This document shows positions 1 to 64,000 of a stretch of DNA of 64,000 bases, piece by piece. The notes beneath the pieces were generated by a model that searched no databases, was not told the DNA's origin, and saw only the letters and a list, made by a program, of their open reading frames with translations. How positions within the stretch are numbered: position 1 is the first letter of the stretch; every line of letters starts with the position of its first letter. Source of the DNA: Phycisphaerales bacterium Planc_01 (GTDB taxonomy: Bacteria; Planctomycetota; Phycisphaerae; Sedimentisphaerales; Anaerobacaceae); contig LVBB01000080.1 in assembly GCA_001603075.1 (NCBI GenBank), forward strand, positions 39,108 through 103,107, in the 5' to 3' direction. A program made the translations under genes and the position numbers.

Positions 1-75
1 GCGTCGCAGTATCAGCAGGAACTATTGCGTATGTGGCAGACCAATGAGTACGCGCGTCTGCCGGGGTTGGAATAG
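1..75 (+). CDS. 3' end of probable DUF4160-family protein (toxin-like partner), truncated by window edge
   Basis: Frame 1 reads ASQYQQELLRMWQTNEYARLPGLE*, resembling DUF4160 C-termini; ends 5 bp before a DUF2442 gene, the usual pairing. Confidence 0.55.
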   Translation, partial: ASQYQQELLRMWQTNEYARLPGLE

Positions 76-80
76 GTGGA

Positions 81-341
81 ATGATGAGTGCTCCCAGGAT
101 TCAGTCGGTCCGGCCTTTGGCGAACAGACATCTGCGGGTGAAGTTCGTCAATGGGGTGGAGAAGGACTACGACTGCAACCCGCTGCTCGGCTTGGACATG
201 TTTCAGTCGCTCATGAACGAGGCCCTCTTCAAAGCGGTGAAGGTGGACCCCGGCGGGTACGGCATTTCCTGGAATGACGACGCCGACTTGAGCGAATACG
301 AGCTGTGGGTAAACGGCAAAGAACTCACATCCGCCGGGTAG
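81..341 (+). CDS. DUF2442-family protein (putative antitoxin)
   Basis: 86 aa, IQSVRPL..LRVKF.NG..K.YD ... VDPGGYGISWNDDADL pattern typical of DUF2442. Confidence 0.8.
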   Translation: MMSAPRIQSVRPLANRHLRVKFVNGVEKDYDCNPLLGLDMFQSLMNEALFKAVKVDPGGYGISWNDDADLSEYELWVNGKELTSAG

Positions 342-348
342 CCGGGTT

Positions 349-369
349 GGTGTGCGGGGCACAGCCTAC
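349..369 (-). repeat. REP-like element (GTAG + short hairpin)
   Basis: Minus strand GTAGGC-TGTGC-CCC-GCACA-CC; same architecture as elements at 6793-6868. Confidence 0.5.
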
Positions 370-498
370 GAGACTGGACGCCTCATACGATAGCGAGCGT
401 AATCCCCCATCTGCTTGAATCTGTTGCCATCGGCGGCGGCGCGGGGTACGATATGCGGGGTAATCGCCGTTGAACTGACTGATGGGTGGCGTGTGCCG

Positions 499-1659
499 AT
501 GTCTCGTGGTCTGTGTGTGTTTTGGGTTTGTCTGTTGTCGATGCTCTCGGCGGGCGTGTTCGGGTGTCGGCAGACGGTCCGGCTGGCCGGGTCGGCGGTG
601 CGTCAGAATCCGCTTCGCCACATCGGGCCGTCCGGCGGTTGGGCCTTCAACGGCCTGGACGCCCGCGTGCCGCCGAGCTATCGGCCGGGCTCCTACGCCA
701 GCGCCACGCCCCGCGTCACGTTCCTCGGTCCGTCCGACCTGGGCCCGCACAGCTATCGGTTCGACGCTGCGGAGCGCAGCGGGATTGTGTACACCTGTCG
801 GGCCGGGCATATCGACATTGCCCACGTACGCAAGGGCATCGACTGGACGGGGTACCTGGCCGCCGTCATGCTCGAACACCTGGAAGCCGGGCGGAGCACG
901 TTTCAGTTCAAGCAGATCGAGCCGTCTCTGTACCACGTCCATCTGACGTTTCCCGAAGACTGGGCGGATCGCGACGACGGGCAGCGCGAGCGAATCGCCA
1001 GAGAGGTCGCGTGCGATCTCGGAGCGTATCTCGCCTGGACGGGGCTCACCTGGCACGAGATTCTCACGTGGTTCGGCTACCGGTTCAAGGTCTGGCAGTC
1101 GGAGTTCCCGTCGGCCTTCTCCTGGGAAGACAACTACTCGAACCTGCTCGGCACGCACATCGCCGTGGCCGCCCTCGGCGACGAGAGCCGGCCGTTCGAC
1201 GAGGTGGTGACAGACTTGCTCGATGGATGGCTGGCGGACCTCGGGGCCCAGCCGGCCGAGGCGGCCGAGGAGATCACCGAGGCGATGCGAGATCGATGGT
1301 TCTCTTCGCAGGGGCTCTTCACGGTGATTCACGAGCGGAACTTCGACGTGGGCTTCGACGATGGGCACGTGACGCCGCGACTGGCCCCGGCTGGGGCGGT
1401 TTGCGACGATCCCGAGCCCTGGCCCCTGGCCATTCCAATTCTCGATCGCTTGGTCCGGCATGGGTTCTCGGTGCGAGTGGAGATCGAGCCGAGGGTGTGG
1501 GAGGAACGTCGCATCCTTGCGGTGGTGTTCGGTGAGAACGACGAGGCGGCGGGGCGGCTCGATCCGGCCGTGCACTTCTCGGCGCTCATGGACCATATCG
1601 AGCAGGATGCTGTGGCTCGGGGGATTGCCCGTGCCGACAGCGAGGTTGCAGGCAAGTGA
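499..1659 (+). CDS. DUF4056-family exported protein/lipoprotein
   Basis: Hydrophobic N-terminus ending VFGC; GIVYTCRAGHIDIAHVR and EDNYSNLLG motifs; start taken at ATG 499 rather than 415. Confidence 0.7.
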   Translation: MSRGLCVFWVCLLSMLSAGVFGCRQTVRLAGSAVRQNPLRHIGPSGGWAFNGLDARVPPSYRPGSYASATPRVTFLGPSDLGPHSYRFDAAERSGIVYTCRAGHIDIAHVRKGIDWTGYLAAVMLEHLEAGRSTFQFKQIEPSLYHVHLTFPEDWADRDDGQRERIAREVACDLGAYLAWTGLTWHEILTWFGYRFKVWQSEFPSAFSWEDNYSNLLGTHIAVAALGDESRPFDEVVTDLLDGWLADLGAQPAEAAEEITEAMRDRWFSSQGLFTVIHERNFDVGFDDGHVTPRLAPAGAVCDDPEPWPLAIPILDRLVRHGFSVRVEIEPRVWEERRILAVVFGENDEAAGRLDPAVHFSALMDHIEQDAVARGIARADSEVAGK

Positions 1660-1676
1660 CAGGGAAGGGGCGCCAA

Positions 1677-3017
1677 ATGACGCGGACCGAGACGGTTCGG
1701 CAACTTGTGATGTCGATGCTGGCGGCGTGGATGGGGCTGACGGGCACAGCGCGGGCCCAGGTCTCGCCTTCCGAGGCACCGGCCGAGACGGTTCGTTATA
1801 TGATCGTCGTCACAGGGGGCGAGCTGCTGGCGGGCGCCTATGCCGACGGGCATACCCACTTTCTCACACGGACGCTGTATCCCCTGGGTCTGCACTGCGT
1901 CGGCTCGATGTGTGTGGACGACACGCGGGCGGATATCGGAGCGGCCCTTCGTTTTGCCACAGACCGCGCGGCCCTGGTGATCGTCACCGGCGGGCTGGGG
2001 CCGACGGACAACGACGTGACGCGCGAGGCGATCGGCGAGTTCACGGGCACGCCGCTGCGCGAGCACCCGGATCTGCTGGAGGCGATGGCGCGACGTTTCC
2101 GCGTGCCGCCCGATCAGCTTCGCGCGAACCTGCGTCGCCAGATTCAGACGCCGGTGGGCGGGTCGTATCTGAACAACGCCAACGGCACGGCGGTCGGTCT
2201 GGTGTTCGAATCGGACAAAGGCGCGATTGTGGCGCTGCCGGGCCCGCCGGGCGAGTTGCAGGCGATGGTGCACAGCGAACTGGTGCCCTATCTGGCCCGG
2301 CGGTTCGGCACGCGGTTGCCGGGCCTCTCGCTGATGCTGCGTTTTGTTGGACTGGGTCAGTCGGAGATCGACCATCGGATCAAGGAGCGCATGACGCTCG
2401 ACCCGGACATCATCGTCGGCTCGCACTTCGAGGGCGGGCGCGTCGATTTCACCTTCACGCTGCCCGACGACACGCCGCAAGCGAAACAGCGCCTTGATGA
2501 TCTCAAGCAGAAGATCGTCGGCATCTTCGGCGAGTCGATCTATGCCGATGACGACACGTCGCTGGAGCGGCACGTCCTCAACCTGCTGCGGGCGCGCAGC
2601 GCGACGCTGGCACTGGCGGAAGTCGGCAGCGGCGGGATGGTGGCGGCCGCTCTGACCGGCGCCGACGGCACGGGCGACGTCGTGCTCGGCGCCTACGTTG
2701 CGCCCACGATGGAGCGATTGCACCATCTGCTCGACGTCCACGATGCGAACTGGACGAAGAATGCATCCGTGGCCGAGGCGGTTCCTCAATTGGCGACGGC
2801 CGCCGCGCGCGCCGCCGAAAGCGAATGGGCCGTCGCCGTCGGCCCGCTGCGGGACGACGGTTTCGCAGAGGTGGCGTTCCGCCGCCCGTCGGGCGCCGTC
2901 GAAAGCGAGCGGATCGCCCTTCGCAGGCATCCCGACGGACATTGGGACACCCGCTTCGTCACCACCCTGCTCGACCGCCTCCGCCGCAAGCTCGCGCTCG
3001 TCGCCGCACGTTCGTAG
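1677..3017 (+). CDS. cinA: CinA-like protein (molybdopterin-binding/COG1058 domain + degenerate PncC domain) with N-terminal signal peptide
   Basis: TGGELL.G, TGGLGPT, LPGPP.E motifs, then a PncC-like segment LALAEVGSGG; signal-like N-terminus ending TARA-Q. Confidence 0.75.
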   Translation: MTRTETVRQLVMSMLAAWMGLTGTARAQVSPSEAPAETVRYMIVVTGGELLAGAYADGHTHFLTRTLYPLGLHCVGSMCVDDTRADIGAALRFATDRAALVIVTGGLGPTDNDVTREAIGEFTGTPLREHPDLLEAMARRFRVPPDQLRANLRRQIQTPVGGSYLNNANGTAVGLVFESDKGAIVALPGPPGELQAMVHSELVPYLARRFGTRLPGLSLMLRFVGLGQSEIDHRIKERMTLDPDIIVGSHFEGGRVDFTFTLPDDTPQAKQRLDDLKQKIVGIFGESIYADDDTSLERHVLNLLRARSATLALAEVGSGGMVAAALTGADGTGDVVLGAYVAPTMERLHHLLDVHDANWTKNASVAEAVPQLATAAARAAESEWAVAVGPLRDDGFAEVAFRRPSGAVESERIALRRHPDGHWDTRFVTTLLDRLRRKLALVAARS

Positions 3018-3069
3018 TGTGCCCGTAAGAGCATACGTAACGCCTCCCGCCGTCACGACAAACAGGCTA

Positions 3070-3086
3070 ACCCGCCGCAGGCGGGT
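3070..3086. repeat. Short GC palindrome ACCCGCC-GCA-GGCGGGT
   Basis: Perfect 7-bp stem downstream of cinA; resembles the ATCCGCC-TTC-GGCGGAT palindrome at 45428-45444. Confidence 0.4.
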
Positions 3087-3194
3087 CACTACAGACGCGC
3101 GATGGAGCCTCAGACGACGCCACCACAGGGGACCATGCCCATGCCAGGGAATCTTCACACACACGGTGCGGGTGCGGCCCAGTGAGATTTCGCC

Positions 3195-3225
3195 TTGACA
3201 TGACAGACCCTTGCGATGGTACAAT
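3195..3225 (+). promoter_or_regulatory. sigma70-type promoter with extended -10
   Basis: TTGACA (3195) ... TG-G-TACAAT (3217-3225); spacer is 19 bp, longer than optimal. Confidence 0.5.
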
Positions 3226-3257
3226 GAATGGCTGATACATATGTGGGGCAACTGTAG

Positions 3258-3617
3258 ATGGGCAGATTGATTGTCATCCCGGTGATCGTGGGTCTGCTGG
3301 TTTGTGCGCCGGCGTACAGCTTCGGCGCGCCTCGCGAAGCGGAAGGGTTGGAAGCAGGCCCTGCGCCCCTGTGCCATTGGCCGAGCGAGATGAACCCCTG
3401 GCGGTCAAATCCGCTCGTCCTGGAGCATCTGGCGCCTCCCAAGGGGCCGTTGCCGCTCGAACGCTGGACGGAACCGGTGCAAACCACCGGTGCGTCTCCC
3501 TCGATTCCGTCCGAAAGTGGCGGCTCGTGCGTGCGTCGCAGCGGGTCGGCCATGTCGGTGTTTCCTCATGTCCCACGTCATTCCCTGCTTTCGGTTCTCT
3601 GCATTCTGATCGTGTAG
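3258..3617 (+). CDS. Small hypothetical exported Pro-rich protein
   Basis: ATG with signal-like N-terminus (LIVIPVIVGLLVCAPAYS) just downstream of the promoter; no recognisable domain. Confidence 0.4.
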   Translation: MGRLIVIPVIVGLLVCAPAYSFGAPREAEGLEAGPAPLCHWPSEMNPWRSNPLVLEHLAPPKGPLPLERWTEPVQTTGASPSIPSESGGSCVRRSGSAMSVFPHVPRHSLLSVLCILIV

Positions 3618-3765
3618 CCCACGCCAAGCGGTTCGGCACGTGCGGCAAAGACGGACGGCGCGCCGAACGACACCCTGCCATCGTCCGCCGTTCCCGGCAG
3701 ATAACGATCCCTACCCGTGCGCCGACGCCGCCTGCGCTTTCGGCCACATTCAGAGGAGAACCGCT

Positions 3766-4215
3766 ATGACAACGAACAGCAAGGTGGATCGCGTTCGTGA
3801 TCTGCTCGATCAGAACCGGCCTGAGGAGGCGTTCCGTCTTCTCGACCATCATGTAGAAGAGACTCCTGAGGTCAGGAATGCCCGTGCCGTGTGCCTGCTG
3901 CGGCTGGGCAGACTCAGCGATGCCGTATCGATCCTCCGTGACATCACATTTCGCGGCTACATGAACATGCCCGACGATACCCCGCTGCGATTCCAGCTCA
4001 ACTTCGCGACGGCCATGTTGATGATGAACTTCAAAGATGCCGCCATGACGGTCATGGACCGGTTGGCGTTGGAGGAGGATCCGCAGGCAGATCAGTTGCG
4101 GAACGCCATCGAGCGATGGAAGAAGAGCCTCAGTCCGATAGCCCGATTGTGCTGCCGCATTGGCTTGTACCCGAAGCGACCGGTGACGCTCGATGCCCCT
4201 CCGGGCCGAGTGTAA
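3766..4215 (+). CDS. TPR-like helical hypothetical protein
   Basis: RBS GAGGAG before ATG 3766; NARAVCLLRLGR..DA TPR-like helix pair. Confidence 0.7.
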   Translation: MTTNSKVDRVRDLLDQNRPEEAFRLLDHHVEETPEVRNARAVCLLRLGRLSDAVSILRDITFRGYMNMPDDTPLRFQLNFATAMLMMNFKDAAMTVMDRLALEEDPQADQLRNAIERWKKSLSPIARLCCRIGLYPKRPVTLDAPPGRV

Positions 4216-4390
4216 TCGTCCCAGGGTGTGTGCCGCATGCGGTTGCCATGTGTCTGTGGGATTGGATCGGCGCACGACGGATGGGTGGCAGTCTCTCCCC
4301 GATGGACATCGGGATTGTGCGTGTGGGGCTGCCACCCCCGCCGAGGGCCTTGCGGATCAACGCCTCACGGCGTCACTACAAACGGTTGGG

Positions 4391-4993
4391 TCAGGGGGGC
4401 GGGATGTTCAGGAGGGTTCGGACGCCGGTGAAGATGATCTGGGCGGCGATGGCGGTGAGGATCAGGCCGGTGAGCTTCATCATCATGTGCAGGCCCTTCT
4501 GGCCGAGCAGGCGTCCGATGGGCACGGCCAGGAACAAAAACAGCGAGATCATCAGCACCGCCAGCAGGATGGCGGCGGCGGCGATGAGCTTCTCGTCCAT
4601 CTCGCCGATCTCCATGCCGAGCACGAGGATCGTGCCGATCGTGCCGGGCCCGACGATCATCGGGATCGCCAGCGGGACGACCGCAAAGTCGCTGTCGCGG
4701 TCGGGCCCGATCTCCGAACGCTTGCCCGAGACCATGCTGATCGCCGTGAGGAACAGCAGGGTGCCGGCACCGACCTGAAAGGCCGGGACGGTGATGCCGA
4801 GGACCTTGAAGATCAGGTTGCCGAAGAAGTAGACCGTGAAGCAGATGACCAGGATCGCCACACTGGTGCGAAGGGCGCAGTAGTTGCGGGTGCGCCGGTC
4901 CATGTCGCCCGAGAGCAGCAGGAACATCGAGATCGAGAAGAACGGCGAGAGGATGAAGAACACCTTGGTGAAGATGTCGAGAAACAGGCCCAT
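4391..4993 (-). CDS. marC: MarC family inner membrane protein
   Basis: LSPF, GITVPAFQVGAG.LLF, VVPLAIPMIVGPGTI, G..MMMKLTGLIL motifs; about 200 aa. Confidence 0.9.
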   Translation of the reverse strand: MGLFLDIFTKVFFILSPFFSISMFLLLSGDMDRRTRNYCALRTSVAILVICFTVYFFGNLIFKVLGITVPAFQVGAGTLLFLTAISMVSGKRSEIGPDRDSDFAVVPLAIPMIVGPGTIGTILVLGMEIGEMDEKLIAAAAILLAVLMISLFLFLAVPIGRLLGQKGLHMMMKLTGLILTAIAAQIIFTGVRTLLNIPPP

Positions 4994-5019
4994 GGGCGTC
5001 CCTTCGAGCGGGCGATGCA

Positions 5020-6396
5020 TCAATCGATTCGGATTCGCGCGTAGCTGATCGTATGGCCGCCGCCGTGCCTTGGCCCGAGCAGCTCCAGCGTTCGGGACGG
5101 GGGCGAGCCGGCGCGAACGGTGGCGGTGAAGAACTCGGTGAAGGGCTTCTGCAACGGCACGCGGACGGCGGGGCCGACGGTCGCGTCCGGTCCGATCTCC
5201 AGCAGGCGGTTCTCCGAGACGCTTCGGCCGGTCGCATCGTGGCCGCTGACGTAGAAGAAGACGAACAGTCGCCCGTCGGGCGTGACGTGGAAGCGGCCTC
5301 GGCCGGGGCGCTCGTTCGAGATGTTCTCTTCGGCCGCCAGCAGCGTGCGACGCATTCGCACCTCGCCTTCGCGTACGACGGCGTAGTTCAGCGTGTGGCT
5401 CTGTCGGGCGTCGGGGAAGAACCTGTCGCGGAGTCGCTCGTCGAGGGCCCGCTCGCTCCAGAGGATGTGGACGTCGCCGTCGGGAGCGATCCACAGGTCG
5501 CCCGGCGTGACCCAGCCGCAGGTGGTCTCCCGGCCGGCGATCTCGACCCACGGCCGAAACGGCTCGCTCGCCACGTCGGGCGTCCACGTGTAGAACAGCC
5601 GGCGGAAGTCGTAGTCCCACTCGCGGCCGGTCAGCTCCTTCTTGTACGCCCGCCACGCTTCGTTCGGCTCGATGATGTCGCTGACCCCGCAGAAGTGCAC
5701 CGCCCGGTCCTTCAGCGCGACGTTGGGATAGCAGATGCGGATCGGCTGCGGCTTGCTGTACTCGGCGCCCCACGGCCACACGAGCCGGCCCTGCGCGCTC
5801 CATCGACCATCGCGGTCGAGGAACGACCACTCGGCATGGGCATAGCCGACATTCTGCATCAGAATCAGCTCGCGGCCGGGTCCGTCGGCGGCGAAGCTGC
5901 GATAGGAATGCTCGGTGAACTTCGGCCCGCCCGACCAGACGGGGCGCAGCGTTTGCGGCGCCCGGCTCGGATCGCCGACGTCGAATCGGAGGACCTTCGG
6001 CTGCGCGGGTCCGGCGTACGCGTCGGGGGCCAGCGTCGGATTGGCCGAAAGGAACAGCGGGCCGTCCGCGAAGCCGGCCAGCGGGCAGGGCTCGCGGGTC
6101 CGGCCGAACTCGTCGAAGCCGACCTTCTTCCAGCCGCGGTCCGTGCGGGCGAACAGCATCCAGCGGCAGTTGTTCAGCGGCTCGGCGTCGGCGAGCGTCT
6201 CCAGGCCGCTGGCAAAGACCGTCTCGCCGATCCGCACCAGGCAGGTGGACCCGTGGCACCACATCGGCCCGGCGCCGTTGTCGGCGGGCCTGTAGCTGTA
6301 CACGTCCTCTTCGACCTCGACCACCGGCCGAGGGGCGTTCGCCGTCGCAACGGCAGCCAGCATCAGACACAAACCGACGACAGGAAGTGTTCTCAT
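5020..6396 (-). CDS. Secreted hypothetical protein (possibly BNR/beta-propeller-like)
   Basis: Signal peptide MRTLPVVGLCLMLAAVATA; long ORF with host-like codon usage; fold is a guess. Confidence 0.7.
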   Translation of the reverse strand: MRTLPVVGLCLMLAAVATANAPRPVVEVEEDVYSYRPADNGAGPMWCHGSTCLVRIGETVFASGLETLADAEPLNNCRWMLFARTDRGWKKVGFDEFGRTREPCPLAGFADGPLFLSANPTLAPDAYAGPAQPKVLRFDVGDPSRAPQTLRPVWSGGPKFTEHSYRSFAADGPGRELILMQNVGYAHAEWSFLDRDGRWSAQGRLVWPWGAEYSKPQPIRICYPNVALKDRAVHFCGVSDIIEPNEAWRAYKKELTGREWDYDFRRLFYTWTPDVASEPFRPWVEIAGRETTCGWVTPGDLWIAPDGDVHILWSERALDERLRDRFFPDARQSHTLNYAVVREGEVRMRRTLLAAEENISNERPGRGRFHVTPDGRLFVFFYVSGHDATGRSVSENRLLEIGPDATVGPAVRVPLQKPFTEFFTATVRAGSPPSRTLELLGPRHGGGHTISYARIRID

Positions 6397-6571
6397 GGCA
6401 GGACCGTCCTCAAAAGGTTGCATACCACACATACGCTCAACGCCCCCGCATTGTACCCAGCCACCCACACGAATCAAGCGCGTCGCACCGTGTAGCGTGC
6501 ACGGCGTGTTTGTAGGTAGGTTCCTGCCGAGGCCGGGAAGGGGGTTTTGTCATCTCTGAGAGCGTGGCGGA

Positions 6572-6733
6572 TGTCATTTCGACTAAGAGCTTGCCCCTTC
6601 AACTGCGTTCAGGGCAGGCTCTGAGCGAAGTCGAATGGGGCGAAGCCCGCACGGAGAAATCTGGCCGAGGATAAGGCAGTGTCCCATTCGCAGCCAGATT
6701 CCTCCACTGCGCTGCGCTCCGGTCGGAATGACA
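6572..6733. repeat. Composite imperfect palindrome (TGTCATTTCGAC...GTCGGAATGACA type) with a second repeat nested inside
   Basis: Outer arms 6572-6583/6722-6733 (11/12 complementary); inner arms GGAGAAATCTGGC 6653-6665 / GCCAGATTCCTCC 6693-6705 (12/13); insert CCCTTCAACTGCGTTCAGGGCAGGCTCTGAGCGAAGTCGAATGGG at about 6595-6639. Confidence 0.7.
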
Positions 6734-6792
6734 AAGCCGATTGCAGCACTCCCGTGAAGATCTACCTGCAAACGTGAAGTGCACCCCACCGT

Positions 6793-6868
6793 GTAGGTCG
6801 TGCGTCCCCGCACGGCCTGCCCTGAGCAAAGTCGAACGGGACAAGGCGAGCGGGGACGCTCGCCCTAC
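6793..6868. repeat. REPIN-like doublet of inverted GTAG-REP elements
   Basis: GTAGGTCGTGCGTCCCCGCACGGCC on + and GTAGGGCGAGCGTCCCCGCTCGCC on -, flanking GCCTGCCCTGAGCAAAGTCGAACGGG. Confidence 0.65.
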
Positions 6869-6875
6869 TGCGCGA

Positions 6876-7505
6876 TCAATCGCAGTCGGTGGGCAGGGCG
6901 GGGTTGCGGAGGTGGTCGAACATGCGGGCGATCTGGAAGGGGAGGGTGCGCGAGATGGACAGGTTGTGGGGGATCTCGTTCTCGGCGAAGAAGGCGACGC
7001 CGGTGGTCTCGTGGCTTTCGGCTGCGGCGCCGCCGGTGATCTCACAGAGGAAGAACAGCTTGTAGATGTGGAAGGGGATGGCGGGCAGGTGGGGGTGGCG
7101 GCTGCGGTCGTAGACGGCGGCCAGCTTGCGGACGCGGGCCTCGAAGCCCGACTCCTCGAAGATCTCGCGGACGACCGCCTCCGACGGGCTCTGGCAGGGG
7201 TCGGCCCAGCCGCCGGGCAGGGTCCAGCCGCCGTCGAGCGCCTCGCGGACGAGCAGGATCTTCCCGTCGCGAAAGGCCGCGCCGCGCACATCCACCTTGG
7301 GTGTGGCGTATCCTTCTTCGCGCGCGAACAGATCGAGGAAGCTCTTCTTGTCGAGATCGAACCCTTGGGCCATCATCTCGGCGGCGATCTGGCGGAGGTG
7401 CTCGTAGCGTTCGATGTCGTACGGGTTGTCGGAGAAGGTCAGGCCGTTCTGCGCCAACGCGGCCAGTTGCTTCGCCCATCGCAGCCAATTCGGTTCTGTG
7501 CTCAT
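6876..7505 (-). CDS. NUDIX hydrolase with Nudix_N domain (ADP-ribose pyrophosphatase-like)
   Basis: WL.WA..L.ALAQ.GLT N-domain, TPKVDVRGA, Nudix box GGWAD..QSPSEAVVREIFEESG. Confidence 0.9.
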   Translation of the reverse strand: MSTEPNWLRWAKQLAALAQNGLTFSDNPYDIERYEHLRQIAAEMMAQGFDLDKKSFLDLFAREEGYATPKVDVRGAAFRDGKILLVREALDGGWTLPGGWADPCQSPSEAVVREIFEESGFEARVRKLAAVYDRSRHPHLPAIPFHIYKLFFLCEITGGAAAESHETTGVAFFAENEIPHNLSISRTLPFQIARMFDHLRNPALPTDCD

Positions 7506-7634
7506 CGCGTTCCCGTCTCAACAAGGTCGACGTCTGCCTCGGACAAGTCTGTTACTCCTTCGATGTGTCCAGCCTCAATAGGGTGACACAGAATCGGGCG
7601 GGCCGCAAGGGCCAAAGGCGGAACGCCGCAGGCA

Positions 7635-7663
7635 TTGACCGGGACCCAGGGGTCCGCTATGGT
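7635..7663 (+). promoter_or_regulatory. sigma70-type promoter with palindromic spacer
   Basis: TTGACC-17bp-TATGGT; spacer contains GGACC-CAGG-GGTCC. Confidence 0.55.
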
Positions 7664-7711
7664 ATTCGACTCGTTGGAAGATCAATCTCGTTTCGTTCGG
7701 AAGGGAAGAGT

Positions 7712-7786
7712 ATGAGCAAGGTGCTGTTGGTTCTGGGATGGGTGGTTGCGGTGGTTCTGTTGCAGGGGTGCGTGGTCGTCAACTGA
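7712..7786 (+). CDS. 24-aa small ORF, lipoprotein signal with lipobox (MSKVLLVLGWVVAVVLLQG-CVVVN)
   Basis: RBS AAGGGAAG, ATG, Lys + hydrophobic core + LQGC lipobox, stop 4 codons after Cys. Confidence 0.5.
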   Translation: MSKVLLVLGWVVAVVLLQGCVVVN

Positions 7787-8004
7787 CCGGCCGCGCGGAC
7801 GCCACATTTGTTGCGGAGGGCCGGACCGCCACCTGCCGCGGTCCGGCTGGGGAGAATGCACCAGTTCTGCAAGGGGGGTTTGGCCCGTTCGTAGTGTGTC
7901 CGTCAGGACATATGATCGCGTCTGACGACGCCACTACGAACGGGTCCAGTTGCGCCGGGGAGAATCTACCCGGTGCGGTGGGGCGAATTTTCGCACGGGG
8001 GGTA

Positions 8005-8033
8005 TTGCTTTCGGACTCAGATCGGGGTATACT
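8005..8033 (+). promoter_or_regulatory. sigma70-type promoter for typA
   Basis: TTGCTT-17bp-TATACT about 95 bp upstream of the ATG. Confidence 0.55.
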
Positions 8034-8128
8034 ACAGGGCTTATCTTGTGGGGGTGGGGCCGGCTCGGTCGCGAGTCGGCGGCCAATAGCGGATTTCAGG
8101 CAAGTTGTGAATCTGAGGATTACGGTGT

Positions 8129-9985
8129 ATGTACGCTGAGACGGTTCGTAACGTGGCGATCATCGCCCACGTGGACCATGGAAAAACGACGCTGGTGGAT
8201 CAGCTCCTGTATCAATCGGGGATGTTCCGCGAGGGGGAACTGGACAAACTGGCCGGGGGCGAGTACGGCCTGATCATGGACTCCAACCCGATCGAACGGG
8301 AGCGCGGCATCACCATTCTAAGCAAGAACTGTGCGATCCAGTACATTGACGCCGACGGCAGCGTGTACAAGATCAACATCGTCGATACGCCGGGCCACGC
8401 CGATTTCGGCGGCGAGGTCGAGCGCGTCCTCAAGATGACCGACGGCGTCCTGCTGGTGGTCGATGCCTTCGAGGGGCCCATGCCGCAGACACGGTTCGTG
8501 TTGGGCAAGGCCCTCCAGCATGGGCTCAAACCCATCCTTGTGGTCAACAAGGCCGACCGCCACGACGCGCGGCCCGACGACGTGGTCAACGAGGTCTTCG
8601 ATTTGTTCGTCGATCTCGACGCCGACAGCGAGGCGCTGGACTTTCCCGTGCTGTTCGCCTCGGCGAAGGAGGGCTGGGCGACCACCGATCTGGCCAAGCC
8701 CAACGACAATCTCAAGCCGGTCTACGACGCCATCATCCGGTCCGTTCCAGCCCCGAAGGTCGATCCCGACCGTCCGCTGCAAATGCTGGTGACCACGCTG
8801 GAGTATTCCGATTACGTCGGGCGTGTGGCGATCGGCAAGGTCTTCGCCGGGCGGCTGACGCAGGCCCAGCCGGTGACGGTGATCGACAAGGACGGACGCC
8901 ACACGCAGCAGAAAGTGGTGCAGTTGTACGAGTTCGAACGGCTGGGCAAGAAGCCGTCGCTGGTCGCCCAGGCCGGCGACATCTGCGCCGTGGCGGGCCT
9001 GGACCCGGTCGATATCGGCGACACGATCGCCTGCCCGGATGAGCCCAGCGCGCTGCCGATCGTGGCGATCGACGAGCCGACGATGAGTATGACGTTCCAC
9101 GTCAACAACGGCCCGTTCGCCGGAAGAGAAGGCAAGTACGTTACGTCGCTGCACCTGCGAGACCGCCTGTACAAGGAGCTTCAGACCAACGTGGCGTTGC
9201 GGGTCCAGCCGGGCGAGAACGCCGATGCCTATATCGTCTCGGGGCGCGGCCTGATGCACCTCGGCATCCTGCTGGAGAACATGCGGCGCGAGGGCTACGA
9301 GGTCTGCGTGGGCAAGCCGGAGGTCATCATCAAGATGGTCAACGGATTCCGGCAGGAGCCGATCGAGCGGCTGGTGATCGAATGCCCCGCCGAATGCCAG
9401 AGCGCCGTGATGAGCCTGATCGGCAACCGGCGAAGCGAGATGCTGAAGATGGACTCCAAGAGCGGCGTCAGCGACTACGTCCACATGGAGTTCATGATCC
9501 CGTCGCGCGGGCTGTTCGGCCTCAACGCCCGCATCCTGACGGCCACCCAGGGCCGCGCGGTGATGCACCATACGTTCGAGCGGTACGAGCCGATGCGCGG
9601 GTCGATCCCGCAGCGGCAGGCGGGCGTGATGATCGCGACGGAGACCGGCACCGTCACGGCGTATGCGCTCGACGCGCTGTACGATCGCGGGGCCTTCTTC
9701 GTGCGGCCGGGCGACGAGGTCTACGAGGGCCAGGTCGTCGGCGAGCACTGCAAGGACAACGACATCCCCGTCAATGCCGCCAAGGCCAAGCAGCTCACGA
9801 ACATCCGCACGTCGTCGAAGGACGATGCGGCTCGTGTGCGTCCGCCTCGCATCATGAGTCTGGAAGTGTGTCTGGAGTACATCCAGCAGGACGAACTGGT
9901 CGAAGTCTGTCCGAAATCGATCCGGATTCGCAAACGTCTGCTCAAGGAAGCCGACCGCCGCCGGGCTGCCCGACGTACGGGGTGA
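8129..9985 (+). CDS. typA: Translational GTPase TypA/BipA
   Basis: AHVDHGKTT, RERGITI, DTPGHADF, NKAD, VSGRG.MHL.IL.ENMRREGYE, SIRIRK C-terminus; 618 aa. Confidence 0.97.
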   Translation: MYAETVRNVAIIAHVDHGKTTLVDQLLYQSGMFREGELDKLAGGEYGLIMDSNPIERERGITILSKNCAIQYIDADGSVYKINIVDTPGHADFGGEVERVLKMTDGVLLVVDAFEGPMPQTRFVLGKALQHGLKPILVVNKADRHDARPDDVVNEVFDLFVDLDADSEALDFPVLFASAKEGWATTDLAKPNDNLKPVYDAIIRSVPAPKVDPDRPLQMLVTTLEYSDYVGRVAIGKVFAGRLTQAQPVTVIDKDGRHTQQKVVQLYEFERLGKKPSLVAQAGDICAVAGLDPVDIGDTIACPDEPSALPIVAIDEPTMSMTFHVNNGPFAGREGKYVTSLHLRDRLYKELQTNVALRVQPGENADAYIVSGRGLMHLGILLENMRREGYEVCVGKPEVIIKMVNGFRQEPIERLVIECPAECQSAVMSLIGNRRSEMLKMDSKSGVSDYVHMEFMIPSRGLFGLNARILTATQGRAVMHHTFERYEPMRGSIPQRQAGVMIATETGTVTAYALDALYDRGAFFVRPGDEVYEGQVVGEHCKDNDIPVNAAKAKQLTNIRTSSKDDAARVRPPRIMSLEVCLEYIQQDELVEVCPKSIRIRKRLLKEADRRRAARRTG

Positions 9986-10003
9986 GCAGGCTGGAGTAGC
10001 GGT

Positions 10004-10591
10004 TCAGCGGGTGCTTCCTGCTACGGAGCCCACCACGCCTGGCAGTCCGGCTCCTGCGTTGTAGCCGCCGAGACCCTGTCCGTAGCCTGCCATCATTCCG
10101 CCACCCATCATCATGCGCATCATGCCGGGGGCGGGCGCGTACGACGGTGCGGCCACCAGATCGCTGACGTCGTAGACGCGCGGCACGCTTCGGCGCCTCG
10201 GCAGGGCGTCGGAGGTGGCGACGACGATCACGCCGCCGTCCACGACGTAGTCGAGCCGGGCGATGCCCCCGGCCGAAACGGACGACAGCAGGATCTCCAG
10301 AACCTGGCGCAGACGAAGACCCGGGATGCTGTCGAATCCGATTGGCGTCTCGCGATAGATGTCCGCGCCGTCGCCGATCTGCCGCCAGAGTACCACGATA
10401 TTCAGCGGGGGTGTGGTCGCGTTTCGCAGCGCGTCGATGGCCTCGCCAAAGGGCGTGTCCCGCGTCAGCGTCGCCAGGCTCGTCTTTGCGGTCGGTGGGG
10501 CGGCCGCCGCAAGAACGGCCGCCGGGCCGCCGGCGCATAGCAACACCGCCATTGCCAGCAGCCGCCTCGTTGTCCTGCATGTCGTGTCCAT
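10004..10591 (-). CDS. Secreted STN/secretin-N-like domain protein with Gly/Met-rich tail
   Basis: Signal peptide; LRLRQVLEILL...LDYVVDGGVIVVAT...RVYDVSDLV pattern common in planctomycetes. Confidence 0.65.
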   Translation of the reverse strand: MDTTCRTTRRLLAMAVLLCAGGPAAVLAAAAPPTAKTSLATLTRDTPFGEAIDALRNATTPPLNIVVLWRQIGDGADIYRETPIGFDSIPGLRLRQVLEILLSSVSAGGIARLDYVVDGGVIVVATSDALPRRRSVPRVYDVSDLVAAPSYAPAPGMMRMMMGGGMMAGYGQGLGGYNAGAGLPGVVGSVAGSTR

Positions 10592-10808
10592 GTCGTTTTT
10601 GCCCCCCAAGACGCGTCTTCCGTCTCCAGTCATACCACCGATCTGACGCCGCCGCAAGGCCGGTGTCTCACCAAGCTGAAAAAACGTCCTCGGGCCCTTG
10701 AACGCCCCTGCCGTCGCAGGGTATGATGGAGGCATAACTCATGGGAGCAAGCCAATGCGGACGGAAACCCCTACAATCCGGCCGGCAAGAACCGGGAGGT
10801 GACGAGAC

Positions 10809-12251
10809 ATGACGGGCAGGACGATTTGTTGTTGTGCGGCAGCGATGATGGTCTTGTTGGTGTCTGCGAGCGGGCTGTGGGCCCAGGGCGGGGTCCCGGA
10901 GGACGTGCAGAAGCTCATCGAAGCGTTGCAGGACAAGGATGCGATGGTCCGGCTGCGCGCCGCCCGGTCGCTCGGCGAGATGGGGGCCAAGGCCCAGCCT
11001 GCCATGGAGGCCCTGCAGAAGGCGATGAACGACGAGGATCAAGACGTCCGCGCGGTGGCTGCACGGGCGCTGGAGCGGATCACCGCCCAGAGCGATCCCG
11101 AGTTGACCGAGCTGATCGGGGCCTTGAAGAACCCGGACCCCCTGGCCCGTTTGCAGGCCGCCAAACGACTGGGCGAGTTGGGCGGCCGGGCGGCGGTGGC
11201 ACTGCCCGCGCTGGAACAGGCGCAGAACGATGCAGACGAAGACGTCCGGCGGGTCGTCCGCCATGCGATCGAGAAGATCCAGTCGTCGGGCAGTCCGAAG
11301 GTGCGCCAGTTGATCGAGCAGTTGCGCGATCCCGATGCCATGGTCCGCCTCGGCGCCGCCAGGCAACTGGGCCAGATGGGGGCCGAGGCCCGGCCTGCGC
11401 TGGAGGCCCTGAAGGCGGCGCGGGAAGACCCCGACGAGGTCGTCCGGATCGTCGTGAAGAATGCACTGGAGAAGCTGGAGAAGGCCGGCGAGGTCGCCGT
11501 GGATCTGGGCGGGGTCGCCATGACGGACGCGGCCAAGAGCATCAGCGTGGTAAAGGTCGAGCGGATCTTCAGCCCGCCGGAGGTCAACAAGGCGGGCATG
11601 GCCGTGCGAGCGGGGGCCATGCGGTTCTTCGTGACCGTCAAGAACACCGCCAGGCAGGCCGTGCAGATCGGAACCATGCGCGTGCACTGGTTCATGGGTG
11701 AGGAGGAGATTCACAATGACGATGTGGGCGGTCCGGTTCTGCCGCTGCTGCCCGGCCAGACCAGCACGCACACCTTCAGCCTCCGCTGGGACCGGGAAAG
11801 CAAGTGGGACCGGCGGACCCGCTCGGTCGTGGAGATCGCCCTGGCCACCCCGCTCGAACTCGACAAGGTCGACCGCATGAAGCTCGAAGCGGTGCAGCAG
11901 GAATTGGCCAGGCTTCGCGTCGTCAATCCGCAGCCGATCTACAGCTTCGGCATTCTGATGGGAGACCAGTTCACCATCCAGAACAACAACGACCAGATCT
12001 GCAAGGGGCTGCTGATCGCACTGCAGGGCTACGACAACACCAACGAGTGGGTCTATTCGCTGCTCTACTACGCTCCGCTGGTTCCGAAAGGGTATACGCA
12101 CGTTGCCAACGACCCGGCCAAGCCGGTCGAAGGCCGACGCGCCCCGGTCAAGCTGGTGGACTACCATCGCGCCAAACCCGATTTGCAGGTCCGCCGGTTC
12201 GAGGCGGTTGTTCTGGCTGTCGGCCTCCACGAGGACGAGCTGCCACAATAG
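10809..12251 (+). CDS. Secreted HEAT-repeat protein with uncharacterised C-terminal domain
   Basis: Signal peptide, then about 6 repeats LI.AL.D.D..VR..AA..LG.MG..A..A..AL. Confidence 0.85.
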   Translation: MTGRTICCCAAAMMVLLVSASGLWAQGGVPEDVQKLIEALQDKDAMVRLRAARSLGEMGAKAQPAMEALQKAMNDEDQDVRAVAARALERITAQSDPELTELIGALKNPDPLARLQAAKRLGELGGRAAVALPALEQAQNDADEDVRRVVRHAIEKIQSSGSPKVRQLIEQLRDPDAMVRLGAARQLGQMGAEARPALEALKAAREDPDEVVRIVVKNALEKLEKAGEVAVDLGGVAMTDAAKSISVVKVERIFSPPEVNKAGMAVRAGAMRFFVTVKNTARQAVQIGTMRVHWFMGEEEIHNDDVGGPVLPLLPGQTSTHTFSLRWDRESKWDRRTRSVVEIALATPLELDKVDRMKLEAVQQELARLRVVNPQPIYSFGILMGDQFTIQNNNDQICKGLLIALQGYDNTNEWVYSLLYYAPLVPKGYTHVANDPAKPVEGRRAPVKLVDYHRAKPDLQVRRFEAVVLAVGLHEDELPQ

Positions 12252-12324
12252 GACCGCCGTCGATAAGGCCGACGGCGTAACGGAGAGGAAGCCGTGATAC
12301 AGACACGAACCGACGACGCGACGA

Positions 12325-12447
12325 GGCGGGCCGGAGCTGTTTGGGTTCGACCACCACGAGCCCCGTGGCGGCTGCGTCCTGCTCCACGACGGCACCGTCA
12401 AATTCATCCGCACCGAAGAAGAACTCCACGCCCTGCGCTGGGAGTAG
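12325..12447 (+). pseudogene. Orphan copy of the 3' 123 bp of the downstream gene (direct repeat of 14064-14186)
   Basis: GGPELFGFDHHEPRGGCVLLHDGTVKFIRTEEELHALRWE* versus GGPELFTFDNHDPKGGCVLLNDGTVQFIRTEEELHALRWK*; no in-frame start (TGA at 12295). Confidence 0.85.
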
Positions 12448-12542
12448 AGCCAAGATGGGCAAATGATGCAGAGCGAGAACAGGAACGCGCAGGACAACGG
12501 GGTATGCCCCCTGGAACCCCGTAGACAGCGAAAGGGGTTCAG

Positions 12543-14186
12543 ATGACTGACAGAGAGAGTCGCAATGGGGCATCAAGATCACGAGAAGGAAGGACCTGTG
12601 ACCATAGAGCCAGAACCGTTGCCCTGGCCATGTGTATCCTGGGCGGCCTTGCGATGGACGCTGAAGTACATGGTCGCACCGAATGTGAAAGTCCATCGCT
12701 GCCACTAACGTTCGTCCTGACCAAGTTGGATGTCAGCGACAAGGTTCTTGAGGTGAGCTATCAGATCCGCAATGATTCGGATCGGGAGGCATGGCTCTGC
12801 CAGGGTCTTGGCTCCAACGTTTCTCGCTTCAGTTCTGAAGTGGCTATGAGCGACGATGGCGAGACTCTCTTGGTGCGCAGACGCCTGGATGTCCCGATAG
12901 CCGGGTTTGGCGAACAAGTGTTTGGTCGCTTCGTTCGCGTACCAAGGGGAGTCAGCCGAGAGGAGACTGTATTGTTTGCTCTGCCCGTCCGCCCGCATCG
13001 TATCATCTTGCCAGCACGAAAGAGAGATGAGACGATCAAGTACTTCAAGCGGCTCCGCATTGAGATCGGTTACCACTCGGGGGATCTGCCGGCAACGATC
13101 GCCCGCATGCTTGAGGACGCTGCGAGGGCTCCTGAAAGGGAACATGTCGACGATATGGGCTATCCGACCGATACCATTGGGTGGTTTGGCGATCTGCTAT
13201 ACTTCAATAGACTCAACGAGATCGTTCCGGATAGAAACGAGCAGGTCGCGGTCCCTTGGACGGACCAGATGTTTGAAGGAGAGCAACTCCTGCAGGTGAG
13301 CATTGAAAACCTGCACGTGCCCTATGTGGAAGACGTCGGATTCATGAGCTTCCGCCTGGAGGGCCTGGAGAATTGTACAAGAGCGGAGATTCACTATCGA
13401 CCTTCCATGCTCGAGTATCTCTTTCCTCATCCCACCCAACAGAGCATTTTGACTTCCGCTGATCGACAGCATCTGCAAATGCAGAAGGTACTTCTTCTTG
13501 AGGATCGCATCTCGATCGGTGCGTTGATCGACGCAGTCGGCAAGGCTAATGGCTGGATTACCTGCAGCGGGTGTGTCTTCGGTGGACGAAGCACTCTGGC
13601 GCATGTCGTCTGTTACCAAGGACACGAGCGCATAACATCTTTCACCATCTATGGTGACATGGCCGTTGTGACCAATGAAGGGCACTGCTATCAGTCTCTC
13701 TCGACGCTTGGCAGTGTCAGAGCCATCACATCGGCGGTAGACTGGGTTGAGCCTATTCGGCTTCGTGTTGAATGTGCCGCCAATCTCAGCAAGCTCTGGC
13801 ATCGCCTACGTCTTTGTCCCCAAATTGGGCGATTGGCTATTGAGGATACATCTCCTCGGGAGCAGGTGGCATATCCGTCCTCAGAGAGCTGGTGCGATGC
13901 TATGCTGCGCGTCTTCCAGATTGCAGAACATACTGTGAAGACATATCAATGTCCTGGTGCCGGCGAAGGTCCATGTCACTATGCGATGAATCCGAATTGC
14001 GGGGCAGATTCGGCGCCGGATGTGGTGCTGCTGTTCGAGACGAAGGCGGGGTGGAACCAGCACGGCGGGCCGGAGTTGTTTACGTTTGACAACCACGACC
14101 CCAAAGGCGGCTGCGTCCTGCTCAACGACGGCACCGTACAGTTCATCCGCACCGAAGAAGAACTCCACGCCCTCCGCTGGAAATAG
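12543..14186 (+). CDS. Exported hypothetical protein with H-X9-DG-like C-terminal tail
   Basis: 547 aa, N-terminal hydrophobic stretch, C-terminal CHYAMNPNC...NHDPKGGCVLLNDGTV. Confidence 0.8.
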   Translation: MTDRESRNGASRSREGRTCDHRARTVALAMCILGGLAMDAEVHGRTECESPSLPLTFVLTKLDVSDKVLEVSYQIRNDSDREAWLCQGLGSNVSRFSSEVAMSDDGETLLVRRRLDVPIAGFGEQVFGRFVRVPRGVSREETVLFALPVRPHRIILPARKRDETIKYFKRLRIEIGYHSGDLPATIARMLEDAARAPEREHVDDMGYPTDTIGWFGDLLYFNRLNEIVPDRNEQVAVPWTDQMFEGEQLLQVSIENLHVPYVEDVGFMSFRLEGLENCTRAEIHYRPSMLEYLFPHPTQQSILTSADRQHLQMQKVLLLEDRISIGALIDAVGKANGWITCSGCVFGGRSTLAHVVCYQGHERITSFTIYGDMAVVTNEGHCYQSLSTLGSVRAITSAVDWVEPIRLRVECAANLSKLWHRLRLCPQIGRLAIEDTSPREQVAYPSSESWCDAMLRVFQIAEHTVKTYQCPGAGEGPCHYAMNPNCGADSAPDVVLLFETKAGWNQHGGPELFTFDNHDPKGGCVLLNDGTVQFIRTEEELHALRWK

Positions 14187-14255
14187 GGCGACGGCGCCGG
14201 CTATTGGCGGAAAGGGAAAAAGCTGTATGAGGAAACGAACGAGATACACGGATGA
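14187..14255 (+). pseudogene. C-terminal remnant of BrnT-like toxin
   Basis: GDGAGYWRKGKKLYEETNEIHG* resembles BrnT C-termini (GAGYWRKG) and overlaps the antitoxin start; no start codon. Confidence 0.6.
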
Positions 14256-14466
14256 GCCGCTGGGCGAACTGGTTGTGACGAAGGACTTCCTTCCTCGGCC
14301 GGAGGAGTTGGTCTTGAAGGAAGAAAACGTCAAGATCACCATCTCTCTGAACAAGTCCAGCGTGGACTTCTTCAAGAAGAAGGCGCGGGAGCACCATACG
14401 TCGTATCAGAAGATGATCCGCCGGCTCATCGACTGGTATGCGTCGCAGCAGCAGAAGAGTGCGTAA
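14227..14466 (+). CDS. CopG/BrnA-like ribbon-helix-helix antitoxin
   Basis: 79 aa, DFLP.PEEL ... KITISL....VDFFK..A......YQ.MIR.LID.YA. Confidence 0.8.
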   Translation: MRKRTRYTDEPLGELVVTKDFLPRPEELVLKEENVKITISLNKSSVDFFKKKAREHHTSYQKMIRRLIDWYASQQQKSA

Positions 14467-14526
14467 GGCGGCATGGTGCGGCGGAGTTGGGCCGGGTGGA
14501 ATGGCCTGTTTTTTGCGGGAAAGGGG

Positions 14527-14554
14527 TTGCAAAGGACGCGGCGCCGGCTATAAT
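14527..14554 (+). promoter_or_regulatory. sigma70-type promoter
   Basis: TTGCAA-16bp-TATAAT. Confidence 0.5.
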
Positions 14555-14848
14555 GGATGTGAAGAATAAGGCGGGCCAGGGAACGCGTTTATATTCCGTC
14601 TGCCATCATAATTGTTGTACCTCATTTCATAGCGGCCCTGCCTTCGAATGCGAATTCGGTTCGAGCATTAGGAGAGCACCAGCAGGGATTTCATTCGGTT
14701 GATCGTCCGGCCCGCTGCTACGCTGCGCGCCGGGGCCCTCGTTTGCGCGCCGAGCGACCGGACGGGACGGTTCCTACAGCCGTGGTTCGAGGCACAGCGT
14801 GTGCCTTGCTCGTTATCATACCATCATTCACAACAGGAGGACACGGAC

Positions 14849-17143
14849 ATGACACGACGGGAAATCTCAATGACGGGGGGCGCGACCAGCGCGTGGAAAA
14901 AGCAGTGGGGCAAAGGCTACAGGGTCGCGGCGTCGCTATGGCGGCGGTGTATCCTCGTCGTATGCCTGATGGGTACGTGGGCGGCGGCGGGGGACTCCGG
15001 GTTCGGGCGATACTACGAGCCCTATGAGGTTGAGATCGAGCCGAACGCGCCGGGCTATACCCTGCCCCTGGACCTCGGGCAGATCGTCAACTTCGACGAT
15101 ATGATGCGTCTGGCCAATGTGACGGCGATGTCGGACCTGATCAGCCGGAACGGCTTTGCCGTCACGCCCGCCGAGACGACGACCTGGTGGAGCGAATCAT
15201 ACGACGATATAGTCGACGCCTGTCGGCACATCAACTCTACCAACGTCCCTCTCTTCGTCACGACGGATACCGTCCTGCACTTATACCATATCCAGTTCGG
15301 CGAGACGCTGAAGAACGCCGAAGAGAGCCAGTTCATTCCCGATATCGAGGCGATGACCGAGGCCATGCTGGCGACGATGGAGGGCCTGTACGGCCAGTTC
15401 GAGGGCGAGTTGCAGGAGGCGGCCCGCCGCAATATCGCGTTTCTCAGCGTCGCGAAGAAGCTGCTGGCGCCCGAGACCGCCGTGGCGGAGATGGTGGCCG
15501 GGGCGGTGGCGGGCGAACTGGCGCGGATCGACGCGCACCAGGGCTTCGCGGCCAGCGACATCTTCATCTACGAGGAAGACTATTCCCAATACGTCCCGCG
15601 CGGCCACTACACCCGCAGCGAAGCGTTGGAACGCTACTTCAAGGCGATGATGTGGTACGGGCGCATGAGCTTTCTTCTGAAGGGCTCGGAGCCCTGGGGC
15701 CCGCGGAGCGAGGCGTTGATCAGCCCGGCCGATGCGCGGATTCAGACGCTTCAGGCCGTGCTGCTGGTGCGGGCCCTGTCCAGCGAGGTCGGCGCGCGGA
15801 CGGCGCTGGAGTTGTGGGACCGCCTCTACACCGTCACCGCGTTCTATGTCGGCATCGCCGACGACCTGACGCCATACGACTACATGGGGGCCCTGGAGGC
15901 GGTGGTGGGGGCCGATTGGATGCAGCGGCTGGCCGACCTGAGCGACGAGGCGACCTATCTTGAGCTGAAGACGCAACTGGCGTTGCTGCCTTCGCCCCGG
16001 ATCTTCGGCGGCACGGGCAATATCATCGTGGACGGGCCGATCACCGACGAGATGCTGAACGAAGTGCTGGACAAGACCAAAGGGATGCGGCTGATGGGCC
16101 AGCGGTTCATTCCCGACTCCTACATGTTCCAGAACCTGGTCTATCCATCGGTCGGCGAGTACACAGGCGATCCGGGCCACTGGCCCTTCACCGTGTCCAT
16201 CGACGGCGTCCGGGGCTATCCGCGCGGGCTCGACGTCATGGCCCTGTTGGGGTCGCGACAGGCTTTGCATATCCTGATCGACGAAGGCGATACGGACTAC
16301 GTGAACTACTGGCGCCGTTTCGGGCAGTTGAAGGACGAGTTCGACGCCCTCAGCGCCGCCGACTGGAACGCCAATCTCTACTGGTCGTGGCTCTACAGCC
16401 TCCGGGCGCTGCTTGGCGATCTGCCCGAGGGCTATCCGAGCTTCATGCGGACCGATGCGTGGCGGCGGCGCAGTCTCAACGCGGCGCTGGCCTCGTGGAC
16501 GGAACTGCGGCACGACACGATTCTCTACGCCAAGCAGAGCTATACCGTCGGTCGTTCGGCCCAACCCAAAACGCCGCCGGGATACGTCGAGCCGGTCCCG
16601 GAGTTCTACGCTCGGCTGCTGACGCTGGCCCGCATGACGCGAGCCGGGCTCAGTGACATGCAGGTGCTCAGCGAGCCGGCCATCGCGCGTCTGACCGGCC
16701 TGGAGAACCTGCTGGAGCGCCTGACTGCGATCGCTTCGAAACAGCTTCTGAACCAGCCCCTGTCGCAAGACGACGCCGCGTACATCCTGACTCTGGCGAG
16801 TTCGCTGGAGGCGCTGGTGACGGGCGTGGAGAACACGGGACTGAAGACTACGCTGGTGGCCGACGTCCACACCGAGGGCTTCGAGGCCATGGTGCTCGAA
16901 GAGGGCGTCGGGAAGGTGGACATCATCATCGTCGCGTGCCCGGCGGCCGACGGTTCGGTCTTCCTGGCGGCCGGACCGGTGCTGAGCTACTATGAGTTCA
17001 AGCATCCCATGAGCGATCGGCTCACCGACGAGGCCTGGCGCGACCTGCTCGATTCGTCCGAGCGGCCGGACCGCCCGGCGTGGTATCAACCGCTCCTGCA
17101 GTCAACGGAAGTCCCAGTGACAGCGTCCCACATTACCGAGTGA
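14849..17143 (+). CDS. DUF3160-family exported protein
   Basis: RBS AGGAGG; YSQYVPRGHYT, RYFKAMMWYGR, LASWTELRHDTILYAKQSY, GPVLSYYEF hallmark motifs. Confidence 0.85.
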   Translation: MTRREISMTGGATSAWKKQWGKGYRVAASLWRRCILVVCLMGTWAAAGDSGFGRYYEPYEVEIEPNAPGYTLPLDLGQIVNFDDMMRLANVTAMSDLISRNGFAVTPAETTTWWSESYDDIVDACRHINSTNVPLFVTTDTVLHLYHIQFGETLKNAEESQFIPDIEAMTEAMLATMEGLYGQFEGELQEAARRNIAFLSVAKKLLAPETAVAEMVAGAVAGELARIDAHQGFAASDIFIYEEDYSQYVPRGHYTRSEALERYFKAMMWYGRMSFLLKGSEPWGPRSEALISPADARIQTLQAVLLVRALSSEVGARTALELWDRLYTVTAFYVGIADDLTPYDYMGALEAVVGADWMQRLADLSDEATYLELKTQLALLPSPRIFGGTGNIIVDGPITDEMLNEVLDKTKGMRLMGQRFIPDSYMFQNLVYPSVGEYTGDPGHWPFTVSIDGVRGYPRGLDVMALLGSRQALHILIDEGDTDYVNYWRRFGQLKDEFDALSAADWNANLYWSWLYSLRALLGDLPEGYPSFMRTDAWRRRSLNAALASWTELRHDTILYAKQSYTVGRSAQPKTPPGYVEPVPEFYARLLTLARMTRAGLSDMQVLSEPAIARLTGLENLLERLTAIASKQLLNQPLSQDDAAYILTLASSLEALVTGVENTGLKTTLVADVHTEGFEAMVLEEGVGKVDIIIVACPAADGSVFLAAGPVLSYYEFKHPMSDRLTDEAWRDLLDSSERPDRPAWYQPLLQSTEVPVTASHITE

Positions 17144-18476
17144 ATGGACGCGTGGAGTCAGGGCTCTTTGCCGGGTGGCGGGCACAGACGGCGGCGGCGA
17201 GCAGGACGGCGGTCGCCAGCAGGCAGACCAGGGCGGCTAAGCGGTACGATCCGGTGCGGGACAGTGAGGTACTGAACAGGACAGGTCCGATCGCGCTGAG
17301 CAGGACGATCATCGACATGTTCAGTCCGCTGATGGCCCCGAGATGCCGGCGGCCGAAGAAGTTGGCCCAGGTGACGGCCGAGAGCAGTCCAAAGATCCCC
17401 GTCGAGAGGCCGTTGCCGGCGACGATCATCGCCACGGGCCAGCCGGGCTTCAGGTGCGACAGGCCGACCATCGACGTGGCCATCGACGCGAGCATGCCCG
17501 CCAGCAGCCATTGCAGGGCAACGCGGTCGCTGAGCCAGCCGGAGGCAAATCGTGCCAATACCGCCACGACCGAGATCGGAAGGAAGATCATCACCGCCTG
17601 GGTGCGCGTCATGCCGGCGGCATCGAAGATCGAGACCACGTGGAACGTCAGCCCGGTCGTGTAGAGCGCCGACAGGGCCAGGCTCAACGAGAAGGTCCAG
17701 AACGCCCACGTCCGCCGGGCCTCGGCCAGCGTCCAGCATGGTTCGGCCGCGTCTTCGTCGTCGGAGGTTTCCGGCTCGGCCGGCGGCACGCCGTCCGGGC
17801 GAAGGCCGCAGTCCTCGGGGTTGTCGCGATAGAGCGCCGAGGCAACGAAGGCGAACAGACCGCCGACGACGGCGGCCATCACCACCCAGGCTCCGCGCCA
17901 GCCGAACTGGCGGATCATGCTGTCCAGTGCCAGCGGTGCGATGGAGAAACCCAATGCCGTGAGAATGCCCGACAGGCCGCTGGCCAGCCCGCGCCGGCGG
18001 TCGAACCATTTGGCGACCATATTGTGCGAGGTGAGCGTCAGGACGCCCTGGCCCCAGAAGCGCAGTGCGAAGAACGCCAACGCGATCACGGCGTAGGCAG
18101 CCGTGGGGGCGGCCAGCCCGAGGGTCGTCGCTACGTGGCCGGCCACCGCGTCGGATCGGCTCAGGACCACCAGCACGATCGCCAGAGACACACTGGCAAC
18201 GACTGCCATGATGCGCGATCCGAGGCGGTCGTAGAGCCTCCCGACGTAGGGCATCAGACAGGCGCTGCCGATCGTGCCGCACATGTATGCCGTACTGAGC
18301 TGGCCGCGCGTCAGGCCCAGGGCGGTCAGCAGAGAATCGGTGAACACCGAGACGCCCATCGTCTGGCCCGGCACGCTCATCAGCACACCCAGCGCACCGA
18401 CGGCCACAACGGGCCAGCCGTAGAAGACCGGGCATCTGGCCGGAGAGAAAGGGATGTGGGCCAGACGCTTTGTCAC
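17133..18476 (-). CDS. MFS transporter (MFS_1, OFA/YhjX-like)
   Basis: FYGW, G.LYDRLG.R motif A, WFDRRRGLASG, about 12 hydrophobic segments; GTG start overlaps upstream stop. Confidence 0.9.
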   Translation of the reverse strand: MTKRLAHIPFSPARCPVFYGWPVVAVGALGVLMSVPGQTMGVSVFTDSLLTALGLTRGQLSTAYMCGTIGSACLMPYVGRLYDRLGSRIMAVVASVSLAIVLVVLSRSDAVAGHVATTLGLAAPTAAYAVIALAFFALRFWGQGVLTLTSHNMVAKWFDRRRGLASGLSGILTALGFSIAPLALDSMIRQFGWRGAWVVMAAVVGGLFAFVASALYRDNPEDCGLRPDGVPPAEPETSDDEDAAEPCWTLAEARRTWAFWTFSLSLALSALYTTGLTFHVVSIFDAAGMTRTQAVMIFLPISVVAVLARFASGWLSDRVALQWLLAGMLASMATSMVGLSHLKPGWPVAMIVAGNGLSTGIFGLLSAVTWANFFGRRHLGAISGLNMSMIVLLSAIGPVLFSTSLSRTGSYRLAALVCLLATAVLLAAAVCARHPAKSPDSTRPFTR

Positions 18477-19189
18477 TGGGCGGGCTCCCCCGGCAGGATG
18501 GCAGCGAGCACCCAGTTCGTGTCGGGCTCGTTGATGTGCGGATTGAAGAACGGGACCTCGTGGCTCTGCACGGAGGCAAACACGGCGGTCATTGCGTCGA
18601 GGAACTCGGCGGATGGTTTCCATGCCGACCACAGGGCGAAGACGCCGCCCGGCCGCAGGCTCTCAGCCAGAGTCTGCAATCCGGCTACGCTGTAGAATCC
18701 CGCGTGTCGGGCGTCGAGCAAAGCGTCGGGCGAGTGGTCGATGTCCAGAAGGATCGCGTCGTATTGCGGTCGGTCCGACCGCGATGTCCACAGCGAGAAG
18801 AAGTCGTCCTCGACGAGCGAGCATCGGGGATCGTCGATCAGCGTCTCGGCCATCGGCACGAGGCGATTGCGATGCCATGCGATCACGGGGGCCAGTAGCT
18901 CGACGACGACCAGCCGGCGTATGCTCGGGGATTCCAGCGCGGCGGCGGCCGTATAGCCCAGGCCCAGCCCGCCGACGAGCACGTCGCGAGGCGGCGAATC
19001 CATCGCCTCGAACGCAAGCGTCACCAGCGCCCGCTCGCTGACGTTGACCGTGCTGGACATGAGCATCTCGTGGTCGAGCGTGACCTCGTAGACCCAGTCG
19101 TCCGCCACGGACGGCGACCGCCGGCGTCGCAGGACCAGTTCGCCCAGCGGAGTCTTCCGATAGTCCAGCTCTTCGAGTGTATGTGCCAT
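18473..19189 (-). CDS. Spermidine synthase-like SAM-dependent methyltransferase
   Basis: VLVGGLGLGYTA motif I, VVEL, YDAILLDIDHSP, L.PGGVFALWS. Confidence 0.85.
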   Translation of the reverse strand: MAHTLEELDYRKTPLGELVLRRRRSPSVADDWVYEVTLDHEMLMSSTVNVSERALVTLAFEAMDSPPRDVLVGGLGLGYTAAAALESPSIRRLVVVELLAPVIAWHRNRLVPMAETLIDDPRCSLVEDDFFSLWTSRSDRPQYDAILLDIDHSPDALLDARHAGFYSVAGLQTLAESLRPGGVFALWSAWKPSAEFLDAMTAVFASVQSHEVPFFNPHINEPDTNWVLAAILPGEPAQ

Positions 19190-19201
19190 GGCGGTCCTCG
19201 C

Positions 19202-20866
19202 CTACCCGATGGACAACGCAGCGGAGTCGCGGTCCCGATGCACGTCGGGATCGGCAGTGAAGGGCTGGTCGCTGACCTGCACGTGGCGGTTGCGGTCCTG
19301 GAAATAGCGCATTTGCCAGTCGTCGACGCACAGCAGCACGGGGTTGCCCTGGGCATCGGCGGCCAGGCAGGCCCCGCTGGGAACCAGCAGGTTCTCCCGC
19401 GACGACGCCGGATCGAGCCAGCGGGTCACCGTCCAGGAGGCGTTGCGGACCTGGGAGGCGACGCCGTACTCGCTTTCGAGCCGGTACTTGACGATCTCGA
19501 ACTGAAGTGGCCCGACCGCCCCCAGCAGCGGCGCCCGGCGGCCGGCCTCGGCCAGCTCGAACGACTGGATCACGCCTTCCTGGAGCAACTGAGCCAGCCC
19601 TTTGGCGAACCGCTTGAAGTCGGAGGTGACCGGATTCTCCAAATAGGCAAAACACTCCGGGGCAAAGCGCGGGATCTCGTCGTAGACGATGGTGGGGTCT
19701 TCGGTCAGGGTGTCGCCGATGGCGAAATGGGCGTTGCCGACGATGCCGACGACGTCGCCGGGCCAGGCCTCTTCGATGATCTCCCGCTCGCGTCCGAAGA
19801 GCTTGGCGGCGTTGGCCAGACGCACGGTCTTGCCGGTCCGCACATGGGTTACGGTCATATCGCGTTCGAACTTGCCGGAGACCACGCGGACGAAGGCGAT
19901 GCGGTCGCGGTGCCTGGGGTCCATGTTGGCCTGGATCTTGAACACGAAGCCGGAGAACGGCCGATGCGTCGGGGGGATCGGTCCGGCCTGGGTCATGCGC
20001 GGGCCGGGCGCGGCCGAATGTTCGAGGAACCCGTCGAGCAGAAGCTGCACGCCGAAGTTGTTGATCGCACTTCCGAAGTACACCGGCGTGGTCCGTCCGG
20101 CGAGCACCTCGGCCGGGTCGAAGGCGGCGCCGGCGCCTTCGAGCATCTCGATCTCCTCGCACGTGGTGCGATAGACGTCGTCGTCGTTGAGGCGGTCCCG
20201 CACGAGCGGGTCGGACAGGCCCGTCGTCAGCACGGGCGCCCGATAGGCCCCGCCGCCCGTGCGTTCGTAGAGGTGGGCCATCCGCGTACGCCGGTCCCAG
20301 ACGCCTTTGAATCCGACGCCGGTTCCCAGCGGCCAGTTCATCGGGTACGCCGCGATGCCCAGGACGCTCTCCAGTTCGTCCAGCAGCGTCAGCGGGTCGA
20401 GCGTCGGGCGGTCGAGCTTGTTCATGAACGTGAAGATCGGCACGCCCCGTCGTCGGCAGACCTCGAAGAGCTTTCGGGTCTGGCTCTCAATGCCTTTGCC
20501 CGCGTCGATGACCATGACCGCCGCATCGACCGCCGTCAGGACGCGGTAGGTGTCCTCGGAGAAGTCCTTGTGGCCCGGCGTGTCGAGCAGGTTGATCCGG
20601 TAGCCGCGATAGTCGAACTGGAGCACGGTCGAGCTGATCGAGATGCCGCGCTGCTTCTCCAGCTCCATCCAGTCGCTGGTGGTGGCGCGGAGGTTCTTCC
20701 TGGCGGTGACCGAGCCGGCCAGTTGCAGCGCCCCGCCGTAGAGCAGGAACTTCTCGGTCAGCGTGGTCTTGCCCGCGTCCGGGTGGGAGACGATGGCGAA
20801 GGTTCGCCGTCGGGCGATCTGGTCGCGTCCGAGACGGTCGGTTGTCACAAGAGCGGCATTGTCCAT
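19202..20866 (-). CDS. prfC: Peptide chain release factor 3
   Basis: RRRTFAIVSHPDAGKTTLTEK, TTSDWMELEKQRGISI, DTPGHKDFSEDTYR, GAVGPLQFE. Confidence 0.97.
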   Translation of the reverse strand: MDNAALVTTDRLGRDQIARRRTFAIVSHPDAGKTTLTEKFLLYGGALQLAGSVTARKNLRATTSDWMELEKQRGISISSTVLQFDYRGYRINLLDTPGHKDFSEDTYRVLTAVDAAVMVIDAGKGIESQTRKLFEVCRRRGVPIFTFMNKLDRPTLDPLTLLDELESVLGIAAYPMNWPLGTGVGFKGVWDRRTRMAHLYERTGGGAYRAPVLTTGLSDPLVRDRLNDDDVYRTTCEEIEMLEGAGAAFDPAEVLAGRTTPVYFGSAINNFGVQLLLDGFLEHSAAPGPRMTQAGPIPPTHRPFSGFVFKIQANMDPRHRDRIAFVRVVSGKFERDMTVTHVRTGKTVRLANAAKLFGREREIIEEAWPGDVVGIVGNAHFAIGDTLTEDPTIVYDEIPRFAPECFAYLENPVTSDFKRFAKGLAQLLQEGVIQSFELAEAGRRAPLLGAVGPLQFEIVKYRLESEYGVASQVRNASWTVTRWLDPASSRENLLVPSGACLAADAQGNPVLLCVDDWQMRYFQDRNRHVQVSDQPFTADPDVHRDRDSAALSIG

Positions 20867-21036
20867 GAAAGCGATCCTTGGAGGGAAATCCTCATTGTTC
20901 GGATGGTCGGCAGGCGACGGGTCCGCCAGAGGCGGATCGGAGCGGCCGCAGATCAGGGTGGAGTGAGTCCGCAACCGAGCCGGATCGCCTCGGAGGGGCG
21001 GTTCAATCCTGATGGTGTCGCAGTCAACATGCCGCC

Positions 21037-21065
21037 ATCGTAGCAACGCCCGTGCAAAAGGTCAA
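21037..21065 (-). promoter_or_regulatory. sigma70-type promoter for prfC operon
   Basis: Minus strand TTGACC-17bp-TACGAT. Confidence 0.45.
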
Positions 21066-21139
21066 CCCCGAATCCACCCAGATCAGGCGTGAGGGGCGCT
21101 CTGCTGAATCAGACGGAAAATCATCGAAAAAGGACGCAC

Positions 21140-21157
21140 CGGTAACAAATCGGTAAC
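21140..21157 (+). promoter_or_regulatory. 11-bp-period direct repeat, putative OmpR-family binding site
   Basis: CGGTAAC-AAAT-CGGTAAC about 75 bp upstream of an operon containing two OmpR regulators. Confidence 0.5.
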
Positions 21158-21231
21158 GCACCAGCGGCATATTACGCTTGTGTCGAACGAACCGTCACTG
21201 CTAATTTGGTTCTTCTGAAAGGAGTGGAGCC

Positions 21232-24200
21232 ATGAAGAGAAAGCCATTCACCATCGTGTTGCTGGTGCTCGTCGGCGCCATCGCCGCGATTGCCCTGGCC
21301 AAGTCGGCGTCGGTCCTGCTGCGCGAGGGCCTGTACGCCGAGGAGGTCGAAGGCGATCTCGACGCCGCCATCGGCGTGTACCGGCAGATCGTCGCCGACG
21401 CCTCGGCGCCGCGCGAGCAGGTGGCCCAGGCCCTGTATCGCTTGGGTATGTGCCACATGAAGCGAAAGGACGAGCTGGAGGCCAGAGCGGCGTTCAGCAA
21501 GCTGGCGGCCGACTACGGCGACCAGACTCAGCTCATCGAGAAGGTCCGGCCTCTGCTGGAGGAACTGGGCAACGCCGATCCGGCGGCCCTGATGCCTCCC
21601 GGGACCGTGGCCTACGTCGAGATCGGCAGTCCGGGCAAACAGATCGAGACCATCCTGAACATGCTCAAGGACACGCCGTTCGAGAACCCGCTGGCCATGA
21701 TCGGGCACGGCGCGTCCGGCGACGCGATGGGGCCGCAGCAGATCATCAGCTCGCTTCTGAACCCGAGCATGATGGCCGAGTTCAAGAAGATTCGCAGCAT
21801 GGGCATCGGCATCACCGAAGTCACTCAGAGCAACCCGCCGACGATCGTCGCGCTGTACCCCGGCAAGAGCGACGCCCTGCGCGGGATCATTCAGATGGCG
21901 CTGGGCCTCGTCGGCCGCTCGGCGCCGGCGATCGAGGGGATGACCACGCTGACGTTCGGGGCCGGCGGGGGCGCGGCCTACGACGACACCGTGATCATCG
22001 TGGCTACCCCGAGCCCGAAGGGCGCCGAGTTGCTTCAATGGTCGGTCAAGCAGTATAAAGGTCTGATCAAAGAGCCGTCGCTGGCCTCCAGCAACAAGTC
22101 GTTCGCAAAGATCAGCAAGAAGGCCCGGCAGGACAACGTGCTGACCGTTTGGGTCAACGCCGACGAGGCCTACCAGGCCCTGCAGAAGATCCTCCCGGCC
22201 GACGCGATGCCGGCGCAGTTCCGCATGGCCGACGGGATGGCCGACTTCAAGAACATCGACGACGTGATCGCGTCGTTGTCGATCCGCCCGACGGGTCTGG
22301 CCCTGGACGCCAACGTGAACCTCAAGGAAGGGCACAACTGCCTTGCCTACAACCTGATTCGCACGCCCCCTCTGCGCATTGCCGCGCTGAACGCCTTGCC
22401 GTCGGACGCGATCGCGCTGTTCAGCGTGGCCCTGGGCGGGTCGAACACGCCGCAGGCCGCTGCGGTCAGTGAGCAGCTCAAGAATGCGACGGGCCTGGAC
22501 ATCGGTCCTCAACTGTTCGACAACATCGAGCAGATCACGCTGTTCGCCGTGCCGTTCCGCAAGCCCACTGAGCAGCTCAGCGAGGACATTCCGCCTCAGG
22601 TCAAGTCCTTCGGCCTGGCCATCACCAGCGTCGATGCCGGGCAGACCCACCGGATCCTCAGCTCGGCATTGCGTGCGATCAACGTGGTCATCGACGAGAC
22701 GCAGCCGGCCGGCGGGCGATTCGATTTCACCCTGCCCAATTACCAGAAGTTCTTCGGGTATATGGACGAGGCGAGCAAGACCACGGTCCTGTCGCTGAAT
22801 CCCAGTCTCGTCGAGGCGTCCGTCGCGGCGATGAAGCAGCCCGGCAGCGCGGTCAAGGGCGGGCCGCTGCAAGGGGCCCTGGAGACGCTGCCGGCCACGA
22901 CGAACAAGCTGGCAGCCGTCAACGTGGCCGGCGTGGTTCAGTTTGCGGCCGCGAACATGGAGCTTCCGGAAGGCGCGGTCGCGGACCGGGTCCGCGAAGC
23001 GCTCGCCCAACTGGCCCAGGCCTGCGCCAAGACCACGGTGCGCTTGCAGACCAGCGAAGAGGCCAACAGTTTCGGCGTCCGCCTGAGCATCGACGATCTG
23101 CCGCCGATCCCGCAGCTCATCGGCCCGATCTCCCAGATCACCGACGGCATGTCGCAGGTCCACGGTCGACACGACCAGTGGAGCGATATGCAGCCTGTGC
23201 TCTGGGCGGGTATCGCGCCGACCGACCGCGCGCCGGTCATCGACGGCAAGATCGACGAGGCGTGGGCCAAGGCCCAGGCGTACAAGCTGGAGCGTAGCTT
23301 CTACGATCCGGTCTCGGGTGATGCCGATTGCTCGGCGTGGTTCAAGACCCTCTACGACAAGGGCAATCTCTACGTCCTGGTCGAGGTTGCCGACGACGAC
23401 CTGCGCAGCGATTCGGCCGAGTTCTGGCTCGACGACGGCGTGGAGATCTTCCTCAGCGCCGACAACCGCCGATCGGGGGCCTATGGCGACAACGACTACC
23501 AGTACTACTTCCAATGGCACCGGACCTCGCCGGTCATGGGCGAGTCGAAACATGAAAAGACCGAGGGTGTGGAGTTCGCCTTCGCCGGGACCGACGCCGG
23601 CTACCGCCTGGAGGTCCGATTCCCCTGGGCCACCCTGGGCGCGACCCCGTCGCCCGGCACGACCATCGGGTTCGATGTGCAGGTCAACGACGACGACGGC
23701 GGCGGCGACCGCAACTCCAAGATCGCCTGGAACGCCGTGCAGGACGACGCCTGGCAGAACACCCGGGCCTTCGGCGTCGCCCAGCCGCTCGGACTGGTCG
23801 CCTGGTGGAAGCTCGACGAGAAGGACGGCAGGACCGCGGCAGACAGCTCCGGCAACGGTCGCCATGCGACTGTCCAGGGCGATCCGACGTGGCAGCCGAC
23901 CGGCGGCAAGATCGGCGGCGCAATCGCGCTCGGCGGCGACGGTGATTTCCTTGATGTTGCCGACGAATCCTCCTTCGACTTCATGGGCGGCGTCACCGTA
24001 GCCGCGTGGATCAATGTGAACCAATTCGAAAGGCCCTGGCAGGCCATCGTCACCAAGGGTGACAACGCATGGCGCATTCAGCGAAACAATGAAGCCAACA
24101 CGCTCGAATTTGCCTGTACGGGTCTCGATATCCCAGGCGGCAATGACTATGGCAGCCTCTTCGGGACGCGGGCCATTACGCCGGGTCAGTGGCATCACGT

Positions 24201-24420
24201 TGCCGGCGTCTTCGACGGTGCGAGGATGTCCCTCTATATCGACGGCGTCCTGGATGCGTCACAAGAAGCAACAGGTATTGTCAACACGAACGATGTCCGC
24301 GTTCAGATCGGGGCGAACACCGATATGCAGGATCGCTTTTGGAACGGGACGATCGATGAGGTCCGCCTCTACAATTATGGCCTCGACGCCGGGGAGATTG
24401 CGAGGCTGGCGGGCCGATGA
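21232..24420 (+). CDS. Large secreted multidomain protein: TPR-like + uncharacterised middle + CBM9-like + LamG/ConA-like
   Basis: Signal peptide; GLYAEEVEGDLDAAI..Y helical repeat; APVIDG..DEAW...YD..NLYV..EV.DD...DGVEIF...GFDVQVND (CBM9); LVAWWKLDE...WHHVAGVFDG...IDEVRLYN (LamG). Confidence 0.85.
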   Translation: MKRKPFTIVLLVLVGAIAAIALAKSASVLLREGLYAEEVEGDLDAAIGVYRQIVADASAPREQVAQALYRLGMCHMKRKDELEARAAFSKLAADYGDQTQLIEKVRPLLEELGNADPAALMPPGTVAYVEIGSPGKQIETILNMLKDTPFENPLAMIGHGASGDAMGPQQIISSLLNPSMMAEFKKIRSMGIGITEVTQSNPPTIVALYPGKSDALRGIIQMALGLVGRSAPAIEGMTTLTFGAGGGAAYDDTVIIVATPSPKGAELLQWSVKQYKGLIKEPSLASSNKSFAKISKKARQDNVLTVWVNADEAYQALQKILPADAMPAQFRMADGMADFKNIDDVIASLSIRPTGLALDANVNLKEGHNCLAYNLIRTPPLRIAALNALPSDAIALFSVALGGSNTPQAAAVSEQLKNATGLDIGPQLFDNIEQITLFAVPFRKPTEQLSEDIPPQVKSFGLAITSVDAGQTHRILSSALRAINVVIDETQPAGGRFDFTLPNYQKFFGYMDEASKTTVLSLNPSLVEASVAAMKQPGSAVKGGPLQGALETLPATTNKLAAVNVAGVVQFAAANMELPEGAVADRVREALAQLAQACAKTTVRLQTSEEANSFGVRLSIDDLPPIPQLIGPISQITDGMSQVHGRHDQWSDMQPVLWAGIAPTDRAPVIDGKIDEAWAKAQAYKLERSFYDPVSGDADCSAWFKTLYDKGNLYVLVEVADDDLRSDSAEFWLDDGVEIFLSADNRRSGAYGDNDYQYYFQWHRTSPVMGESKHEKTEGVEFAFAGTDAGYRLEVRFPWATLGATPSPGTTIGFDVQVNDDDGGGDRNSKIAWNAVQDDAWQNTRAFGVAQPLGLVAWWKLDEKDGRTAADSSGNGRHATVQGDPTWQPTGGKIGGAIALGGDGDFLDVADESSFDFMGGVTVAAWINVNQFERPWQAIVTKGDNAWRIQRNNEANTLEFACTGLDIPGGNDYGSLFGTRAITPGQWHHVAGVFDGARMSLYIDGVLDASQEATGIVNTNDVRVQIGANTDMQDRFWNGTIDEVRLYNYGLDAGEIARLAGR

Positions 24421-24448
24421 CGACGGATCTGAATGAACGAGGACACCT

Positions 24449-26518
24449 GTGCCCAAACGCCTGAAACTCAACGCGGATTCCGGCCAGTATCGGTGGGTGG
24501 TATCGCTGCTCGCGGTGGCAGTGGTGCTGCCCACCGTCTGTTTGCTCTGGTTCATGAACGAGGCAATCGACAACGAACGCTTCGTGATCCGCCAGAAGCT
24601 CGTCCTGTTCCATACCGACCAGCTCGAAAAGGCGCGGCGCGAGGCTGATGACGACTGGGCCCGGCGCTGCCGACGGATCGAGGACGACGAGGCTCATCCG
24701 TATCGTCGTCTGGCGGAGATCGTCGCCCAGGGCGGCTGCGATGCGGTGTTGATGTACGATCCATCGGGCCGGCGTCTGTATCCCGTCCTTTCGACCGAGG
24801 CCGACCGCACAGGCGGTCCGTCCGATGTTCTGGCTGACGCCTGGCAACTGGAATTCGTCGATCGCGACTATGCCGGGGCCGCCGAGCGCTACGAGCAGCA
24901 CGCGCTGTCGGCGTCGGGCTATCGTCGGCGTCTGGCCGAATGGGTTGGCAAGGCCCCACCTTTGGACGATCGCGGCTTGCTCGACGCCCTGATCGGACAG
25001 GCCCGCTGTCTGGCCAGGCTCGACCGGACGGCTGAGGCCATCGGCGTGTGCCGGCAGGTCGCCTTCAGTCCCTTGGCCGACGGCGCCGACGTCGGCGTCC
25101 TTTCGCGGATCGCCAACGCCCGGCTGCTCCTGCTCGGCTGGACGCGCGACCGGAGGCAATACGGCGAGCTGCTCGACGAGACGTTCTCGGGGCTCCTCGA
25201 CATGCTCTATCAGCCGAACCCGGCGGGTGTGGCACTGCCGGCCGATCAGAATCTCTTCCTGGCACGCAAAGCAATGGACATCGCCGGCCAAAGCCCGCAG
25301 CTCCAGTCGCGCCGGCTGCGGATCGGCGGCGTGCCGCTGGAACGACTGGTCGAATTCGAGGCACGATCTCTGGCGCTGGCCGACCGCTTTGCGGCATCGA
25401 GCGACTTGGACGCATGGGAGCCGGACCGATTGCAGCCGCTGGAAGCGGCGGACAACGACGTCTACGGCCTTCTTCACAGGTCCGAGCGTTCGGTCTGCTT
25501 TGCCCTGTTCTCGGGGCAGACGGTGCGTGCGGCGTTGGGGGAATTCATCGGCAGCTTTCAGACGGACGCCATCGAATGCCGCATCACGGACGACGCCGGC
25601 CGGCTGATCGTCGGACCGGACGAACCTCGGACCGAGCCGTTTGTCGCCGGACCGATCGGCGCGCACCTGCCCAACTGGCGGATCGAGCTGTTCTTCCGCG
25701 AAGGCGATGTGCTCGAACGGGCCGCCGGCGAACGCATTGCGATCTATACCTGGACGGGCACGCTCGTGATCGTGCTGATCCTTCTGTCAGGCGCCGTTGC
25801 CGCCCGGGCCATCGGCAAGCAGGTCAAACTCAACCGGCTCAAGAACGATTTCATCGCCACCGTGACCCACGAGCTCAAAACGCCCCTGGCCTCGATGCGC
25901 GTCCTCGTCGATACGCTGCTGGAGGGCCACTATCGGGACCCGCAGCAGGTGACGGACTATCTGCAACTGATCTCGAAGGAGAACGGCCGACTCAGCCGGC
26001 TGATCGACAACTTCCTGACCTTCTCGCGGATGGAGCGCAACAAGCAGGCGTTCCGCATGCGCCCGACCTCTCCGGCGGTGATCGCGCACAATGCCGCCGA
26101 GGCGGTCCACACCAAGTTCGACAGACCCTCCTGCCGCTTCGAGACGGAGATTCCTGAAGACCTTCCCGATGTGACGGCGGATCCCGATGCGATGGTCACG
26201 GTCCTGGTCAACCTGCTGGACAACGCCTACAAATACTCGCGCGACGAAAAGCACATCGTGCTGCGCGTCACGAGCGAGAACGGTTCGGTTCGCTTCGCCG
26301 TCTCGGACCACGGTGTGGGCATCCCGCGCCGGGCTCTCAAGCGAATCTTCAAGCGGTTCTATCAGGCCGACCGCACGCTGTCGCGCCGCGCCGAGGGCTG
26401 TGGCCTGGGCCTGAGCATCGCCCGGTTCATCATCGACGCCCACGGCGGAACGATTCGCGTCGAGAGCCGGCCGGGCCACGGAAGCACGTTCACCGTCACC
26501 CTGCCTGCGAAGGGCTGA
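24449..26518 (+). CDS. Membrane sensor histidine kinase with large periplasmic domain
   Basis: Two TM helices, H-box VTHELKTPL, N-box NLLDNAYKY, G boxes DHGVGI and GCGLGL. Confidence 0.93.
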   Translation: MPKRLKLNADSGQYRWVVSLLAVAVVLPTVCLLWFMNEAIDNERFVIRQKLVLFHTDQLEKARREADDDWARRCRRIEDDEAHPYRRLAEIVAQGGCDAVLMYDPSGRRLYPVLSTEADRTGGPSDVLADAWQLEFVDRDYAGAAERYEQHALSASGYRRRLAEWVGKAPPLDDRGLLDALIGQARCLARLDRTAEAIGVCRQVAFSPLADGADVGVLSRIANARLLLLGWTRDRRQYGELLDETFSGLLDMLYQPNPAGVALPADQNLFLARKAMDIAGQSPQLQSRRLRIGGVPLERLVEFEARSLALADRFAASSDLDAWEPDRLQPLEAADNDVYGLLHRSERSVCFALFSGQTVRAALGEFIGSFQTDAIECRITDDAGRLIVGPDEPRTEPFVAGPIGAHLPNWRIELFFREGDVLERAAGERIAIYTWTGTLVIVLILLSGAVAARAIGKQVKLNRLKNDFIATVTHELKTPLASMRVLVDTLLEGHYRDPQQVTDYLQLISKENGRLSRLIDNFLTFSRMERNKQAFRMRPTSPAVIAHNAAEAVHTKFDRPSCRFETEIPEDLPDVTADPDAMVTVLVNLLDNAYKYSRDEKHIVLRVTSENGSVRFAVSDHGVGIPRRALKRIFKRFYQADRTLSRRAEGCGLGLSIARFIIDAHGGTIRVESRPGHGSTFTVTLPAKG

Positions 26519-26542
26519 GCCGTGGGTGGAAAGGGAATCCCA

Positions 26543-27265
26543 ATGGCAACGGTACTGATTGTAGAAGACGATCCCGTGATGATGCGGGGTCTCGAAGACA
26601 ACTTCCGAATGACCGGCTTCGACGTGCTCACCGCGTGCGACGGTCCTCAGGGTCTGGAAACGACGTTGAAGGAGCGGCCCGATCTGGTTATTCTCGATAT
26701 CATGCTGCCTGGAATCAACGGCTATGAAGTCTGCTCGGGCATCCGGGAAAAGGACCTGGACATGCCGATCATCATGCTGACGGCCAAAGACCGTGACAGC
26801 GACGTTGTGCTGGGCCTCGACGTCGGCGCCGACGACTACGTCCGCAAGCCGTTCAGCATTCGCGAGCTGCTGGCGCGGGCCAACGCGTTCATGCGACGTC
26901 GCAGGATGTGCGAGCCGACGGTCTACGAGTTCGGCGACTGCCGCCTCGATGTGCGCGCCGCCACGTTCCAACGGCAGGGCCGGGACATTCCCCTGACGCC
27001 GGGGCAGTTCAGGATGCTGCGGCTGTTTTTGAGAAAGGCGGGCTGCCCGCTGGGCAAGGACGAGATCCGCACGGGCGTATGGGGATACTCGCACTTCATC
27101 TCCACAAGAGACATCGATAAGACGGTCGCGGCATTGAATGACAAGATCGGACCCGATCGAATGCATCCGCCTCTTATCCAAGCGGTTGGCCGGGCGGGAT
27201 ACCGATTTGACGCCGGAGTGTTGACGGGCATTGGGCCTGGAGAAACGACGAACTGTCACGTGTGA
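26543..27265 (+). CDS. OmpR-family response regulator (copy 1, diverged winged helix)
   Basis: VLIVEDD, DLVILDIMLPGING, IIMLTAK, GADDYV.KPFS. Confidence 0.92.
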   Translation: MATVLIVEDDPVMMRGLEDNFRMTGFDVLTACDGPQGLETTLKERPDLVILDIMLPGINGYEVCSGIREKDLDMPIIMLTAKDRDSDVVLGLDVGADDYVRKPFSIRELLARANAFMRRRRMCEPTVYEFGDCRLDVRAATFQRQGRDIPLTPGQFRMLRLFLRKAGCPLGKDEIRTGVWGYSHFISTRDIDKTVAALNDKIGPDRMHPPLIQAVGRAGYRFDAGVLTGIGPGETTNCHV

Positions 27266-27275
27266 CGTATCTGCT

Positions 27276-27956
27276 ATGGAAACCATCCTGATTGTGGAAG
27301 ACGACCCCACGATGTTGCGGGGTCTCAAGGACAACTTCGAGTTTCACAACTATCGCGTTCTGACGGCTGAGGACGGCGAGGCCGGTCTGAACGCGGCGTT
27401 GGATGCCCGGCCCGATCTGGTCCTGCTGGATCTGATGCTGCCGAAGATCAACGGCTACGAAGTCTGCCGGCTGATCCGCAAGGAGAAGCTCGAGATGCCC
27501 ATCATCATGCTTACCGCCAAAGGCGAGGAATCCGACATCGTTCTGGGCTTGAACCTCGGGGCCGACGACTACGTCACCAAGCCGTTCAGCATCAAGGAGC
27601 TGCTGGCCCGCGTCGAGGCATTCCTGCGACGGACGCGCTCGGCCGAGCCGGAGGTCTATCGGTTCGGCGACTGTACGCTGGACATCGCTGCCCGCAAGCT
27701 GACCCGTGGGTCGCAGGAGATCAAACTTTCGCCCAAGGAGTTCAAGCTGCTGGAGCTGTTCCTCAGAAAGCCGGGGCGGGCGCTGAGCCGCGATGAGATT
27801 CTCAATCTCGTCTGGGGTTACGATTCGATCTCCGGCCCGCGCACGATCGACCGCTTCGTCACCACCCTGCGCAACAAGATCGAGCCCGATCCCCACAACC
27901 CCGTCTACATCCACACCCTCCGCGAGATCGGCTACAAATTCGACCCACCCGTGTAG
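27276..27956 (+). CDS. OmpR-family response regulator (copy 2)
   Basis: ILIVEDD, DLVLLDLMLP, MLTAK, GADDYVTKPFS, RTIDRFVTTLRNKIE..P..P.YI.T....GY.F. Confidence 0.95.
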   Translation: METILIVEDDPTMLRGLKDNFEFHNYRVLTAEDGEAGLNAALDARPDLVLLDLMLPKINGYEVCRLIRKEKLEMPIIMLTAKGEESDIVLGLNLGADDYVTKPFSIKELLARVEAFLRRTRSAEPEVYRFGDCTLDIAARKLTRGSQEIKLSPKEFKLLELFLRKPGRALSRDEILNLVWGYDSISGPRTIDRFVTTLRNKIEPDPHNPVYIHTLREIGYKFDPPV

Positions 27957-28113
27957 CCCGGCGGCGCCGTGGACCCTTCCGGCAGTCTTGGCATCTGCCG
28001 CGTCTCATCGGTCCCCTTGACAGGGAGATGTCTCCCATATCGCCATTGATTTCTCCAGTCAGTGCTGCTATCGTTACGTCGTTACGCTATTCAGTGAAAC
28101 ACGGGAGCTATGC

Positions 28114-28164
28114 ATGGGCGAAACGGAGCAGACAGTACAGTGGGTACTCTCGATGCTGAAATAG
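28114..28164 (+). pseudogene. Possible C-terminal remnant of a HEPN protein overlapping the nucleotidyltransferase start
   Basis: Frame 1 reads ...ETRELCMGETEQTVQWVLSMLK*, resembling HEPN C-terminal helices; in-frame TGA at 28018 and no full-length ORF. Confidence 0.35.
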
Positions 28165-28466
28165 GACGCCGAGCATTGGCGGCAACGGTGATACTGGCGC
28201 GACTGGGTGTGGTTCGCGCCGCGTATGTCTTCGGCTCGCATGTCGAAGGCGCGGCCGACGCGTGGAGCGACATCGACGTGGCCGCGTTCGTCGAGGGGGT
28301 CGAGCATTGGGACATCCAGAAGCGCGCCGAGGCCATGGCGCTGGTCATGGAAGAGGCGGGATCCGACGTGGAGGCCCATTTGTTCCCCGCGTCCGCATTG
28401 GACAATCCGCCTCCGGGCGGATTCGCCGAGTACGTAGTGCGTCATGGCGCTCGTATTCTGATATGA
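28140..28466 (+). CDS. Minimal nucleotidyltransferase (MNT) domain protein
   Basis: AAYVFGSH..G.AD.WSDIDVA motif (GS-x10-DxD); start GTG 28140 or ATG 28110. Confidence 0.85.
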   Translation: MGTLDAEIGRRALAATVILARLGVVRAAYVFGSHVEGAADAWSDIDVAAFVEGVEHWDIQKRAEAMALVMEEAGSDVEAHLFPASALDNPPPGGFAEYVVRHGARILI

Positions 28467-28484
28467 GATCGGCTTGCTCTTCGG

Positions 28485-30266
28485 TCAACAGGCTTCGGCG
28501 AGACCGGCGATCTGTTTGACGGCTTCGATGCAGTCGGGCAGGTCGACCTGTGCGTGGCGGCGTTTCGTGGCGGCCGCGACGAGTCCGACGAACATCGGGC
28601 TGGGCCGCAGCGGGCGGCTCGTCAGGCACGGATGGGCCTGAGTCCCCATGAAGAACGGATGGTCCGGCAGTTCGAGGATCTGCATGATCGGCTGGTCGGG
28701 CGCCTTGCCGGAGAAGACCAGGCCGCCGGCTTCGAGCGTCTCGATATACTTCGGGTCCACCTCGTAACGATGGCGGAACCGCATCCGGACCGAATCCCTG
28801 CCACCGAAGAGGTTCCAGGCCACCGTGTCGGGCTTGATTTCGACGTCGCGGCCGCCCAGGCGCATGTTGCCGCCCAGGCCCTCGATCTTCTTCTGCTCGG
28901 GCAGAATGTCGATGACCGGTTCGGCGCATTTCGGGTCCAGCTCGGTGCTGCCGGCGCCCTTGAGCTTGCAGACGTTGCGGGCGAAATCGATCACCGCCAT
29001 CTGGAAACCCAAGCACAGGCCCAGATAGGGCAGGTCGTTCTCGCGGGCGTAGCGGACGCAGGCGATCTTGCCCTCGGCGCCGCGCGAGCCGAACCCGCCG
29101 GGCACGATGATACCGTCCACGCTCGCCAGACGCTCGCCCGCGTTCTTGTCGGTGATGTCCGTCGTGTCGATCCACTCGATGCCTACATCGCAGCCCAGGG
29201 CGATCCCCGCGTGCTCCAGGGCGTTGATGATCGAGGCGTAGCTGTCGCGGACGGAGGTGTACTTGCCCGTGATGCCGATGGTGGCCTTGTACCGGGCGGC
29301 GCCAATCTTGTCGGTGAAATCGCACCAGCGGGCCCATGCCTTCCGCTCGTGCCGCAGGTTGATGCGGTCCTCGATCTTGAGCAGGCGCAGCACCTCGAAG
29401 TCCAGCCCGTGCTCGCGCAGCATTGACGGGATCATGTAGATGCTGGCCGAGTCGTGCAGGCTGACGACGCGCTCGAACGGGACGTTGCTGTAGATGCTGA
29501 TCTTCTGTCGGGCCTTCTCGTTGACCGGATTCGTCGCCCGGCACGCGATGATGTCCGGCTGGATGCCGAGCTGCATCACCTGCTTGATCCCGAGCTGAGC
29601 GGCCTTGGATTTCTGCTCGCCCAGGGCCGGCGGCTCCAGGATATAGGTCAGTGCGACGAAGCAACTGCTGTGCGGTCCCTCCTCATAGGCCAGCTCGCGC
29701 ATTGCTTCGAGGTAGTAGGCGTTCTCCAGGTCGCCGACGGTGCCGCCGATCTCGACGAAGACGACGTCGGCCTTGCTCTCCGCGGCGAGCTGTCGCAGCT
29801 TGAGCTTCACCTCGCCGGTGACGTGCGGGATCATCTGGACATCCCGGCCGAGGTAGTCGCCGTGACGTTCCTTGCTCAGCACGCTGCTGAAAATCTGCCC
29901 GCTCGTGGCGAAGTTCGCCCGACTCAGGTCCAGATCCAGCATCCGCTCGTACGTGCCCAGGTCCATGTCGGTCTCCATCCCATCGTCGAGGACGAAAACC
30001 TCGCCGTGACGGAACGGGTTCAGCGTGCCCGAGTCGATGTTGAGGTAGCCTTCCAGCTTGATCGGCGCGACCTTCAGCCCTTTGTCCTGGAGCAGCTTGG
30101 CCAGGCACGAGGAGAAGATCCCCTTGCCCAGACCGCTCATCACCGTGCCCATGACGAACACGTACTTGGTCTTGCCCTTCTTGTAGCCCGTCGGGATCGG
30201 CGAGAAGAACTCGCTCTCCGTCGAGGCGTCACTGAGTTTCGTCAGCAGCTCTTTGCTGTCAGCCAT
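28485..30266 (-). CDS. pyrG: CTP synthase
   Basis: GTVMSGLGKG, GTLNPFRHGEVFV, EIGGTVGD, VPGGFGSRG, GLCLG, RFRHRYEV. Confidence 0.97.
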   Translation of the reverse strand: MADSKELLTKLSDASTESEFFSPIPTGYKKGKTKYVFVMGTVMSGLGKGIFSSCLAKLLQDKGLKVAPIKLEGYLNIDSGTLNPFRHGEVFVLDDGMETDMDLGTYERMLDLDLSRANFATSGQIFSSVLSKERHGDYLGRDVQMIPHVTGEVKLKLRQLAAESKADVVFVEIGGTVGDLENAYYLEAMRELAYEEGPHSSCFVALTYILEPPALGEQKSKAAQLGIKQVMQLGIQPDIIACRATNPVNEKARQKISIYSNVPFERVVSLHDSASIYMIPSMLREHGLDFEVLRLLKIEDRINLRHERKAWARWCDFTDKIGAARYKATIGITGKYTSVRDSYASIINALEHAGIALGCDVGIEWIDTTDITDKNAGERLASVDGIIVPGGFGSRGAEGKIACVRYARENDLPYLGLCLGFQMAVIDFARNVCKLKGAGSTELDPKCAEPVIDILPEQKKIEGLGGNMRLGGRDVEIKPDTVAWNLFGGRDSVRMRFRHRYEVDPKYIETLEAGGLVFSGKAPDQPIMQILELPDHPFFMGTQAHPCLTSRPLRPSPMFVGLVAAATKRRHAQVDLPDCIEAVKQIAGLAEAC

Positions 30267-31053
30267 TGGAATCCTGTCCTTGGGATGCTGGGGTGTTACG
30301 GGTCGGGTCGTTCATGTCCTGCTGGCGGTATCGTTGGACGAAGGCGGCGTATTGCTGGGGGGTGTCGATGCCTTCGGCGGTGTGCTCGACCGTGCCGACG
30401 AGGATGGCGTGGCCGTTCTCGATGACGCGGAGCTGTTCGAGCTTTTCGAGCTTTTCCAGGGGCGTCTGCGGCAAGGTCGCCAATTGCAGCAGGAAGTCTC
30501 GGCGGTAGGCGTAGATGCCGATGTGCCGCAGATACTGATCGGCCGGACCGATGCCGTTGCGGTCTCGGTCGTAGGGGATCGCGCTGCGGGAGAAGTAGAT
30601 CGCCCGCCCTCGCGTATCGACGATGGCCTTGACGACGTTGGGATCGGCCACCTGTTCGGCCTGCCGTAGCGGCGATGCCAGTGTCGCCATGGGAACGTCG
30701 GGGTTCTCGACGAGGAGCCGGGCCAGGAGGTCGATGTGGTCCGGGTCGATTTCGGGCTCGTCGCCCTGGACGTTGACGACGATGTCGGCGTCCAGACCGG
30801 CGACGGCCTCGGCGATGCGGTCGGTCCCGCTCTGGTGGGCCGGGTCGGTCATCACGCACTCGGCGCCGAAGGCCCTGGCGGCCTCGACGATTCGCTCGTC
30901 GTCGGCAGCGATGAGCACTCTTTGAGGCAGGGCGGCCTTGCAGGCCCGCTCGTAGGTGTGCTGGACGAGATATTTGCCGGTATCTTGGGCGAGAACTTTC
31001 CCGGGGAACCTGGTCGAATCGTACCTCGCCGGTATACAGACTACGATTTTCAC
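30259..31053 (-). CDS. kdsB: 3-deoxy-manno-octulosonate cytidylyltransferase
   Basis: IPARYDSTRFPGK, HQSGTDR, VNVQGDEP, AIYFSR, HIGIYAY, LEQLR; GTG start 31053. Confidence 0.96.
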   Translation of the reverse strand: MKIVVCIPARYDSTRFPGKVLAQDTGKYLVQHTYERACKAALPQRVLIAADDERIVEAARAFGAECVMTDPAHQSGTDRIAEAVAGLDADIVVNVQGDEPEIDPDHIDLLARLLVENPDVPMATLASPLRQAEQVADPNVVKAIVDTRGRAIYFSRSAIPYDRDRNGIGPADQYLRHIGIYAYRRDFLLQLATLPQTPLEKLEKLEQLRVIENGHAILVGTVEHTAEGIDTPQQYAAFVQRYRQQDMNDPTRNTPASQGQDSNG

Positions 31054-31168
31054 CGTCGCTCGAACATGCACGCGTGAACAGTCATTTGGCCCAAGTGGCT
31101 GTTCATATTGGAAAAGACAAGACCCCGTTGCGGCCACACGCCCCAACCCAGATAGCCAACGGGACCGT

Positions 31169-31197
31169 ATCATAGACCGATCAATGCGGACTGTCAA
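31169..31197 (-). promoter_or_regulatory. sigma70 promoter for kdsB-pyrG
   Basis: Minus strand TTGACA-17bp-TATGAT. Confidence 0.65.
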
Positions 31198-31293
31198 CTA
31201 TTGATGACTTGAAATCCGAGGATGGTGTTCTATACTTCACGGGCGGGTCGCGCGAACGAACGTCAAATCCCGTCGATTGAAGAAAGGAATGCC

Positions 31294-31719
31294 ATGCTCA
31301 AGAACGTCCCGCCGGTGATCGGTCCGGAGTTGATGAAGGTCCTGATGGAGATGGGCCACGGCGACGAGATCGTGCTGGCCGACGGCAACTTTCCCGCCGC
31401 CGGCATCGCGCAACGACTGCTCCGCTGCGACGGGCATGATGTGCCGCCGCTGTTGGAGGCGGTCCTGAAGTTCTTCCCGCTCGATATCTATGTCGAGCGG
31501 CCGGTAGCCCTGATGGCGGTGGTCCCGGGCGATAAGACCCGCCCGACGATCTGGGAGCAATACCGCCAGATCGTGGTCGCCAGCGGAGAAAAATTCTCGG
31601 ATTTCGAGTTCGTCGAGCGGTTTGCCTTCTACGAGCGGGCCAAGAAGGCCTACGCCGTGGTCGCGACCAGCGAAAAGGCCCTTTACGCCAATATTATCCT
31701 GAAGAAGGGCGTTTTGTAG
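31294..31719 (+). CDS. fucU: L-fucose mutarotase (RbsD/FucU family)
   Basis: MLK..P....PEL...L.EMGHGDEIVLADGNFP...ERFAFYERAK.AYAVVAT.E...YANIILKKGV. Confidence 0.9.
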   Translation: MLKNVPPVIGPELMKVLMEMGHGDEIVLADGNFPAAGIAQRLLRCDGHDVPPLLEAVLKFFPLDIYVERPVALMAVVPGDKTRPTIWEQYRQIVVASGEKFSDFEFVERFAFYERAKKAYAVVATSEKALYANIILKKGVL

Positions 31720-31873
31720 GCCATGTCTGCAAGTCGGACGCTCATTTGGGTCTTGTGGGGAGTCTGCGGCAAATGCGACGGATGGCTTGGGTCCTTCGGG
31801 TGGTTCCGGGGCGGATCGGGGGGCTGCCCGGGCCGGAAAAGACGACTTTGTCCTATAAATGGGCTCTGGATTC

Positions 31874-31902
31874 TTGACACAAACGCGATCTGGCGGTACA
31901 AT
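31874..31902 (+). promoter_or_regulatory. Near-consensus sigma70 promoter for the prepilin-type gene pair
   Basis: TTGACA-17bp-TACAAT. Confidence 0.7.
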
Positions 31903-32200
31903 TGACGTGTTCTGGTGATATTGGGTCCGCGTCCGGCGTGTTTGCTTTGCTGTCGAGGCAGAGCGGTTCTCACTTGGGCGCTGCCGACGGCGTCTCGGTC
32001 GCGGATGAGGTGAAGAAAGACGGAACAGGCATGGGTGTCCGCGCATCAAGGGTGTAGTTTTTGCGGATGTCTGCGCTCTGCGGCGGTGGGTGGCTGCTCG
32101 CGGGGGATGGGTTTGTCTGACTCGCGGAGGCCGTGTCCTGTTGCAGAGCAGGGGTGGCAGTTTTGGAGCGCCTGGAGAGGCCAAAGAAAAGGAAAGGTTC

Positions 32201-33028
<828 letters not shown>

Positions 33029-33127
33029 TCAGAACGGGACACAATACGCGGCACGTGAGAGCGCATGGCGTGTGGCCGAAGTGGTCGGGCCGTACATAAG
33101 ATCAGCGACACGGGTAGGAGCAGAACG

Positions 33128-33949
33128 ATGGATAAAAGAGCGAAGGGTTTCACACTGATCGAGCTTCTGGTGGTCATCGCCATCATCGCGATATTGATGG
33201 CCATTCTGATGCCGACACTGAGTCGCGCCCGGGAGCAGGGCCGGCGGGCGGCGTGCATGGCCAACCTCAAGCAGTTGACGCTCGCATGGCTGATGTATGC
33301 CGATGAGAACAGCGGCAAGATCGTCAACGGCGCGGCCGGTATCGACAGTACCGTTGCGTCACAAGGGCCCTACTGGGCGGGCAAGTGCTGGCACGACAGC
33401 TACTCCTCCGGTATGATCCTGGACGAGGAGTTGCAGAGAGACGGCATCAAGAAAGGCGCTCTGTACGCCTACATCCGGGACACGGGCCCCTATCGCTGCC
33501 CGACCGGCACGCGGGGCGAATTGCTGACCTATGCGGCGATGGATTCGGTGAACGGGCTATCGAGAACGGGAACCGTCTCGGGAAGCGTGGGGACCCGCGT
33601 GGGCAAGACGGTTACGTGGCTGCGGCGCGTCGATGAGATCATCAGCCCCGGTCCGGCGTATCGCATGGTCTTCATCGACGAGGGATGGGTGACGCCCGAC
33701 AGCTACGCCGTGCACTATGTGCAGGAAACCTGGTGGGACGACGCCCCCGTGCGACACGGAGACGGTGTCAACATCTCCATGGCGGACGGCCACGTCGAGT
33801 ACTGGAAGTGGCGAGGCGCCGGTACGATCAAGTACGGCAAGGCCCAGCAGAAGGCGCACTCGAGCAACAACCGCGCACCGGAATCGGAAGAAGATCGCGA
33901 AGATCTGCACAGGCTGCAGACCGCCACATGGGGCCGTCTGGGCTACTGA
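33128..33949 (+). CDS. Prepilin-type N-terminal cleavage/methylation protein with H-X9-DG domain
   Basis: [15 protein letters not shown]; [14 protein letters not shown]. Confidence 0.9.
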
Positions 33950-34015
33950 CAGCGGCTGGCTGGTCCATCGGAGGCGGACCGGCGCAGGAAGATACAATCT
34001 CCGGCTGATATCGAC

Positions 34016-34050
34016 GAGGTCCCTGTCTTCGGACGGGGACCTCTTTTTTT
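34016..34050 (+). terminator. Rho-independent terminator
   Basis: GAGGTCCCTGTC-TTCG-GACGGGGACCTC followed by 7 T. Confidence 0.9.
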
Positions 34051-34077
34051 GGTGCCTTCGGAGGGTCTCCGTGTCGT

Positions 34078-34572
34078 TCAGGGCGTCCGTCGTCTGTCGC
34101 GATAGCTCAGCGGAACGACGAGGACGGCGCAATCGGCCTTGCGGACGACCTTCTCGGTGACGTTGCCGAACAGGGCCTTCTGGAGCGCCCCGCGTCCCTG
34201 GCGTCCCATGACGATCAGATCGACCTGATGCTCGCGGGCGAAGGCGAGGATCTCCTGGTGGTCCTTGCCGATGCGGATCTCGACCTTCAGCTCGATGTGC
34301 TCGGGCAGTTTCGAACGATACGTCTCGATCCGTTCGTCGACGTCGTGGCGGGCCTTGGCATCGACGTCGTCCACCTCGTAGATATACGTCTTCCAGAACT
34401 GGGCCTCGGACTCGGGGATCACATGCAGCAGGTAGAGCCGGCACCCGGGCCGTCGGCTGGCGGCATCGACCGCAAAGGAGAAGGCGAAATCCGCGTTCTC
34501 CGAGAAGTCGGTGCAAAAGAGGATATGGGAGAACGTCGTTTCACCTGAGTTGAGCGGGTCCATTGTCCACAT
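34078..34572 (-). CDS. Universal stress protein (UspA family)
   Basis: ILFCTDFS, LLHVI, DLIVMGRQG, LFGNVTEKVVRKA.C.VLVVP. Confidence 0.92.
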   Translation of the reverse strand: MWTMDPLNSGETTFSHILFCTDFSENADFAFSFAVDAASRRPGCRLYLLHVIPESEAQFWKTYIYEVDDVDAKARHDVDERIETYRSKLPEHIELKVEIRIGKDHQEILAFAREHQVDLIVMGRQGRGALQKALFGNVTEKVVRKADCAVLVVPLSYRDRRRTP

Positions 34573-34605
34573 GTCTCCCGAACGGCCCGTGCAGGGGCGT
34601 TCTGT

Positions 34606-35907
34606 CTATCTGACCATCTCCGGCAGAAACAGGCACAGTCGAGGGAAGGCGATCAGGACGATCGCCGCGACGATCAGGGCCGCCAGGAATGGCAGGGCCC
34701 CGCGAAAGACCGTCTGCAGGGGCACGTCGCGGGCGATGCCGCTGACCACATATACGCACACGCCCACCGGCGGGCTGATCACGCCCATCTGGGTGACGAC
34801 CACGATGATCACGCCGAACCAGATCGGATCGTAGCCGAGCTGGAGGACTACAGGGTAGAAGATGGGGATGGTCAGGAGGATCAGGCCCAGGGCATCGACG
34901 AAGCAGCCGGCCAGAAGGTAGAACAGAATGATCAGGCCCATGACGCTCCAGCCGGGAAGAGGCAGATTCGCCAGGAACGAGGCCAGCTCGTAGGGGATCC
35001 GCGTTACCGCCAGAAATCGGCCGAAGATGACGGCGCCGGTGACGATGATCATGACCATGCACGAGGTGCGGACGGTCTCCTGAAGCGAACGGATCACCTT
35101 ACGGATGGTCAACTGCCTCTTGACCAGGGCGATCACCAGAGTGCCGGCCGCCCCGATGGCCGCCGCCTCGGTGGGGGTGAAGAACCCGGCGAACATCCCG
35201 CCCATGACCACGATAAAGAGCACCAGGGTCTCGATGACGCCCGTCAGCGAGGCGAACCTGGCGGCCCAGCTTGTCGGCGGGGCGGCGGGGCCGAGATGCG
35301 GACGCCGCCTGCAACTTATGTAGATCGTCAGGCAGAACAGCAACGCGATCAAAAGGCCGGGGACGATCCCCGCAATGAACAGCTTGCCCACCGATTGTTC
35401 GGTCATGATCGCATAGACGATGAAGACCACACTCGGCGGGATCAGCATGCCCAGGCTGCCGCCGGCGGCGACGGCCCCGCAGCCGAGTTCCATGCTGTAC
35501 TTGTAGCGCTTCATCTCGGGCAGGGCCACCGAAGCCATCGTCGCGGCGGTGGCCGGGCCCGACCCGCAGATCGCGCCGAAGGCGGTGCAGGCGCCCACCG
35601 TGGCCATGGCCAGGCCGCCCGGCAGGGCGCCGAGCCAGTGATAGGCGGCGTTGAACAGCCGCCGGCTGATCCCGGCGTGGAAGGCCACCTGTCCCATCAG
35701 TACGAACAGCGGGATCACGGTCAGGCCGTACGAGCTGAACGTGTCGTACAGGTCCATCGTGATCATGCTCATCGCGGCCTGGGGGGTGCGGACTACCGCG
35801 AACCCGACGAACCCGACGACGGCCATCGCGAATGCCACGGGCAGGCTGGCCGCCAGCAGGACGAGCAGACAAAGGCAACCGAGAATGCCAATCTGGATCG
35901 GCGTCAT
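34606..35907 (-). CDS. dctM: TRAP transporter large permease
   Basis: VIPLFVLMG, FGAICGSG.ATAA, GGSLGMLIPPS, FTPTEAAA, ISPPVG. Confidence 0.95.
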   Translation of the reverse strand: MTPIQIGILGCLCLLVLLAASLPVAFAMAVVGFVGFAVVRTPQAAMSMITMDLYDTFSSYGLTVIPLFVLMGQVAFHAGISRRLFNAAYHWLGALPGGLAMATVGACTAFGAICGSGPATAATMASVALPEMKRYKYSMELGCGAVAAGGSLGMLIPPSVVFIVYAIMTEQSVGKLFIAGIVPGLLIALLFCLTIYISCRRRPHLGPAAPPTSWAARFASLTGVIETLVLFIVVMGGMFAGFFTPTEAAAIGAAGTLVIALVKRQLTIRKVIRSLQETVRTSCMVMIIVTGAVIFGRFLAVTRIPYELASFLANLPLPGWSVMGLIILFYLLAGCFVDALGLILLTIPIFYPVVLQLGYDPIWFGVIIVVVTQMGVISPPVGVCVYVVSGIARDVPLQTVFRGALPFLAALIVAAIVLIAFPRLCLFLPEMVR

Positions 35908-36437
35908 GGCTTGATCATCTCCCGGTCCGGATGGAGGAGGCTGTGTCCGACCACCAGGACGACGATCGCACAGCACAAGCCGATGACGTACAGGACCCAG
36001 AAGACCGGGAACTGGAGCGTCTGGCTGACCTGCCCGGTCCGGCGAAAATCGAGCCCATAAAGGACGCTGCGCCAGGCGAGAAAGGCGAACAGGGCCATCG
36101 TCAGCAGCCGCATCACACTGTCGACCGCAACCCGGCCACGGCGGTTGAGCTTGTGGAAGAAGTACTCGATCGCCACATGGCCCTTGACCGCCGTGGTGTA
36201 GGGCAGCGCCGTCGCCAGGCTCAGCGCCCCGAGGATCTTGACGATGTCGTAGGCGCCGACGAACGGGCGATTGATCCACCGCAGGCGCAGGATCACGTCG
36301 GCGCATGTGACCAGCATGATCGCCAGCACACTGAGGCCGGAGACGATCGCCATCGCATAGACGATGACACGCAGCGCCTTGCCACAGGCGGCCCACACGG
36401 CCGTTAGAAGCGACATGAAGCCCGCCGATTCCGCCAT
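35904..36437 (-). CDS. dctQ: TRAP transporter small permease
   Basis: Four TM helices, DVILR....RP..GAYDIV, HVAIE. Confidence 0.9.
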   Translation of the reverse strand: MAESAGFMSLLTAVWAACGKALRVIVYAMAIVSGLSVLAIMLVTCADVILRLRWINRPFVGAYDIVKILGALSLATALPYTTAVKGHVAIEYFFHKLNRRGRVAVDSVMRLLTMALFAFLAWRSVLYGLDFRRTGQVSQTLQFPVFWVLYVIGLCCAIVVLVVGHSLLHPDREMIKP

Positions 36438-37475
36438 TTACTGTCCAGTCGCTTCCGAATGTTTCGCAATCGCCGCCCGCAGGTCGTCCAGGAACTGCTG
36501 GCCGGGCAGGCCCTTTTCGGCCGCGGCCTTGACGTACTCGTCGAGGACGGGTTGGACCGCCGCCTGCCAGCGCTGCTGCTCGGCCGCATCCAGCGTGATC
36601 ACCTCGCGCCGGAGTTCTTCAATGAACGCCGCCCCTTCCTGATCGGCCTGGTCCCACGCCTGGCCGTGTTTGGCGACCCATTCTTCACTGACCTCGGCGA
36701 AGATCTTCTGAACGTTGGGACTGAGGCGGTCCCAGGCGTCCTTGTTCATCACGACGAACATGGCCGTCGTATAGCCGATGACCGACGTTTCGGTCACGTG
36801 GTTGATGACCTCGGCCTGCTTCCAGCCTTTGAGCGTCTCGATCGGGCAGAACGTGGCGTCGACCACGCCCTTCTGGAGGGCCTCATAGGTCTCGCCCTGG
36901 CTCATCGCGATGGGGGTGCCGCCCAGGCTCTGGACGATCTTGGACGACAGGCCCGTGGCGCGGACCTTCAGATCGGCCAGGTCCTCCAGTCGGCGCACCG
37001 GCTTGCGCGAGGCGAGGATGCCCGGCCCGTGTGCGTGGACGTACAGCACGCGAACGTCGGCGACCTCGGCGGGCTGGTACTTGTGCGTCATCTCCGTCGC
37101 GACCTTCGTGGCCACCATGCCGTTGGGGTAGCCCAGAGGCAGGTCGAGTCCTTCGAGCAGGGGGAAGCGTCCGCGCGTGTAGGCGAAGCAGCTCATGCCG
37201 ATGTCGGAGACGCCGCTGACGACGCCCTCATAACACTGCGGGGCATTGGTCAGCGTGCCGCCCGGATAGATGGTGATTTTGACCTGCCCGTTCGTGCGCC
37301 TGCCGATCTCGTCGGCCCATGTCTGGGCCGTCTGGCACTGAATGTGCGTCGGCGGGAAGAACACACTGTACGACAGCTCCGTCACCTTCTCTTCGGGCGA
37401 CGGACCACAGCCCAGCAGGGCTGTCAGCACGATTCCTGCGACCACGAGCGACATGAAGATGTTGCACCATCTCAT
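36438..37475 (-). CDS. dctP: TRAP substrate-binding protein, lipoprotein-type signal
   Basis: LLG-C lipobox; EI..RTNG.VKI.IYPGGTL, GLKVR-like [18 protein letters not shown]. Confidence 0.93.
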
Positions 37476-37702
37476 GAGAATACCTCCCAGCAGCCCACAC
37501 CGTTAAGTCGGCAGCGGCCTCGGCCTCGCCGAGACGCGCACGGATACGCACCTTCTCACCGGCCATACTACGGCAGAATCCATCCGGTTGCAAGAACTCC
37601 CTTTTCGGATTGCAGGCGAGCTTGTTCTGGCGGCGGCCGGCGTGTACAATGAACATGGCGCAATGACCGTGGGAACCTTCACTGCACTTAGGGGGACACA
37701 AT

Positions 37703-38647
37703 TTGGCGACCGAGCGAATGGAGAATCCACGGGTGACGCCCTTGAAGCGGAACCTCCAGGGTGTCATCCTCGGCAAGAGCGACAGCATCGACGTGATGAT
37801 CGTCGCGCTGCTGGCGGGCGGGTCGGTCCTGATCGAAGACGTGCCGGGCGTGGGCAAGACCACGCTGGCCAAGGCCCTGGCCCAGAGCATCGACGCGACC
37901 TACCGGCGGATTCAGTTCACGCCCGATCTGTTGCCGGCCGACATCCTCGGCTCGTCCATCTACAACCCGGTCAGCGGGGATTTTCGGTTCGATCCGGGCC
38001 CGATCTTCTGCAACATCCTGCTGGCCGACGAGATCAACCGGGCCTCGCCGCGAACGCAGTCGGCCCTGCTGGAGGCGATGAACGAGAACCAGACAACGAT
38101 CGAGGGCCAGCGCCGGCCGTTGGCCAAGCCCTTCATGGTGATCGCTACGGAGAACCCCATCGAGTTCCACGGCACCTATCCGCTGCCGGAGGCGCAGTTG
38201 GACCGCTTCCTGGTCCGTCTGGCGATCGGCTACCCGTCGGCCGAGGTCGAGGTCGATATTCTCAAGTCGCACGCGAACCACGAGCCGATCGAGAGCGTTG
38301 AGCCGGTGCTGAGTCTGGAGCAGGTCCGCCGGATCCAGGAGGAGGTGGCCGAGGTGCACGTCGATGATACGATCCTCGAATACATCGTCGAGATCGTGCA
38401 TGCGACGCGGCACGACAACCGGCTCGAACTGGGCGTCAGCACCCGCGGGACCCTGATGCTCTCGCGGGCCGCCCGCGCCAGGGCGTATGCTTTGGATCGG
38501 GATTTCGTGATCCCCGACGACGTGGCATGGGTGATCCCGCACGTGCTGCCGCATCGCATCCTGCTGACGGCCAAGACGCAGCACAGCGGCGTGACGGCCC
38601 AGCAGGTCGTTGCGGAGATCGTCGGGCGGATCAAGGTCCCCGTGTGA
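37703..38647 (+). CDS. moxR: MoxR-family AAA+ ATPase
   Basis: EDVPGVGKT, RIQFTPDLLPADI.G, LLADEINRASPRTQSALLEAM, PLPEAQLDRF. Confidence 0.95.
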   Translation: MATERMENPRVTPLKRNLQGVILGKSDSIDVMIVALLAGGSVLIEDVPGVGKTTLAKALAQSIDATYRRIQFTPDLLPADILGSSIYNPVSGDFRFDPGPIFCNILLADEINRASPRTQSALLEAMNENQTTIEGQRRPLAKPFMVIATENPIEFHGTYPLPEAQLDRFLVRLAIGYPSAEVEVDILKSHANHEPIESVEPVLSLEQVRRIQEEVAEVHVDDTILEYIVEIVHATRHDNRLELGVSTRGTLMLSRAARARAYALDRDFVIPDDVAWVIPHVLPHRILLTAKTQHSGVTAQQVVAEIVGRIKVPV

Positions 38648-38657
38648 GGTGTCAGGT

Positions 38658-39878
38658 ATGGCCGCGACCCGTGGGAGGATGCGTCTTGCTGCGACCGAGC
38701 CCGGACGGATGCTGCTGCTCGGGACGATCTTCTTCGGCCTGGCCGCGCAGATCGTTCCGGCGTTCGGCGTCCTCTCGGCCTTGGTCGTCGTCATGCTGAC
38801 GGTGCTGGTCGTCGGCTTCGTTCTGCGGCCCCGAGTCGACGTGACGGCGCACCTTCCCGATCACGTGGTCGCCGGTCAGGAGACGCAGTTTCGCTACACG
38901 ATCGAGAATGTGGCACGCGTCCCGGCATACGACCTGTCCGTGCGTCTGGCGGGGTTGCCGGCCACGATCGAGCAGGTCGGCGGCCCGGAGACGATCGCTC
39001 GCCTTGGGCCGGGCCAATCGACGCCGGTGGTCGCCACGGTGAGGGCCCGCCGGCGCGGCAGCCATCCGATCCCTTTGCCGATCTGCGAGTCCAGCTTCCC
39101 CTTCAATCTTCTGCGTTTCAGTCGCGTCCGGAAGGACCGCCAGACGCTCACCGTGCGGCCGGTGTTTTATCGACTGCAAATGCGTTTGTCGCACCTGGCG
39201 GCGGAAAGCCGGTACGGCCTGTCCGGGTCGGCCGGCCGGGCCGAGGTATCCCCGGAATATGCCGGCAACCGTCCGTTCCTCCCCGGTGACTCCCCGCGAC
39301 GCATCGACACCCGCGCCTGGGCCCGCCTGTCGGTTCCGGCCACCAAGCAATACCACAACGACAGCGACAGCCACGTTGGCCTCGTGCTGGACACCCGAAT
39401 CGAATCCGCAAGGGCCAGGTCGGCAGCTCAGGAGATCCCCGAGCTGGAGGCGGCGATCTCTCTCTGTGCGTCCATTGCCTTCACCATCCAGCGGCATTGC
39501 CTCATCGACTGGCTGCTGGTGGGGGCCGAGCTGCACGATCTGGCGACCTGGCCCAGGACGATGCGCGTCGACCGGGTCCACGAGATCCTGGCGACGGTGG
39601 ACTCGGCCGAACGCTACGATTTGGATCGAATGGCCGACGCACTGGCGAATCGCTTTCGTCGTATCTCTCAGGTGATGTTCGTTCTCTTGAGATGGGATGA
39701 CATGTATTCTGATCTGCTGGAACTGGCTGTTGCGGCCCGCTGCCGCTGTACGGCGTACACCGTGGTCACCCCCGGCTCGGATCGGCCCAAGGGCGAGACC
39801 GTAAGGAGCGGTTCCTCGATTGTGATGTCCGTTGGAACGCCCGAGGAGATCCTGGCCGGGCGTCTGGGGCCCCTATGA
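38658..39878 (+). CDS. DUF58-domain membrane protein
   Basis: Two N-terminal TM helices; EYAGNRPFLPGDSPRRID...AR motif; follows moxR. Confidence 0.85.
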   Translation: MAATRGRMRLAATEPGRMLLLGTIFFGLAAQIVPAFGVLSALVVVMLTVLVVGFVLRPRVDVTAHLPDHVVAGQETQFRYTIENVARVPAYDLSVRLAGLPATIEQVGGPETIARLGPGQSTPVVATVRARRRGSHPIPLPICESSFPFNLLRFSRVRKDRQTLTVRPVFYRLQMRLSHLAAESRYGLSGSAGRAEVSPEYAGNRPFLPGDSPRRIDTRAWARLSVPATKQYHNDSDSHVGLVLDTRIESARARSAAQEIPELEAAISLCASIAFTIQRHCLIDWLLVGAELHDLATWPRTMRVDRVHEILATVDSAERYDLDRMADALANRFRRISQVMFVLLRWDDMYSDLLELAVAARCRCTAYTVVTPGSDRPKGETVRSGSSIVMSVGTPEEILAGRLGPL

Positions 39879-42043
39879 GACCGCAGAAGATGGTTGCGGT
39901 TGTCATGGTTCTGACCAGTTCGGCGATGACCGCCTGGGTGTCGATGGATATTGCCTACCCGGCTATCCTCGGCATGTTGGGCCTGCTGGGCCTGTCGCGG
40001 CGGTTCACGTGGAATTTCAAGCCGGAGAAGCGCATCATCACATCGTTGCTCATGCTGGTCCTGGCGATCTTCTTTGCCCTGCACTACAGCTACACCCGCC
40101 CGCACGGCTGGGTCGCTCACGAGGAGGCGATGAGCCTTGCCTGGCAGACCGTCGCCCGGTACTTCCTGGCCGGGATGATCCTCATGCTCTTTCTCGGGTC
40201 GCCTCGGCAGCTTCCGGCCTCGCTCGGGCTCTTCCACGTCGCCAACACGGTCTGTGCCGGTCAGGTTCTGCTGTTGGAAGACAGATTCATCGTCTTCCGG
40301 CTGTTGGAGTTGTTCTCAGTCATTCTTGTGATCCTCTATGCCGCGACCACGCGTGGTCCCGACCCGGCGCCGGTCCCGGTGGCCGTCGGGCCTCCCGTGG
40401 GGTTGCGGCCTCGCACCTCGCCGCGATGGGTCGCCTGCGGACTGATCCTCGTTGCCGCCGGCAACGTCGGATGGGCCGTCAGTTCGGCCCTCTATCGCCA
40501 TGTCGAGCTTCTCGAATATCTTCCGGCCTGGTTCGGCAAGCAGGTCATCAGCATGGATCTGGGGGCCGGGGACGCCGCGAGGATCGCCTTCACTACCAGC
40601 GGCCGCCTGTCGAGTCTGGCTCTGGTGCTGGAGGAGCAGGACGCGACGCCCGCGCTGATGATCGAGAGCGATGAGCCGCCCGGCTATTTGCGGGGGCGCG
40701 TCTTCGAGGTCTACCGCCAGTCGCAGTGGCTCGATCTGTCGTATCAGGAGGCCATCTTCCCGCAACAGGGCAGCCTGCATTTTGCGACCCGGATGAATGT
40801 CTTCCGCCTGAACGAGGACGATGCGGCGGATGCCAGGTCCATGACGATTCGGCACGAGTTCCAGTTCGACGATGCGGCCTTCGCGCCGTTGGGATTGTCT
40901 TACGTCGAGGCGTCGTTCCGGCTGCTTCTTCGCGACGACGACGATGTCATCTACGCACCGAGACTGCCCAGCGGCCGCAAGTATCGCGTCAGCTATCTGT
41001 CGTCGGGTCGGCACAGGGCGCCGCAGGATGTGCAGCTTCGCCGAGCACTGGATGTGCCGTCTTCGCTCGACCCGCGAATTGACGGGCTTGTGGCCCGGGT
41101 CTTCGCCGGCTGCGAGAGCACCGCCGAGAAGATCGACGCTGTCGTCAGGCACTTTCGGACGAACTACACCTATTCCTACGACCCGGAAATCCCGCTCGAT
41201 CGGGAGGCGTTGAGCTACTTCCTGCTCGATGGCTCCAAGGGCTATTGCGAGTACTTCGCCTCCGGTGCGGCGATCCTTCTGCGTCTGGCCGGGGTGCCGG
41301 CGCGCTACGTCGTCGGGTTCCTCGTCACCGAACGGGATGCCCGTACGGAGATGTGGGTCGCCCGGAACATGGACGCCCACGCCTGGGTCGAGGCCTGGGA
41401 CGAGCAGCAGGGTCGCTGGGTGACCGTCGAGGCGACGGCGCAGGGCGACGAGGCGATTTCCGCTGCGGAGGAACAGGCCCGCACCGACGGCGGGGGGATC
41501 AACATCGTACTGGCGCAGTTCCTCCACGCCCTGTACGAATACGGTTTGCTGGGGGCTCTGGGCTGGCTGTTGATGTCTCGCGGCGGGACCGTCTCTCTGC
41601 TGGCGCTGGTGGTATTGTCTGTCCTGGCGTTCTGGTGGGCCCTGTCGCGACACCGTGGCTCCCGACGTTCCTCCGGCTCTCGAGGGCGAGCGGATCCAAC
41701 GATTGCGGCTCTGCACGGCTTGTTGGCTCGGATGGACCGCAGACTCAGAGCCGCCGGTGTCCGCCGGTCGTTGGCCGAAACGCTTCATGCCTTTGCCGAA
41801 CGGCTCCGCGCCGCCGGTTCGAGCGACATCGATCGCGATGCACATGGGGATCGAGACTGGGCGGAGATATCGGATTGGTACGTCGAATACGCCAACGTGC
41901 GATACGGCAGGGCGGTTCGCCCCGAGCATCTGGAGACGCTCCGGCGGCGCGCCGAGGCCGCGATGGGCCTTCTCAGAGGCCGTCGTTCCAGATCGACCCT
42001 ACGTGTGTTTCAGGAACGGGACGGCGATCGGATAACGCCATAG
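39875..42043 (+). CDS. Membrane transglutaminase-like protein (TgpA/DUF3488 type)
   Basis: Multi-TM N-terminus; GYCEYFAS...LR.AGVPARYV.GF...AHAWVE; ATGA overlap with DUF58 gene. Confidence 0.9.
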   Translation: MRPQKMVAVVMVLTSSAMTAWVSMDIAYPAILGMLGLLGLSRRFTWNFKPEKRIITSLLMLVLAIFFALHYSYTRPHGWVAHEEAMSLAWQTVARYFLAGMILMLFLGSPRQLPASLGLFHVANTVCAGQVLLLEDRFIVFRLLELFSVILVILYAATTRGPDPAPVPVAVGPPVGLRPRTSPRWVACGLILVAAGNVGWAVSSALYRHVELLEYLPAWFGKQVISMDLGAGDAARIAFTTSGRLSSLALVLEEQDATPALMIESDEPPGYLRGRVFEVYRQSQWLDLSYQEAIFPQQGSLHFATRMNVFRLNEDDAADARSMTIRHEFQFDDAAFAPLGLSYVEASFRLLLRDDDDVIYAPRLPSGRKYRVSYLSSGRHRAPQDVQLRRALDVPSSLDPRIDGLVARVFAGCESTAEKIDAVVRHFRTNYTYSYDPEIPLDREALSYFLLDGSKGYCEYFASGAAILLRLAGVPARYVVGFLVTERDARTEMWVARNMDAHAWVEAWDEQQGRWVTVEATAQGDEAISAAEEQARTDGGGINIVLAQFLHALYEYGLLGALGWLLMSRGGTVSLLALVVLSVLAFWWALSRHRGSRRSSGSRGRADPTIAALHGLLARMDRRLRAAGVRRSLAETLHAFAERLRAAGSSDIDRDAHGDRDWAEISDWYVEYANVRYGRAVRPEHLETLRRRAEAAMGLLRGRRSRSTLRVFQERDGDRITP

Positions 42044-42415
42044 GCGACCTTGAGAGGCCTGGACCGTTCCCACGACGATCAGCACAAGGTGGATGACGGT
42101 CAGAAGCCACAGCAGCACGACGAACTTGACCGAGACCAGGCACAGCAGCCAACAGACGACGCCATAGATCAAAAGCGAGATCTGGTAATTCATGGCCTGG
42201 CGCCCATGCTCGTCGACGAAGCGGTGCTTGTCCCGTTCGATCAGCCAGATCAGCAGCGGAGCGAAGAACCCGACAACGCCAAGAAGGTGGCACAGCATGG
42301 CCATGTTCCGGGCATCCCGCGAGGTTTCCGTCTGTGGTCCGGCTTGCACCTCGGCTCCATAGCCGGATGAGAGCTTCGCCCCTTCGGACCAGCGGGGACC
42401 ATTTTCTTCTGCCAT
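41999..42415 (-). CDS. DUF4870-family membrane protein
   Basis: AMLCHL, PLLIWLI.RD...FVDEHGRQAMNYQIS, G..WRYP. Confidence 0.88.
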   Translation of the reverse strand: MAEENGPRWSEGAKLSSGYGAEVQAGPQTETSRDARNMAMLCHLLGVVGFFAPLLIWLIERDKHRFVDEHGRQAMNYQISLLIYGVVCWLLCLVSVKFVVLLWLLTVIHLVLIVVGTVQASQGRLWRYPIAVPFLKHT

Positions 42416-42507
42416 GATCCAACTCCTGTACTGCACGCCCATGTTACATATAGCAAAGGGTTTTGTGCTCGGTCAAGACGGAAACCCGCGTGGCGGGAAG
42501 GGCGATT

Positions 42508-44445
42508 TTATCGCCGGGGTCCGGCGCCGCTGACGTCGATCGGCTCGATGCCCATGGCGCGCGCGGGCGAATCGGGGGCGATCTCGACCTTGCCGTCGCG
42601 ATAGGCGGTCAGCTTCGGGTCGGCCAGGATGTTGGCGGCGTCCGCCTGCATCGAGTATTCGCCCGTTTGCGAGTATTGGTCGAGCTTTTTGCATTCGACC
42701 TTGCCGGCGTCGCTGTGCAGGACGTTGCCCGCCAATGTGGTGATCCCCTCGCGGTTGTCGAACACGATCTTGCCTTTGGCCCAGAGGATGTTCTTCTCGA
42801 AGCGATAGTCGGACGATCTGGGCCAGGTCAGACGCAGGTCACCTTCGTTGATGAAGACGTTGTTGCGGATCGTGTTGCCTTTGGCCATGTGGTTGTGGCT
42901 TGGACGCATGACGTTGACGGACAGATTGCCCTCGACCAGGCAGCCCTCCGACTGTTCGTCGAGGTAGTAGGCCGAGGCGCCGTAGCCGCCCGTGTCGATG
43001 ATGTCGTGGATGTAGTTGCCGCGCAGGATGAGGTTCTTGCCCCCGAAGCAGTAGATGCCGCCGCCGTCGTGGAGTTCGAGCATGGCGTCGTGGATCCGAT
43101 TGGCCTCGATGCGGGTGTTCTGGCCCCCGTAGTTGACGGCCGAATACGGTGCGTGGTGCACATGGTTGTGAGCGACGAGCGAATCCCTGCCTCCGCCCTG
43201 CAGCGCGATCGCGCTGGGATACGTCAGACCCACGTCATGGACGTGGTTGTCGACAGCTTCGATGCGTGCGCCGCTGAACCGAATACCGCAGGCGCCGACG
43301 TGATGCACGTGACATCGGCGAATCCGCAAATCGTTCCCTGCGGCCTTGATCCCCTGTCCGCCGGCGTGGAGGACTTCGAGGTCGCCGAATGTGCAGTTCT
43401 CGGCGTTGGCGACCGACAGCGCGCCGTCGAACCGGCCGGCGCCGAACCCGCCGGCTGCCAGGGGTGTGGTGGTTGCCGCCAGCCTCAGCCCGCGCAGCGT
43501 GACGTTCCTGACGGGCTTGTCCCGGCTCCCTTGCACGCGGACGATCGACTCGACGACCGGGGCGACGACCTTGGCCTCGCTCATGTCCTCGCCCGGCAGG
43601 GGCCAGTAGACCACCTTGCCCGCCGTGCGGTCGAGGTACCACTGTCCCGGTTCGGTCAAGCCTTCGCGAACGTTCCAGACGACGTAGGTCTTGACGCCGA
43701 ACGCGCCGGCCGGATGCCCCGTCGGACTGGAGAACGTCAGCGTATGCGTCTGGGTGTCGATCGCCGCGACGCCCACCATCGAGTCGTCCCACATGTGGTA
43801 GACCGTGATCTCGGCGTTTCGAATGTCGAGCCACGGGCCCAGGTCCTCGGGTCGGTATTTCAGGGTGGTCAGCTCCTCGTCGGTGGGCTTGCGTTGCCAA
43901 CCGCCGCCGGTCGTGCTCATCCAGCGGACGTCGAAGACGCTGCGATGCTCGAAACGTCCCTTCTTCGGCAGCCGGGCGCGGGGGCAGTAACGGCCGTTGA
44001 CGATCAGGGCGCGGAAGTCCCATTCACCTTCCTTGACACCGGGCAGCGTCGCGGCGTAGAAGTTCGGCCCATCCTTGTGCCATCCGGTGACCTTGCGACC
44101 GCCGTACAGCGTCACATCAGCTCCGGTCGTCGCCTCGATCGAAAGTCCGCTGTCCTTTTCGGTCAGGACGACCGGCCTGTCAAGGAAGTACTCACCCGCC
44201 TGCACGACGATCCGACGGGACGCTTCGGTCCCCAAGGTGCGGCTGGCCCGGCACGCGGCGGCCAGCGTCGCCAGCGGTCCATCCGTGCGATCCGCATCGG
44301 GCTGGGCCAGCCGACCGGACCACGAATCGTCTCCGTTCGGCGAGACATGAAAGGTCACGACTTCCGAAGCATCACTCTTGCGGACGGTGAATGTGGCAAT
44401 GGCCATCAGGATCAAAAGGGTGCAGGTCATGGAGGTCTTTGTCAT
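42508..44445 (-). CDS. Secreted right-handed beta-helix protein (GH141-like putative glycoside hydrolase)
   Basis: Signal peptide; FHVSPNGDDSWSG...GPLATL.AA, LTEPGQWYLD, DGGGIY, YYLDEQSEG..V.GN. Confidence 0.7.
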   Translation of the reverse strand: MTKTSMTCTLLILMAIATFTVRKSDASEVVTFHVSPNGDDSWSGRLAQPDADRTDGPLATLAAACRASRTLGTEASRRIVVQAGEYFLDRPVVLTEKDSGLSIEATTGADVTLYGGRKVTGWHKDGPNFYAATLPGVKEGEWDFRALIVNGRYCPRARLPKKGRFEHRSVFDVRWMSTTGGGWQRKPTDEELTTLKYRPEDLGPWLDIRNAEITVYHMWDDSMVGVAAIDTQTHTLTFSSPTGHPAGAFGVKTYVVWNVREGLTEPGQWYLDRTAGKVVYWPLPGEDMSEAKVVAPVVESIVRVQGSRDKPVRNVTLRGLRLAATTTPLAAGGFGAGRFDGALSVANAENCTFGDLEVLHAGGQGIKAAGNDLRIRRCHVHHVGACGIRFSGARIEAVDNHVHDVGLTYPSAIALQGGGRDSLVAHNHVHHAPYSAVNYGGQNTRIEANRIHDAMLELHDGGGIYCFGGKNLILRGNYIHDIIDTGGYGASAYYLDEQSEGCLVEGNLSVNVMRPSHNHMAKGNTIRNNVFINEGDLRLTWPRSSDYRFEKNILWAKGKIVFDNREGITTLAGNVLHSDAGKVECKKLDQYSQTGEYSMQADAANILADPKLTAYRDGKVEIAPDSPARAMGIEPIDVSGAGPRR

Positions 44446-44607
44446 GGTTGCGGCTCCACCAAGAGGGCATCGAGGATTCCACATCGATTGCTGCGTCCAG
44501 TCATTGTAACCGACTCGACGGCCCAAGGGAACGCTCAAACCTTGGATCGTACGTGGCGTGCGAGAACGCGTTTGCCAAACGGTAGTGGCAGCCGCTATAT
44601 TGGGCAC

Positions 44608-45384
44608 ATGACTTCGGAAAATGTCGGCATTGCCCTGGGCTTGACGTTGCTGGCTGGTCTCTCGACGGGGATCGGCAGCGCCATTGCCTATTTCATCAAG
44701 CGGCCCAAGATCGTCTACCTCGCCTTCGCGCTGGGTCTGTCGGGCGGCGTGATGATCTACATCTCGTTCATGGAGATGCTCCCCGAGGCGATGGAAACGA
44801 TGGGCGAAAAATGGGCGCTGCTGGTGTTCTTCCTCGGCATCGGCATCATGGCGCTGATCGACCTGCTGATCCCCGAGCCGGAGAACCCCCATAACTTCGA
44901 CGATATGGACACGCCGAGGGTCGCGCACGGCAGCCACAAGCTCATGCGCACCGGCGTATTCACCGCCTTGGCCATCGGGGTGCACAACTTTCCGGAGGGA
45001 CTGGCGACATTCGCCGCGACGCTCAGCGATGTAAAGCTGGGCGCCTTCATCGCCATCGCCATTGCGATCCACAACATTCCCGAGGGGATCGCGGTGTCGG
45101 TGCCGATCTTCTACGCCACCGGCAGCCGGAAGAAGGCTTTCCTCTATTCGTTCCTCTCCGGCGCCTCCGAGCCGGTCGGGGCGATCATCGGCTACGTCGT
45201 GCTCATGCCGTTCCTGTCGCCGGCCGTCCTGGCCGGTACCCTGGCCTTCGTCGCGGGCATCATGATCTACATCGCGCTCGACGAGCTGCTGCCCACCGCC
45301 CACCGCTACGGCCACGGCCACCTCGTCATCGGCGGCATCGTCCTGGGCATGCTCGTCATGGCCGTGAGCCTCTTGATGATCTGA
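44608..45384 (+). CDS. zupT: ZIP-family zinc transporter ZupT
   Basis: LAGLSTGIG, GVMIYISF.E, AI.VHNFPEG, AIHNIPEG, DELLP. Confidence 0.95.
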   Translation: MTSENVGIALGLTLLAGLSTGIGSAIAYFIKRPKIVYLAFALGLSGGVMIYISFMEMLPEAMETMGEKWALLVFFLGIGIMALIDLLIPEPENPHNFDDMDTPRVAHGSHKLMRTGVFTALAIGVHNFPEGLATFAATLSDVKLGAFIAIAIAIHNIPEGIAVSVPIFYATGSRKKAFLYSFLSGASEPVGAIIGYVVLMPFLSPAVLAGTLAFVAGIMIYIALDELLPTAHRYGHGHLVIGGIVLGMLVMAVSLLMI

Positions 45385-45392
45385 CGAACCAG

Positions 45393-45486
45393 ATCAAGTA
45401 TCAAAGGTCAAGAATCAAACTTGCGGAATCCGCCTTCGGCGGATGACGGTAACATTCCTGCATTTTGATGTTTGCGATTTGATTTG
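45393..45486. repeat. Heptamer-repeat inverted element with central palindrome between convergent genes
   Basis: ATCAAGT-ATCAAAG-GTCAAGA-ATCAAAC, central ATCCGCC-TTC-GGCGGAT (45428-45444), complementary TTTTGAT..TTTGATTTG arm. Confidence 0.55.
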
Positions 45487-45489
45487 CTC

Positions 45490-46032
45490 CTATCCGTACT
45501 TGTATCCACAGTTGTCACAGAATTTCGCATCCGGGTCGTTCATTTCCCGGCACTGCGGACAGGGTTTGGCTTTCTCCATCGCTTGCCCGCACTGGTCGCA
45601 GAATCGGGCGCCGGCATCATTGAGTGCGTTGCACTTGTGGCAGCGGATCTTCGTTGCCGCGCCGCCCGGACCGAGTCCACCTTCCTTGAGCCCCTGCCCA
45701 ATGGCACCCGCGACCATCTTGATCCCCTGCTGCGTGCCGTCGGCCATGTAGTTGAACGTATCTTTGACTACCGGGGCGGTTTCCTGGGCGCCGTAACGCA
45801 TGACCTTGCCCATGTAGCCATACGAGGTCATCACAATCCCGACAAACAACAGCGGCATCCCCACGAACGGGCACCAAGCGTGCTGCGGCGGTCCGAAGCT
45901 GCCGAACGCGCGGAAGAAACCCACCATGCCCACGACGACAAAGCCCAAACCGATCAGTGCGATCATCGGCCCTATGACACGCAGGGCGTTGCGTACACTC
46001 GTGTGCCCCGGATCCAACTGTCGTTCTTTCAC
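45490..46032 (-). CDS. Membrane protein with double zinc ribbon
   Basis: Two TM helices; CHKC..N...A.FCDQCG...CPQC...N...AKFCDNCG. Confidence 0.88.
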   Translation of the reverse strand: MKERQLDPGHTSVRNALRVIGPMIALIGLGFVVVGMVGFFRAFGSFGPPQHAWCPFVGMPLLFVGIVMTSYGYMGKVMRYGAQETAPVVKDTFNYMADGTQQGIKMVAGAIGQGLKEGGLGPGGAATKIRCHKCNALNDAGARFCDQCGQAMEKAKPCPQCREMNDPDAKFCDNCGYKYG

Positions 46033-46071
46033 TATGCCACCTTTCTTCGCAAGCGGCTGCCTTACGGCACA

Positions 46072-47019
46072 TCAACTCTCGGCCGGTGCCTGCGTCTTCA
46101 GAACCGAGGTGGCCGTCTTGATCACGCCGGCGATATTCGCCAGATCCGACGGGATAATCATGGTGTTGTTCGTCTTGGCCAGCTTGCCGAACTCGTCGAG
46201 GTATTGCTCGGCGATCCGCAGGTTGACCGCGTCGGCGCCGCCCTTGTCGCTGATGGCGGCGGCGATCTTGTGGATGCCCTCGGCCGTGGCCTCGGCGACG
46301 CGCTGAATCTCGACGGCGCGGCCTTCCGCCTCGTTGATGCGCTTCTGCTTCTCGCCCTCCGACCGTGCAATCATCTCCTGCCGGTCGCCTTCGGCGCGGT
46401 TGATCTTGGCCTGGCGGTCGCCCTCGGACTCGGCGATGGTCGCGCGTTTCTCTCGCTCGGCCCGCATCTGCTTTTCCATCGCGTCCTTGATGCTCTGCGG
46501 CGGCATGATGTTCTTGACCTCGTACCGCGTGACCTTGACGCCCCACGGATCGGAGGCCTTGTCCACCGCTTCGACGATGGCGCTGTTGATCACGTCGCGC
46601 TCCTCGAACGTCTTATCGAGGTCGAGCTTGCCCATGACGCTGCGCATCGTGGTCTGGGCCAGTTGTGTGGCGGCGAAGCGATAGTTGTCGATGCCGTACG
46701 ATGCCTTCTTGGGATCGACCACCTGCATGTAGAGAATGCCGTCGACCTCGACCGCGATGTTGTCCTTGGTGATGCACTGCTGCGGCGGTACGTCCACCGC
46801 CTGCTCCTTCAGCGTGTGGCGGTACGAGACACGATCCACGAACGGCAACAGCACGTGGAAGCCGGCTTCGAGCGTCGTGGCGTACTTTCCCAGACGCTCG
46901 ACGATAAAGGCCTGCTTCTGCGGCACGATGCGGATCGTCTTGATGAAGACGATCACAGCAAAGACCAATACGCCGATCAGGACCACGGTCAACGGACTGA
47001 TGTTGGATTGCGCCAGCAT
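46072..47019 (-). CDS. qmcA: SPFH/stomatin-like protein (QmcA/YbbK type)
   Basis: IVPQ..A.IVERLGKY, ITKDN..VEVDG, RYEVKNI.PP..I..AMEKQM.AERE.RA. Confidence 0.93.
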   Translation of the reverse strand: MLAQSNISPLTVVLIGVLVFAVIVFIKTIRIVPQKQAFIVERLGKYATTLEAGFHVLLPFVDRVSYRHTLKEQAVDVPPQQCITKDNIAVEVDGILYMQVVDPKKASYGIDNYRFAATQLAQTTMRSVMGKLDLDKTFEERDVINSAIVEAVDKASDPWGVKVTRYEVKNIMPPQSIKDAMEKQMRAEREKRATIAESEGDRQAKINRAEGDRQEMIARSEGEKQKRINEAEGRAVEIQRVAEATAEGIHKIAAAISDKGGADAVNLRIAEQYLDEFGKLAKTNNTMIIPSDLANIAGVIKTATSVLKTQAPAES

Positions 47020-47083
47020 GATTGTTCTCCTGTCATCAGGGAGTTGAATCTTATGTTTGTTCGTCGGCCGGAGGCGATCCTGC

Positions 47084-47542
47084 CTATACCGGCTTGACCT
47101 TCAGCGTTGCACTGCTCTTCTGTGTGATCTCCACGACCGCACCGACGGCGATCTCCTCATCCGCCTGGGCGGTCCAGTGGGTTCCGTGGAATTCCACCCG
47201 CCCGGCCAGCTTGGGCGTGATTTCGCTCGTGACGATCGCCCGCTGCCCGACATACTCGTTCAGGTCGACGTTGGCGTTCTGCCTGTCGGTGGCGAACCCG
47301 CCGAACAGGCCCTTGACCCAGCGCCGCGCCCCCACGAGCAAGACGACCGACGAAATGATGAACAGGCCCAACTGGGCGTTCAGCGACAGCGGCGTGACCA
47401 GACAGACCAACGCGACGACCCAGGCTCCCACCGCGAAGAAGGCGATGATCAGACCCGGCACGATGAACTCGGCCACCAGCAGCACCAGGCCCACCAGGAA
47501 CCAGATCAACTCGGGTTTGAGGAACTCCTTGAGCCAGTCCAT
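47084..47542 (-). CDS. NfeD/YbbJ short OB-fold membrane protein
   Basis: WF..GLVLL..E...PG; VG..A.V...I....GRVE..GT.W.A. Confidence 0.92.
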   Translation of the reverse strand: MDWLKEFLKPELIWFLVGLVLLVAEFIVPGLIIAFFAVGAWVVALVCLVTPLSLNAQLGLFIISSVVLLVGARRWVKGLFGGFATDRQNANVDLNEYVGQRAIVTSEITPKLAGRVEFHGTHWTAQADEEIAVGAVVEITQKSSATLKVKPV

Positions 47543-47590
47543 ATCCCATCCTTTCCCAAAGGCCCGCTCGCCGAAGCGGGCGCCACGTCT

Positions 47591-47905
47591 CTATTGCACC
47601 ACCACGGCGGTGCCGTAGGCCAGGATCTCCGCGGCACTGTCCATGACCTCCGACGTCGAGAATCGGATCCCGATGATGGCGTTGGCGCCGAGACCCTGCG
47701 CGTCTTCGATCATCCGGTCGATCGCCTGCTCGCGCGATTCCCCCATCAGTTTCGTATAGTCGGTGATCTCGCCGCCAACCACATTGCGCAGCTTGGCCAT
47801 GATGTCCCGCCCGATGTTGCGGGCGCGAATCGTGTTGCCGCGCACCAGGCCGAGGTGCCGGACGATGGTCTTGCCGCAGATCGTTTCCGTCGTTGCCAGA
47901 AGCAT
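47591..47905 (-). CDS. ybjQ: YbjQ/UPF0145 family protein
   Basis: LGLVRG..I.ARNIGRD...LRN.VGGE...Y..L..ESRE.A..RM...A..LGANAI.GIRF...E..AYGTAV. Confidence 0.95.
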   Translation of the reverse strand: MLLATTETICGKTIVRHLGLVRGNTIRARNIGRDIMAKLRNVVGGEITDYTKLMGESREQAIDRMIEDAQGLGANAIIGIRFSTSEVMDSAAEILAYGTAVVVQ

Positions 47906-47909
47906 CGGT

Positions 47910-48356
47910 CTATCTCCTTACATCTTTGTAGCGGTCTCTGCTCCAGAAGTAGATTCGCTCCCGCACGACGGAGACGAACAGGATCGCCAGACCCGCCAGC
48001 AGGGCCAGCAGTCCGACTTTCAGCAGGACGCCGACCGTTGGGTCTCTGATGACACTCTCGATGGCCGAAAACCCGCCGTAGATCAGCAACAGGATGCCGG
48101 CCACGGAGAACACCATCCATCCGATCCCGCGCTCGATGCGGTTGTACAGTCGGCCCCAGTACTGCTGCCAGAGCCGGTCCTCCGGCTCGACCAGGGTCAC
48201 GTCGTCGGTGATCCGTTTGAGTCTTGTGAATTCTTCGATCTCTCGGCGACACTCGGGACAGCCGGACAGGTGCGACTCGAACGCCCGCTTCTGCGCCTCG
48301 TCGAGTTCGTTGTCCAGATAGCCCATCATGAAGTCTTTGTAGTCCTGGCAGGTCAT
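47910..48356 (-). CDS. Zinc-finger (ZAS, zf-HC2) membrane anti-sigma factor
   Basis: C....MMGYLD.EL.......E.HLSGCPEC (HxxxCxxC); two C-terminal TM helices. Confidence 0.93.
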   Translation of the reverse strand: MTCQDYKDFMMGYLDNELDEAQKRAFESHLSGCPECRREIEEFTRLKRITDDVTLVEPEDRLWQQYWGRLYNRIERGIGWMVFSVAGILLLIYGGFSAIESVIRDPTVGVLLKVGLLALLAGLAILFVSVVRERIYFWSRDRYKDVRR

Positions 48357-49024
48357 ACCCTCTGACCTCCTTTCCGGGGCCCATCCGGACGGTCGTCGCG
48401 ACGGTCGTCCGTCTCGGGCGAGCCCTCCAATATCTCTTTCAGGCGTTTGCGGGCGTAATACAGGCGGCTGGTCACCGTCCCCCGATTGCAGAACAGCACC
48501 CGCGCCATCTCGTCGTACGAGAGCTGGCGGAAGTGCCGCAACACGATCACCTCACGGTGCTTTTCGTCCAGTCGGCTGATCGCACGCCAGACGCGGTCCT
48601 TCGATTCGTTTCTCTCGGCCACCATCTCGGGATCGAACGCATCGGCCGGTCCGAACTGAGGGGGCTCGCCGTCCAGCTCGTCGAGGCTCTCGGCCCGCCG
48701 CAGCCGGCGCTTGCGCAGGTGGCTGAAACACAGGTTCCGCAGTATCTGGTAGAACCACGGGAAGAATCGCTCCTGGTCGTTGAGCTGGTCAAAATGCTTG
48801 TAGGCCCTATAAAACGCCTCTTGTGAGAGTTCCAGTGCGTCTTCGCGATTGCCGACGAGCCCCAGCGCGATGAAGTAGGCGTCCTTCATATGCGTCCGGA
48901 CGACGGCCTCGAACGCCTCGCGCGGGCTCCGGTACGAGCCCCATGCCACAGCGGTGTCCTGTTCGCATAGACTGTCCAACGTACGGCCACTCCCGGCCCC
49001 CCGAAATCCACTTTCGACCGTCAT
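48353..49024 (-). CDS. ECF sigma factor (SigW-like); start uncertain
   Basis: DA..LSQEAF.RAY, F.PW.YQI.RNLC, LD.KHREV.VLR.F..LSY.E.A..L....GTV.SRL..AR. Confidence 0.93.
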   Translation of the reverse strand: MTVESGFRGAGSGRTLDSLCEQDTAVAWGSYRSPREAFEAVVRTHMKDAYFIALGLVGNREDALELSQEAFYRAYKHFDQLNDQERFFPWFYQILRNLCFSHLRKRRLRRAESLDELDGEPPQFGPADAFDPEMVAERNESKDRVWRAISRLDEKHREVIVLRHFRQLSYDEMARVLFCNRGTVTSRLYYARKRLKEILEGSPETDDRRDDRPDGPRKGGQRV

Positions 49025-49212
49025 TCTGGTCTCTGTGTATATTGACTTCGGAAAGAGCCCGTTTCTTCAAGCAAAATGTTGGAAAATTGCGGGCGTCACC
49101 TTCTCGTGGTGGGCTGGCGGGGCAGACCCTTCCCAGAACCTCCGGACGCAGGTACGATAGGCTCGCATGCAGTTGCCCATGGTCCCGGACAGTCTCAGGG
49201 ACGGCGCGACGT

Positions 49213-51408
<2,196 letters not shown>

Positions 51409-51440
51409 CGTTCGCTTCGGCTGCCCGGCTACGTTCCGCG

Positions 51441-53024
51441 TCAGTTGTCGAGAATCTCCTCGGCGCGCCCTTCATCCACGTCCATGACGTAGCGAAGATC
51501 GGTGATCGCCGCCGCTTCGGTCGTCAGTGCCGCGAGGTCGTCGCGGGACATGTACTCCAGCGAGAACTTCCGGCAGCCGGCCATCAGTTGGCGCAGGCCC
51601 TGGGCCAGTCGTTCATAGTATGTGTACAGGCCGATGGCCCCTGTGGGGATATCGTCGAAGTCTCCGTTGCCCAGTTCCTCGCGCAGCTCGGCGGCGGTGA
51701 CGAAGATCTCGTCTCTCGTCGAGCCGAACCGCTCGACGTAGACCGGGAGTTGATGGGCGTCGATGGCCCGACCGATGGTCTTGCCCACCATGGCCGCGGC
51801 CACGGGGGCGCGGGCCATGCCGATCAGCTTGACGTAGGGGGCGCCCAACGCCAGACCCTTGAAAATCAGGTCCTCGAAGGTGAATCCGCCCCCGACGGCG
51901 ATTGCCGGCAGGTGACGGTTGCGGTCCGCCAGTCGTTTGGCATACCGGTACAGCAGCGAATGCAGGTGCAGTGGCGGCACGCCCCACTCGTTCATCATCC
52001 GCCACGGGCTCATGCCGGTCCCGCCCGAGGCGCCGTCCACAGTGAGCAGATCGAGCTTGCACTTGGAGGCGAAGCTCAGCGCCCGCGCCAGGTCGGCCGG
52101 GCGATAGGCGCCGGTCTTCAGGAAGATGTACTTGGCCCCGGCGCGGCGCAGCTCTTCGACCCGCTGGGCGAACGATTCCTCCGACACCATGCCGACGCGC
52201 GAATGCCGCTCGAACTCCTTGAAGTTGCCGTGCTGGAATGCCTCGATGACCGCCGGGCTCGTCGGGTTCGGCAGTACGATGTACCCTCGCTCGTGCAGGA
52301 GCTGCGCCTTCTTGAGGTCTCTGATTTTGACCTCGCCACCGATGTTCTTGGCGCCCTGTCCCCACTTCATCTCGACGCACTCGACGCCGAGTTCGCCGAT
52401 CGCGTACTCCTGGACGCCCAGACGGGTGTCCTCGACGTTCGCCTGGACGATGATCGCGCCGTAGCCGTGGCGCTGGTGGTCGCGGTACAGCTTCACGCGC
52501 CTCTTGAGGTCGACGGTGTCGAGCACCCGGCCGTTCTGGATATCCGCCTGCGGGTCCATGCCGGCGACGTTCTCTCCGATGGTCAGTCCCGTTCCCGCCA
52601 GGGCCGATCCGATGGCCAGGCCTTCCCAGTTGTTCTTGGCGATGTCGGTGGACCCGATGCCGGAGATCAGCCAGGGGTAGCGGAACTTGATGCCCTTGTC
52701 GTGGCCGAACCGGACTTCCAGATTCACGGCGGGGAAGATCGCCTTGTCGCTGTCCGGCTCGATCCCGTGGGCGCCGACGCACGTGCCCATGATGTTCAAG
52801 TGCGAATAGTCCACCGGGTAGACCTTCTCCGAAGCGGTCGTGATCACGCCGAACGGCTGCGGATAGATCACCTCGTGGCCGCGATAGGCGGACTTGCCGA
52901 TCTCACACATGCCGATGCAGCCGTCCACGCAGGTCACACACATGCCGGAGGTGGGCGTCACGGAGCCTTCGGTTCGGTTCTTCGTAAGGGTGGCGGCGGA
53001 CGAATTCACTCTCGAAAGGGACAT
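51441..53024 (-). CDS. Stand-alone FMN-binding glutamate synthase-family protein (GltB FMN domain only)
   Basis: EMKWGQGAK, LKTGAY, VDGASGGTG, GGGF motifs; N-terminal CxxCxxxCxxxC; no amidotransferase domain. Confidence 0.88.
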   Translation of the reverse strand: MSLSRVNSSAATLTKNRTEGSVTPTSGMCVTCVDGCIGMCEIGKSAYRGHEVIYPQPFGVITTASEKVYPVDYSHLNIMGTCVGAHGIEPDSDKAIFPAVNLEVRFGHDKGIKFRYPWLISGIGSTDIAKNNWEGLAIGSALAGTGLTIGENVAGMDPQADIQNGRVLDTVDLKRRVKLYRDHQRHGYGAIIVQANVEDTRLGVQEYAIGELGVECVEMKWGQGAKNIGGEVKIRDLKKAQLLHERGYIVLPNPTSPAVIEAFQHGNFKEFERHSRVGMVSEESFAQRVEELRRAGAKYIFLKTGAYRPADLARALSFASKCKLDLLTVDGASGGTGMSPWRMMNEWGVPPLHLHSLLYRYAKRLADRNRHLPAIAVGGGFTFEDLIFKGLALGAPYVKLIGMARAPVAAAMVGKTIGRAIDAHQLPVYVERFGSTRDEIFVTAAELREELGNGDFDDIPTGAIGLYTYYERLAQGLRQLMAGCRKFSLEYMSRDDLAALTTEAAAITDLRYVMDVDEGRAEEILDN

Positions 53025-53048
53025 CGCAGGGTACCTCCTTGGGTTCCT

Positions 53049-53726
53049 CTATGGTTTCTTGATCTCACAGGCGACGCATGGGTCCATGTAGCACATCATG
53101 TCGTCGAACGAGTCTTTCTGCAGGCAGGGCGGACTGAGGTTGGCGCACCCGCCGCAAATCGCCTTCTCCGGCTGCGTATACGTGCACCGCAGCGAACAGG
53201 CCGGACAGACGTAAATGCACCCTCCGCATTGGCGACACACCTCCGACGGCACGTCGAACGGCGTGCCGATGCTCCGCTTCTCTCCGCGCCCCCGGAAGCC
53301 GATCGCTTTGGCCATCATCTGCTCTTCGCACATGCGCACGCATCGACCGCACAGAATGCAGTCGCTGTATTCCTGTCGGAACCGCTGCTGCGTGATCTCG
53401 TGTTTCGACGCCAGGTCCTGAATCTCCTTCGATTGCGGACAGGAGGCCAGCAACAGCTCGAGGATCATCTTGCGCGCCCGCATCACGCGCAAGGAAGCGG
53501 TTCGCACCTTCAGTCCAGGTTCGGCCGGATAGGTGCACGAGGAGACGAGCTTCGCCCCGGGGCCTTCTCCGATCTCCACGACGCAGAGCCGACAGGCCCC
53601 ATAGGGCGTCAGGCCCTCCATATGACAGAGTGTAGGGATGGGAAAGCCGAGGAACTGGGCCGCCTCGAGAACGGTTGTCCCTTTCTCCACGGAGACATCC
53701 AATCCGTTGATCGTAAGGGTGATCAT
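53049..53726 (-). CDS. NuoG/HoxU-like Fe-S subunit (2Fe-2S + 2x4Fe-4S) with Cys-rich tail
   Basis: IPTLCH...GACRLCVVE...SC, CILCGRCVRMC, CRQCGGCIYVCP. Confidence 0.88.
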   Translation of the reverse strand: MITLTINGLDVSVEKGTTVLEAAQFLGFPIPTLCHMEGLTPYGACRLCVVEIGEGPGAKLVSSCTYPAEPGLKVRTASLRVMRARKMILELLLASCPQSKEIQDLASKHEITQQRFRQEYSDCILCGRCVRMCEEQMMAKAIGFRGRGEKRSIGTPFDVPSEVCRQCGGCIYVCPACSLRCTYTQPEKAICGGCANLSPPCLQKDSFDDMMCYMDPCVACEIKKP

Positions 53727-56700
53727 GCGTATTCTTCTCCGACGGCGGCCGATTGTCCGCAGACCGGCTGTCGTTCCTGCGTAAAGGCCAGATCGCACCG
53801 GAGACACCGTCGCGCCTCCGCTCGGGCCTGTTCGGCGGACAGGGGCTTCTCGATTTCGCGGAAGTTCTTCTTTCGTTTCTCGACAGGTAGTACCGGAGGC
53901 ACCGCTCTTGTGGTGTTTTCGAGATCCTCCTCGTCGACGTCCGCAGGCTCCAGAAAGACGGTCGGCAGTTTCGCTTCGGCCGGTTCCACCAGCGGCTCGC
54001 CTCGCAGGTACCGGTCGATCACGTCCGCCACCTTCTTGCCGGCCGCGATGGCGTCGATGACCGTGTTCGGGCCGGTCACCAGATCGCCGCCGGCAAAAAC
54101 GCCCTCGACCGAGGTAGCCAGTGTCTTGGGATCGACCTTGACCCGTCCGGACTTGTCGGTCGCCAGACCCATCGCGGCCAGAGGGGCGCTTTGCGGCCGC
54201 TCGCCGATCGCGACGATCAGCGTGTCGAACTGGAGCGTGAACTCGGTTCCCGGAACGGGGACGGGGCGGCGCCGACCGCTGGCATCCAGATCGCCGAGAC
54301 GGTTGCGGATGCACTCGATGCCCACCAGACGGCCCTCCCGCGAGCAGATCCGGATCGGAGAGACCAGGGTCTCCAGCTCCACGCCTTCGCGAAGAGCCGT
54401 CTCGATCTCCTCCTGGCGCACGCGAATCTTCACAGGAGAGACCAGGGTCTCGATCGTCACCCCTTCCTCCAGTGCGGCCTCGACCTCTTCTTCATAGGCG
54501 GGCATCTCGCCGCGCGTGCGTCGATACAGCAGCGTCACGCTGGTGACGTCTTTCTGACGCAGAGCGACCCTCGCGGCATCGACCGCCGAATTGCCGCCGC
54601 CGATGATGCCGACGTGCCCGCTCGCCAGCTCCTCGCCTCGCAGGTTGAACGCCTTGAGGAACTGCATGGACGGATACACGCCCGCCAGGTCCTCTCCCTT
54701 GAGGTCGAGCCGCCAGCTCTCGTGCGCGCCGATCGCCAGGAACACCGCGTCGAACCCCTCGGCAGACAACCCCTCGAGGGTAACCTCCTGGCCGAAGACG
54801 ACGCCGTGCCGTACGGTGATGTTCTCGTTCATCAGCGTTGCGACTTCTGCGCGGACGATCTCTCTCGGCAGCCGGTAGGCGGGCAGCGAGCAGGCAAGCA
54901 TCCCTCCGGATTCCTGCTCGGCCTCGAGGACGGTGACCTTGTGGCCGAGAAGCGACAGACCATGTGCGGCGGCAAGACCGGCCGGCCCGGCGCCGACCAC
55001 CGCGATCTTCCTCGCCTGTCCGTTCGTGGAGCGGACCTCCGGCCGATACACCGCAGGGTCCACGCGGTCGGTGATGAACCGCTTCAAGGCGCGAATGGCG
55101 ACGGACTCCCCTCCGCCGACGCCCAGACTGCAGCGACTCTCGCACTTGCGGTCGCAGACGCGGGCGCTGACGGCGGGGAAGGGATTGGCCTGGCGGATGA
55201 TCCGGTAGGCCTCGTCGTACTGTCCCTTCTCGATGAGCGCCACATAGCGCCACGGCTCCGTATCGACCGGGCAAGCGGCCTGGCAGGGCGCGCCGACCAG
55301 ATTCTTGCAGACGTAGGCATCGCATCGTTTTTCTTCGACGTGTCGGCGATATTCCTCGCGAAAGTACTTGAGCGTGCTCAACACCGGGTTGGAGGCGGAC
55401 TGGCCCAACCCGCACATCGTCGTGTCCTTCACGACCAGAGCCAGTTCCTCCAGCAGGTCGATGTGCTCGGGCGTTCCTTTCCCAAGTGTGATGTCCTCAA
55501 GAATCTCGTACATCCGCTGCGTGCCTTTGCGGCAGGTGAAACACTTGCCGCAGGATTCGTCCTTGAGGAAGTTCATGAAGTACCGGGCGACATCCACCAT
55601 GCAGGTGTTCTCGTCCATCACGATCATGCCGCCGGAGCCCATGATCGAGCCCGCTTTGGTCAGACTGTCGTAGCTGATCGGCAGATCGAACAGCGACGCC
55701 GGGATGCACCCGCCCGAGGGGCCGCCTGTCTGCACCGCCTTGATCCGAGTTTTGCCGGCCGGACCTCCGCCGATCTCGTGGACCACCTCCTTGAGCGGCA
55801 TGCCCAGAGGGACCTCGACGAGTCCGGTGTTCCGGATCTTCCCCACCAGAGAGAAGATCTTGGTCCCCGTGTTGCCCTCAACGCCGATTCCCGCAAAGGC
55901 GTCGGCGCCGTGGCGAATGATGAACGGGATGTTGGCCAGCGTCTCGACATTGTTGATGCAGGTCGGCGCGCCGAAGATGCCCTTGGCGATGGGATACGGC
56001 GGTCGCTGTCGCGGCTCGCCCATGCGGCCTTCGATGGAGCGGATCAGGGCCGTCTCCTCGCCGCAAACGAAGGCGCCCGCCCCTTGCACGATGTCGATAT
56101 CGAATCGAGTGCCGGACCCGAGAATGTCCTCGCCCAGCAGGCCCATGTCACGCGCCTGGCGCAACGCGATCTGCGCGTGTTTGATCGCCAGGGGATACTC
56201 GCTGCGGACGTAGATGACGCCGTGCGTGGCGCCGATGGCGACGGCGGCAATGGTCAAACCCTCGAGGATCGCGTGCGGGTTGCCCTCCAGGAGACTGCGG
56301 TCCATGTAGGCGCCCGGGTCGCCCTCGTCCGCGTTGCACACGACGAACTTCTTACCGCCGACGGCGCGCGCGTTTCGGGCCAGTTCCCACTTCTTGCCCG
56401 TGGGGAAGCCGGCGCCGCCGCGGCCGCGCAGGCCGGAGATCTTGATCTGCTCGATAACCCACCCCGCGTCGGAACGGGACAACGCCTGGACAAGCGCGCT
56501 GTAGCCGCCCTGGGCGATGTAGTCCTCTATGCGGGTGGGGTCCACCTTCTCATTTCCACTCAACACCCCGCGGGCCTGTCTGGCGAAGAAGTCGATCTGA
56601 TCCTGTGTGGCAACGCAGGGTCCACCCATGGGGCCTGGCGGCAGCAGGCTCTCAATGACCTCATCGAGGGCGGCCGCCCGAACGATGCGTTCCACGTCGT

Positions 56701-56977
56701 CGGGATTGACTTTGGGGTAAAACGTTCGCCTGGGCTCCACGAGGATCGATGGCTCCATCTGACAGAACCCGTGACAGCCCGTGACGCGCAGGGCGACCCG
56801 GCCGGCCAGGTCGTTGGCCAGAATGGCACGCTGGGCCTCGCGGATGAGTTCGGCGGCGCCGCTGGCGATCCCGCAGGTGCCCGCCGGGATGACAATCGTC
56901 GTGGTGTTTGGATCGGCTTGCGCTCTCAGACGGTCGTGCAGAGCCTTGAAGTCATCGAAGCAGGTCAGCGTCTTCAT
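53723..56977 (-). CDS. NuoF/HydB-like NADH:FMN subunit fused to GltD/NfnB-like FAD/NADPH oxidoreductase
   Basis: GLRGRGGAGFPTG, NADEGDPGAYMDR, FVCGEETAL, GGPSGG, SCGKC.TCR, then APCQAACP, VGAGPAGL, GGGNSA, YRRT, FAGGD, EARRCLRC. Confidence 0.93.
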   Translation of the reverse strand: MKTLTCFDDFKALHDRLRAQADPNTTTIVIPAGTCGIASGAAELIREAQRAILANDLAGRVALRVTGCHGFCQMEPSILVEPRRTFYPKVNPDDVERIVRAAALDEVIESLLPPGPMGGPCVATQDQIDFFARQARGVLSGNEKVDPTRIEDYIAQGGYSALVQALSRSDAGWVIEQIKISGLRGRGGAGFPTGKKWELARNARAVGGKKFVVCNADEGDPGAYMDRSLLEGNPHAILEGLTIAAVAIGATHGVIYVRSEYPLAIKHAQIALRQARDMGLLGEDILGSGTRFDIDIVQGAGAFVCGEETALIRSIEGRMGEPRQRPPYPIAKGIFGAPTCINNVETLANIPFIIRHGADAFAGIGVEGNTGTKIFSLVGKIRNTGLVEVPLGMPLKEVVHEIGGGPAGKTRIKAVQTGGPSGGCIPASLFDLPISYDSLTKAGSIMGSGGMIVMDENTCMVDVARYFMNFLKDESCGKCFTCRKGTQRMYEILEDITLGKGTPEHIDLLEELALVVKDTTMCGLGQSASNPVLSTLKYFREEYRRHVEEKRCDAYVCKNLVGAPCQAACPVDTEPWRYVALIEKGQYDEAYRIIRQANPFPAVSARVCDRKCESRCSLGVGGGESVAIRALKRFITDRVDPAVYRPEVRSTNGQARKIAVVGAGPAGLAAAHGLSLLGHKVTVLEAEQESGGMLACSLPAYRLPREIVRAEVATLMNENITVRHGVVFGQEVTLEGLSAEGFDAVFLAIGAHESWRLDLKGEDLAGVYPSMQFLKAFNLRGEELASGHVGIIGGGNSAVDAARVALRQKDVTSVTLLYRRTRGEMPAYEEEVEAALEEGVTIETLVSPVKIRVRQEEIETALREGVELETLVSPIRICSREGRLVGIECIRNRLGDLDASGRRRPVPVPGTEFTLQFDTLIVAIGERPQSAPLAAMGLATDKSGRVKVDPKTLATSVEGVFAGGDLVTGPNTVIDAIAAGKKVADVIDRYLRGEPLVEPAEAKLPTVFLEPADVDEEDLENTTRAVPPVLPVEKRKKNFREIEKPLSAEQARAEARRCLRCDLAFTQERQPVCGQSAAVGEEYA
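54338..54493 (-). repeat. In-frame 78-bp (26-aa) tandem duplication inside the GltD-like domain
   Basis: EEEVEAALEEGVTIETLVSPVKIRVR / QEEIETALREGVELETLVSPIRICSR; identical 17-mer GGAGAGACCAGGGTCTC at 54357 and 54435. Confidence 0.9.
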
Positions 56978-56999
56978 GGATCATTCCTGATACGGCCGC

Positions 57000-57848
57000 T
57001 CAATCCGCTTCGGCCGGCGTGGTCTCCAGGTTCAGTCTGCGTCCAGCGCAACCCCGGCGCGTGCAGACCATGAGAGTGGCGCCCTTGTCGATCGTCATCC
57101 GGGCCATGTCCGCTCCACATTCCGAACAGCGCGAGTCCCCGACCAGGTCCTGCCCGCACATCGGGCAGGCAAGGACGGTGATCGAATGCGCAGGAGTCTC
57201 CCGCTCGCAGACCGATCGGAGACTGCCGTGGAGGGAGGACAGATACAGGGGCTGACTGTCCCCGTCCCAGGACATCGTCAGTCGAATCGACGGGACGTTG
57301 TCGATGGGATGTGCCGCGTCCATGAGGCTCTGTCGGCAGTGCGGACATCGGACGGACAGCGGAAAGCGACGGTTCTCGCGGGGCTGATCCAGACCTTCAC
57401 GGGTCCGTTTCAGGATCTCCGCGACCTGATTCTTTCTGACGTTCGAGTAATAGCGCCCGTCCACCACGACGATCGGTCCGAGGGCACAGGCGCCCAGGCA
57501 GTTCACCGTTTCGAGCGTGAACTCCTTGTCGGGCGTCGTCTCTCCGGAGGCGATGCCGAGCTGGCCGATGAATTCCTCAGCGATCTTCGGAGCGCCGCGC
57601 ACGTGACATGCGGTGCCGAGACATACCGAGACGAGGTGCTTGCCTCGGGGTTTCAGGCTGAAGGCCTTGTAGAACGTGACGACGGCATAGATGTCGGTCA
57701 GAGACTCACCGGTCGCCGCGGCCATGCGCCGCAGGGCGTCCTCCGGAAGATATCCATACTCCGACTGGATCGCGGTGAGAATGGACAGCATGCCCCCCAG
57801 GGAGCCATGGTGCTCCGCGACGATCGTCTCCACAGTCCGGTCATCCAT
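57000..57848 (-). CDS. NuoE/HydC-like 2Fe-2S subunit with C-terminal zinc-ribbon-like extension
   Basis: IQ..YGYLP, VCLGTACHVRG, VNCLGACALGP; tail CPHC...CPMC...CSEC...CTRRGC. Confidence 0.9.
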   Translation of the reverse strand: MDDRTVETIVAEHHGSLGGMLSILTAIQSEYGYLPEDALRRMAAATGESLTDIYAVVTFYKAFSLKPRGKHLVSVCLGTACHVRGAPKIAEEFIGQLGIASGETTPDKEFTLETVNCLGACALGPIVVVDGRYYSNVRKNQVAEILKRTREGLDQPRENRRFPLSVRCPHCRQSLMDAAHPIDNVPSIRLTMSWDGDSQPLYLSSLHGSLRSVCERETPAHSITVLACPMCGQDLVGDSRCSECGADMARMTIDKGATLMVCTRRGCAGRRLNLETTPAEAD

Positions 57849-57899
57849 TGGAACCTCGTGTCGATGGGCCGTGTCCACTCGGAGGACGCCGAGATGGCC

Positions 57900-58175
57900 T
57901 CAGCAGTAATCCTCACAATGCCACACCCCGCCCGGCGAATCCTGCAGAGTGCAGCCGTCCCGATTCTTGCAGTTGCAGCACAGTCCCATCGCGATGTCGA
58001 GGTTCGGTTCTTCCTCCTCGATGACCGACACCGGCGGGTGCGCCAGTTCGAGCGACGTCGCGTCATCGAATTCTTCACAGAACAGGACGGGCAGTTTGAT
58101 GCCTTTGCGTCGAGTGCATATAGACTTGCCGTTGCACGTCGAGCAGAGCCCCAGGGATTGTTCTACGAGCGCCAT
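57900..58175 (-). CDS. Small Cys-rich protein with two internal repeats
   Basis: RBS GGGAGG; GLCSTC-x5-C...CEEF and GLCCNC-x5-C...CEDY; first gene after the sigma54 promoter. Confidence 0.75.
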   Translation of the reverse strand: MALVEQSLGLCSTCNGKSICTRRKGIKLPVLFCEEFDDATSLELAHPPVSVIEEEEPNLDIAMGLCCNCKNRDGCTLQDSPGGVWHCEDYC

Positions 58176-58262
58176 CGCGTCAACCTCCCTTTCTTTCTGC
58201 ACTTGCCGGTATGACCCACGCAACTGCTCCGAGTCGTTGCCGACATGGACAACTGTTGCATA

Positions 58263-58278
58263 AGCAATGAATGTGCCA
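58263..58278 (-). promoter_or_regulatory. sigma54 (-24/-12) promoter
   Basis: Minus strand TGGCAC-ATTCA-TTGCT, an exact consensus match. Confidence 0.88.
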
Positions 58279-58318
58279 TTACCTGAATAATCCCGCATTT
58301 ATTTCGGGTGTTTGCCGC

Positions 58319-58331
58319 TAAGTGCTTATTT
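58319..58331 (-). promoter_or_regulatory. IHF-like site
   Basis: Minus strand AAATAAGCACTTA versus WATCAANNNNTTR (2 mismatches), about 40 bp upstream of -24. Confidence 0.4.
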
Positions 58332-58412
58332 TGGAGTGCCTTGCGAAATTCGGTGTTCCGGGTTGCCAGAGGCAGGTATCCAGTATGCGTGTACCGGATC
58401 GGGGGAACGGGG

Positions 58413-58447
58413 CGGGGAGAATTGGGCCGCTGGGGAGAGTCTCCCCA
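58413..58447. promoter_or_regulatory. Putative enhancer (UAS) for the NtrC-family activator
   Basis: Perfect palindrome TGGGGAGA-G-TCTCCCCA (58431-58447) plus degenerate CGGGGAGA-A-TTGGGCCG (58413-58429), about 135-170 bp upstream of -24; no U-tract. Confidence 0.5.
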
Positions 58448-58518
58448 CAGGACCCATCGGTCTGCGGTCGCACGGGAACGTCCCAGGCACCTGCCCCGAT
58501 AGGAGCGGGATTCCGTCC

Positions 58519-59868
58519 TCACGGGTCCAGATGGTATTCGATGGTCTTCTTGCGCAGGGTCTTGCGATCGATCCCGAGGATCTGGGCCGCTCGCGTCTTG
58601 TTGCCGCCGGTGCTGGCCAGGACGTTGCGGATGTGCTCGGCCTCCACCTCGGCCAGGGTCCGGTTCACGACGGTCGTACGCTGGGCCGAGAATCGCGCAG
58701 ACGAGGGCAGGTCCGGGACCTCGATAACCTCGTCGTCGTTCATGACGACGATGCGCTGGATGGCGTTCTCCAGTTCCCGCGCGTTGCCCGGCCATGCGTA
58801 GTCTTGCAGGGCCGCCATGGCCCGCTCGGAAAAACGCGGGACCGGTTTGCGCAGTTCCGAGGCGAATTTCTCGGCAAAGTGGCGCACCAGCAATGGAATG
58901 TCGCCGACCCGGGCCCGCAGGGGGGGCACCTCGATGGCGACGACGTTGATGCGGTAGTACAGTTCCTCGCGGAACACCCGGCTCTGAATGAGGCTCGGCA
59001 GGTTCTTGTTCGTCGCGGCGATAATCCTCACGTCCACCTTGCGCCCGCGCGAGTCGCCCACCATGCGCACTTCTTTGTCCTGGAGCACTCGCAGCAGCTT
59101 GACCTGCATGGCGACGCTCGTTTCGCCGATCTCGTCGAGGAAGATCGTCCCGCCGTCGGCGGTCTGGAAGAACCCGGCCCGCGATTCGTGGGCCCCGGTG
59201 AACGCCCCTCTGACGTATCCGAACAGCTCGCTCTCCAGCAGGCTCTCCGGAATGCCGCCGCAGTTGACCGGCACGAACGGGGCCGAGGCCCGGGCGCTGC
59301 TATAGTGAATTGCCCGCGCCACCAACTCTTTTCCGCTGCCGCTTTCTCCGGTGATCAGAACGGTCGCCGAGGTCGCAGACGCCTTGCGGATCGCCGCGAA
59401 GACCTTCTGCATCGCCTGCGATTCGCCGATGAGGCCGTGCGCACGCTCGGGCCTGGGCGCAGGCCGTCTGGCGGCCTCGCGCCTGCGTTTGAGCTTGTCG
59501 AGCACTCGACGGACCGCTGCGAAAAGTTCCGCGTCGGTGAAGGGCTTCGATACATATTCCTCCGCTCCACTCTTGATGGCTTCGACGGCGCTCTCCACGG
59601 TGGCGTATCCGGTGATCATCATCACGGCGATGTTCTTGTAGTTCTCACGGATGTGACGGATCAAGTCGATGCCACTGAGTTTGGGCATCTTCAGGTCGGT
59701 GATGACCAGGTCGATGGCGTTCCCGTCGAGAAAGCTCAGCGCATCGACGGCGTTGGGGGCGGTGTAGGTCATATACCCTTCGGCCGTCAGGCTCCGTTGA
59801 AGGACTTCCAGCGTGCTGAGGGTATCGTCGACGACGAGAATCGTCTCTTGGCGCTCTGGCGAATTCAT
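58519..59868 (-). CDS. sigma54-dependent response regulator (NtrC/AtoC family)
   Basis: Receiver (ILVVDD, ITDLKMP), [37 protein letters not shown], Fis-type HTH. Confidence 0.96.
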
Positions 59869-61037
59869 GATTCCGACCTGTCCTCCCAGTATGGAGCCGG
59901 CTCGATGGGCAGTCGAATGGTGAAGGTCGTTCCGGCCCCCGGCGCGCTCGCCACTTCAATCGTCCCCCCATGCGCCGTGACGATCCCATGGACCACGGGC
60001 AGGCCCAGACCGGTTCCCTGATTCACCTCTTTCGTCGTGAAGAAGGGCAGGAACAGTCGGTTCTGGACCTCCTCGGTCATGCCCATTCCCGTATCTTCCA
60101 CGATACAGACGACGTGACCGTCGCGCACCTGCGTCCGCACGAGAAGTCGACCTCCGTCCGGCATGGCCTGAACGGCGTTCACGACGAGATTGACCAGCAC
60201 CTGGGTCAACTGGCCGGCATCACCCGCCAGCAGGGGCATTTCCGGGCACAGCGCGCAGGCCAGCTCGATGCCCTCTTTCTCGAAATGGTGCTTGAACAGG
60301 TCGATGGCCCCCACGATCACCTGGTTGAGATTCACTGGCCCTTTGAACGTGGGCGTCTGCCGGGCGAACAGCAGCAGCTTCTTGATGATCTCTCGGGCGT
60401 GCAGGGAGGCGGTTACGATCTTCTCGAGGTCCTTTCGGCCGCCGTCGGGCAGCGCCGCATTGCGCTGGAGCAACTGGGCAAAACCGAGAATGCTGCTGAG
60501 CGGCTCGTTCAGTTCGTGCGCGACGCCCGCCGCCAGTTGCCCGATGGTGGCCAGGCGGTCTGCGTGCATAAGTTGGTTCTGCAGTCGGGCCCTCTCCTCC
60601 TCCGCCTGCTGGTGTTCGACGACGACGGCGATCTGCCTGGCGATGGCGTTCAGCAGGCTCCGCTCGTCCTTCAGGAAGGGGCCATCCTCCGGACAGGGCC
60701 TTTCCTCTGTGTAGACGACCTCGACCACGCCTCGGCACTTGCCCTCCACGACTACCTCGGCCGCCTGTCGCCGCCGGCCCTCCTTGAAGCCGGACGTCTC
60801 ATACCGTTTTCCGTCCAGCACGATCCGGGCCGCGGCGATTTCCGGGTGCTGCCATGCCGGCGGAATCAACTCGACAATGCACTGAAGCACCTTGTCCGGT
60901 GATCCGACAGACCTCGCCGATACCCGGCTGATACGGTAGAGACAGCTCAACTCCTTCACGCGTTCGCGAAGCGCCTGAGCCGCCCAATCGGTGGCCTGTA
61001 AGGCGGTTTGCCCCTTGCCCTCTGCTTGTTTGCCCAT
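59865..61037 (-). CDS. Cytoplasmic histidine kinase (GAF-like N-terminus)
   Basis: No TM helix; LRERVKEL.CLY...IPPAWQHP; H-box AHELNEPL; NLVVNA; DTGMGM; GTGLGL. Confidence 0.93.
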   Translation of the reverse strand: MGKQAEGKGQTALQATDWAAQALRERVKELSCLYRISRVSARSVGSPDKVLQCIVELIPPAWQHPEIAAARIVLDGKRYETSGFKEGRRRQAAEVVVEGKCRGVVEVVYTEERPCPEDGPFLKDERSLLNAIARQIAVVVEHQQAEEERARLQNQLMHADRLATIGQLAAGVAHELNEPLSSILGFAQLLQRNAALPDGGRKDLEKIVTASLHAREIIKKLLLFARQTPTFKGPVNLNQVIVGAIDLFKHHFEKEGIELACALCPEMPLLAGDAGQLTQVLVNLVVNAVQAMPDGGRLLVRTQVRDGHVVCIVEDTGMGMTEEVQNRLFLPFFTTKEVNQGTGLGLPVVHGIVTAHGGTIEVASAPGAGTTFTIRLPIEPAPYWEDRSES

Positions 61038-61274
61038 CGGAATCCGTCTCGTCTATGCCATTCTCATGCGGTTTTCCAACGATGTACTCTGTCCAGTCCT
61101 GTCCTTTCCCGACAATCCTGTGGGGCATGCGGAGTCACCTTATCGTACCGGGCCGCCTGTGAAATAGCAAGTCTCGGTCCCGATCCGATGCCCTGTGGAC
61201 AGCCCTGCAGCGTCCCGGCCTCGGCCACGCCGGCCGGTGCTCCGACGCGATGCCGAGAGGCGTGGGATTCTGTA

Positions 61275-61302
61275 TTGACATTCGGGCCGACGGATATATG
61301 AT
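61275..61302 (+). promoter_or_regulatory. sigma70-type promoter
   Basis: TTGACA-16bp-TATGAT upstream of 61390. Confidence 0.5.
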
Positions 61303-61389
61303 CGAACCGATAGCGATACGCAGCGAAGTGCGACCGGACCATGCGGGCCGGGGGTCTCTGTCATGAGTTGAGAGGCGGAGTCGTCATTC

Positions 61390-62154
61390 ATGCGGACGGT
61401 AGGCAAAAGGCGGGAAACGGGACGGTTTCGTCGAGGGGGATTCACCCTGGTCGAGTTGCTGGTCGTGGTCGCGATCATCTCTCTTCTGATGTCGCTGTCG
61501 CTGCCTGCCCTGACCCGGGCGCATCGGCAGGCCGAACAGGTTCACTGCCTGGCCAACCAGCGACAACTGATGCTGGCCTGGCTGCTGTATGCACCGGACC
61601 ACGATGACAGACTCTGCACGCCGAATACCTGGACATCGAACCTCAAGGCCTATCTGCAGTCGGAGGACGTTCTGCTCTGCAAGACCGACGATGACGGCAA
61701 CCAGTCCAATTCCTATGGCCTCTCGAATACGATGGGGGGGGACAGACGCGATGGGGTCACCCCCTTTGTCCGTCTGCACCAGGTTTCCGGCTCCAGCGCG
61801 AAGATGGTCTTCATCGACAAGGAACGCCGGGGTTCGAATTGTTTCTGGCCGCTGGTGCGGGACGACGACCGGTGGGTGTGGCGTCCGTGGTCCTGGCCGC
61901 CCGGATTGCAGGGCCTGACGAACCGGCACCACAACGGGTGCAACGCTTCGTTCGCCGACGGACACGGCGAATGGATTCACTGGAAGGACGATCGCACGCG
62001 CAAGCTGATCCAGGGCCGGATCGCCGACCACGAGGAGGGGTCGGACAACAACCCCGATCTTGAGTACATGATCGAGACGCTGACGGTGCATCGCATCGCG
62101 GATCCCAATGCGTTGGAGGGTCGCAGCGCCTCCAAAGGCGAGAGCGGAGACTGA
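61390..62154 (+). CDS. Prepilin-type N-terminal cleavage/methylation protein with H-X9-DG domain
   Basis: GG-FTLVELLVVVAIIS; RHHNGCNASFADGH. Confidence 0.9.
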   Translation: MRTVGKRRETGRFRRGGFTLVELLVVVAIISLLMSLSLPALTRAHRQAEQVHCLANQRQLMLAWLLYAPDHDDRLCTPNTWTSNLKAYLQSEDVLLCKTDDDGNQSNSYGLSNTMGGDRRDGVTPFVRLHQVSGSSAKMVFIDKERRGSNCFWPLVRDDDRWVWRPWSWPPGLQGLTNRHHNGCNASFADGHGEWIHWKDDRTRKLIQGRIADHEEGSDNNPDLEYMIETLTVHRIADPNALEGRSASKGESGD

Positions 62155-62159
62155 GTTCT

Positions 62160-62756
62160 ATGGCGCTGAAAATCCCCGACCTGCTGCAATACGAGATGCG
62201 ACATCGCCTGGAGCGCGTACAGAGTGCGTTCGAGCGGTGGGGCCTGCGGGAGTGGATCGACCGATATGCCTGTGCGGTGATCGTCGTGGCGTGCCTGAGC
62301 GCGGCACTGCTCGGCTTCATGCTGATTCGGGTCCTGTGGCCGGCGCGTCCGGCGCCGGTTGTGCAGAGTCGCCTGGCCTGGTTCTACGACGCCAACACGG
62401 GCCGGCTGTTCACCGGCAGCTTCAAGCAGGGCGGTCCGATTGCGGCTCCCTCCGGCCCGCTGCCCGAGGGAGGGCCCGCCGGCTTTCGGGCCCACGTTTA
62501 CAGCTACGTGCTCGAACCGCGCGAATCGGAACTCTTCATCGGTCTTCTCGAACGGCCCGACCCTGCCGTCGCGGCCAAGGCGGCCGCGTACGACATGACG
62601 GATTTCCAGGCCTGGGCCGAGGGGCGGCTCATCAAACGGGTCAAAGATGATCGTTGGGTCGCTGCCACCAGCGCCGAGGGTCAGGCGATCCTGCGCGACC
62701 TGCTGAAGCCCGACGCCCAAGGGCGAACGCCGCTCTATCAGATGCCTCAGCCGTGA
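62160..62756 (+). CDS. Single-TM hypothetical protein between prepilin-type genes
   Basis: One TM helix; AWFYDANTGRLF...GPI.APSGPLP.GGPAG.RA.V segment. Confidence 0.75.
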   Translation: MALKIPDLLQYEMRHRLERVQSAFERWGLREWIDRYACAVIVVACLSAALLGFMLIRVLWPARPAPVVQSRLAWFYDANTGRLFTGSFKQGGPIAAPSGPLPEGGPAGFRAHVYSYVLEPRESELFIGLLERPDPAVAAKAAAYDMTDFQAWAEGRLIKRVKDDRWVAATSAEGQAILRDLLKPDAQGRTPLYQMPQP

Positions 62757-62769
62757 AAGACGAAGCGCC

Positions 62770-63837
62770 ATGAAGAAGGCATTCACACTCGTGGAGATTC
62801 TGGTGGTCGTTGCGATCATCAGCCTTCTGCTGGCCCTGAGCCTGCCGGCGCTGCGGCGCGTGCGCGAACAAGGCGATGAAACCGTCTGCCAGTCGAATCT
62901 GCGCCAGCTCGCCATCATGCTCCAGACCTACACCAACGACCACGACGGCCTGTTTCCGCGTGCCGGTGGCCTGTTCCACTCCCGCGTCTCGTTCTGGCCG
63001 CCCCACGAGCCCTACAGGCCTTACCCCACCTGCTGTCGCTGGCACGATGCGCGAATCGGACTCGAAAGCCCGATGATGCGCCACGAACGCCCGGAGATCC
63101 GAGGTACATTCTGGCCGTATCTTGGAGATCCACGGATCGTGCGCTGCAAGGTCGGCGTGCGCGCCAATATCGAAAGGGGCTGCCACAACTACTGCCCCCT
63201 CTGTGCCCACGACCCGAGCATCGACATCGTGCCCCAGTACACCTACGGCATGAATGCCTATCTCGGCAGGGACATGCTTCGCACCGGCCGCTCTGAGAGC
63301 GGACAGCTCGGCGACGCCGTGGACAGACGGACCATTCGACAATGGTCGGTCCACCGCCAGACGCAGGTGACGCGCAGCCCATCCGACGTCTTTGCCTTCG
63401 GCGAGGTGAACTCCTGGGCGATCAACACCGAAGGACGCCAGCCGATCGGCCTCCAGCCCCAGTGGGCCGGGCCCTGCAACCTCAGCGGCATCTACTACCG
63501 CGGTCAAGACCCGCCGGGCATGGACGGGACCCTCAAGCTGCCGTCTCTGAGTATCGGCGAGAGCTTTGAACTCGGCGGTGGGCTGAGCCGGCAGGACAGG
63601 CGCTTCACCGGCGATGCCTTTGCGACCTGCCATCGCCCGCACAAGGGCGATCTGAACACCGGACATTCCTATGTCGTCATGCTCGACGGCCACACACAGA
63701 AGGTCACCGTTGACGATCAGCTTCGCGCCAGTCGGCGGGGCCCGTTCTCGGGCGAGAGCCGTCTCGGGCCGGGCGGCAACCTGACCCTGGCCTGGCCGAT
63801 CGACGTTCCGCCCCCGGGCGGCTGGGAGAACCAGTGA
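62770..63837 (+). CDS. Prepilin-type N-terminal cleavage/methylation protein
   Basis: KA-FTLVEILVVVAIIS; C-terminal CH...YVVMLDGH (H-X-DG with insertion). Confidence 0.88.
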   Translation: MKKAFTLVEILVVVAIISLLLALSLPALRRVREQGDETVCQSNLRQLAIMLQTYTNDHDGLFPRAGGLFHSRVSFWPPHEPYRPYPTCCRWHDARIGLESPMMRHERPEIRGTFWPYLGDPRIVRCKVGVRANIERGCHNYCPLCAHDPSIDIVPQYTYGMNAYLGRDMLRTGRSESGQLGDAVDRRTIRQWSVHRQTQVTRSPSDVFAFGEVNSWAINTEGRQPIGLQPQWAGPCNLSGIYYRGQDPPGMDGTLKLPSLSIGESFELGGGLSRQDRRFTGDAFATCHRPHKGDLNTGHSYVVMLDGHTQKVTVDDQLRASRRGPFSGESRLGPGGNLTLAWPIDVPPPGGWENQ

Positions 63838-64000
63838 ATTTCCCGTCGCCTCGCCGCACGCTACATCGCTCCGGCCCATTGCTCCGTACCTGTGAATAGA
63901 ATGGAAATGCGTCGAGGCATTTGGTATCTTGCGCCGTTCGTGTCTCGGATGCGGCACGGCAATGGATCATGGACCCAACGGAGACGGAAATGGAGCATAA

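Follow-up and report, generated by a model that had tools for sequence, protein, structure and literature searches.

A conserved operon combining a Bfu-type NADH module with a glutamate-synthase-like protein in anaerobic bacteria

Results and discussion

Gene content and regulation of the operon

Five genes lie on the minus strand of the 64-kb stretch of DNA analysed here (hereafter, the window), taken from Phycisphaerales bacterium Planc_01, and are separated by gaps of only 24, 23, 22 and 21 bp. The first encodes a 91-aa Cys-rich protein (57900-58175), read from the ATG that follows a GGGAGG Shine-Dalgarno sequence; the longer 132-aa ORF that reaches 58298 runs over the promoter. This protein contains two repeats of GLCxxC...C...C(E/D)(E/D)(F/Y), matches no Pfam or NCBIfam family even at an E-value of 10, and may be a small metal or Fe-S carrier. 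It is followed by a NuoE-like protein with zinc ribbons (57000-57878, 292 aa), a NuoF::GltD fusion (53723-56977, 1084 aa), a short NuoG-like protein (53049-53699, 216 aa) and a GltB-like FMN protein (51441-53024, 527 aa).

A -24/-12 element, TGGCACATTCATTGCT at 58263-58278 (-), lies 87 bp upstream of the first gene and is the only match to TGGCAC-N5-TTGCW in the window, where 0.08 matches are expected by chance. Our scan found no sigma-70-like promoter and no minus-strand terminator inside the operon, and rpoN is present in the genome. Directly upstream of the promoter is the gene for a sigma-54-dependent response regulator (58519-59868, minus strand) with REC, AAA+ and HTH_8 domains (Pfam Sigma54_activat, 236 bits; Response_reg; HTH_8), which matches AtoC/NtrC/ZraR-like NCBIfam models, all below their equivalog cut-offs. 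The stop codon of a sensor histidine kinase gene (59865-61037, minus strand) overlaps the start of the regulator gene. The kinase has HisKA and HATPase_c domains preceded by an N-terminal sensor domain of about 150 aa, which appears GAF-like, though on a weak match (E-value 0.011). A cytoplasmic two-component system, the signal for which is unknown, likely switches on the five-gene operon.

Conservation of the gene order across phyla

The unit is colinear in essentially all of 80 related loci from more than ten phyla (80 of 80 wherever enough flank is present), including loci from Planctomycetota, Zixibacteria, Ignavibacteria, Bacteroidota, Verrucomicrobiota, Acidobacteriota, Latescibacterota, Syntrophorhabdus, Smithella, Desulfatiglans, Spirochaetales and others, an arrangement far beyond chance. 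A 47%-identical sister GltB-like gene is also preceded by NuoE-NuoF-NuoG-like genes. The GltB-like and NuoG-like proteins are the most conserved parts, being 78-93% and 77-91% identical across phyla, respectively, as against about 55% for GltD, about 60% and 40% for the two parts of the NuoE-like protein, and about 35% for the small Cys protein, which is present at this position in most loci. The response regulator is adjacent in most loci, and both the sensor and the catalytic part of the kinase are found upstream of it in about 40 of them. A comparable -24/-12 element lies in the spacer between the regulator gene and the operon in 38 of 38 loci, compared to 6 of 38 same-length coding controls.

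Relationship of the NuoEFG-like proteins to Bfu enzymes

The NuoE-like protein has a thioredoxin-fold [2Fe-2S] domain at residues of about 17-160 (Pfam 2Fe-2S_thioredx, 159 bits), with its four Cys visible in CLGTAC...NCLGAC, and a C-terminal extension of about 125 aa in which DZR/Zn_ribbon matches are weak. The NuoF part of the fusion comprises an N-terminal Trx-like domain, an FMN/NADH site (Complex1_51K, 157 bits), SLBB and a [4Fe-4S] (B1) domain (NADH_4Fe-4S, 114 bits). Its best PDB matches over residues 28-561 are the BfuB subunits of electron-bifurcating enzymes at 590-624 bits (PDB identifiers 7t2r_B, 7q4v_B and 9n5u_B at 610-624 bits), compared to about 335 bits for NuoF of complex I. 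From about residue 550 it continues into a complete GltD-type module with 2x[4Fe-4S] (Fer4_20), FAD and NAD(P)H sites (Pyr_redox_2), which is most similar to NfnA/StnC and matches the NCBIfam models PRK12814 and gltA below their cut-offs. Interestingly, 12 of the 80 loci lack GltD and instead retain the canonical C-terminal 2x[4Fe-4S] ferredoxin domain of BfuB (B3/B4; IPR017896), as in their 616-aa orthologues, and alignment of the junction shows that GltD takes the place of this domain in the window. The short NuoG-like protein has the [2Fe-2S] (Fer2_4; IPR001041) and 2x[4Fe-4S] ferredoxin (Fer4_7; IPR017896) domains expected of BfuA and an 8-Cys C-terminal tail, but no H-cluster and no Mo/W domain, and among NCBIfam models it matches only the N-terminal parts of FeFe_hydrog_A6, HoxU and NuoG. 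No hydrogenase or Mo/W partner is present in the cluster.

Among the closest known systems are Bfu (BfuABC/HydABC-like) enzymes, especially Type 2 members with a short BfuA and a separate catalytic subunit, such as WorABCSL and Bam (PMC9304861, PMC12318220). However, a GltB-like FMN protein is not among the functions listed for the family in the text and one supplementary file of PMC9304861, and the replacement of B3/B4 by GltD in the window, the zinc ribbons on BfuC, the extra small Cys protein and the dedicated sigma-54 two-component control are further differences. The Nfn-Bfu and Stn transhydrogenases (NfnABC of Caldicellulosiruptor and Thermococcus, StnABC of Sporomusa ovata; PMC7483475, PMC12018979, PMC11829005) likewise combine NuoE-, NuoF- and NuoG-like parts with a GltD-type module, but there the GltD domain is inserted into a large NuoG/Fdh-like BfuA subunit on the mid-potential branch, whereas here it is fused to the C-terminus of NuoF in place of the ferredoxin-branch clusters, the NuoG-like subunit is only 216 aa with no Fdh-like domain, and a fourth flavoprotein is present.

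The GltB-like FMN protein

The GltB-like protein forms a distinct family far from canonical GltB. Pfam Glu_synthase (PF01645) matches it with 54 bits against a cut-off of 20.4, but only over residues 279-400, about a third of the protein, and phmmer found no match in the PDB. Nevertheless, local hhalign comparison with GltB FMN domains gave a probability of 95.6% and an E-value of 4e-9 over 414 columns, with the GE, RxGV, QGAK, GGTGxSP and GG..D motifs aligned; GE151 and Q223GAK226 correspond to GEGG and QGAK of GltB, and GGTGMSP is also aligned. These motifs are invariant in the core family. An AlphaFold model was poor (pLDDT 58.8), and Foldseek searches with it returned only generic FMN barrels. 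The protein lacks the amidotransferase, central and GXGXG domains of glutamate synthase; the class II amidotransferase domain (PF00310) is absent from all five proteins, and its only occurrence in the genome is in a full-length canonical GltB elsewhere. The region of GltB that carries the [3Fe-4S] motif (Cys-x5-Cys-x4-Cys) aligns to the Cys-less stretch MVGKTIGRAIDAHQ, and a conserved N-terminal motif, C29xxC32xxxC36xxxC40, is present instead. It is also noted that exchange of the electron-input module on a glutamate synthase core has precedent (PMC3448663). Glutamate synthases include NADPH-GltS alpha/beta, Fd-GltS, archaeal split GOGAT and the predicted F420-dependent GltS (PMC8097209, PMC3448663).

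Genomic association with glutamate metabolism

Glutamate dehydrogenase (GDH) genes sit beside or inside the cluster in 9 of the 80 loci, in one of which the GDH gene lies between those for the Cys protein and NuoE, behind the sigma-54 site, and also next to the GltB-like gene in three sister-family loci. They belong to two classes, NADP-GdhA, above its equivalog cut-off, and an archaeal/RocG-like type. Thirteen of 15 other carrier genomes have no canonical glutamate synthase at all, and one complete carrier genome has neither GOGAT nor GDH. However, the genome analysed here already has a complete GltB, and carriage is only weakly anti-correlated with GOGAT in Planctomycetota (18% of carriers against 34% of non-carriers, p 0.06) and is uninformative in a phylum that lacks GOGAT altogether (0 of 201 genomes) and has GDH almost everywhere (199 of 201). 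Carriers have ammonium transporters less often than non-carriers (16% against 34%, p 0.006), which speaks against a role in scavenging external ammonium. Carriage is not tied to absence of GOGAT or to ammonium uptake.

A hypothesis for the function of the complex

Based on homology and strict synteny, we hypothesize that the operon plausibly encodes a soluble Fe-S flavoprotein complex of the Bfu type, in which NAD(H) binds at the FMN of the NuoF-like subunit and the NuoE-like and short NuoG-like subunits provide two one-electron branches. PMC12018979 assigns C1-B3-B4 to the ferredoxin branch and the BfuA clusters plus B1 to the third-substrate branch. The NuoG-like branch would end at the GltB-like protein, the presumed catalytic subunit, which most probably interconverts 2-oxoglutarate + NH4+ and L-glutamate through 2-iminoglutarate, without glutamine. 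In the window the second branch would end in the fused GltD module (FAD, NADP(H)), which stands exactly where other Bfu enzymes, and the GltD-less orthologues, carry the two [4Fe-4S] clusters that lead to ferredoxin. The inferred net reaction is glutamate/2-oxoglutarate+NH4+ coupled to NAD(H) plus NADP(H), or plus ferredoxin in the GltD-less form. We place moderate confidence in this assignment; substrate, direction and energy coupling are inferred and not shown. By our calculation, which takes E0' to be about -0.13 V from an approximate GDH equilibrium constant, E' of the couple is about -0.29 V at 1 mM NH4+ and about -0.35 V at 10 uM NH4+, between NAD and NADPH/ferredoxin. True bifurcation or confurcation is only a tentative suggestion, and in the fused form, where the ferredoxin-branch clusters are missing, classical ferredoxin-linked bifurcation is doubtful. 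The preliminary description, which proposed a glutamate-synthase-like or unknown FMN reductase complex wired to an NADH/NADPH/ferredoxin module, possibly bifurcating and not a characterised system, is supported by these observations, since the GltB-like gene co-occurs with the Nuo-like genes in the same order in every informative locus and our literature searches found no description of the system. It did not, however, recognize that the GltD fusion is optional, that the FMN protein is a distinct family, that the genome also has a canonical GltB, that a dedicated histidine kinase belongs to the unit, or that GDH genes recur at the cluster.

It is possible, though less likely, that the same complex and wiring serve another substrate, such as another 2-oxo or imino acid, another amino acid, or an unrelated C=N or C=C compound, with glutamate linked only indirectly, for example through transamination or through ammonium released. 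The family is very distant from GltB, the Gln after the GG motif is Glu, and a family-specific ERHSR motif is invariant. The GltS arginine that binds the distal carboxylate (probably R992 in Fd-GltS numbering) aligns to F263, but this lies next to a 14-aa insertion where the alignment is unreliable, and the family has its own invariant R273 and R276. Further, 50-52%-identical paralogues sit in a different sigma-54 cluster with Haem_oxygenase_2-like iron proteins, one such locus also holding hemerythrin and a RidA imine deaminase, which suggests amino-acid/imine chemistry that need not involve glutamate, and the ~60%-identical homologue is a stand-alone gene. On the other hand, all the neighbouring ELFV dehydrogenases score best as glutamate dehydrogenases, in two independent classes, the catalytic Glu and the QGAK motif of GltS are kept, and GltD is the canonical partner of GltB.

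A plain NAD(P)H-dependent glutamate synthase or dehydrogenase without energy coupling, in which the NuoEF-like proteins only widen the choice of donor to NADH as well as NADPH, appears unlikely. The absence of B3/B4 in the fused form, the presence of only 0-3 Cys in the N-terminal Trx-like domain of NuoF across orthologues, such that the B5 cluster is probably missing, and the existence of non-bifurcating HydB/NuoF relatives (PMC7311640) are in its favour. However, the NuoF part is closer to bifurcating BfuB than to complex I NuoF, the GltD-less orthologues keep the complete bifurcation-type architecture, an active archaeal NfnABC also has zinc at B5 (PMC12018979), and a five-subunit, three-flavin machine is hard to justify when GDH already does the simple reaction in the same genomes. 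An Nfn/Stn-like NADH:NADP+ transhydrogenase, with or without ferredoxin, in which the GltB-like protein is only a structural, regulatory or electron-storage subunit, is very unlikely despite the NfnA/StnC-like GltD part and the resemblance of the NuoF, NuoE and short NuoG set to the Bfu core of NfnABC, given that 12 of 80 loci lack GltD yet keep the GltB-like gene, that the GltB-like and NuoG-like proteins are the most conserved, that the putative catalytic motifs are invariant, and that in known Nfn-Bfu enzymes GltD sits inside BfuA and not on BfuB.

More speculatively, though this is less likely than not, the complex could be a new class of flavin-based electron-bifurcating/confurcating enzyme that couples the glutamate/2-oxoglutarate+NH4+ couple to NAD(H) and to ferredoxin, or to NADP(H) in the GltD-fused form. 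This would be an ATP-independent third route between ammonium and glutamate, beside GDH and GS-GOGAT, in widespread anaerobes, and could pull reductive amination at low intracellular ammonium or make glutamate oxidation to NADH feasible by co-oxidising a low-potential carrier. A possible functional analogy, thermodynamic only, exists with unrelated proteins (Etf and FAD-LDH), in that oxidation of a relatively high-potential substrate would be driven by simultaneous oxidation of a low-potential carrier, with NADH as the product.

Implications

Glutamate is the hub of nitrogen metabolism, and only GDH and GS-GOGAT are recognised as general routes between ammonium and glutamate. The gene cluster is present in 42% of sampled genomes of one candidate phylum, in about 15% of sampled Planctomycetota and in at least ten further phyla, and many of these lack any canonical glutamate synthase. 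The identity of about 80% across phyla in its catalytic and adjoining Fe-S subunits points to a strongly constrained function that has been overlooked. If the inferred chemistry is right, it adds a new third substrate to the Bfu family of bifurcating enzymes and gives that family a natural experiment, with NADPH/GltD standing in the place of the ferredoxin branch. If the substrate is something else, the cluster is still a widespread and well-defined orphan enzyme worth characterising.

Organization of the operon and its promoter

Between positions 51441 and 61037 of the window, all real genes lie on the minus strand. Read 5' to 3', they begin with a 390-aa histidine kinase (59865-61037), followed by a sigma-54-dependent response regulator (58519-59868), whose start overlaps the stop of the kinase gene, and a spacer of 343 bp. 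Downstream of the spacer are a 91-aa Cys-rich protein (57900-58175), whose ATG follows GGGAGG, a NuoE-like protein with a zinc-ribbon tail (57000-57878), a 1084-aa NuoF::GltD fusion (53723-56977), a 216-aa NuoG-like Fe-S protein (53049-53699) and a 527-aa GltB-like protein (51441-53024). The four gaps inside the operon are 21-24 bp. The spacer holds TGGCACATTCATTGCT at 58263-58278, which is the only match to the sigma-54 consensus in the 64-kb window, where 0.08 matches are expected by chance, and the genome encodes RpoN. Simple scans found no sigma-70-like promoter and no minus-strand terminator inside the operon. Thus, the preliminary description of five co-oriented genes behind a consensus sigma-54 promoter is confirmed in every detail, with the one correction that the small protein starts at 58175 and not at the ATG of the longer ORF that overlaps the promoter.

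On the plus strand, a convergent gene (48943-51408) for an 821-aa Kef-type Na+/H+ (K+) exchanger, with TrkA-N and two TrkA-C domains, ends 32 bp from the stop codon of the last gene of the operon, but it is not conserved next to the operon in other loci. Two further plus-strand proteins (61390-62154 and 62770-63837) have the prepilin-like N-terminus (GFTLVELLVVVAIISLL) that is common in Planctomycetota, which fits the taxonomic labels of the closest loci (Pirellulales, Sedimentisphaerales).

Domain composition of the encoded proteins

Searches against Pfam and NCBIfam identified HisKA and HATPase_c in the kinase, behind a 150-aa domain with a faint GAF signal, and REC, Sigma54_activat and HTH_8 in the regulator, which resembles AtoC, NtrC and ZraR although no equivalog cut-off is reached. 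The NuoE-like protein has a thioredoxin-like [2Fe-2S] domain and weak double-zinc-ribbon matches. In the fusion protein, Complex1_51K, SLBB and NADH_4Fe-4S span residues 178-546 and are followed directly by Fer4_20 and Pyr_redox_2, which together make a full GltD module. The NuoG-like protein contains Fer2_4 and a 2x[4Fe-4S] domain and matches only the N-terminal ~200 residues of the HydA, HoxU and NuoG models; by our reading of the sequence, the His-ligated cluster motif is absent (only one Cys is left in 'LLLASCP') and there is an 8-Cys C-terminal tail. The last protein matches Glu_synthase with 54 bits over residues 279-400 only and has no NCBIfam model, whereas the small Cys protein matches nothing, even at E 10.

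Conservation of the gene cluster

The GltB-like protein has more than 8000 90%-identity clusters of homologues and is 78-93% identical in MAGs labelled Planctomycetota, Phycisphaerae, Lentisphaeria, Thermodesulfobacteriota, Bacteroidota, Latescibacterota, KSB1 and others. A scan of one genome per species found 583 relatives, of which the best 80 loci were examined. In every locus with enough flank, the order is regulator, Cys protein, NuoE-Zn, NuoF(-GltD), NuoG-like and GltB-like, and about 40 loci also show the kinase with the same sensor domain upstream. The approximate identity across loci falls from ~82% for the NuoG-like protein and ~80% for the GltB-like protein to ~66% for NuoF, ~61% for NuoE, ~55% for GltD, ~41% for the zinc ribbons and ~37% for the Cys protein. 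A weighted -24/-12 search finds a GG-N10-GC element scoring at least 12 of 14.5 in the regulator-operon spacer of 38 of 38 loci, while the same threshold is reached in 6 of 38 same-length coding controls. The objection raised in the preliminary description itself, that the GltB-like gene might not co-occur with the Nuo-like genes, does not hold; even a 47%-identical sister of the GltB-like gene (locus L103) is preceded by NuoE-NuoF-NuoG-like genes.

Interestingly, in about 13-15 of the 80 loci (for example, L048:6554-9802, and also L014, L030, L032, L041, L052, L077-L079 and others), a ~1080-aa protein follows the GltB-like gene by ~220 bp on the same strand. It has the same N-terminal GAF-like sensor domain as the histidine kinase of the operon, fused to a PPDK_N ATP-grasp domain and a nucleotidyltransferase domain, and may be a covalent-modification regulator that responds to the same signal. 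It is absent from the window studied here.

The GltD fusion is optional and its position is informative

Twelve of the 80 loci have a 616-634-aa NuoF with no GltD, the C-terminus of which is the 2x[4Fe-4S] ferredoxin-type domain (CxxCxxCxxxCP twice) that is typical of BfuB/HydB. An alignment of the junction shows that both forms share ...RCxAxVCKxL..., after which the sequence continues either into this ferredoxin domain or into the GltD Fer4_20 domain. In the cryo-EM work on NfnABC, the B3/B4 clusters of this domain, together with the NuoE-type C1 cluster, form the low-potential branch to ferredoxin, and the BfuA clusters and B1 carry electrons of the third substrate (PMC12018979). We infer that in the GltD-less form the complex has the standard Bfu wiring, with NAD(H), ferredoxin, and a third substrate behind the NuoG-like subunit, and that in the fused form, which includes this window, NADP(H) at the GltD FAD occupies the place of ferredoxin. 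This differs from Stn/NfnABC, where the GltD domain is inserted into the large NuoG-like subunit (PMC7483475).

In phmmer searches, the NuoF part is much closer to bifurcating BfuB chains (PDB chains 7t2r_B, 7q4v_B and 9n5u_B; 610-624 bits) than to complex I NuoF (~335 bits), and the GltD part is closest to NfnA/StnC. The N-terminal Trx-like domain keeps only 0-3 Cys among orthologues and its [2Fe-2S] (B5) is therefore probably absent; an active archaeal NfnABC likewise carries zinc at that site (PMC12018979). The CxxC motif (EARRCLRCDL) that normally opens the GltD Fer4_20 domain lies at the extreme C-terminus of the fusion (53789-53818; residues 1054-1063), and Pfam matches Fer4_20 from profile position 19 at the junction, which suggests a circular permutation of the first cluster-binding element. 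The GltD module also has a 26-aa duplication (54347-54418; residues 854-877 of the fusion), in which RQEEIETALREGVELETLVSPIRI repeats the preceding EEGVTIETLVSPVKI segment. It is not a tandem repeat at the DNA level or an assembly artefact but a lineage-variable insert, being present in some lineages (loci L001, L007, L015, L056 and L072) and absent in others (loci L009, L012 and L021).

The FMN protein is a distinct family with a GltS-type barrel

A phmmer search initiated using the GltB-like protein did not find any PDB chain. An exhaustive search of 1.84 billion 50%-identity cluster representatives gave only 1045 hits, mostly fragments, with a handful of full-length sister clusters at 29-54% identity, and canonical GltB proteins are not reached. 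However, a local profile-profile comparison (hhalign) of 46 family members with the FMN domains of this genome's own GltB, eight other Planctomycetota GltBs and two archaeal-type subunits does give a significant result, with a probability of 95.6% and an E-value of 4e-9 over 414 aligned columns. The similarity became significant only with this 11-sequence GltB profile, as a single-sequence comparison with the genome's own GltB was too weak (probability 6%).

In this alignment, GE151NV of the GltB-like protein corresponds to GEGG of GltB, Q194...R201LGV to KQ...RFGV, K220WGQ223GAK226 to IKxAQGAK, ERH274S to PHHD, DGASGGTGMSP to SGHDGGTGASP, and GGGF..ED to DGG..GRD. In GltS, these motifs hold the catalytic Glu, Gln and Lys, probably Glu903, Gln969 and Lys972 in the numbering of the Synechocystis enzyme. 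The Gln after the GG motif is Glu231, and the Arg that binds the distal carboxylate aligns to Phe263, although this position is next to a 14-residue insertion where the alignment is not reliable. The 3Fe-4S Cys region aligns to a Cys-less stretch. The family instead has invariant C29, C32 and C40 and a nearly invariant C36 at the N-terminus, and we infer that this is the obvious candidate for the cluster that feeds the FMN. Structure prediction did not add to these observations. An AlphaFold2 model built on a 35-sequence alignment had a mean pLDDT of 58.8, with the N-terminal 100 residues below 50, and Foldseek searches with it against the PDB returned only generic FMN TIM barrels (IMPDH-like, lactate oxidase, DHODH), with no GltS in the top 50. 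The family is so uniform (78-100% identity) that the alignment carries little covariation signal, and the model was not used to infer function.

Genomic links to glutamate

A census of flanking genes produced what we consider the best functional clue. Glutamate dehydrogenase (GDH) genes lie directly next to the cluster in seven loci (L024, L025, L045, L049, L051, L067 and L074). In another locus (L021), a GDH gene lies between the Cys protein and NuoE, downstream of the sigma-54 element, and in a further one (L050) it lies between the regulator and the Cys protein. Among the more distant GltB-like genes retrieved from Planctomycetota, three of about ten (L100, L101 and L102) also have an ELFV dehydrogenase as a direct neighbour. 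The neighbours belong to two different GDH classes, viz., NADP-specific GdhA, scoring 755-771 bits against a cut-off of 536, and the archaeal/RocG-like type, and all of them score best as glutamate dehydrogenases, not as Leu/Phe/Val dehydrogenases. With one to three such genes per 3-5-Mb genome, we estimate that fewer than one chance neighbour is expected in 80 loci, and the varied positions argue for repeated, independent recruitment. Together with the GltD partner and the kept GltS motifs, this makes glutamate/2-oxoglutarate/NH4+ the most likely chemistry.

Distribution relative to known routes of ammonium assimilation

The genome studied here has GDH and a complete canonical GltB (contig C21:7081-11757, outside the window), a 1559-aa frame with amidotransferase (GATase_2), FMN (Glu_synthase), 3Fe-4S and GXGXG parts. 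The operon is therefore not its only route to glutamate. A third weak PF01645 hit in the genome (contig C75) is IMP dehydrogenase and not a paralogue. Of 15 other carrier genomes, seven of them complete chromosomes, only one has the amidotransferase domain, two (one of which is also the genome with the amidotransferase domain) have an archaeal-type split GOGAT, thirteen have no canonical Glu_synthase domain, and one (G007) lacks GDH as well. In two carrier genomes (G011, locus L098, C7:41500-45500; G001, locus L099, C1:6760500-6764500), an archaeal-type split glutamate synthase consists of a ~400-aa amidotransferase-like protein, a 514/555-aa ferredoxin-FMN subunit with QGAKPGLGG and a Cys cluster motif, and a third 408/427-aa GltB-related protein.

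We tested whether the operon replaces GOGAT, but the background is also low. In 251 Planctomycetota, 39 carry a GltB-like gene and 80 carry GOGAT, with 7 carrying both, i.e., GOGAT is present in 18% of carriers against 34% of non-carriers (Fisher p 0.06). In 201 genomes of a second phylum, which contains the Zixibacteria chromosomes, 85 carry the gene, none has GOGAT and 199 have GDH. The contrast is thus weak or absent, and co-occurrence with GDH is uninformative. A link with ammonium uptake was also examined. In the second phylum, ammonium transporters (AmtB) are rarer in carriers, being present in 14 of 85 against 40 of 116 genomes (16% against 34%; p 0.006), and scavenging of external ammonium was therefore dropped as the leading physiological role. 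Although these counts are not phylogenetically corrected, we read them as indicating that the operon is an accessory system in lineages that mostly live without GOGAT, and that it is not tied to uptake of external ammonium.

Proposed mechanism

Based on the domain content, the synteny, the sigma-54 signals, the replacement of B3/B4 by GltD, the GltS-type motifs and the GDH neighbourhood, we hypothesize that the five proteins form one soluble complex. In this scheme, NAD(H) reacts at the NuoF FMN, and one branch runs through the NuoG-like clusters, and probably the Cys tail of this subunit and the N-terminal Cys site of the FMN protein, to the GltB-type FMN, at which 2-iminoglutarate formed from 2-oxoglutarate and free NH3 is reduced, or glutamate is oxidised. 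The other branch runs through the NuoE cluster to GltD-FAD/NADP(H), or to B3/B4 and ferredoxin in the GltD-less form. That the substrate pair is glutamate/2-oxoglutarate and the wiring is as described appears about as likely as not, and that the coupling is a true bifurcation/confurcation remains a tentative suggestion, somewhat less likely than not.

From the GDH equilibrium constant, the E0' of the couple is probably about -0.13 V. With 0.5 mM 2-oxoglutarate and 100 mM glutamate, this gives an E' of -0.29 V at 1 mM NH4+ and -0.35 V at 10 uM NH4+, which lies between the NAD couple and the NADPH/ferredoxin couples, the position that third substrates occupy in Bfu enzymes. Both directions are thermodynamically reasonable, viz., reductive amination driven by NADH plus a lower-potential donor, and glutamate oxidation to NADH assisted by a low-potential donor, analogous to the confurcating lactate dehydrogenase. 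The AmtB result and the amino-acid-based lifestyle described for related organisms (PMC6338057) lean slightly toward an intracellular or catabolic role, whereas the sigma-54 control does not discriminate between the directions.

Other contexts of the FMN protein family

In one Planctomycetota family with several complete genomes, the ~60%-identical homologue is a stand-alone, monocistronic gene (L085:10492-12171, L086:10802-12541 and L087:1730-3412). No Nuo-like genes are nearby, and a MoxR/DUF58/BatD cluster lies divergently next to it. The FMN protein can therefore work with a diffusible partner. Paralogues of 50-52% identity sit in a separate, undescribed sigma-54/histidine-kinase-controlled cluster (L089:1500-7982 in genome G139, and L105:6341-13560). 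Both clusters have one or two Haem_oxygenase_2-like 'iron-containing redox enzyme' genes, and L089 also holds a hemerythrin and a RidA imine deaminase. RidA fits imine chemistry, but it also keeps open the alternative that family members act on other amino or imino acids.

Relationship to known systems

The closest known systems are the Bfu family (Type 2 architecture), the Nfn-Bfu/Stn transhydrogenases and glutamate synthase, and the operon lacks at least one defining feature of each. The survey of the Bfu family (PMC9304861) lists hydrogenase, Fdh, Nfn, Wor, Por, Codh, Bam, F420, Mbh, Nuo and rubrerythrin partners and leaves 17-18 clades unassigned, and neither its text nor the one supplementary file examined mentions a glutamate-synthase-like partner. 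The GltD-fused form may also have escaped its domain-architecture filter. No description of the cluster was found in the literature searched. We regard the cluster as encoding an inferred Bfu-type complex with a new catalytic module and, in this window, a new occupant of the ferredoxin branch.
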